Shown here piece by piece: positions 1 through 32,000 of a stretch of DNA of 32,000 nucleotides (the stretch's first letter is position 1; each line of letters opens with the position of its first letter). Source of the DNA: an uncultured Chloroflexia bacterium. Lineage in GTDB: Bacteria > Chloroflexota > Ktedonobacteria > Ktedonobacterales > JADMIN01. The stretch is taken from the NCBI GenBank assembly GCA_963718915.1, contig CAVRAI010000001.1, positions 450,001 through 482,000 on the forward strand, written 5' to 3'. Made by a program: the position numbers and the translations under genes. The notes beneath the pieces are model-generated. The model was not told where the DNA came from and ran no database searches. It worked only from the letters and a program-made list of their open reading frames with translations.

Positions 1-103
1 GGGCGCAACCCATATCATCCTCAATCTGCGCGCGCCGTATCCCGAAGGCATCGTGCATCGGCTGGCGGAGGAGGTAGCGGGGCCACTCGCAGCGGAGCAG
101 TAA
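1..103 (+). CDS. 3' end of a gene cut by the window edge (C-terminal 33 aa ...GATHIILNLRAPYPEGIVHRLAEEVAGPLAAEQ*); possibly the tail of a TIM-barrel/luciferase-like oxidoreductase
   Basis: Frame starting at nt 2 is open to the TAA at 101-103. The GATHIIL motif resembles C-termini of LLM-class oxidoreductases, from memory only. Confidence 0.3.
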   Translation, partial: GATHIILNLRAPYPEGIVHRLAEEVAGPLAAEQ

Positions 104-228
104 GCGCAGGATGGTGAGGAGGCGCATAGCCGCGTTTGGTGTAGGGTGGGCATGCCGCAGGCTGAGAGCTATGCGGCTAATCCTGTTCGCTCAGTATCCT
201 TGCTAATGGCGAACGTGCGATTCTGGCC

Positions 229-1131
229 TTATCGCGGCTCTCGCCATCGGTCGCTTTCAGGAGATTCTTCATATCGGCGCTCTGGCGTGATGATGAAGCA
301 GCGGTCCGTCAGCAATTCAGTGCGCTGGGAGAGCGTGAGAGCAGGCTCGCTGGATTCGCTCTCACCAAAGAACACAGCGGTTTCGGCAACCTTGTCATCT
401 TCACGAATATCGTCCTCGCCATCTACGTTGTAGTAGTAAGCGTCTTGGGTCACGTAATCGCGGCGAAAATCGGTTCCCCACTGCGAGTTGTGTCCCCAGC
501 CATGAGATTGATCAACGGCTTGACGATTGTTTCGAGTGTAAGCCCAATAGAGCCGTGAATTCTCGGCGATATCTTTGCGGATGAAATGCTCGCCACCGCG
601 CACTCGTACTCCAGCACGGCAAAAGAGCATATGCCCCAGGAGGAAACCGGGCCAGATTATCTCGACAAGGCTGATTGGTTCATCAGGATCAGGCGCCTGC
701 TCAACATCAACTATCTCATGGTAGAACGGATGGAATGTAGAGTGTTCGGCTTCCTGCATTCCCAGCGAGCGCATCCACTCATTGCGCTCCTCTATCTGAA
801 TCGCTGGAAGCCACCCTTCATTGTACGCGGCGAGTGGGAATGTCGTCCGGTTCCTAACTGGTTGGAAGGGGAGCAGGAGCATGTCGCTCACGCGCGAGAG
901 CGCGTAGAGATGTTCGAGGCAGGTGTAATAGTTATCGTCCCCTCCACTGCATGCGTCAGGCTGTTCTTTGCCCCAAAATATCGCCTCGGCGCTCCCATAG
1001 GATTGGAGCACGCTCATTGTAACCGCTGCTTGTGGTTGCCAGGGCAGTAGAACGTCATGATACGCATCGGCGCCTTCGTATTCCACAAGTCGGTGAAAAA
1101 GCGAGCGGAATGAGAAAATAGCAGCGACCAT
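229..1131 (-). CDS. Hypothetical protein (300 aa), no family recognised
   Basis: Long ORF with non-artefactual composition (W/Y/F/H-rich, motif HGWGHNSQWGTDFRRDY, acidic C-terminus). GC is visibly lower than in the flanks. It lies downstream of the aldehyde dehydrogenase on the same strand. Confidence 0.6.
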   Translation of the reverse strand: MVAAIFSFRSLFHRLVEYEGADAYHDVLLPWQPQAAVTMSVLQSYGSAEAIFWGKEQPDACSGGDDNYYTCLEHLYALSRVSDMLLLPFQPVRNRTTFPLAAYNEGWLPAIQIEERNEWMRSLGMQEAEHSTFHPFYHEIVDVEQAPDPDEPISLVEIIWPGFLLGHMLFCRAGVRVRGGEHFIRKDIAENSRLYWAYTRNNRQAVDQSHGWGHNSQWGTDFRRDYVTQDAYYYNVDGEDDIREDDKVAETAVFFGESESSEPALTLSQRTELLTDRCFIITPERRYEESPESDRWREPR

Positions 1132-1223
1132 CGCGATCTCCTGGGATGCCAGTGGCTAGCGGACTCCAATACGCTAAGGCATCCCAGATTATACCCTAAT
1201 AACTGCACGCTTTGTACGCTGAT

Positions 1224-2756
1224 CTACGGTTCCTTCGTCTCTCCACGTGCGATGAAATACCAGGGCTTGACGGGCGTGTCTGTCAGGTCGTGCATCACGT
1301 GCTTGATCTGGGTGTAGTCCTCCAGCGCGTAGAACGACATGTCTTTGCCGAAGCCGCTCTGCTTGTAGCCGCCGTGGGGCATCTCCGAGGCGATGGCGAT
1401 GTGCTCGTTCACCCAGACTGTGCCCGCCTGGATGCCCGCCGCCATGCGGTTGGCGCGGAAGACATCGCGTGTCCAGACCGACGCCGCCAGCCCATAGTCG
1501 GTATCGTTCGCCAGCGTCAGCGCCTCGGCCTCCGTCTCGAACGGCAGCACGCACAGCACCGGCCCAAAGATTTCCTGCTGCACGACTTCCGCCTGCTGGC
1601 TTTGGGGCAGCAGCACCGTCGGCGCGTAATAGTAGCCATCCGAGAGCGCCGTATCGGTTGGGCGCTCTCCGCCCGCCAGCACCTGCGCGCCCGCCGCCCG
1701 GGCCCGCTCGACGAATCCCTCCACCCGCTCGCGCTGTCTGGCCGAGATAACCGGCCCCATCTCGGTCGCCGGATCGTCGGGTAGCCCCATGCGAATGCTC
1801 TTCACCAGCGAGACAAGCCGCTCCAGAAACGCATCCATCACCGACCGCTGGCAATAGACGCGCGTCGCGGCGGTACAGTCCTGGCCGGAGTTGATATACG
1901 CGCCCATCACCGCGCCGTGGGCCGCCGCATCGAGATTGGCGTCCTCGAAGACGACGAACGGCGCCTTGCCGCCCAGCTCCAGGTGTAGCCGCTTCACCGT
2001 CCCCGCCGCCACGCGCATAATGTCTTTGCCTGTGGCAGTGTCGCCGGTAATCGAGATCATGCGTACCAGCGGATGCCCGCAGAGCACGGGGCCAATCTCC
2101 TCGCCGCGCCCGGTAATCACATTGAGCACGCCCGGCGGCAACCCGGCCCGCTCGCCCAGGTCGGCCAACGCCAGCGCGGTCAGCGGCGTGACGGTGGCGG
2201 GCTTGAGGACGACGGTGTTGCCAGCAGCGAGCGCGGGCATGATCTTCCAGATGGCCATATTGAGCGGATAGTTCCAGGGGGCAATCGAGGCGACGACGCC
2301 AATTGGCTCGCGGCGAATTGTGCTCTGGTAGCCAGGCAGATACTCGCCCTGGCCGAGCGTGTGCAGCACGCGACAGGCTCCGGCGAAGTAGCGGGCATTG
2401 TCTATCGAGAAGGCGACATCGAAGTCGCGCGCCATGGTAATCGGCTTGCCGGTATTGGCGCTCTCCAACTGCGCCAGCGGCTCAGCCTCCGCCGCCATCA
2501 GGTCGGCCAGCCGGGTCAATATCTCGCTCCGTTGTCCGGGCGAGAGGCGGCTCCAGCGGCCATCATTATAGGCGTCACTGGCGGCGGAGACGGCGGCGTC
2601 CACGTCGTCAGCGGTCGCGGCGGCCACCTCGGCAATCCGCTGCCCAGTGGCGGGGTTCACCACCGGGATCAGCGCGCCCCCGCTGGCGTCGCCCCAGCGT
2701 CCATTGATATAGAGTTGGTGGGCGCTCTCACGAGCGAGCATATCGGCAACTGCCAT
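1224..2756 (-). CDS. NAD(P)-dependent aldehyde dehydrogenase (aminobutyraldehyde/betaine-aldehyde dehydrogenase-like)
   Basis: 510-aa ORF with ALDH hallmarks: [27 protein letters not shown] (catalytic Cys region), [18 protein letters not shown]. Confidence 0.95.
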
Positions 2757-2805
2757 GGTGTGGGTGGTCCTTTCGGTGATAAGCGTTGGTGAGTCATTCG
2801 CGGCA

Positions 2806-2990
2806 TGATGCGGCGGCTAATCGCGTCGGCTGCTCCTAGCCGGCGCTACGCCGCAAAGGCCGCCTGCTGCGGCCTCCAGATTCCGGCGCCACATGGCTAA
2901 CCATCCTCTCTGGAGCCTGCGCTGACCGGCAGGGTGTTGCGGACGCGCAGGAGCCGCGCGTCCCCTAGGCGCGAGTATTTTAATCCGCCA
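2806..2990. repeat. GC-rich multi-hairpin intergenic repeat, copy a of a dispersed family
   Basis: About 90 nt is recognisably similar to 25787-25880, for example ctacgccgcaaaggccgcctgctgcggcct vs ctgcggccgcaaaggccgcctacgcggcct and tctctggagcctgcgc vs tctctgcagcctgcgc. It fills the 240-nt gap between two co-oriented genes. Confidence 0.5.
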
Positions 2991-2995
2991 GCCAG

Positions 2996-4300
2996 CTACG
3001 CCCCCGCCGCCACACTCGCATGCGCGCCAATCCCGGCGGCGATCACGTCGAGCGCGTGGGCCAGATCGTCGTCGGCGATGACCAGCGGTGGCTGCACTCG
3101 CACGACGTTGCCCTCCGAGCCGCCGACGCCCACCAGCACGCCATGCTCGCGGCAATACGCGCGTACCGCCTTCGCCAGGGCGGCATCCGGCGCTCTGGTC
3201 GCGCGGTCAGAGACCAGCTCGATGCCAACCATCAGGCCGAGGCCGCGTACCTCACCAATGGCGGGCAGTTTCTCCTGCCAGCCGCGCAGCGTCGCCATCG
3301 CCGTCTCGCCCTTGCGCGCCGCCTGTCCCGGCAAATCTTCCTGCTGCATCACGCGCAGATTCGCCAGCCCCGCCGCGCATGCGACCGGGTTGCCGCCGAA
3401 GGTCGAGAGATGCTCGCCGATATGGAACGAGTCGGCAATCTCCGCGCGGGCAATCGTCGCCGCCAGCGGGAAGCCATCGGCGATACCCTTCGCCATCACC
3501 ATGATATCTGGCTCGACGCCGAAATGCTCGATGGCGAACAGCTTGCCGGTGCGCCCGAAGCCGCTCTGCACCTCGTCGGCGATCAGCAGGATGTCGTGGC
3601 GGTCCAGAATCTCCTTGACACGTGTCATGTATGAGACCGGCGGCACGATCAATCCGCCCTCACCCATCACTGGTTCGATGATGAACGCCGCGACATCGCC
3701 GCTGGTATGGAAGCGGATCGTCTCTTCGAGCGCCTGGGCGCACTTCTCCGCCACCACCTCGGGATCATCACCGTAGAGCGAGCGATAGGTGTAGGGCGCG
3801 GGCGCGAAGGCGACACCCCCCGCGTAGGGGCCGCCGCGTGTCTTGCGCGTCATGTTGCCGGTAATGCTGAGCGTGCCGTACGAGCGCCCGTGAAAGCTGC
3901 GCTCCAGCGCGATGATCTCACGCTTGCCGGTGTAGACCTTCGCCAGCCGGATCGCCGCCTCGATGCCCTCCGCGCCGCTATTGGAGAAGAACGTCTTTTG
4001 CAGCCGTCCCGGGGTCGCCTCGGCCAGCGCCTCGGCAAAATCGGCCACCGGCTCGACATAGTAGCCGTAGCTGCTGGCGTGGATGAGCCGGTCAATCTGC
4101 GCCTTGGCCGCCTCGCGCACGGCGGGATGCCCGTGACCCGCGTTGACAACCGAGATGCCCGCGAAGCAATCGATATACTCCTGGCCGCTGGCGTCGGTGA
4201 TGCGCGCGCCCTCGCCGCTGTGGACGACGACCGGCTCGACGGTGGTAAAGCTGGTGGTGACGTAGCGCGCGTACTTCTCGCGCGTATCCAGGTCGCTCAT
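2996..4300 (-). CDS. Class-III PLP-dependent aminotransferase (omega-amino acid / 4-aminobutyrate aminotransferase-like)
   Basis: 434-aa ORF with SNSGAEGIEAAIRLA, DEVQSGFGRTGKLFA and MAKGIADGFP (PLP-Lys). An RBS-like GGAGG lies upstream of the start. Confidence 0.95.
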   Translation of the reverse strand: MSDLDTREKYARYVTTSFTTVEPVVVHSGEGARITDASGQEYIDCFAGISVVNAGHGHPAVREAAKAQIDRLIHASSYGYYVEPVADFAEALAEATPGRLQKTFFSNSGAEGIEAAIRLAKVYTGKREIIALERSFHGRSYGTLSITGNMTRKTRGGPYAGGVAFAPAPYTYRSLYGDDPEVVAEKCAQALEETIRFHTSGDVAAFIIEPVMGEGGLIVPPVSYMTRVKEILDRHDILLIADEVQSGFGRTGKLFAIEHFGVEPDIMVMAKGIADGFPLAATIARAEIADSFHIGEHLSTFGGNPVACAAGLANLRVMQQEDLPGQAARKGETAMATLRGWQEKLPAIGEVRGLGLMVGIELVSDRATRAPDAALAKAVRAYCREHGVLVGVGGSEGNVVRVQPPLVIADDDLAHALDVIAAGIGAHASVAAGA

Positions 4301-4421
4301 AGGTAGCCTCCTTCTGATTGCCGCTATCTGGCCTCAGTATAGGCTACCCGATGCGCGCGGTGTCATTGGCGCGCTGGCGGAAGTTGCGCCGTAGCTCTTG
4401 GCCGCGCTGTCCTATGGATGA

Positions 4422-5900
4422 TCACTTCCAGCCCAACTGGCGCGCTATTGCCATTTCGTGCGTGCTGGCAAACGGCAGCGATGGGAAGATTTGGTGGGCG
4501 TTGCTGTCTAGAGCGATCAACGCGCCCGCACGATAGAGCACATAGGCGGTCTGGCCAGAGGTAATGTCTACTGTCTTCGCATACATTACAGCCAGAAGAT
4601 ATCCGTCGGCTGGCGCTGTCGCGAACCGTCCATCGCCGATGCTCATGCCATAAGCGGACGCGAGCCCACCCAATTTCGACATAGTGATTACCTGGAAGGT
4701 ATCGGACTGAAACGTCTGCGCAACATCCACCTGCCATGCGCCTGTCCAGTTTGCAGCCATATCCACCGTCGGCACGCCATCACCTTGCTTCGTATCAACG
4801 GTGACAGGCTGACCATTGGACAGAGTATATTGCCAGCGGACGACCGGGATAAGCGTCCAATGTACCCCAGGCCCAGATGCCTCCGGAATCTCTATCGTGC
4901 CGCTGCAGAACGGCGCGCATTGCTCGTTCCCGATGCGTTCGCCCTGGCGTACTGCTACGTGAAAGCTGAGCGTTACATTGAACGCATGCGTAGCCGTTGC
5001 CGCCTTGCCGGCGGCGGTGATGTAGTGGTCGCCTGGGAGCACAGGCGCGCTGGATGTGGAGCTATCCAGCACCTGCTGTGTGGCTGCGATGAGCGCATCA
5101 AGTGAAGCCGCTGGCAGTTGATTGGGAATCGCTCGCAGATCAATCGCGCGGCCTTCCCAGGGTCGCGTTGGATTGCCAGCCGAATCTACTGGCGTGCCAT
5201 CGCTATTGAAGTTGAGAGTTACATTCCCGAGCGGACAGGTATCGCTCGGCGATCTGGGAGCGTTGATCGTGCAAGTAAACGTGGGAAACGGCGCCGCAGT
5301 ATAGGTGATCGTATTGCTCGTATGGGGCAGATAGAGCGGGTTCAGCGTGGGTAGTTGACCGTCGGCGGTATGCGCCGTGATGTCGACTGGCTGCCCATCG
5401 ATCGTGAGTCTGCCCCAGGGCACGACATGGACAAAGACCACTGCATTGCCGCCCGCTGGAAGGATGCCGATTGACGTATCGGATGCGCTGGGACGATTGA
5501 CCAGTAGCGTTGTGGCCAGCAGCGCCACGACCAGCATAGCGGCTATTTCAGGCAGGATGCGCAACCACACGCGGCGATGCGCGGGCGGGCGTTGCGGTAT
5601 CGAGGGGACGGGAACAGCAGCCGTCTCCTCGAATGGGTGGTCGGATGCGTTAGCATAGATGATATCGTCCAGCGTCAGTGGCGCCGCCACAGAGTCCAGT
5701 TGCGGCGCGTCTGGGCCATAGTAGTGGCGGCCAGCGGCTTCAAGCGCGGCGTACTCGTCGAGCCGCGTATGACAGTGGGCGCAGGTCGCCGCATGCGCCA
5801 GCAGATCGCGGGACTCATTGTCCGTCAGCAGGCCCGTCGCGAGCAATGGCAGCAGCGACTCATAGGCGGCGCAGTGGGACGCTGGCTTCGAGTGGTTCAT
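4422..5900 (-). CDS. Membrane anti-sigma factor (N-terminal zf-HC2, one TM helix, large uncharacterised ectodomain)
   Basis: N-terminus carries H-x3-C-x2-C (LLAHAATCAHCH). A TM segment (WLRILPEIAAMLVVALLATTLLV) follows. The start lies 13 nt downstream of the sigma-factor region-4 frame stop. Confidence 0.8.
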   Translation of the reverse strand: MNHSKPASHCAAYESLLPLLATGLLTDNESRDLLAHAATCAHCHTRLDEYAALEAAGRHYYGPDAPQLDSVAAPLTLDDIIYANASDHPFEETAAVPVPSIPQRPPAHRRVWLRILPEIAAMLVVALLATTLLVNRPSASDTSIGILPAGGNAVVFVHVVPWGRLTIDGQPVDITAHTADGQLPTLNPLYLPHTSNTITYTAAPFPTFTCTINAPRSPSDTCPLGNVTLNFNSDGTPVDSAGNPTRPWEGRAIDLRAIPNQLPAASLDALIAATQQVLDSSTSSAPVLPGDHYITAAGKAATATHAFNVTLSFHVAVRQGERIGNEQCAPFCSGTIEIPEASGPGVHWTLIPVVRWQYTLSNGQPVTVDTKQGDGVPTVDMAANWTGAWQVDVAQTFQSDTFQVITMSKLGGLASAYGMSIGDGRFATAPADGYLLAVMYAKTVDITSGQTAYVLYRAGALIALDSNAHQIFPSLPFASTHEMAIARQLGWK

Positions 5901-5912
5901 CGTCGCTTCCCT

Positions 5913-6510
5913 TCAGATGGTTCGCGCATCGGACGTTGCTGGGGCTGAACAGAGGATGAGGGACTGCTGGGCGTTCCAGGCGTCGCGCAGGCGCTGTCTG
6001 GCGCGCGAGAGCCGCTTGCGCAGGGTATCGGTGCGGATATCGAGGATCGCGGCGACCTCGGAGGCGCTGAATCCATGCGCCGCCTGGAGCAAAAAACAGG
6101 CGGCATCCTCGGGACCAACGCTTAGTAGCGCCAGATGCAGTGTCTCGGCGTCGGCTACAGCATCCTCGAAAGATGGCTTCGCATCGAGACTGGCATCCAC
6201 CGAGATAGAGTCGTCGAGCGATCTCCCAGGCAATGATGCGGCGTCGGCGCCGATGCTTGATGGCCTGGCGATAGGCGACCGTAAACAACCAGCGACGGAT
6301 GGCTTCCCGATCGTCGAGCGTGTCAAACGGCGGCGCTTTTCGCACCATACTGCGCCAGGCCGCGACGAAGGTATCCTGCGTGATGTCACGCGCCAGCTCC
6401 CAGTCGCCTACCAGCCCGCGCGCGAAGTTGATGAGCGCTGGCTGCGTCTGTGCGAGTATGCCATCGAACTCGGTCATAGGCAGGTCGGTGTCGGGAAGTG
6501 GCTCACTCAT
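5913..6510 (-). pseudogene. ECF (sigma-70 family) sigma factor interrupted by a single frameshift
   Basis: Region 2 (FARGLVGDWELARDITQDTFVAAWRS...RRWLFTVAYRQAIKHRRRRR) is in the frame starting at 6510. Region 4 (GPEDAACFLLQAAHGFSASEVAAILDIRTDTLRKRLSRARQRL) is in the +1 frame ending at 5913. The switch falls around 6215-6235, near a GGG run on the coding strand. Confidence 0.8.
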
Positions 6511-6650
6511 ACTAGCGTCATCTCCTTACCGATCATCAACCGCTTATCGTCGCATGACCCGCTCGTCGCTCTCACTGATGCAATAGCTTGAGCGATGGGG
6601 AACGTGACATATCAGCCAGATAACGCATGTGGTGTGGCTGGAGGTAAGCG

Positions 6651-8501
6651 TTACGGCAGGGCATAGATGGCGACGTTGGTGATAAAGATGACGCAGCGCG
6701 GCTCGGCGGCGAAGTCGAGGATGCCGCCGGAATAGGTGGTGTCGAGCGCCGTGGCGACGACTTTGCCGTCTATGGCGAAGCTGAACGTGCCGCCATTGAC
6801 GATGAGATCGTAGGTATGCGGCTGATCGAGCGTCGTCGGCAATTCACCGTCCTGAAGCGTCGTCTTGTGGCCGTCTACAGGATTGTAGGTATTGAACTCC
6901 CATTGGCCATTGGCGTCTACCAGAAAGCCATAGCCGCCGAAGGTAACCGCTTCAGGCGTCGCCGCCTGCTCGCGGAACTTGAAGCCGAAATAATCGGTGC
7001 GGCTGATGCCAATGGACTGTATCTGCGCCTGGATGATGTAGCTCTGTGGGAATGCGCCGTTGGGCAGGCGCTGCAGCTTGGCCAGCGCCAGCGGGCAGGA
7101 ACAATTCGCCCCGGTGAGCACTGTGCCGCCGCCCAGACAGTGCTGCTGCTGGCCCTCGACGTTCGTAAACCACTCCGCACTCTGGGTATCGCACTGGCCG
7201 GGGGCGCTGGTCGTGTAGAGCGCTTTGCCCGCGGGCACTAATGGCCGGAAGGCGTTCGCCGAGGACGAGGGTGTGGAGAGCACGGTGGCTACCGGAGTCG
7301 TCGGCGAGACCAGGCCAGACAGCGCTGGCAGAAGGCGTGGGGCGGAGAGTATTCCACCAATCACGATCACCAGCAGCGCCAGCACGAGGGTGCCTGTACG
7401 CATGGCGCGAGCAAGACCCCCTTTCGCCCCAGCGTTTCCTGGCGCCTTGTCACGGGGCTGCTGATTCTCAGGGAGTTTGCGCGTCGCGACCCGTGTGCGC
7501 GGATCGGCATAGGCCCCGTTCGCAGCTTCCAACTCTTCCAGCGCGCTTGCCGAATCGCTCAGCGTCGTATCGAGCGCGTGGTTGGGCGCCGCTGGCAGGG
7601 CGAGCGCGGGATGCCAGTCGCCGCTGAGTCCATCGTCGAAGGCGGCGGCGAAGGTTCCCGCACTCTCGAAGCGATCTTCGGGACGTTTGGCAAGCGCCTT
7701 GCGCAGCGCCGCGTCGGCTGGCTCCGGCAGTTCCGGTCGGAGCGCGCGCGCTGATGGCGGCGGGTTATTCAGATGTTGCAGCGCCAGTTGCAGGGGATCG
7801 CTAGCGCTAAAGGGCAGCGCGCCCGTCACCATCTGCCACGCCAGCACACCCAGCGCGTAAATATCCAGTTGCGGCGTGATCGCGCCACCAGTGAGCTGCT
7901 CGGGCGCCATGCAGGCGGGCGTCCCGATGACCTGCCCGGTGCGGGTGAGCGCTATAGCGCCAGTTGTATCGAGCGGCTGTGAGGCGCCGCGCTCGAAGAT
8001 GCGGGCAATGCCGAAATCCGCCAGAAGCGGCGTGCCGTCGCGATCCAGCAGCACATTGGCGCCCTTCACGTCGCGGTGTATCACGCCCTGCCTGTGCGCA
8101 TAGTCGAGCGCGCTGGCAATCTGGCGCAGATCGCTGGCAATGTCTTCCAGCGACAGCGGCCCAGCGGCCATCTTGCCCGCCAGCGTGCCGCCGGACATCA
8201 GTGGTAGCTCCATGTAGCTCAGCCCATTGACCTCGGCGTGGTAGCTGAGGATGGGCAGAATGTGCGCGTGGTGAAGCTGGCTGACCGCCTGCGCCTCGCG
8301 GAGAAAGCGCGTCTGAAAGGATACGAGTTCGGGGGTGGGCAGTTCATCATCTGGCAGCAAGAGCTTGATGGCCCGCTGGATCGAGGGGTCGTCGAGACGC
8401 TCGGCCAGAAAGACCGCGCCCGCGCCCCCCGCGCCGAGCAACGCCACCAGCCGATAGCCGCTGAGTACGCGGCCAATATAATCCTTCGCGGCTACCGCCA
8501 T
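6651..8501 (-). CDS. Transmembrane Ser/Thr protein kinase with a C-terminal extracellular jelly-roll (LamG/DUF1080-like) domain
   Basis: Hanks motifs are present: GAGGAGAVF, AIKLL, HRDVKGANVLL, DFG, APE. A TM helix (GTLVLALLVIVIGGILSA) follows. I placed the start at the internal ATG 8501 (MAVAAKDYIGR...), which has a GGAG 6 nt upstream. The 88 codons further upstream look non-coding. Confidence 0.9.
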   Translation of the reverse strand: MAVAAKDYIGRVLSGYRLVALLGAGGAGAVFLAERLDDPSIQRAIKLLLPDDELPTPELVSFQTRFLREAQAVSQLHHAHILPILSYHAEVNGLSYMELPLMSGGTLAGKMAAGPLSLEDIASDLRQIASALDYAHRQGVIHRDVKGANVLLDRDGTPLLADFGIARIFERGASQPLDTTGAIALTRTGQVIGTPACMAPEQLTGGAITPQLDIYALGVLAWQMVTGALPFSASDPLQLALQHLNNPPPSARALRPELPEPADAALRKALAKRPEDRFESAGTFAAAFDDGLSGDWHPALALPAAPNHALDTTLSDSASALEELEAANGAYADPRTRVATRKLPENQQPRDKAPGNAGAKGGLARAMRTGTLVLALLVIVIGGILSAPRLLPALSGLVSPTTPVATVLSTPSSSANAFRPLVPAGKALYTTSAPGQCDTQSAEWFTNVEGQQQHCLGGGTVLTGANCSCPLALAKLQRLPNGAFPQSYIIQAQIQSIGISRTDYFGFKFREQAATPEAVTFGGYGFLVDANGQWEFNTYNPVDGHKTTLQDGELPTTLDQPHTYDLIVNGGTFSFAIDGKVVATALDTTYSGGILDFAAEPRCVIFITNVAIYALP

Positions 8502-8960
8502 GCCACTCTCCACCTGTCTACGCCGACCTGCCCATCTCCCTTCCGCGCTGTCGGGGGCAGGTGTCCCCAGTATAAGCAACTGCTGAGCGCCTGGCAACTG
8601 TTCATTTTGCGTGGCAGACAATCCGTCACGAAGTGAAATCGATGACACAAATCGCGTCAGAAATACTCCAAAGGATGGAGGGTTTCCCCATGAGCATGTT
8701 CGTATAATCTGTCGGGCTAACCTGTCGAACTCATCCGCTGGGCAGGCGGGAGCATACTCTTGCATGGATTATGTTGGGCTTTGGGCGCACGCTGGGCATA
8801 TCTGGGCATAGATGTAGCAGACCGAAGGACGATAGCGATCACTTCGCGGGATATTCAGAAAACGACGATTAAGACGATACATGGATGGCCAGACGGTTGG
8901 AGCCGACCTGGCGGATAGCAGCAAAAGCCTCTGGGCTGTTTTTGGAAGGGCTGACTGACT

Positions 8961-11360
8961 ATGCGAGTGCAAGAGAAACCCCATGACGCGGTCGCCACGA
9001 CTGGTGAATCCACGGGGACGGATAGCGATGGCAAACTGCATACCCACGGTCTCTACCGTCTTGGCTTCAACTATGGACACATGATCTATCGCTTTCGGTG
9101 GCTGGTGATCGCGCTTTGGGCTGTCGGGTTGGCGGTCAGCCTGCCCTTCGCGGCGCAATTGACCTCCAAGCTGACCGGCGGCGGCTATCAGACGAGCAAC
9201 AGCGAGTCGGTTCGCGTCGGCAATACCATGGTAGACCGCCTGCACGCGCCGCCATCCACCCTGCTCGTCGTCTTCCACTCTGATAGTGTCGCGGTGAGCG
9301 ATCCGGCGTATCAGGCGCAGGTAAGCGCCATCGCCGACAAGTTCCGCGCCTATCCGCACGTGACCAGCGTGGTGAACGCAGGCCCTGGCACGGACGGGAA
9401 AACGACCTACCTCGCCGTGAATTTCGATACGAATAGCGACTACGTCGAGACGCGCATTCCCGATATCACGCAGATGCTGCCGAGTGGGTCGGACGCTGGC
9501 CCGGCGACGATCTATCTGACGGGCAGCCCCGCGATCTACGCCGAGTTTACCTCGATTACCCAGCACGACGCCGAGCGCGCCGAGATGTTCGCGCTGCCGG
9601 TGGCGCTGCTGGTGCTGCTGATCGTCTTTGGCTCGCTGCTGGCCGCGCTGACGCCGCTGACGCTGGCGCTGGTGGCGGTGCCGGTGGCGATGGCGATCAT
9701 CTATCCCATCGCGGCGCATAACGAGATGAGCGTCTTCGTCCTCAACGTCGCGACGATTGTGGGCCTGGGCATCTCGATAGACTACAGTCTCTTCATGACC
9801 CGCCGCTTCCGCGAGGAGCTGGGGAGCGGTCGCTCGGTGCGGGACGCCGTCGCCTGGACCGTCTCGACGGCGGGCGAGGCGATTCTTTTCAGCGGCCTGA
9901 CGGTGCTGATCGGCTTTGCGGGGATGTTGCTGATCGGCATCCAGTTCATGACCTCGATTGGCGTGGGCGGGATGTGTGTGGTTGGGGCGGCGGTGCTGGC
10001 CGCGCTTACGCTGCTTCCGGCGCTGCTGAGTGTCCTTGGCCATAAGGTGAACGCGCTGCGCATTCCGCTGATTGGCAAACTGGTGGCCCGCCGGAGGCAC
10101 GAGGTCGCCGCGAACGCCGAGCAGCGTGGCTTCTGGCACGGCTGGGCGATGGCGGTGATGCGCCGCCCAGTGCTGATTATCCTTGGCGTCTGCGCGGTGC
10201 TGGTGGTGCTGGGCTGGCCGATTCTCTCGATCAACATTGGCACGCCAACCTCGACCTCGCTGCCCGCGACGGCGGCGTCACGGAAGGGCATCGAACTGGT
10301 GAATGCCCAGTTCCCCTCCTCGAACGAGAATCCGGTCTACATCATCGCGAAGACGCCCGATGGCTCCAGCATGATGACGGCGGAGAACCTGGCGAAGCTG
10401 GAAAGCCTCTCGAACTGGCTCGCGGGGCGCGCACATGTGACGAGCGTGACCAGCCTGACGATGCTGCCACAGACGGAGGGCGGCCAGACGCTGACGAGCG
10501 ATCAGCTTATCGCGCTCTATACGACGGGCGCATACCAGCAGGATCAGGCGCTGACGCGGCTGGTCGGTTCGACGACCGATAAAGACATCACACTCATCAC
10601 CCTCAACACGAACGCGCCGGTAGATAGCGCCGAGGGCAAGGCGCTGATCGACGACCTGCGCAATCACTACGGCGAAGGCTCCCAAGGGCTGACGATACAG
10701 GTAGGCGGCTTCCAGGCGATCAGCCTCGACTTCAACCGCTTCCTCTATGGCAACTTCCCGAAGGCCATCGCCTTCATTCTGGGGGCGACCTTCATCCTGT
10801 TGCTGCTGATGTTCCGCTCGTTGCTGCTGCCGCTCAAGGCGGTCATCATGAACGTGCTCTCGGTCAGCGCGGCGTATGGTGTGCTGGTCTTCATCTTCCA
10901 GGAAGGCCACTTCGACACACAGCTTGGCTTCACCTCGAATGGGTTCATCGATAGCACGGTGCCGATTCTGCTGTTCTGTATCCTCTTTGGCCTCTCGATG
11001 GACTATGAGGTCTTCCTGCTCTCGCGCATCCGCGAAGAGTGGCTGCGGACGCACAACAACCGCTACGCAGTGGCGCGCGGACTGGAGAAGACGGGCGGCG
11101 TCATCACCAACGCGGCGCTGCTCTTCATCATCGTGGCGGGCTCGTTCATCTTCACGGGCATCGTCATCATGAAGGAGACGGGCCTGGGGATGACGCTGGC
11201 GGTGCTGATCGACGCGACGATCATCCGCACGCTGCTGGTCCCCGCGACGATGCGCCTGCTGGGCCGCTGGAACTGGTGGCTCCCTGGCCGTCCGCTACCA
11301 GTAGAGCAGCCAGCGCCAGTAGAGCAGCCAGCGAAGCAACTGGCGGAGCAGTCGATATAG
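8961..11360 (+). CDS. MMPL-family (RND superfamily) membrane transporter
   Basis: 799-aa ORF with two 6-TM bundles and MMPL signatures (GISIDYSLFMTRRFREEL, GLSMDYEVFLLSRIREE, IDATIIRTLLVPATMRLLGRWNWWLP). Confidence 0.95.
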   Translation: MRVQEKPHDAVATTGESTGTDSDGKLHTHGLYRLGFNYGHMIYRFRWLVIALWAVGLAVSLPFAAQLTSKLTGGGYQTSNSESVRVGNTMVDRLHAPPSTLLVVFHSDSVAVSDPAYQAQVSAIADKFRAYPHVTSVVNAGPGTDGKTTYLAVNFDTNSDYVETRIPDITQMLPSGSDAGPATIYLTGSPAIYAEFTSITQHDAERAEMFALPVALLVLLIVFGSLLAALTPLTLALVAVPVAMAIIYPIAAHNEMSVFVLNVATIVGLGISIDYSLFMTRRFREELGSGRSVRDAVAWTVSTAGEAILFSGLTVLIGFAGMLLIGIQFMTSIGVGGMCVVGAAVLAALTLLPALLSVLGHKVNALRIPLIGKLVARRRHEVAANAEQRGFWHGWAMAVMRRPVLIILGVCAVLVVLGWPILSINIGTPTSTSLPATAASRKGIELVNAQFPSSNENPVYIIAKTPDGSSMMTAENLAKLESLSNWLAGRAHVTSVTSLTMLPQTEGGQTLTSDQLIALYTTGAYQQDQALTRLVGSTTDKDITLITLNTNAPVDSAEGKALIDDLRNHYGEGSQGLTIQVGGFQAISLDFNRFLYGNFPKAIAFILGATFILLLLMFRSLLLPLKAVIMNVLSVSAAYGVLVFIFQEGHFDTQLGFTSNGFIDSTVPILLFCILFGLSMDYEVFLLSRIREEWLRTHNNRYAVARGLEKTGGVITNAALLFIIVAGSFIFTGIVIMKETGLGMTLAVLIDATIIRTLLVPATMRLLGRWNWWLPGRPLPVEQPAPVEQPAKQLAEQSI

Positions 11361-11384
11361 TTGAGTAGCCTATCACAAATACAC

Positions 11385-11429
11385 GAGCCGGGAGTGCGAT
11401 ACGTCGCCCCTCGGCTCTTATTGTAATTT
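11385..11429 (+). terminator. Putative rho-independent terminator of the MMPL gene
   Basis: GAGCCGGG...CCCTCGGCTC stem followed by TTATTGTAATTT, 25 nt after the stop codon. The feature is conserved in R2. Confidence 0.5.
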
Positions 11430-11454
11430 CGTTCCGGCACAGGCCTAGAACGCA

Positions 11455-11463
11455 TGGTATGAT
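11455..11463 (+). promoter_or_regulatory. Extended -10 element (TGgTATGAT) for TA cassette 1
   Basis: TGGTATGAT lies 33 nt upstream of the GTG start and an AAGGAGGG RBS is at 11482-11489. The identical nonamer is found before cassette 2. Confidence 0.5.
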
Positions 11464-11495
11464 GCCACTGAATATAGCTCTAAGGAGGGTGGGAC

Positions 11496-11729
11496 GTGGA
11501 TCAACAATCGCTTGAACACCTCACTGCCGTCGAGCGGTCGCCTGAGATTCTAAGTGGCGCGTGGCGCTTTCGTGGCACACGCGTCCCCGTGGCAGCACTG
11601 TTCGAGAACTTGCGCGATGGGGCGACAGTCGCGGAGTTTCTTGCATGGTTTCCCGGAGTCACCAGGGATCAGGTAGACGAGGTTCTGGACAATGAGATTC
11701 ATGCCTTGCGGAGTTCCGGGGCGTTATGA
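11496..11729 (+). CDS. DUF433-domain protein (predicted antitoxin), cassette 1
   Basis: 77 aa with a DUF433-like core (GAWRFRGTRVPVAALFENLRDGATVAEFLAWFPGVTRDQV). Strong RBS. ATGA overlap with the downstream gene. Confidence 0.8.
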   Translation: MDQQSLEHLTAVERSPEILSGAWRFRGTRVPVAALFENLRDGATVAEFLAWFPGVTRDQVDEVLDNEIHALRSSGAL

Positions 11730-12055
11730 GGATTCTGTTTGACCAGGGAACGCCGCAGCCACTACGCCGCCAACTCGCAGGACATAATGTGGACACGGTC
11801 TATGAGCAGGGATGGTCTACTCTCAAGAATGGTGTTCTGCTCGCGACGGCTGAGCGGGCAGGCTATGACCTCTTCATCACAACCGACCAGAATCTTCGCT
11901 TTCAACAGAACCTCACAGGGCGTCACCTGGCCATCCTGGTTCTGAAGACGACCTCCTGGCCAAAAATCCGGCAAGATATTGGACGTATTCAGAGCGCGGT
12001 GGACACCATAACTGCTGGCGCTTATCTTGAGATCACAGTTGATGTAAGTCCGTAG
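11726..12055 (+). CDS. DUF5615 / PIN-like (Mut7-C-like) protein (predicted toxin), cassette 1
   Basis: 109 aa. The N-terminus MRILFDQGTP...LAGHNV...LFITTDQN matches the DUF5615 pattern (MxxLxDxxxP..GHxV...TxDxDF). It is translationally coupled to the DUF433 gene. Confidence 0.75.
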   Translation: MRILFDQGTPQPLRRQLAGHNVDTVYEQGWSTLKNGVLLATAERAGYDLFITTDQNLRFQQNLTGRHLAILVLKTTSWPKIRQDIGRIQSAVDTITAGAYLEITVDVSP

Positions 12056-12270
12056 CGCGCCTTATAACTAGCACGGAATCTGCCTAGCGAGATTGTGCGC
12101 TGCCTACGTGTGTTCACTGCTGGCGCCCGCGACGATGCGCCTACTGGGCCGCTGGAACTGGTGGCTCCCTGGCCGTCCGCTACCAGTAGAGCAGCCAGCG
12201 CCAGTAGAGCAGCCAGCGAAGCAACTGGCGGAGCAGTCGGTATAGTTGAGTAGCCTATCACAAATACACG

Positions 12271-12310
12271 AGCCGGGAGCACGATACATCGCCCCCGGCT
12301 TTTGTTGTGT
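12271..12310 (+). terminator. Putative rho-independent terminator (copy within R2)
   Basis: AGCCGGG...CCCGGCT stem followed by TTTGTTGTGTT. Confidence 0.5.
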
Positions 12311-12338
12311 TCTCGCCCCAATATATACCCAAATGGCG

Positions 12339-12347
12339 TGGTATGAT
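12339..12347 (+). promoter_or_regulatory. Extended -10 element (TGgTATGAT) for TA cassette 2
   Basis: Same nonamer and same flanking ga.c..ctga..atagct context as at 11455-11479. It lies 49 nt upstream of the ATG at 12396. Confidence 0.5.
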
Positions 12348-12395
12348 GACCTGAGCATAGCTTTCAATTGCATTGATAGATAAGAGGTAACGTAT

Positions 12396-12629
12396 ATGGC
12401 TGATCTGCTCGACCGCATCACCATGGATCCGGTAATCAATCACGGCAAACCAGTGATTCGCGGTCTCCGTTACCCCGTCGAATTGTTGCTGGAATTACTT
12501 AGTTCGGGCATGACAATTGACGAGATTCTCGCCGACTACGAAGACCTTGAGCGCGACGATGTGCTGGCGGCGCTTGCTTTTGCGGCGCGACTCGCCCAGG
12601 TCAAGCGCGTGGAATTGATCGGCCAGTGA
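12396..12629 (+). CDS. DUF433-domain protein (predicted antitoxin), cassette 2
   Basis: 77 aa with a textbook DUF433 core (ITMDPVINHGKPVIRGLRYPVELLLELLSSGMTIDEILADYEDLERDDVLAAL). Confidence 0.85.
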   Translation: MADLLDRITMDPVINHGKPVIRGLRYPVELLLELLSSGMTIDEILADYEDLERDDVLAALAFAARLAQVKRVELIGQ

Positions 12630-12946
12630 TCGGACGCCGTCTGCGGGAGGCTGGGCACGATGTGCTCCATACGCTGGACCTTCCTGACGGCAATCGCACG
12701 ACCGATGCGGAAATTAACGCCATCTCCGACCGAGAACAACGAGTCGTGGTCACCAAAGATGCGGATTTTGTCAACACGTTTCTCTTAAAGCATCAGCCGT
12801 ACAAACTACTGCTCATCTCGACAGGCAATATCAGGAATGCTGCCCTGGAGACGCTACTGCTTACGCATCTGCCCGCGATTGTCTCGGCGTTCGGTTCTCA
12901 CGACTGCATCGAACTCTCCCGCTCGGCTCTCATTCTCCATGCCTAG
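12626..12946 (+). CDS. DUF5615 / PIN-like protein (predicted toxin), cassette 2; N-terminus appears shortened
   Basis: 106 aa from a GTG in a GTGA overlap. LREAGHDV...VVVTKDADF matches DUF5615, but the leading MxxLxD strand is missing. Confidence 0.7.
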   Translation: MIGRRLREAGHDVLHTLDLPDGNRTTDAEINAISDREQRVVVTKDADFVNTFLLKHQPYKLLLISTGNIRNAALETLLLTHLPAIVSAFGSHDCIELSRSALILHA

Positions 12947-12948
12947 CA

Positions 12949-13035
12949 GATGGCTCCCTGGCCGCAAGCTCCCGGTCGAACAGCCAGCGCCAGAAGAGCA
13001 GCCAGCGAAGCAACTGGCGGAGCAGTCGGTGTAGC
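12949..13035 (+). repeat. Direct repeat R3: third, most diverged orphan copy of the MMPL tail
   Basis: Encodes WLPGRKLPVEQPAPEEQPAKQLAEQSV*. It starts 3 nt after the cassette-2 toxin stop and is followed by different downstream sequence and a different terminator. Confidence 0.85.
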
Positions 13036-13112
13036 GCGAATAGCAAGTTCGCCACGTGTTGGATTAACCGGGTCGGGGCTGCAGACATCTCTGCTTGCTC
13101 TAGCCACGGCGC

Positions 13113-13158
13113 AACGGCCGAAGTGCGGCGAGATACTCTTGTACTTCGGCCGTTTCAT
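13113..13158. terminator. Strong hairpin, probably a bidirectional terminator between the MMPL-tail array and the convergent cupin gene
   Basis: Perfect 12-bp stem AACGGCCGAAGT / ACTTCGGCCGTT with an 18-nt loop, followed by TTCAT on the + strand. Confidence 0.55.
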
Positions 13159-13168
13159 GCGCTCGTCC

Positions 13169-13654
13169 TCATCCCACAGGCAGCGGCGGGCCGAGCAGTT
13201 CCATGCCGTGCGCGCGCCAGAGTTCGGGGTCCTGCGGGGGCATGGCGTTGGCCTTCGTCACCTTACGGAAGAAGGCCTCCATCTTCCCGGCGGGCATGAA
13301 CGTCACGAGCATCCTGCCCGTGGCATCGCCGACGTAGGCCCAGACATGGGGCACGTTTCGCGGCGCGAGCAATGCGTCACCGGGATGGAGCGCGAGCCGT
13401 TCGTCTCCCACCTCCATCAGGAACTCGCCCGCGACGACATAGAACCACTCATCCTGGTCGTAGTGGAGGTGGCGCGCGGGGCCACCCTTCGCGTGGAATG
13501 TGTTCTCGAGCACGAAGAGGCCGTCGCTGCCCTGCCCGGCCACCTTGAACTGGATGACGCTCACGCCCAGCCCGCGCGTCTCGCCGAAGCAATCCGCGCC
13601 TGATGCGACGCGCACGATGGGCGCCGCCCGCATTGGACTCTCATCCATATACAT
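13169..13654 (-). CDS. Cupin-domain protein
   Basis: 161 aa with cupin motifs (HLHYDQDEWFYVVAGEF...GDALLAPRNVPHVW). Confidence 0.85.
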   Translation of the reverse strand: MYMDESPMRAAPIVRVASGADCFGETRGLGVSVIQFKVAGQGSDGLFVLENTFHAKGGPARHLHYDQDEWFYVVAGEFLMEVGDERLALHPGDALLAPRNVPHVWAYVGDATGRMLVTFMPAGKMEAFFRKVTKANAMPPQDPELWRAHGMELLGPPLPVG

Positions 13655-13811
13655 CTTCCTCCCTGAGGGCAGCGTTGGCCGGGGCTGGCCAACGAGCCTG
13701 CTGCTCGGCTCTCACGATACCATGGCGAGATGCTGGCGGGAGCGGTATCTCCGCGTAGCGCGTTGAAGCGAAGAACGCCGTGGCCGAATACACTAAAATG
13801 CCTATACGGCG

Positions 13812-13839
13812 TTGACTATTTGCGTAGTTCTCCTACACT
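13812..13839 (+). promoter_or_regulatory. Candidate sigma-70-type promoter (TTGACT-16 nt-TACACT)
   Basis: Pattern match only. It lies about 60 nt upstream of the membrane-protein start. Confidence 0.3.
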
Positions 13840-13898
13840 ATGACAGACAAATACATACACCACCGCATTGCTGACACTGTTTATTGGAGAACGAGCAC

Positions 13899-14759
13899 AT
13901 GGGTCAACCTATCCCACGCCGCCGTCTGGACACGAACCTCGCCGCCCGCGAGATACGCGACATGGATACGCAACCGACGCAGCCGCTGCCCCGTGTCGTC
14001 ACTGTTGCCATGAAGGTTCCGGAAATTACCGCCTTCTTCTGGATCATCAAGGTGCTTACGACTGGGATGGGCGAGACGACCTCGGATTTCATGGTGCACC
14101 AGATTGACCCGGTGATCGCGGTCGCCATCGCGGGCGTCTGTTTCTTCGCAGCGCTTGTCCTGCAACTGCGGGCGCGCCGCTATGTCCCCTGGATCTACTG
14201 GCTGGCCGTCGTCATGGTCGCCATCTTCGGGACGATGGTCGCCGACGCGATACACATTGTCCTGGGCGTCCCGTATCTTATCTCCGTTATCTTCTTCTCC
14301 ATCGCGCTGGCGACTGTCTTTATCGTCTGGTACGCCAGCGAGAAGACTCTCTCCATCCACTCGATCTACACTCTCCGTCGCGAGCTATTTTACTGGACCG
14401 CGATTGTCACCACCTTCGCGCTCGGCACCGCCATCGGCGATCTGACCGCGACGAGCCTGCCCGCCATTGGTAGCCTGGGCACGGCGACCGGGCATCTGGG
14501 CTACTTCATGTCCGGCGTGCTCTTCGCCATCCTGTTCATCCTGCCCGCCATAGGCTACTGGCTCTTCGGGCTGAATGGGGTCTTCGCCTTCTGGTTCGCT
14601 TATATCATGACGCGGCCGCTCGGCGCCTCGTTCGCCGACTGGTTTGGCCGACCCCAGGACTTTGGTGGCATTGGTGTGGGGACGGGACGGATCAGCCTGA
14701 TCCTCGCAGTCATTATCATTGCCTTTGTCAGCCTACCTCTCAGTTACCCACAAAGATAG
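13899..14759 (+). CDS. Integral membrane protein, COG4705-like (uncharacterised membrane-anchored protein)
   Basis: Multi-TM ORF with KVPEITAFFWIIKVLTTGMGETTSD and a second half LGTAIGD...FWFAYIMTRPLGASFADW. I recall this internally duplicated pattern from COG4705 proteins. I chose the ATG at 13899, which has a GGAG 9 nt upstream. Confidence 0.7.
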   Translation: MGQPIPRRRLDTNLAAREIRDMDTQPTQPLPRVVTVAMKVPEITAFFWIIKVLTTGMGETTSDFMVHQIDPVIAVAIAGVCFFAALVLQLRARRYVPWIYWLAVVMVAIFGTMVADAIHIVLGVPYLISVIFFSIALATVFIVWYASEKTLSIHSIYTLRRELFYWTAIVTTFALGTAIGDLTATSLPAIGSLGTATGHLGYFMSGVLFAILFILPAIGYWLFGLNGVFAFWFAYIMTRPLGASFADWFGRPQDFGGIGVGTGRISLILAVIIIAFVSLPLSYPQR

Positions 14760-14873
14760 ACAGGGCAAGGCGCCCAACCCTCGTCGCTGAGAGGCTTTCG
14801 CTACATTGAGGGCGAGCAGGCCGGAGCGGGAGCTTCATCGCCCTACTCCAGCCCGTTCATGTTGTACAAGTCT

Positions 14874-15893
14874 TTACGCGGTCTGTGGCTGGCGCCGGCC
14901 TTGCCTGCGCTGTTGCTGCTCGCCACGGATGAGCCTCCATGTGTCCATCCCGATCACGATCAAGATGCCCGCCGACGTGGCCAGCAGGCCGTAGTGGACG
15001 ACCTCGTTGACGCTGCTCAGCGCGCTGGCGCTAGCGCTACCGCCATTGGCGGCAACAACCCACTGGCCCGCCTGGAGCAGATAGGCCACGATGCCCAGCG
15101 CGGCGATGTCCGTCAGCACGCGCACCACCCGCTTCATCCGCACCCACTCCGGGCGGAAGAGGTTGACGACCGCCTGGGCGACGCTCACCGCCAACACCAG
15201 CAGCGTCGGGAGAGCCACCTGCTGCCAGATTGGCCCAAGCTGATAGTCGTCGAGCGCCGGGCCAAAGAGCAGGAATGGTCGGTCGAACGCCAGCCAGAGC
15301 CAGCCCACCATCACCACGATCCCGATGATCTCGCCAAGCGATTCCATGCGTGGAATCCGCGCTCCCTGACGCGCCGGAGCCGGAGCCTGCGGCGTGGGCA
15401 GACGCTTGGCGTTCCACTCCATTGTGGGCAGATAGGAGTCTACAGCCGTAAAGATGCCTGTGATCACCACGAACTGAATGGCGACCTGCATGACGACTGT
15501 GGTCATGACATCGCCGACGCTGAGCGGATTCCCACTGATCGCGAGCGCGACGAGCACCGCTGCGTAGATGGCGAGCGAGATCGCCAGGACGATCCAGAGC
15601 ACGCGCAGGTACAACGGGAAGAGCGTCGTGCCTATGAGCTGCCGCCCGAAGACGACGCGCGCCTCCTGGTTTGTCTGGTAGCGCCCCGCCGCGATCATTG
15701 GGTGACCATACTCTTGGAGAATGGCCGCCTGCTCGTCCTCGGTCAGTGGTCGGCCCAGCTCGGCCTCGCGATCATCCATCCGCGCCTGGATGTTCTCCGA
15801 AAGCTCGTTGACGATGTCATCCCGCTGGGTCTCCGGGAGGGACTTTGGCAGGTACGTTCTGACGTTGTGTACGTAGCGGTCGAGCAGGTTCAT
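14874..15893 (-). CDS. PadR-associated membrane protein (N-terminal DUF1700/HAAS-like helical domain plus multiple TM helices)
   Basis: N-terminus LDRYVHNVRTYLPKSLPETQRDDIVNELSENIQARMDD...EDEQAAILQEYGHP is typical of partners encoded downstream of PadR regulators. The start is 28 nt after the PadR stop. Confidence 0.75.
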   Translation of the reverse strand: MNLLDRYVHNVRTYLPKSLPETQRDDIVNELSENIQARMDDREAELGRPLTEDEQAAILQEYGHPMIAAGRYQTNQEARVVFGRQLIGTTLFPLYLRVLWIVLAISLAIYAAVLVALAISGNPLSVGDVMTTVVMQVAIQFVVITGIFTAVDSYLPTMEWNAKRLPTPQAPAPARQGARIPRMESLGEIIGIVVMVGWLWLAFDRPFLLFGPALDDYQLGPIWQQVALPTLLVLAVSVAQAVVNLFRPEWVRMKRVVRVLTDIAALGIVAYLLQAGQWVVAANGGSASASALSSVNEVVHYGLLATSAGILIVIGMDTWRLIRGEQQQRRQGRRQPQTA

Positions 15894-15920
15894 GTTACTC
15901 CTCCACAGTCATCCGAATCC

Positions 15921-16274
15921 TTAGTCTTCGAGACTGGGCAGCGGCACGGCGCCGACGATACGCTCCAGTGTCGCATCGATGGCGCGCCACTCGTCCAGCA
16001 GTTGCGCAAGGATCGTCTCGCCCTCGCGCGAGAGACGGTAGAAGCGCTTGTTGCGTTTGTTCTCCTCCCGCCAGACGCTTTCCAGCAGCCCCTGCGTCTC
16101 CAGCCGCCGCAAGAGCGGATAGAGGGTGTTCTCCTCGATATCCATGCCCTGGTCGGCCAGGGCCTTGCGCAGTTCGTAGCCGTAGTACTCCGTCCGCAGC
16201 TGCGCAAGCACCGCGACGATCAAGTAGCCGCGTCGCAGCTCCAGCCGCAGGTTGTCGAGCAATTCATCGTTCAT
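15921..16274 (-). CDS. PadR-family transcriptional regulator
   Basis: 117 aa with a winged-HTH core (YGYELRKALADQGMDIEENTLYPLLRRLETQGLLESVWREENKRNKRFYRLSREG). Confidence 0.9.
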   Translation of the reverse strand: MNDELLDNLRLELRRGYLIVAVLAQLRTEYYGYELRKALADQGMDIEENTLYPLLRRLETQGLLESVWREENKRNKRFYRLSREGETILAQLLDEWRAIDATLERIVGAVPLPSLED

Positions 16275-16287
16275 CGGCCTCGCCTAC

Positions 16288-16312
16288 TGTGTGACATACA
16301 GTATGTTGCACA
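16288..16312. promoter_or_regulatory. Palindromic candidate PadR operator
   Basis: TGTGACATACAGTATGTTGCACA contains the perfect ACATAC-A-GTATGT repeat and an overlapping ATGT-n3-ACAT. It lies 14-38 nt upstream of the padR start. A TATACT -10-like hexamer on the minus strand is at about 16315-16320. Confidence 0.5.
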
Positions 16313-16544
16313 TAGTATATGGCGCACAGGTGATGATGTCAAGGGGATGTTGCAAATCTGTTATGAAAGGCGCGATGCGCAGCGCTGGCGCGTTGTCTGG
16401 CAGAGGATGCTTAGAGCGCCGCTGTCGTCCTCTGCTACGGGCAGATACAGATGGTCCATGCTTTCCACTTTCTCTTTTGAGCATGAGAAGATGGAACGAA
16501 TGAGTGTCTTGATTCTTAAGATTGGGATGAGTCAGGAGGATAGG

Positions 16545-17252
16545 ATGACGGGACGGATGATCGAGTTCGATGCCAACGGATCGACCGCGCCGGGCTATCT
16601 GGCGACGCCAGACGGCGTGGATGCCGCCACGGGGTCAGGAGTGGTGGTTCTGCATGCATGGTGGGGACTGACGGAGCCGTTTCGCCAGGCATGCGACCGG
16701 CTCGCGGCGGCGGGGTACATTGCACTCGCCCCCGACCTCTACCATGGCAAAACGACCGCGTCGGTCGAGGAGGCGGAGGCGTTGGCCGGAGCGCTGAACC
16801 AGGAGGAGGAGCGGGTGCGCGGCGACATTCGCGGCGCGCTGCGATACCTGCGCGAAAACGGCGCTACCACCCCGGCGGATGGCCGCGGCGCGGTCGGTGT
16901 GATCGGTTTCTCGCTGGGCGGCGCCTACGCGCTTGATACATCCGTCGCGTTGCCCGAGGAGATCGCCGCCGTCGTCATCTTTTATGCCACCTATACTGGT
17001 CTGGACTATCGCGCCGCACAGGCCGCCTACCTCGGCCACTTTGCCGAGAACGACCCCTTCGAGCCGACGGAGTCGGTTGTAGAACTGGAGCAGGAGCTTC
17101 AAGCGGCGGGCAAACAGGTCAGTTTCTATACCTATCCAGGAACTACGCACTGGTTCTTCGAGCCAAATCGCCCGGATGCCTACGATGCCGCCGCCGCGAC
17201 CCTGGCGTGGGAGCGGACCATCGCCTTTCTGAACGCCGCGTTGCGACGGTAG
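16545..17252 (+). CDS. Dienelactone hydrolase-family alpha/beta hydrolase
   Basis: 235 aa with VVVLHAWWGL, nucleophile elbow GFSLGG and C-terminal THWF. The start ATG at 16545 has an AGGAGGA RBS. The 797-aa track ORF upstream of it is antisense artefact. Confidence 0.85.
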   Translation: MTGRMIEFDANGSTAPGYLATPDGVDAATGSGVVVLHAWWGLTEPFRQACDRLAAAGYIALAPDLYHGKTTASVEEAEALAGALNQEEERVRGDIRGALRYLRENGATTPADGRGAVGVIGFSLGGAYALDTSVALPEEIAAVVIFYATYTGLDYRAAQAAYLGHFAENDPFEPTESVVELEQELQAAGKQVSFYTYPGTTHWFFEPNRPDAYDAAAATLAWERTIAFLNAALRR

Positions 17253-17280
17253 TAGAGTAGTATCACCTGGAGAGAAGCTT

Positions 17281-17814
17281 ATGGATACCTTGTGGCGCGC
17301 CATCTTGTGGCAGCAGTTCGGCGCGGCCATTGATATGCTCGATAACGCCGTGGTGGCCTGCTCCGATGCCCTTTGGCGCCAGCCCGTCTGGCATGACCCG
17401 TCCGTCCCCTCATGGCGCACGGAGTTCTGGCGTGTCGCCTATCACACGCTCTTCTGGCTCGACCTGTATCTTTACGGCGCTGAGGAGGGATTCGCTCCCC
17501 CTGCGCCCTATATCCTGGCGGAGGATGACGCTGCTGGCGCGCTGCCCCCACAGCCTTTTACGAGGGAAGACATGCGCGCCTACCTCGCCTATACGCGCCA
17601 GAAATGTCACGCCACCATTGAGACGATGACAGATGAGCGGGCGCGCCAGCCCGTCAACTTTGACTGGATGAGGGAGGGCGAGGTCGTCAGCTACGCCGAG
17701 CTACAACTGTATAGCATGCGCCATATCCAGGAACATGCGGCCCAACTGAGCCTGCTGCTCGGGGAGCATGGCGTCCAGGCCGAGCGGATAGACTGGGTGA
17801 CGCGCGCGGGATGA
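17281..17814 (+). CDS. DinB-family (four-helix-bundle) protein
   Basis: 177 aa with a DinB-like pattern (W...AYHTLFWLDLYL ... YSMRHIQEHAAQLS). Confidence 0.7.
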   Translation: MDTLWRAILWQQFGAAIDMLDNAVVACSDALWRQPVWHDPSVPSWRTEFWRVAYHTLFWLDLYLYGAEEGFAPPAPYILAEDDAAGALPPQPFTREDMRAYLAYTRQKCHATIETMTDERARQPVNFDWMREGEVVSYAELQLYSMRHIQEHAAQLSLLLGEHGVQAERIDWVTRAG

Positions 17815-17840
17815 TCCCGGTGTCCCAGGTAGACGCCCGC

Positions 17841-18500
17841 TCAGGCTACGGTGAATGTACTGACAATCTGCTGGGCCAGTTGCTGGCGGGAGAGATTGGG
17901 CATCGTATCGGTCATGCTCATCTGCGCGATGAAGCCGTAGACTGTGTAGAAGAACTGCGCGCCCGCGACGATGGCGAACGTTTGCGCGAATGGTTCCGCG
18001 TCGAACGGTTTGTTGGGATCGCTAGTCGCCGATGGGTTGACCGAAACGGTTGCCGCATCCTGCGCATGCTGAACGCTGAGGGCGCCGAGGGTCACGACCT
18101 CGTACTGGTTGGCCTGAGCCTGTACCCACTGCTGGATAGACTCTCCGTTCCGTGGCGTCGCGGTGACGCTGAACAGGTTGCCGATAATGAGCGTCTGTTG
18201 GCCATTCGGTCCCTGGATCCGCTGGCAGCTATTCTCCGTCCATGTCGCCGGGTAGCTGAAGCTGAGCTGCATCGAGGTATCGCTGAAGAGCCTGGTAGAG
18301 CCAGTCGCTGTACTATCGCACGTAAATGTCGTCAGCGCGGGTGTCGATGTGGCCGTCGCGGGTATCGCCGTAGCGGTGACGGTAGGGGCAAGCGTCGCGG
18401 TATGCGTGGAACTGGCGACGGGTTGGGATGCGCCACATCCCGCCATCAACAAACAGAGAGCAAGGGCGCCTGCCCAGGCTCGATAACGGCGTCTCAGCAT
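17841..18500 (-). CDS. Hypothetical lipoprotein
   Basis: Signal peptide with lipobox (ALALCLLMAGC), a Thr/Ala-rich linker and a GGAGG RBS. No family recognised. Confidence 0.7.
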   Translation of the reverse strand: MLRRRYRAWAGALALCLLMAGCGASQPVASSTHTATLAPTVTATAIPATATSTPALTTFTCDSTATGSTRLFSDTSMQLSFSYPATWTENSCQRIQGPNGQQTLIIGNLFSVTATPRNGESIQQWVQAQANQYEVVTLGALSVQHAQDAATVSVNPSATSDPNKPFDAEPFAQTFAIVAGAQFFYTVYGFIAQMSMTDTMPNLSRQQLAQQIVSTFTVA

Positions 18501-18770
18501 TCAGGTATACCTCCATGACTGCTGGTTGTCACAAACCCTCATAATTTGGGGCATTGTAGCAGGGAAGCGACAAATAGTCAATGGTGTTCGAGCGAGTGCG
18601 CGACTCATCTGCAACCCGCGTCGCGCCAGATCGTAGTTCGTTTGTACCGCGTCCGTCTCCGTTCGGTTGAGTCGCCATAGCCCGTGCATGCGCTGACTCC
18701 CTGCGGCGGGTGAGGGCGCGGTGGCATTGGCGTACCCGGCGTGCGAAGCCGGGAGAAAGGTTGGCAGGGC

Positions 18771-19925
18771 ATGCCAGATGATCTTTCCAGTGTGGCCGCG
18801 GGGCAAGAGAGCGGCGCGGTCGCAACAGCGGTGCGGGCGTTGATCGAAGGAGTGCGCGCGGGCGAGGCGCTACGCGCGGGCGGGCTGACGCTCATTCCGC
18901 TGCTGCCCGCGACAGAGCAGGTGACGCGGCAGAGCGGCTATCTGCCCCTGGAGGAGGCGCTGCGGCTCGGTCTGGTGACCGTGACCGAGCAGGCGCAGGC
19001 GACGGTTCCGGAATTGGTCGCAACCAGCACGGCAGAGACGCCCGTGGTGCTGGTGGGCGGCGAGCAGGTGATCGGCGGGTTACAGAATCGCGTGCTGAAT
19101 ACAACCATCCTGGTCGCGGCGCATGTGACGCAATCGATTCCGGTGACGTGTGTGGAGGCGGGGCGCTGGCACGATGCGGGCGCGTATGCCAGCTATGCGG
19201 GCGATGCGGGCGATCCCGACAATAGCGACACTATCGCGCAAGGCCCAGCGCCCAGGCGGCAGACCGCGGCGCGCACGTTCACCTCAGAGGAGGCGGGCTA
19301 TGCGTCACTGCGCAGGATGCACTCCAAAGCGGTGACGGCGTCGCTCTCCTCGGGCCGCGGCCATCGGTCGGATCAGGGCGCGGTCTGGAACGAGGTCTCC
19401 GCGCGGATGATGTCCACCAGCTCGTACTCGCCGTCGAGCGCGATGGATACCCTGTATAAGACACCGGAGCGAGCCAGCAAACTGGCGGAGACGATGGGCG
19501 CGCTGAAGCGTCCAGAGGGCGCGCTGGGTTTCGTCGCCGTTGTGGGCGCCAATGTGCTGGGCGCGGAAATCTTCACCGATGAGGCTCTGGCCGCCGCCTA
19601 CTGGGAGAAGCTGGCGCGCAGCTACGCCGTCGAGGCGCTGGACACGGAACCCGGTGGCGACGGTACGAGCGAGACGGGCAACGACGCGATCAACATCGGC
19701 GAGGGGCGGTTGCTGGCCGACGCGCTGGCGGCTGATATCCAGGTGCATCCGTCGCCGGGCCTGGGTGCGGACGCGCGGCTGGTCGGCAGCCATGTCTCGG
19801 GCGCGGGGCTGGTCTATGATGGCGCGGTGGTGCATCTCTCGCTCTTCCCCGAAGATGAGGCGAGCGCCGAAAGCGGAGACGAGCAACCGACGCAGGCACA
19901 GCGCCACTACGGAGGACATCGCTAG
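18771..19925 (+). CDS. DUF6569 / ARPP-1-like protein of unknown function
   Basis: N-terminal half (LTLIPLL...YLPLEEAL..GLVTVTE...VPELVATS...PVVLVGGEQVIGGLQNRVLNTTILV...IPVTCVEAGRW) matches my memory of the DUF6569 family. The ATG at 18771 is preferred over the GTG at 18741. Confidence 0.65.
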   Translation: MPDDLSSVAAGQESGAVATAVRALIEGVRAGEALRAGGLTLIPLLPATEQVTRQSGYLPLEEALRLGLVTVTEQAQATVPELVATSTAETPVVLVGGEQVIGGLQNRVLNTTILVAAHVTQSIPVTCVEAGRWHDAGAYASYAGDAGDPDNSDTIAQGPAPRRQTAARTFTSEEAGYASLRRMHSKAVTASLSSGRGHRSDQGAVWNEVSARMMSTSSYSPSSAMDTLYKTPERASKLAETMGALKRPEGALGFVAVVGANVLGAEIFTDEALAAAYWEKLARSYAVEALDTEPGGDGTSETGNDAINIGEGRLLADALAADIQVHPSPGLGADARLVGSHVSGAGLVYDGAVVHLSLFPEDEASAESGDEQPTQAQRHYGGHR

Positions 19926-20036
19926 CCAGATGAGCCAATCCTGATTACTGTAAGCGTTGTATGCGCTACAAAGCCGGGAGCATGGGGCGTTCGCTGCGCG
20001 CTATGTCCCCGGCATTCTTGCGGGCTGAACACGAAA

Positions 20037-20072
20037 TGGACAGGCAATGGGCTATAGTTTATAGTGGACAGG
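20037..20072 (+). promoter_or_regulatory. Candidate autoregulated TA promoter: two TGGACAGG direct repeats flanking a TATAGT -10-like hexamer
   Basis: TGGACAGG is at 20037-20044 and 20065-20072, with TATAGT at 20053-20058. The second repeat ends 29 nt upstream of the antitoxin start codon. Confidence 0.35.
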
Positions 20073-20101
20073 AATAGATGAGAGCAATCAGGAGTAAGGT
20101 T

Positions 20102-20374
20102 ATGAGCCATATCTTCACGATCTCTGATGAGCAATTCAAAGTCATCGAAGAAGCCGCACGCGAGCGAGGCCAGCAACCCGAAGAGTTTTTCCGCTCATGG
20201 GTTGAAGCTGTGCGTCGGCGTGTGGAGCAGGAGCAAGTAGATCCAGATCAGGCATGGTTCTGGACGCCGGAATGGCAGGCCAGGGAGCGCGAAGCAGATG
20301 CAGCAATAGATGCTCGTGAAGGGACATTCTTCTCTTCTGAAGAAGCCTTTCTTGCCTCTCTCGATGAGGAATAG
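20102..20374 (+). CDS. Type II antitoxin (partner of a RelE/ParE toxin)
   Basis: 90 aa with an AGGAG RBS. The C-terminal WFWTPEWQAREREADAAIDAREGTFFSSEEAFLASLD motif is one I recall from antitoxins paired with RelE/ParE toxins. Confidence 0.7.
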   Translation: MSHIFTISDEQFKVIEEAARERGQQPEEFFRSWVEAVRRRVEQEQVDPDQAWFWTPEWQAREREADAAIDAREGTFFSSEEAFLASLDEE

Positions 20375-20382
20375 GCGCCTTC

Positions 20383-20676
20383 GTGCCTACAATCTTTCGT
20401 ACTGATCCCTTTCTACGTGACTGGAACGGTCTGACATCTGACCAGAAAGTGCGTTTCAAGGTTGCGGTGCGCCAGATGATAGATGACTTGCGCGCACATC
20501 GCGGTTTCAGGCCAGGTCTACGCATCAAACGTGTGCGGAAGACGACTGGTATCTTTGAGATGACTTGGGCGCCCGATGGCCGTGCGACATTCGAGTATGG
20601 AGCAGAGGTTCACCTGGGCGAGCCGCATATCATTTGGCGTCGCATTGGCGCTCATGATATTTTCCACAATCCCTAA
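20383..20676 (+). CDS. RelE/ParE-superfamily toxin
   Basis: 97 aa with the pattern GIFEMTWAPDGRATFEYG...IIWRRIGAHDIF. It starts 8 nt after the antitoxin stop. Confidence 0.75.
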   Translation: MPTIFRTDPFLRDWNGLTSDQKVRFKVAVRQMIDDLRAHRGFRPGLRIKRVRKTTGIFEMTWAPDGRATFEYGAEVHLGEPHIIWRRIGAHDIFHNP

Positions 20677-20930
20677 CAGCCCCATTGTTAGCAATCGTTC
20701 GCCCAACAAAAGCATCCCCTCTCCGAGCAATTCGAGGAGGCGCCAGCGCGATCTGGGGGTGCCGACGTCTTCTTCGTACAGGGCAATGAACTCGGACGGT
20801 GATACTTGGAGTCCACACCACCCCGGTGATCTTCCCGCAACCGGTCGTCGCGTCCATATGCGACATCTCACAAACGCCTCACGACTCGGGCACGCTGGGC
20901 GCTACTGGCACTTGCCTCGTGCATAACGCT

Positions 20931-21440
20931 CTACAGTGTGTTATTTGCGTCGCTTAGACGGAGGATCTCGTCAACGACGCGCGCGAGCGGTGCGGTGGCG
21001 TCGATGATCACACCGTTTTTCGGAATGTCTTCTTTCGTTTGATGCAAGCGCGCAATGAGTTCCCGTTCCGCTGGTTTTGCGCCCCAGTCAGTTGGGTCCA
21101 ACGCCACGCGCTCATCAATCCGCCGGAGACAGGTGTCCAGGTCGACCTCAAGGACAAACACGCCGTCAAATAACTCGGTGAATTTTTCAAAATTCCTCGA
21201 ACCACCGCAGAAAAAGGTGACCGCCTCATCCTGGTTGGCGACGAAGGCGTTGACTTTCTCTACATCCCAAAATGGGCTGTGCGCACGGTCATCCGTCGGT
21301 GTACCAGTTTCCGGATCGCCTTGATACCTCAATTCCCGGTCACCATGAATGGCCTGGTAGCCGCGCCGCTGCAATTCTGTGCAGACCGTCGTTTTGCCGG
21401 CGCCGGAAACGCCTTCAATCAGATAATTTCTTCTGCCCAT
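20931..21440 (-). CDS. Small P-loop NTPase / nucleoside-nucleotide kinase-like protein
   Basis: Walker A motif GVSGAGKTT near the N-terminus, 169 aa counted from the ATG at 21440. The 38 upstream codons of the track ORF look non-coding. Confidence 0.75.
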   Translation of the reverse strand: MGRRNYLIEGVSGAGKTTVCTELQRRGYQAIHGDRELRYQGDPETGTPTDDRAHSPFWDVEKVNAFVANQDEAVTFFCGGSRNFEKFTELFDGVFVLEVDLDTCLRRIDERVALDPTDWGAKPAERELIARLHQTKEDIPKNGVIIDATAPLARVVDEILRLSDANNTL

Positions 21441-21454
21441 GGCTAAGATGATAT

Positions 21455-21487
21455 AAACAACTAGATGATACAAACAACTAGATGACA
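21455..21487. repeat. 17-bp tandem direct repeat (AAACAACTAGATGAYA x2, plus a partial third unit) immediately upstream of the kinase start
   Basis: On the minus strand it reads TGTCATCTAGTTGTTTG-TATCATCTAGTTGTTTA-TATCATCTTAGCC-ATG. Confidence 0.7.
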
Positions 21488-21592
21488 CTAATTTCGCCTT
21501 GGCCCTTGTCGTTTCGTGTTTTATGGCCCTAGCAAGACTTGGTATGAGAAGCATTTTTTCGATGCTCTCGGATAATATTCGGATAAACTGGC

Positions 21593-21636
21593 GCCAACAA
21601 AAACATCCCCTCCCCGAGCGATGCGAGGAGGGGATG
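21593..21636 (-). terminator. Rho-independent terminator of the ABC-transporter operon
   Basis: On the minus strand, the stem CATCCCCTCC...GGAGGGGATG is followed by TTTTTGTTGG, 30 nt after the substrate-binding-protein stop. Confidence 0.7.
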
Positions 21637-21665
21637 CGTGTTGATGATCGCGGATTGCGGCCACC

Positions 21666-22586
21666 CTACTTCGGTAGCAGACCCTGCGACTGGAGCCAGG
21701 TCTTGGCCACCGCGAGCGGCTGCTGGTGATCCACGCTGACCTGCTTGATGAGCTTCACGATCTCATCGGTCGTCAGCTTGGAGGCCAGCGGATTCAGCGT
21801 CGCCTTGATGGCAGGCGACTTCGAGAGCAACTCGTCGCGCACGACCGGCGCCGGATTATAGACCGGGAAGACGTTCTTCGTATCCTTGAGGACGACGAAG
21901 TTGTTGGTGACAATGTTCGGGTCGGTCGTGTAGCAGACGTTCAGGTCGGCGTCACCCTTAGTGACCGCGCCGAAGGAAAGCTGCTCGCTGATCTTGACGA
22001 CACTCTTGAAGGTAATGTTATAGCCCTGCTCAACAGGCTTCTCGGCGGCGGCGACACCGTCGTCCTGCGTCGCCAGCACCAGTTTGCCTGACTGTGCGAC
22101 GAGATCATCCAGCGACGAGAGATGATACTTGGTAGCGTTCGCCTGCGAGGTGCAGATGCCATAGCTGTCGTTTAGCCCGTAGGCGGCATCCAGCCAGGTG
22201 AGCTTGAAGGTGCTCTCGTAATAGCTGGCAACCGACTGATACGCCTGTTGTGGATTTGACGTCTGCGGGAGGTTGTAGACAGTGAGCGATGTGCCCGTGA
22301 ACTCCGGATAGATGTCAATCTGGCCGCTCTTGATGGCGGCGTCCAGCACTGGCGTCTGGCCGAGCGGAATCTTCTGGGTAACGGTATAGCCCGCGTTTTC
22401 GAGCAGAAGCGCGTACATCGAGCCGAGAAGCTGACTGTCGGCGTCGATCTTGCTGCCGACGGTCACTTTCACGCCGCTTCCCGGCTTACCACTGGTGCTG
22501 GAGCTTGTGCCACAGCCCGCGATGGCCACCAGGGCCACCAGCAGCAGGGCGCCAAACGCCCTGTAGTACCTGCGTGTAAACGTCAC
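21666..22586 (-). CDS. Glycine betaine/choline/carnitine-type ABC transporter substrate-binding lipoprotein (OpuAC-fold)
   Basis: 306 aa with lipobox LVAIAGC. OpuC/OsmX-like sequence (IDIYPEFTGT, YGLNDSYG, LVLATQDDG). Confidence 0.85.
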   Translation of the reverse strand: MTFTRRYYRAFGALLLVALVAIAGCGTSSSTSGKPGSGVKVTVGSKIDADSQLLGSMYALLLENAGYTVTQKIPLGQTPVLDAAIKSGQIDIYPEFTGTSLTVYNLPQTSNPQQAYQSVASYYESTFKLTWLDAAYGLNDSYGICTSQANATKYHLSSLDDLVAQSGKLVLATQDDGVAAAEKPVEQGYNITFKSVVKISEQLSFGAVTKGDADLNVCYTTDPNIVTNNFVVLKDTKNVFPVYNPAPVVRDELLSKSPAIKATLNPLASKLTTDEIVKLIKQVSVDHQQPLAVAKTWLQSQGLLPK

Positions 22587-22808
22587 GAGTCTTCTCCTTC
22601 AGAATACTCACTATCGCGGCATCATCCAATGAGATGCCATCATCGAGTCGGATGCAGAAACTCTTCTGTTCGCGCATCCTGAAAAGGGAAAGCAATCTGT
22701 CACGCTCATGTGCGCTTCCCCCTTCTCTTTATCCATACCCGCTCTTTGTCTCAATGGTTTCAGCAATGCGAAGAGACAGAGCGGTGAGCGTGCACTCTCA
22801 AGACGGCT

Positions 22809-23516
22809 CTACGCCGCCAGCTTTTCGGACGATTTTTCGCCCGCGCGGATTCCGGCGGGAGTCAGGGCGCGCTGCAGCAGCGCGAACAACGCTTCCGAGA
22901 GCAGCGCCAGCGCGATAATTCCCAGTGCGCCGGCTGTCGCCTGCACGTAATCCAGAATGTACACGCCGGCCAGAATGTATTCGCCCAGTCCGCCCGCGCC
23001 GATGAGCGCCGCGATGGGCGTCGTCGCGACGATCTGGATGGCCGCGATGCGCACGCCCGCCGCGATGACCGGCAGCACCAGCGGGATCTCCACTCGCCCC
23101 AGAATCTGCAGGCGTGTCATCCCCATGCCCCGCGCGGCGTCAATCGACGCGGGATCGATCCCTTGCAATCCGGCGATGGTATTGAGCAGGATCGGCGGGA
23201 TGCCGAGCAGCGTCAGCGCGATGATCGACGGCGTGAAGCCGATGCCGACGATTGGAACCATGATCGCCAGGAAGACCAGCGAGGGGATCGCCCGCGCCAG
23301 CCCGCTCAGATTCGCGCTGAGGAACGCCGCGAGGGGCCGTCGCGCCGTCAGTATCCCCAATGGCAGCGCGATCACGAACGCCAGCACGATAGGGTAGACG
23401 CTGAGCTGGATTGTCGTCCACAGTTGCGCGCCATAGGCGTTCGCCGGGTCGCGAATGAAGGCCCAGACCTCACCGAGAAAGTTGGCGGGCGCCGCGAGGG
23501 CAGCATCGAAGAACAT
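22809..23516 (-). CDS. ABC transporter permease (OpuCB/CD-like)
   Basis: 235 aa, multi-TM, with an EAA-type loop (IDAARGMGMTRLQILGRVEIPL). Confidence 0.9.
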   Translation of the reverse strand: MFFDAALAAPANFLGEVWAFIRDPANAYGAQLWTTIQLSVYPIVLAFVIALPLGILTARRPLAAFLSANLSGLARAIPSLVFLAIMVPIVGIGFTPSIIALTLLGIPPILLNTIAGLQGIDPASIDAARGMGMTRLQILGRVEIPLVLPVIAAGVRIAAIQIVATTPIAALIGAGGLGEYILAGVYILDYVQATAGALGIIALALLSEALFALLQRALTPAGIRAGEKSSEKLAA

Positions 23517-23530
23517 AGGTCAGCCTCCGT

Positions 23531-24193
23531 TCAGCCCGCGCTCGCAAGCGTCGTGGCCTGCCCGCGTCCCAGCAATCGCTGCACGCCGAGCAGCAGCAGA
23601 TCGGCGCCGACCGCCAGCGCGGTAATCAGGATGGCCCCCGCGACGATTTCATCGTTATAGGCGAAGGTCTGCCCCTGAAATACCAGCGTACCCAGCGACG
23701 GAACACCCACCACGAATGAGATCGAGGCAATGCCAATGGTCGTGACCACCACCACGCGGACGCCCGCGATGATGACGGGAAGCGCCAGCGGCAGCACCAC
23801 CTTCGTCTGAATCTGGGCGGCGTTCATGCCCATTGCCCGACCCACCTCGACCAGCGCCGGGTCTACCGCGCGGATGGCCGCGACGATGTTGCGGATCAGC
23901 ACAATCTGCGTGTAGGCAACCAGCGGGATGATGACGGTAGGCGCCTCCAGCCCGGTAATCGGGATGAGCAGCACCATCGCCGCGATGCTGGGGATGGTAT
24001 AGAGAATGCTGGCGGTGAGCGTGACCGGCGCATAGAGCGGACGCACACGCGCCACCAGCAGCGCGATGGGAAACGCGATCAGCAGCCCCAGCGCCACGCT
24101 GATAAGCGTCAGCGAGACATGGTCAAAGAACAGGTTAGGAATGCTGTTTGGGATGCTGGGATCCCAGTTGGTTGGATCGAGCAGAAATTGCAT
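23531..24193 (-). CDS. ABC transporter permease (OpuCB/CD-like)
   Basis: 220 aa, multi-TM, with an EAA-type loop (VEVGRAMGMNAAQIQTKVVLPL). Confidence 0.9.
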   Translation of the reverse strand: MQFLLDPTNWDPSIPNSIPNLFFDHVSLTLISVALGLLIAFPIALLVARVRPLYAPVTLTASILYTIPSIAAMVLLIPITGLEAPTVIIPLVAYTQIVLIRNIVAAIRAVDPALVEVGRAMGMNAAQIQTKVVLPLALPVIIAGVRVVVVTTIGIASISFVVGVPSLGTLVFQGQTFAYNDEIVAGAILITALAVGADLLLLGVQRLLGRGQATTLASAG

Positions 24194-24222
24194 ACACGCT
24201 ACCCTCTTGCCGGGGATGGCCC

Positions 24223-25224
24223 CTATCCCTGTTTCCCCGCCGCAGTTCCCGCCGCCATGCTCTCCGACGGCGAACGGACCGCGCGGTAGATGCCGTTCAG
24301 AGATACCTGGCCCACAGTCGCGCCGTGATCGATCACGAGAGCCTTATCCGCATTGGTCTTGAGCAGCAGCAGCAGCGCTGTGAGCAGCGTGGAATCCGTG
24401 GGTAGTGTCTCGCCACTCAGCGGGAACGCGCCCTCGCCGTCCTGTGGTTCCAGCGCGGCGGTCACCGGCAGGTATTCCAGCTGGCGCAGCGTGCTATCGG
24501 CGCCGACCAGTTGCCGCACGAAGTCATCGGCGGGATGCGAGATCAGATCGACGGGCGTGCCGACCTGCACCAGCTTGCCGTCGTGCATCACCACCACCTG
24601 GTCGCCCAGGCGGAAGGCCTCGGAAACATCATGCGAGACGAAGAGGACGGTCTTGCGCAGCTCGCGCTGAATGCGCAGCAACTCGTCCTGCAAGCGCTCG
24701 CGGGTGATGGCGTCCAGCGCGCCGAACGGCTCATCCATCAGCAGAATGTCGGGATCAGCCGCCAGCGCCCGCGCCAGGCCGACACGCTGCTGCTGGCCGC
24801 CGGAAAGCTGGCGTGGATAGCGCGCGCGGTATTCGTCGGGTTCGAGTCCGACGAGGGTGAGCAGCTCATCCACCCGTCCGCGCATCTCGCGCGCCGACTT
24901 GCCGAGGATCGAGGGCACGACGCGCACATTCTCCTCGACGGTCATATGCGGGAAAAGCCCCACCTGCTGAATGACGTAGCCGATGCCCCGACGCAGCGCG
25001 ATGGGATCCTGGGTCGTGGTGGGCACGCCGTTGATGAGGATCTGGCCCGCGGTGGGATCGATCAGCCGGTTGACCATCCGCAGCAGCGTGGTCTTGCCGG
25101 AGCCGCTGGTGCCGACGAGCATGCATAGCGCGCCTTCGGGTACGGTGAAGCTGACATCATCTACGGCTGGTGTGGCCGCGTCGGGATATATCCTGGTCAC
25201 ATGCTGAAATTCTATCGTTGCCAT
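24223..25224 (-). CDS. ABC transporter ATP-binding protein (osmoprotectant-type, short C-terminal regulatory domain)
   Basis: Walker A GTSGSGKTT, signature LSGGQQQRV, Walker B ILLMDEPFGALD and H-loop SHD. Confidence 0.95.
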   Translation of the reverse strand: MATIEFQHVTRIYPDAATPAVDDVSFTVPEGALCMLVGTSGSGKTTLLRMVNRLIDPTAGQILINGVPTTTQDPIALRRGIGYVIQQVGLFPHMTVEENVRVVPSILGKSAREMRGRVDELLTLVGLEPDEYRARYPRQLSGGQQQRVGLARALAADPDILLMDEPFGALDAITRERLQDELLRIQRELRKTVLFVSHDVSEAFRLGDQVVVMHDGKLVQVGTPVDLISHPADDFVRQLVGADSTLRQLEYLPVTAALEPQDGEGAFPLSGETLPTDSTLLTALLLLLKTNADKALVIDHGATVGQVSLNGIYRAVRSPSESMAAGTAAGKQG

Positions 25225-25502
25225 GCTGGCGCCTTCCCCTTGCGCCCACGCTCCCGTCGCGCGGCGCGGTCGGATTGTAACAGAAACGAGCGAACTAGAA
25301 CAAGTTAGAACAAAACGCCGTCCTATGCGGCATTTGCATCAAGATGCTTGCCACGATGCTTGCCAGTGAGATGCCTGGCCGGTCGATATTGTTCAGTCCC
25401 GGTTCTCGCTCAATCGTTACACAACAACCAACAACCGGATTGTATGGGCGTGGGTTGCATGTCGTTGGGCAGGAGTATGGGCGCGAAAACGGAAATAGTT
25501 GC

Positions 25503-25532
25503 TTGACGCGCTATTCCGCGGGATGTTATGCT
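25503..25532 (+). promoter_or_regulatory. Candidate promoter for the riboswitch-mtnA transcript (TTGACG-18 nt-TGtTATGCT)
   Basis: -35 TTGACG at 25503-25508 and extended -10 TGTTATGCT at 25524-25532, about 30 nt upstream of the aptamer P1 stem. Confidence 0.5.
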
Positions 25533-25561
25533 CTGCACGGCACATGGCGCATGGCGCGCCA

Positions 25562-25677
25562 GCTCATCCAGACGGGTGGAGGGAACGGCCCTACGACACC
25601 CAGCAACCGGCAGATGATCTAGATTATCTGACGCGGTGCCAACTCCGGCAGGGAGACTAGCTCCCTGAAAGATGAGC
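25562..25677 (+). promoter_or_regulatory. SAM-I (S-box) riboswitch aptamer
   Basis: P1 is GCTCATC...GATGAGC. Conserved cores are GGTGGAGGGAACGGCCCTACGACACCCAGCAACC, GGTGCCAACTCCGGCAG, P4 GGGAG-acuag-CTCCC, and TGAAAGATGAGC. Confidence 0.9.
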
Positions 25678-25715
25678 ATCATTCTCAGCAGACAATATAC
25701 TGTCTGGCGGTTGAT

Positions 25716-25760
25716 GCGGCTTCTTCCCTGGAGATGTCTGGGAGAAGCCGCTTTTTGTTG
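25716..25760 (+). terminator. Riboswitch expression-platform terminator
   Basis: Stem GCGGCTTCTTCCC...GGGAGAAGCCGC followed by TTTTTGTTG. The upstream TGATGC can pair with the 3' P1 strand GCATCA, giving an anti-terminator. Confidence 0.8.
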
Positions 25761-25768
25761 TGTCGCGG

Positions 25769-25920
25769 CTGGCGGCTGAAGCCGCGCCTATGGGCCTGCG
25801 GCCGCAAAGGCCGCCTACGCGGCCTGAAGAAGTCTGCGGCAAACGTGCGCCTATCTCTGCAGCCTGCGCAGGCAGGCTTCGCGGCGTAGCGTAGCCCTTA
25901 GCCGCGGCTTCAGCCGCCAG
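25769..25920. repeat. 152-bp palindromic, MITE-like GC-rich element (copy b of the dispersed family) with 18-bp terminal inverted repeats
   Basis: CTGGCGGCTGAAGCCGCG (25769-25786) is the exact reverse complement of CGCGGCTTCAGCCGCCAG (25903-25920). Internal hairpins are GCGGCC-gcaaa-GGCCGC and GCCTGC-gcag-GCAGGC. Confidence 0.75.
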
Positions 25921-25925
25921 GGCAA

Positions 25926-27074
25926 TTGAACAACGAGGGATCCGTGGACGTGCAGGACGAGCGCATCGCGCAGGAGCAGACGCCGTTCACCGCCGATGGC
26001 GTGCCGCGCGCGCTCTGGTGGGATGAAGCGGCGCGGGCGCTGCGGCTGCTCGACCAGCGGCTGCTGCCCGGTGAATGCGTTGTGCTGGCATGTTCGACGG
26101 CGGCGCAGGTGGGCGAGGCGATCCACACGCTCCAGGTACGTGGCGCGCCCGCGATTGGCGCGGCGGCGGCCTACGGGCTAGCGCTTGGCGCGCGCGAGTC
26201 GCTGCCGCCTGACGAGATCATCCCGTCCGAGATGGCGCTGGCAAAGCTCAATGCGATTGCGGCGGAGCTACGCGCGACCCGACCGACGGCGGTGAATCTG
26301 GCGTGGGCGCTGGCACGGCTGCTGGCTGTCGCCGAACGCCATTGTCTCGCCGAGGGCGCGGTGGCCGATCTGCCCGCGCGGCTGCTGGCCGAAGCGCATG
26401 CCATCGCCGCCGAAGACGCCGCCGCCTGCCGGATGATGGGCAAGTTGGGCAGCGAACTGATCGCCGACGGCGACATCCTGCTGACCCATTGCAACGCGGG
26501 CGCGCTCGCCACCTGCGGCATCGGCACGGCGCTCGCCCCGATCTACACGGCGCAGCGCCAGGGCAAACGACTGCATGTCTATGTGGATGAGACGCGGCCA
26601 GTCTTGCAGGGCGCTCGCCTGACCGCCTGGGAACTTCAGCGCGCGGGCGTGCCGTTGACGCTCATAACTGATAACATGTCAGCGCACATCTTGCGCACGG
26701 CGGGCGTCCGGGCGATATTTGTCGGCGCGGATCGTATCGCGGCCAACGGCGATACCGCCAACAAGATTGGCACCTATGGGCTGGCGGTGCTGGCGCAGGC
26801 GCATGAGATACCGTTCTATGTCGTCGCGCCGCGCTCGACCATCGATCTCGCGCTGGCCAACGGTGATGGCATTCCCATCGAGGAGCGCGCGCCCATAGAG
26901 GTGACGCATGTGCGCGGGGTGGCGCTTGCGCCGGAGGGTGTGCGCGTCGCCAATCCGGCGTTCGACGTGACGCCCGCGCGTTATATCACGGCAATCATCA
27001 CCGAGGCAGGGATTGCGCGCCCGCCATATAGAGAGTCGCTTGCGGCGCAGATGAGCGCGGCGGAAGCAAAATAA
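25926..27074 (+). CDS. mtnA: S-methyl-5-thioribose-1-phosphate isomerase
   Basis: Motifs LLDQRLLP, RGAPAIGAAAAYG, RPTAVNL, THCNAGALAT, DETRPVLQGARLTAWEL, GADRIAANGDTANKIGTY. The start is uncertain: TTG 25926 or GTG 25944/25950. A GAGGGA RBS at 25935-25940 favours 25950. Confidence 0.9.
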   Translation: MNNEGSVDVQDERIAQEQTPFTADGVPRALWWDEAARALRLLDQRLLPGECVVLACSTAAQVGEAIHTLQVRGAPAIGAAAAYGLALGARESLPPDEIIPSEMALAKLNAIAAELRATRPTAVNLAWALARLLAVAERHCLAEGAVADLPARLLAEAHAIAAEDAAACRMMGKLGSELIADGDILLTHCNAGALATCGIGTALAPIYTAQRQGKRLHVYVDETRPVLQGARLTAWELQRAGVPLTLITDNMSAHILRTAGVRAIFVGADRIAANGDTANKIGTYGLAVLAQAHEIPFYVVAPRSTIDLALANGDGIPIEERAPIEVTHVRGVALAPEGVRVANPAFDVTPARYITAIITEAGIARPPYRESLAAQMSAAEAK

Positions 27075-27092
27075 TGGTGCTGGGCAGATCGT

Positions 27093-27126
27093 TTCTATTT
27101 GCAGTCCGCGCAGGCGGACTTTGTGG
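27093..27126. repeat. Partial copy c of the GC-rich hairpin repeat family
   Basis: tctatttGCAGTCCGCGCAGGCGGACTTTGTGGC corresponds to tatctctGCAGCCTGCGCAGGCAGGCTTCGCGGC at 25852-25885. The hairpin stem differs by compensatory changes. Confidence 0.55.
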
Positions 27127-27181
27127 CCGAGCGGGAGCAAGGCCCTTCAGGCGCGGTTTTAACCGCCCGCGCTAATAAGGA

Positions 27182-28195
27182 GTGGATGTGGCAATCGTAG
27201 TGGTTGGCTCGGTGGCGCTGGATTCGGTCGAGACGCCATTTGGCAAGGTGGACGACGTGCTTGGCGGCGCGGCCTCATACTTTTCGCTGGCGGCGTCGCT
27301 CTACGCGCCCGTCGAACTGGTTGCGGTCGTCGGCGACGACTTCCCGGCGCGCTATCTCGATGAACTGCGCGCGCGTCCGATTGATCTCGCCGGGCTGCGG
27401 AGCGTCCCCGGCAAGACGTTTCGCTGGGGCGGACGCTATCACCTGGATATGAATTCGCGCGACACCCTCTTCACTGAACTGGGCGTCTTCGCCGACTTCG
27501 CGCCGGAGGTGCCCGCGAGCTACCGCCAGTCGCCCATCCTCTTCCTGGGGAATATCCATCCGCAGCTCCAGCTCGACGTGTTGCGGCAGACGGCGGGCAG
27601 TGGCCAGCGCCAGTTACGCGCCCTCGACACGATGAACCTGTGGATCGCCAATGAGCGCGACGCGCTGACCGAGGTCATCCGCCAGGTGGATATCGTGCTG
27701 ATCGCCGAGGAGGAGGCGCGCCAGTATGCCGAGACACCGAGCCTGCGCGCCGCCGCCCGCTACATCATGAGCCTGGGGCCAAGTCAACTGGTCATCAAGC
27801 AGGGATCGTATGGCGCGGTACTCTTTAGCAACGATGGCAGCTATCATGCCGCGCCCGCCTATCCACTCGAAGATGTGCAGGATCCCACCGGGGCTGGCGA
27901 TTCGTTCGCCGGTGGCTTCCTGGGCTATCTGGCGCGGCGGCTGAGCAGCGAGGGCGCGCTCACCACGGGTGACTACCATCGCGCGCTCATCCACGGCAAC
28001 ATTCTCGGCTCGTATGCCTGCGAGCAGTTCAGCGTCGGGCGGCTGCTCACGCTGACGCCAGATGCCATCGCGGCGCGCTACGGCGAGTTCGTCAGCTTCA
28101 CCCATTTCGAGGGCGAGTGGCAGACGAACGGAGCGAATGGAGCCAATGGGGCAAATGGCGCCCGTGTCGAAGTGGAGAAACAAACGGAGGACTAA
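27182..28195 (+). CDS. PfkB/ribokinase-family kinase (substrate unknown; adenosine-kinase-like role is inferred only)
   Basis: N-terminal GSVALD...LGGAASY and C-terminal DPTGAGDSFAGGF anion-hole motif. The start is GTG 27182 or, better spaced from the AAGGAG RBS, GTG 27188. Confidence 0.85.
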   Translation: MDVAIVVVGSVALDSVETPFGKVDDVLGGAASYFSLAASLYAPVELVAVVGDDFPARYLDELRARPIDLAGLRSVPGKTFRWGGRYHLDMNSRDTLFTELGVFADFAPEVPASYRQSPILFLGNIHPQLQLDVLRQTAGSGQRQLRALDTMNLWIANERDALTEVIRQVDIVLIAEEEARQYAETPSLRAAARYIMSLGPSQLVIKQGSYGAVLFSNDGSYHAAPAYPLEDVQDPTGAGDSFAGGFLGYLARRLSSEGALTTGDYHRALIHGNILGSYACEQFSVGRLLTLTPDAIAARYGEFVSFTHFEGEWQTNGANGANGANGARVEVEKQTED

Positions 28196-28538
28196 ACGCC
28201 TCCTAAGTCTGTCTTCAGTCTCGGCCTTGAAAGTGCCGGAGTAGAAAGTGATTGGGCTTGAATAGCTCCTCGTACATGCGAGACCGCGCATTCATGGCCT
28301 CATTCTGAACCTACTCCTGGCCATTTATGGCCAGAGGAGGCTGGTGATGTGAGTTTCCGCGACTGTGGCACAGTTCAAGCTGTCCAGGTCGCTTTCCTGA
28401 AAACGCCGGACGAACGGCCATGGGTCGGAGTATCCATGCCGCCACCGGCGCCGTGACCTCCGCTGGTTTGTCACGCCTGGGAGGGGCGTATGTGCGGGGC
28501 ACCCGGCAGTCTCCGGTGCTATGGGCGGCTGTAGCTAG

Positions 28539-29909
<1,371 letters not shown>

Positions 29910-29920
29910 TTTTAACTCCG

Positions 29921-30025
29921 GACCTCACCCCCGGCCTATCGGCCACCCCCTCCCCCGCGAGGGGATGAGGCTGTAGGAACTCTCTAGCCCCCCTCTCCTG
30001 TGGGAGAGGGGTTGGGGGTGAGGTC
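29921..30025. repeat. Nested-palindrome intergenic repeat (about 105 bp, variant copy)
   Basis: Outer stem GACCTCACCCCC / GGGGGTGAGGTC encloses the hairpins CCTCCCCC-gcga-GGGGATGAGG and CCCCTCTCC-tgtg-GGAGAGGGG. It begins 12 nt after the ahcY stop. Confidence 0.8.
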
Positions 30026-30114
30026 TAGGGTCAGCAATCTAATTGTGGGTATGTCAGTTGAGTGATGAGCGATGTTTAGTGATGTAATGGGAGCAGTGAG
30101 GCAAGCAGAAGACG

Positions 30115-31377
30115 ATGAGCAGCAGTAACAGTTTTATGACCGACCCCAAAGCGTTCTTCACCAGTGAAAGCGTGACTGAGGGACATCCTGATAAGCTCTG
30201 TGACCAGATCAGCGACGGCGTGCTCGACGCGATGCTGCGCGACGACCCGATGGCGCGCGTGGCCTGCGAGACGGCGACGACGACCGGGCTGGTTTTGGTG
30301 GCGGGCGAGATCACCACCTCGACCTATGTGGATATTCCGGCTATCGTGCGCGAGACGATTCGCAAGGTCGGCTATGTGGACGCCAACTATGGCTTCGACT
30401 ATCGCACCTGCGGCGTCACGACGGCGATTGGCAAGCAAAGCCTCGACATCGATCGCGGCGTCAGCGCCTCGCTGGAGTATCGCGAGCGCACCGCCAGCGG
30501 CGAGCTGACCGACGCCGAGCTTGAGGCGGTTGGCGCGGGCGACCAGGGCATGATGATCGGCTTTGCCTGCAACGAGACCGATGTGCTGATGCCAGCGGCG
30601 ATCTACTTCGCCCACAACCTGTCGCGCAAGCTCGCCGAGAAGCGCAACGCCGACTGGGCGAGCAATGGCCCGCTGGCCTGGCTGCGTCCCGACGGCAAGA
30701 GCCAGGTGACGGTGCAATACGAGTATGGCAAGCCGGTGCGCATCGATACTGTCGTCATCTCGACACAGCATGCCGAGGATGTCTCGCAGGAGCAGATTTT
30801 CAGCGATATCGTCGAGCAGGTCATCAAGCCGACACTGCCCGCGGAGTTGCTGGACGAGAAGACACGCTATCTGGTGAACCCGACTGGGCGCTTCGTCATC
30901 GGCGGCCCAATGGGTGACGCCGGGCTGACTGGCCGCAAGATCATCGTCGATACGTACGGCGGTTTCGCCCGTCATGGCGGCGGCGCCTTCAGCGGCAAAG
31001 ACCCGACCAAGGTGGACCGCTCCGGCGCCTATGCGGCGCGCTACGTCGCCAAAAATATTGTCGCGGCGGGCCTGGCGGATCGCTGCGAGGTGCAGGTGTC
31101 GTATGCCATCGGCGTCGCCCGCCCGATCTCGCTTTTTGTTGAGACCTTCGGCACGGGCAAGGTCTCCAATGCGACGCTGATCGACCTGATTCGCGAGCAC
31201 TTCGATCTGCGCCCGGCGGGCATCATCCAGGCGCTCGATCTGCGCCGCCCGATCTATCAGCCGACCGCCGCCTATGGCCACTTTGGCCGCACCGACATCG
31301 ACGCGCCGTGGGAGCGCACCGACAAGGTGGACGCGCTGCGGAACGCGGTGGGCGCACAGGTCAGTCAGCCCGCGTAA
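30115..31377 (+). CDS. metK: Methionine adenosyltransferase (SAM synthetase)
   Basis: [40 protein letters not shown] and the C-terminal AAYGHFGR. Confidence 0.95.
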
Positions 31378-31380
31378 GGA

Positions 31381-31499
31381 GAACCTCACCCCCGGCCCCT
31401 CTCCTGCGAGGAGAGGGGAGTATGCGCGTCGCCAACCGGCACACGGGTCACCCATGCCCTCCCCTCGTAGGGGAGGGTGGCCGAAGGCCGGGTGAGGTC
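31381..31499. repeat. Nested-palindrome intergenic repeat, tandem copy 1 (119 bp)
   Basis: Outer stem ACCTCACCCCCGGCC / GGCCGGGTGAGGT. Inner hairpins are CCCCTCTCC-tgcga-GGAGAGGGG and CCCTCCCCT-cgt-AGGGGAGGG. It begins 4 nt after the metK stop. Confidence 0.85.
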
Positions 31500-31511
31500 T
31501 CCCCTGGCGAC

Positions 31512-31631
31512 GGACCTCACCCCCGGCCCCTCTCCTGCGAGGAGAGGGGAGGCAGAGGCGTCGCCAACTGGCAGGATGGTCGCCCATGCCCTCCCCTCGC
31601 AGGGGAGGGTGGCCGAAGGCCGGGTGAGGTC
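31512..31631. repeat. Nested-palindrome intergenic repeat, tandem copy 2 (120 bp)
   Basis: Same architecture as 31381-31499, separated from it by a 12-nt spacer. The central about 35 nt differs between the two copies. Confidence 0.85.
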
Positions 31632-31679
31632 TGGGGCTGAGGCTTAGACATTTACTAACCTGGAAAAGCGAGTGACCTG

Positions 31680-32000
31680 ATGACGCCGGACGGTGTCGCG
31701 GAGAAGCCGAAGACCGCCCGGCTCTGGTCCAATCGCGACTGGGTGCTGCTCTGGAGCGGGCAGCTTGTCTCAGTCGTTGGAACTCAGGTCTCACAACTTG
31801 CCTATCCATTGCTCATGCTGGCGCTGACGAACTCGCCAGCCCAGGCGGGCTTCCTGAGCGCCGCCCGCACCATCCCCTATCTGCTGCTCGGCCTCCCAGC
31901 GGGCGCGCTGGTGGATCGCTGGGACCGCAGGCGCGTGATGATCGTCTGCGACGCCGGGCGGGCGCTGACGCTCGGCAGCATTCCCGCTGGCGCTGGCGTT
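31680..32000 (+). CDS. MFS transporter (N-terminal 107 codons; runs off the window)
   Basis: The frame from ATG 31680 is open to the window end. It reads MTPDGVAEKPKTARLWSNRDWVLLWSGQLVSVVGTQVSQLAYPLLMLALTNSPAQAGFLSAARTIPYLLLGLPAGALVDRWDRRRV, which is typical of the EntS/MFS_3-type N-terminus. Confidence 0.8.
   Translation, partial: MTPDGVAEKPKTARLWSNRDWVLLWSGQLVSVVGTQVSQLAYPLLMLALTNSPAQAGFLSAARTIPYLLLGLPAGALVDRWDRRRVMIVCDAGRALTLGSIPAGAGV

What the first reader, a model, noticed from the sequence alone, without database searches (positions are those of the whole stretch)
11228..13035. Three copies of the MMPL gene tail bracket two different DUF433-DUF5615 toxin-antitoxin cassettes (serial 3'-end displacement array)
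The last about 130 nt of the MMPL CDS, its stop codon and the sequence beyond it (11228-11479) recur at 12114-12362. The two copies are near-identical by eye over about 170 nt. The orphan copy encodes LLAPATMRLLGRWNWWLPGRPLPVEQPAPVEQPAKQLAEQSV*, against the resident ...LLVPATMRLLG...AEQSI*. A shorter and clearly more diverged third copy (12949-13035, WLPGRKLPVEQPAPEEQPAKQLAEQSV*) begins 3 nt after the second toxin stop. The two gene pairs between the copies belong to the same families but have very different sequences, so this is not a simple tandem duplication. The picture is conserved junctions with variable cargo. That geometry is expected if an incoming module carries a replacement 3' end, recombines into the resident gene and pushes the old tail downstream. 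Two established parallels are orphan toxin/immunity arrays behind rhs and cdiA genes, and tandem island accretion at an att site inside a gene's 3' end. On that reading R3 would be the ancestral tail. I do not know of this being described for MMPL transporters or for DUF433/DUF5615 modules. No integrase or transposase is visible in the window.
Basis: partly seen in the sequence, partly recalled or inferred. Interest (0 to 1): 0.75.

Follow-up and report, generated by a model that had tools for sequence, protein, structure and literature searches.

The report
Displaced MMPL gene tails bracket cassettes
Behind a conserved membrane-transporter (MMPL) gene of a soil Ktedonobacterales bacterium, two unrelated toxin-antitoxin modules sit one after the other, each followed by a leftover copy of the transporter gene's last codons. 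Related genomes carry no, one or two such modules at this spot, in either order, or quite different cargo, so it is a real recombination hot spot of the kind known from rhs and type VI toxin loci, not a new kind of mobile element.

Summary
The MMPL gene's 3' end occurs three times: R1 (11232-11360, resident), R2 (12117-12245) and R3 (12951-13034). R1 and R2 also share a post-stop terminator hairpin and a promoter-like block. The copies bracket two dissimilar DUF433/DUF5615 modules. The second module's toxin has lost its start and first 13 codons.

In the close MMPL orthologues (79-94% identical), 10 of 13 downstream arrangements carry orphan tails. The site is empty in L008. L002 has TA1 only. 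L001 has TA2 before TA1. Other loci carry other cargo: a cyclase, a hydrolase plus SDR, a Vsr-ATPase-Dcm island, a methyltransferase and a 425-aa gene. None of 71 distant MMPL loci has a convincing orphan tail.

Orphan start points vary from -185 to about -10 nt before the stop, and no recombinase was found. The gene's last 400 nt are its most conserved part (91-97%).

Best explanation: incoming DNA anchored by homology in the MMPL gene brings its own gene end and joins inside the resident tail. The tail copies then act as homology arms for later insertion, deletion and gene conversion.

This is a new variant of rhs/cdiA/T6SS 3'-end displacement. Interest is moderate.

The parts
8961..11360 (+). 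Resident MMPL transporter gene (799 aa). Its last ~400 nt are the recombination anchor.
   Evidence: Pfam MMPL, E 2.4e-91. Orthologues are 79-94% identical. The last 400 nt are 91-97% identical to all orthologues, against 80-92% over the whole gene.
11232..11360 (+). R1: the resident copy of the tail (LLVPATMRLLGRWNWWLPGRPLPVEQPAPVEQPAKQLAEQSI*).
11361..11495 (+). Intergenic block I1. It holds a terminator-like hairpin (11385-11417) and an extended -10-like TGGTATGATG (11455-11464), followed by the TA1 RBS.
   Evidence: The hairpin folds at -20.9 kcal/mol, z -2.7. The block is repeated at 12246-12362. The TGGTATGATG core also precedes TA copies outside the MMPL context. The consensus promoter scan did not call it.
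11496..11729 (+). TA1 antitoxin (DUF433, 77 aa).
   Evidence: Pfam DUF433, 58 bits. 88% nt identity to the L002 and L001 copies.
11726..12055 (+). TA1 toxin (109 aa, PIN-like DUF5615 relative). Its start overlaps the antitoxin stop (ATGA).
   Evidence: DUF5615 at 22.5 bits, below the cut-off of 23.8. There are 2506 homologues at E<=1e-10, some carrying PF18480 or named 'predicted nuclease of predicted toxin-antitoxin system'.
12056..12116 (+). TA1 3' flank with junction motif m (12087-12108, GCGAGATTGTGCGCTGCCTACG) immediately left of the orphan tail.
   Evidence: The same motif abuts an orphan tail after TA1 in L002 and, as a variant, in L089-L098. It also follows the SDR gene in L005/L006. 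It is absent after a TA1 homologue in a non-MMPL context.
12117..12245 (+). R2: orphan tail (LLAPATM...AEQSV*), 5'-truncated, with no MMPL body upstream.
   Evidence: 96% identical to R1. Relative to the L002 orphan it has a ~29-nt secondary deletion at its left edge. It shares a 96-nt exact run and a derived RPLPVE patch with R1.
12246..12395 (+). Intergenic block I2. It holds a hairpin (12270-12300) and TGGTATGATG (12339-12348), followed by the TA2 RBS.
   Evidence: The hairpin folds at -22.5 kcal/mol, z -3.4. Alignment to I1.
12396..12629 (+). TA2 antitoxin (DUF433, 77 aa).
   Evidence: Pfam DUF433, 81.7 bits. Homologous copies occur in L001, L007, L008 and L104.
12626..12946 (+). TA2 toxin remnant (DUF5615). 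It is 5'-truncated by a 49-nt deletion at about 12634/12635.
   Evidence: The Pfam match starts at profile position 15. The alignment with intact L001 TA2 (MRFLVDAHLPRRIA...) shows the deletion.
12951..13034 (+). R3: the oldest orphan tail (WLPGRKLPVEQPAPEEQPAKQLAEQSV*). It abuts the conserved downstream synteny.
   Evidence: 89% identical to R2. It keeps the RKLPVEQ codons seen in all relatives. Downstream, cupin-DUF347-HAAS-PadR is collinear with L003 and L008.
13036..13168 (.). Window-specific spacer with a strong hairpin. It is probably a bidirectional terminator shared with the convergent cupin gene (13169-13654, minus strand).
   Evidence: Folds at -63.6 kcal/mol, z -5.0. It has no similarity to I1/I2 or to L003.

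Best explanation
The 3' end of this MMPL gene is a recombination hot spot at the edge of a variable region.

Step 1 (inferred). DNA from a related strain enters carrying the MMPL 3' end plus whatever lay downstream of it in the donor. Its left side recombines homologously in the highly conserved last few hundred nucleotides of MMPL. Its right side joins illegitimately inside the recipient's own tail. This is homology-facilitated illegitimate recombination. The gene keeps a complete, donor-derived end, and the old end is left downstream as a 5'-truncated orphan.

Step 2 (inferred from shared junctions). Once a cargo block sits between two tail copies, those copies act as portable homology arms. 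The block can then enter any resident tail by ordinary homologous recombination. It can also be lost by recombination or small deletions between copies, and neighbouring copies can be homogenised by gene conversion.

In the window, TA2 arrived first and left R3. TA1, with its characteristic m-orphan right junction, arrived later and produced R2. Afterwards R1 and R2 were homogenised, 29 nt were lost at the left edge of R2, and 49 nt were lost from the TA2 toxin.

The cargo here is two VapBC-like PIN/COG2442 modules. TA1 looks intact, and TA2 retains only its antitoxin in working form. Each module has its own promoter-like block.
For: Shown:
- The window has three tail copies with dissimilar cargo between them.
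- Thirteen arrangements were compared: the window, L001, L002, L003, L005, L006, L007, L008, L089, L092, L095, L103 and L104. Ten carry orphan tails; L006, L008 and L103 do not. L008 and L103 have no orphan at all.
- Orphans follow six different cargo types. After TA1 they start at -160, after TA2 at -84, after the cyclase at about -185 (L003) or about -163 (L007), and after the 425-aa gene at about -90. The second orphan in L089 starts at -130. The remnants at the right end of the abhydrolase+SDR cargo block in L005 and the methyltransferase cargo block in L092 start at about -14 and about -10.
- The TA1-m-orphan junction is the same in three lineages: the window, L002 and L089-L098. In two of them (window and L089-type) the orphan also carries the LLAPATM change.
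- The order is reciprocal. TA1 sits in front of TA2 in the window, and TA2 in front of TA1 in L001. In both genomes the distal module has the decayed toxin.
- The L002 orphan ends in a short tail followed by TAAACGCT, like the resident tail at the empty L008 site.
- Orphans erode by small deletions. L005 and L006 differ by 75 nt flanked by AACG, and L001 lacks the 360 nt that hold the L003 orphan.
- The last 400 nt of MMPL are 91-97% identical across orthologues that are 80-92% identical overall.
- No recombinase domain was found in the window ORFs tested or in the gene tables of the related loci.
- None of 71 distant MMPL loci has a convincing orphan; there were only three marginal 19-33-nt matches.

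Published precedent for the mechanism: PMC5361080.
Against: - No recombination event was observed directly. The mechanism is inferred from footprints.
- Motif m lies at the same -160 junction behind two different cargoes, TA1 and the SDR gene. I explain this by common descent of one junction, but I did not show it.
- All orphans are shorter than 200 nt. Purely random illegitimate joints inside a 2.4-kb gene might be expected to leave longer ones sometimes.
- No microhomology could be assessed at the primary joints, because no donor configurations were available.
- The sequencing platform and read support of the window's own assembly are unknown.
Confidence: 0.75

Rival explanations
1. Site-specific recombination. 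The MMPL tail, perhaps together with motif m, is an att-like or attC-like site. Small cassettes are inserted and excised by an integrase encoded elsewhere in the genome, as in tandem accretion of integrase-less elements or an integron-like platform.
For: The geometry is right: direct repeats bracket each cargo block, and the newest block lies next to the gene. Motif m sits at the same -160 junction behind two different cargoes. Cassette order differs between genomes.
Against: Orphan left boundaries fall at seven or more different positions. The duplicated stretch varies from about 10 to about 230 nt and includes the terminator. No integrase or transposase domain appears in the window ORFs tested or in any related locus. 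The only conserved imperfect inverted repeats are ordinary terminator hairpins. Motif m has no inverted partner and is absent from TA1 elsewhere.
Confidence: 0.08
2. Assembly chimera. Two co-occurring strains, one MMPL-TA1-orphan and one MMPL-TA2-R3, were joined by the assembler inside the shared tail. On this reading the three-copy array does not exist in any single genome.
For: R1 and R2 share a 96-nt exact run. Single-cassette haplotypes exist (L002). The read support for the window is unknown.
Against: A two-cassette array with the same architecture lies in L001, inside an 800-kb MAG contig. Three tail copies also occur in L089. In relatives the orphan linked to TA1 carries RKLPVE, not the derived RPLPVE patch. 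A switch would therefore have had to occur in a run of only about 30 nt upstream of that patch. Even if the window were chimeric, the hot spot and the orphan tails would remain.
Confidence: 0.05
3. Local tandem duplication of [tail + intergenic block + TA], followed by divergence of the two TA pairs.
For: The repeats are direct and the unit lengths are similar (885 and 789 nt). Both pairs belong to the same two families.
Against: The repeats are 96% identical, while the antitoxins share 38% identity and the toxins are not alignable. Each pair has closer relatives in other genomes, at 88% and 74% nt identity. Relatives carry one pair without the other, or both in reverse order.
Confidence: 0.02

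Closest known systems
C-terminal displacement arrays of rhs genes and orphan cdiA-CT/immunity modules (Jackson et al. 2009 and Poole et al. 2011, as cited in PMC5361080)
   Same: An intact gene is followed by 5'-truncated orphan copies of its 3' region, in the same orientation, with non-homologous material between them. Array length and content vary between strains. No dedicated recombinase is involved.
   Different: In those systems the displaced 3' region is itself the variable, selected part: a toxin domain with its immunity gene. Here the displaced part is a short, low-complexity C-terminal tail of a transporter. The variable material is independent genes located after the stop codon, such as TA modules, enzymes and a methylase/Vsr island.
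Sequential displacement of T6SS effector-immunity modules in Vibrio cholerae, proposed to occur by homology-facilitated illegitimate recombination (Kirchberger et al. 2017, PMC5361080)
   Same: A conserved upstream anchor, successive insertions that shift older material downstream, remnants of earlier 3' ends, and intermediate forms found in other strains. That paper also considers and rejects an integron-like route for lack of an integrase.
   Different: That case has a different gene class and phylum, and retained immunity genes give an obvious selective reason for the arrays. Here the distal cargo decays instead: both distal toxins are truncated.
Tandem accretion of integrative elements at an att site in the 3' end of a gene (tRNA, tmRNA or protein-coding targets; from general knowledge)
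   Same: The 3' end of the target gene is duplicated on both sides of each insert, and the gene is restored by the incoming copy.
   Different: That process needs an integrase and a fixed core site. Neither was found here: boundaries vary, and the inserts are only 0.8-4.2 kb with no recombinase.
PIN-COG2442 (DUF433) VapBC-type toxin-antitoxin systems, e.g. vapBC10 of Synechocystis (PMC3834315)
   Same: A DUF433 antitoxin lies upstream of a PIN-like toxin with overlapping stop and start codons. [quoted passage not shown]
   Different: The toxins here belong to the DUF5615 PIN-like branch, and no activity has been tested. The TA2 toxin has lost its N-terminus.

Membership tests
3'-end (C-terminal) displacement array (rhs / cdiA / T6SS type) | An intact resident gene followed by one or more 5'-truncated orphan copies of its 3' end in the same orientation | tested here: met
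   R1 is resident; R2 and R3 are orphans.
3'-end (C-terminal) displacement array (rhs / cdiA / T6SS type) | Non-homologous cargo between the repeats, and polymorphism between strains in number, order and content | tested here: met
   TA1 versus TA2. Thirteen arrangements were compared.
3'-end (C-terminal) displacement array (rhs / cdiA / T6SS type) | The displaced 3' region encodes the variable functional domain (a toxin) paired with a cognate immunity gene | tested here: not met
   The displaced region is a 27-42-aa tail, WLPGR(K/P)LPVEQP..., with no domain of its own. The cargo is autonomous genes located after the stop codon.
Integrase-mediated insertion / tandem accretion at an att site | A tyrosine or serine recombinase gene in or next to the array | tested here: not met
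   No such Pfam domain in the window ORFs tested or in the gene tables of the related loci. A recombinase encoded elsewhere in the genome cannot be excluded.
Integrase-mediated insertion / tandem accretion at an att site | The same core or crossover position at every insertion | tested here: not met
   Orphans start at about -185, -163, -160, -130, -90, -84, -42, -14 and -10 nt from the stop.
Integron cassette array | intI, attI, and an attC imperfect inverted repeat at the 3' end of each cassette | tested here: not met
   No IntI-like gene was found. The only inverted repeats are GC-rich terminator hairpins that lie 5' of the cargo.
Type II toxin-antitoxin, PIN-COG2442/DUF433 (VapBC-like) | A small DUF433 antitoxin gene directly upstream of a PIN-like toxin gene with overlapping stop and start | tested here: met
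   DUF433 scores 58 and 81.7 bits. The junctions are ATGA at 11726-11729 and GTGA at 12626-12629.
Type II toxin-antitoxin, PIN-COG2442/DUF433 (VapBC-like) | The toxin scores above the curated threshold and has a complete PIN-like core | tested here: inconclusive
   TA1 toxin: 22.5 bits against a cut-off of 23.8, although many homologues are annotated as TA nucleases. TA2 toxin: 67.7 bits, but profile positions 1-14 are missing because of a 49-nt deletion.
Type II toxin-antitoxin, PIN-COG2442/DUF433 (VapBC-like) | Growth arrest by the toxin and neutralisation by the antitoxin | not testable with these tools
   This needs expression experiments such as those done for vapBC10 (PMC3834315).

The most novel reading that the evidence does not exclude
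The MMPL tail, together with the conserved junction motif m, could be a genuine cassette-capture site served by an unlinked and so far unrecognised recombinase. That would make it an integron-like gene-acquisition platform embedded in the 3' end of a transporter gene in Chloroflexota, which gathers TA, restriction-modification-like and metabolic cassettes.
Probability: 0.07. Interest if true: 0.85.

Novelty: new variant of a known kind. Interest (0 to 1): 0.5.

Why it matters
3'-end displacement arrays are usually discussed as a speciality of polymorphic-toxin loci, where selection for new toxin/immunity pairs explains them. Here the same footprint appears behind an ordinary transporter gene, and the displaced tail has no obvious function.

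This suggests that such arrays are a general by-product of one-sided homologous recombination at the border between a highly conserved gene end and a variable region.

The locus offers a natural series from uncultured Ktedonobacterales populations: empty, single, double, reordered, decayed and different-cargo states. In this series, homology-facilitated illegitimate recombination can be studied in nature, along with later cassette shuffling through the duplicated arms.

It also shows how TA and methylase/Vsr modules spread without any mobile-element machinery.

Tried and rejected
- A wobble-degenerate tail pattern scanned against 185,579 species genomes gave one locus only, L001. The repeat is therefore not a dispersed element, and the source genome is not in that set.
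- A tail pattern scanned against JGI metagenome contigs gave 0 hits.
- An exact-protein look-up of both window antitoxins found nothing on record.
- A protein-based metagenome scan returned only distant MMPL genes, at most 71% identical. I used them as a negative control for orphan tails.
- Motif m in viral contigs gave one match with unrelated flanks, judged to be chance. The tail pattern in viral contigs gave 0 hits.
- The cassette region searched against plasmids gave only weak hits (68-74%) to DUF433/DUF5615 genes of Chlorohelix, Thermus and Synechocystis plasmids, with no shared flanks.
- I tested whether motif m is part of the TA1 module. It is absent after a TA1 homologue in a non-MMPL context. 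By eye it does not read as MMPL coding sequence either.
- The consensus promoter scan did not call the TGGTATGATG blocks. Their promoter role rests on position and conservation only.
- The contig for orthologue P0005 returned a gene table but no DNA.

Full report
OBSERVATION

The window carries an MMPL transporter gene at 8961-11360 (Pfam E 2.4e-91). Its last ~130 nt recur twice downstream.

- R1 (11232-11410) and R2 (12117-12295) are 96% identical over 179 ungapped nt. With gaps the match runs to 11479/12362, 248 nt at 87.9%. It includes a 96-nt exact run.
- R3 (12951-13034) is 89% identical to R2 over 84 nt. It stops being similar at its stop codon.
- A 33-nt core occurs three times in the window and never in 100 shuffles.

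The part of the R1/R2 repeat beyond the stop codon has two elements:

- A GC-rich hairpin followed by Ts (11385-11417 and 12270-12300; z -2.7 and -3.4).
- A TGGTATGATG block (11455-11464 and 12339-12348). The consensus promoter scan does not call it.

Two gene pairs lie between the copies.

- TA1 spans 11496-12055 and TA2 spans 12396-12946.
- Both antitoxins are DUF433 (58 and 81.7 bits). They share only 38% identity over 52 aa.
- The toxins are not alignable by BLASTP.
- The TA1 toxin scores just below Pfam's DUF5615 cut-off (22.5 against 23.8). It has 2506 homologues, some named as TA nucleases.
- The TA2 toxin matches DUF5615 only from profile position 15. Alignment with the intact copy in L001 shows a 49-nt deletion that removed its RBS, ATG and first 13 codons.

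WHERE IT COMES FROM

The closest MMPL proteins are named Ktedonobacterales by their sources. The only genome hit for the tail is an uncultured Chloroflexia MAG. The window itself is not on record in the collections searched.

COMPARATIVE EVIDENCE

Orthologues 79-94% identical (P0001-P0013) were traced to their contigs. A TA1-toxin homologue (P0122) was traced to a further population. Flanking synteny is conserved: a kinase upstream and cupin/DUF347/HAAS/PadR downstream. The stretch directly behind MMPL is highly variable.

| Locus | Arrangement behind MMPL |
|---|---|
| L008 | MMPL, DUF347 (empty site) |
| L103 | MMPL, 105-aa gene, Amt, cupin (no orphan) |
| L002 | MMPL, I, TA1, m, orphan, GNAT |
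| Window | MMPL, I, TA1, m, R2, I, TA2 (truncated), R3, cupin |
| L001 | MMPL, cyclase, hydrolase, 163-aa gene, SDR, orphan, I, TA2 (intact), orphan, I, TA1 (toxin truncated), GNAT remnant |
| L003 | MMPL, cyclase, orphan, hydrolase, 114-aa gene, GNAT, cupin |
| L007 | MMPL, I, antitoxin 2 only, cyclase, orphan |
| L005 / L006 | MMPL, hydrolase, SDR, m, (orphan in L005 only), cyclase |
| L089 type | MMPL, terminator, TA1, m, orphan 1, Vsr-HATPase_c_3-Dcm, orphan 2 |
| L092 / L095 | As L089 up to orphan 1, then 123-aa gene and methyltransferase, then a tail-end remnant |
| L104 | MMPL, 425-aa gene, orphan, TK, Amt, TA2-like pair |

These arrangements rest.

Ten of the 13 arrangements carry at least one orphan tail. 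As a control I used 71 distant MMPL loci (40-63% identical) that had at least 400 nt of downstream sequence. None has a convincing orphan; there were three marginal 19-33-nt matches.

Neither is met, and its predictions are fulfilled.

WHAT THE JUNCTIONS SAY

1. **Orphan left ends differ with the cargo.**
   - After the cyclase the orphan starts at about -185 nt from the stop in L003 and about -163 in L007.
   - After TA1 and after the SDR gene it starts at -160.
   - Orphan 2 of L089 starts at -130.
   - After the 425-aa gene it starts at about -90.
   - After TA2 (R3) it starts at -84.
   - In L001 the orphan starts at about -42.
   - The remnants in L005 and L092 start at about -14 and about -10.
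   - A site-specific recombinase would give one position.

2. **Each cargo keeps its own right junction across genomes.**
   - TA1 is always followed by a ~22-nt motif m (GCGAGATTGTRCGCT..ACG, or the variant GCGAGGCTGTATGCT..) and then an orphan starting at GGTGCTGATCGAC. This holds in the window, L002 and L089-L098.
   - In the window and the L089-type loci the orphan also carries LLAPATM instead of LLVPATM.
   - The window's R2 is this same junction with about 29 nt lost.

3. **What follows the junction depends on the recipient.**
   - In L002 the orphan runs into a short tail (..PAPSA*) followed by TAAACGCT. That resembles the resident end at the empty L008 site, and GNAT comes next.
   - In the window the orphan runs into a full long tail, then I, then TA2.
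   - Reciprocally, in L001 the tail after TA2 runs into I and TA1.
   - This is what is expected if a cassette flanked by two tail copies enters a resident tail by homologous recombination.

4. **In both two-cassette genomes the distal module is the decayed one.** In the window it is the TA2 toxin and in L001 the TA1 toxin. This fits the rule that older cargo lies further from the gene.

5. **R1 and R2 have been homogenised.**
   - They share a derived patch (CGTCCGCTACCAGTAGAG, RPLPVE). R3 and every relative have CGCAAGCTCCCnGTCGAG, RKLPVE.
   - R1 and R2 are identical over 96 nt, while the closest relative differs by about 12%.
   - The two I copies of L001 are likewise closer to each other than to their window counterparts.
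   - This points to gene conversion between neighbouring copies.

6. **Orphans erode.**
   - L006 differs from L005 by a 75-nt deletion flanked by AACG.
   - L001 lacks the 360 nt that hold the L003 orphan.
   - The L003 and L095 orphans have internal deletions.
   - The L089 orphan has an in-frame stop.

WHY HERE

The last 400 nt of the gene are its most conserved stretch at the nucleotide level. They are 91-97% identical to every orthologue, against 80-92% for the whole gene. They border a variable region. The peptide after WLPGRKLPVEQP varies freely among orthologues in length and sequence, so junctions in it are tolerated. That this explains the hot spot is an inference.

MECHANISM

I commit to homology-anchored insertion with displacement of the gene's 3' end. 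The primary events are homology-facilitated illegitimate recombination. Secondary spread, reordering and loss occur by ordinary homologous recombination between tail copies, accompanied by gene conversion and small deletions.

- **Shown:** the repeats, the polymorphism, the variable and cargo-specific junctions, the homogenisation, the decay, and the absence of recombinase genes in all fetched DNA.
- **Inferred:** the order of events, the route by which DNA entered, and the enzymology.

The same model was proposed for Vibrio T6SS effector-immunity arrays, and that paper notes it was also hypothesised for rhs loci (PMC5361080).

The cargo in the window belongs to the PIN-COG2442/DUF433 class, which was validated experimentally as a toxin-antitoxin system in Synechocystis. 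[quoted passage not shown] Whether an intact TA1 stabilises the array against deletion between the repeats is speculation.

RIVALS

- **Site-specific or integron-like capture (0.08).** It is supported only by the geometry and by motif m lying at the same junction behind two cargoes. It is opposed by the variable boundaries, the variable duplication length (about 10 to 230 nt) and the lack of any recombinase.
- **Assembly chimera (0.05).** It cannot be excluded for the window itself. However, the same architecture lies in L001 within an 800-kb MAG contig, L089 also has three tail copies, and the sequence pattern would require a switch in a ~30-nt run.
- **Tandem duplication with divergence (0.02).** It is contradicted by 96% identical repeats around unalignable toxins, and by relatives that carry one cassette alone.

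COMPARISON AND NOVELTY

The locus works like rhs/cdiA/T6SS displacement arrays. It fails one defining feature of that family: the displaced segment is not the variable functional domain, and the cargo is independent genes after the stop codon. It also fails the defining features of integrase att-site accretion and of integrons. I therefore class it as a new variant of a known kind.

I found no description of this for MMPL genes or DUF433/DUF5615 modules. My literature checks were limited to two searches.

VERDICT

Interest is moderate (0.5). It is a clean natural series for studying recombination at the border of a conserved gene. It also suggests that 3'-end displacement arrays need not depend on selection for toxin diversity.

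Noticed in passing
window 12626-12946 (deletion point about 12634/12635): The TA2 toxin lacks its RBS, ATG and first 13 codons because of a 49-nt deletion relative to the intact copy in L001. The TA2 copy in L008 has a larger deletion fusing antitoxin and toxin. L007 keeps only the antitoxin. The TA1 toxin in L001 is truncated after about 11 codons. Toxin loss is therefore recurrent.
   Followed up: yes
window 12087-12108; L002 3072-3093; L005 7304-7325; L006 4775-4796; L089 about 2874-2895: A ~22-nt motif (GCGAGATTGTRCGCT..ACG) sits immediately left of the orphan tail start at -160. It occurs behind two different cargoes, TA1 and an SDR gene. Its origin is unexplained: it is not MMPL coding sequence and not part of TA1 elsewhere. 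One viral-contig match looks like chance.
   Followed up: partly
window 16275-18740, compared with L003 15534-15905 and L008 12919-13802: A second variable spot lies between the PadR gene and the ARPP-1 gene. The window has a dienelactone hydrolase, a DinB_2 protein and a 235-aa ORF there. L003 has nothing. L008 has a decayed TA2 copy without any MMPL tail.
   Followed up: partly
L089 2190-2215; L008 13005-13030; window 11450-11470 and 12334-12355: A near-identical promoter-like core (GCGTGGTATGATGCGCCTGA) precedes TA1 in L089 and TA2 in L008, although their coding sequences are barely related. It may be an operator for DUF433 antitoxins or a lineage-typical extended -10 promoter.
   Followed up: no
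L089 3095-6984: One cargo block between two orphan tails is a Vsr endonuclease, a 658-aa HATPase_c_3 protein and a C-5 cytosine methylase, all on the opposite strand. This is a restriction-modification or defence-like islet. In sister assemblies a methyltransferase block occupies the same position.
   Followed up: partly
L103 5840-5895; tails of P0001-P0013: The MMPL C-terminal tail is internally repetitive (PVEQPA PVEQPA KQLAEQSV) and mosaic among orthologues. In L103 a stop codon interrupts an otherwise recognisable long tail (..PAPSE* PVRQLVEQLV*). Some short tails are therefore truncated long ones. The repeats could be scars of earlier insertion and deletion cycles.
   Followed up: no
L001 about 7205-7215 (minus strand): The MMPL orthologue in the MAG has an extra G (ATCGGCGGTG against ATCGCGGTG) about 165 nt before its stop. 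This shifts the frame of the last ~55 codons. It could be a sequencing error or a real inactivation, and it lies close to the -160 junction position.
   Followed up: no
window 11400-12950: The cassette region has lower G+C (46-58% in 200-nt windows) than the MMPL gene and the downstream genes (62-68%). This is consistent with foreign origin of the TA modules.
   Followed up: no
window 8769-10139 (-), 10278-11054 (-), 14859-17252 (+): Very long ORFs lie on the strand opposite to, or overlapping, real genes: the MMPL gene and the HAAS/PadR genes. They are shadow ORFs typical of high-GC DNA, not genes. Only the 3' third of 14859-17252 (16545-17252) is a real DLH gene.
   Followed up: partly
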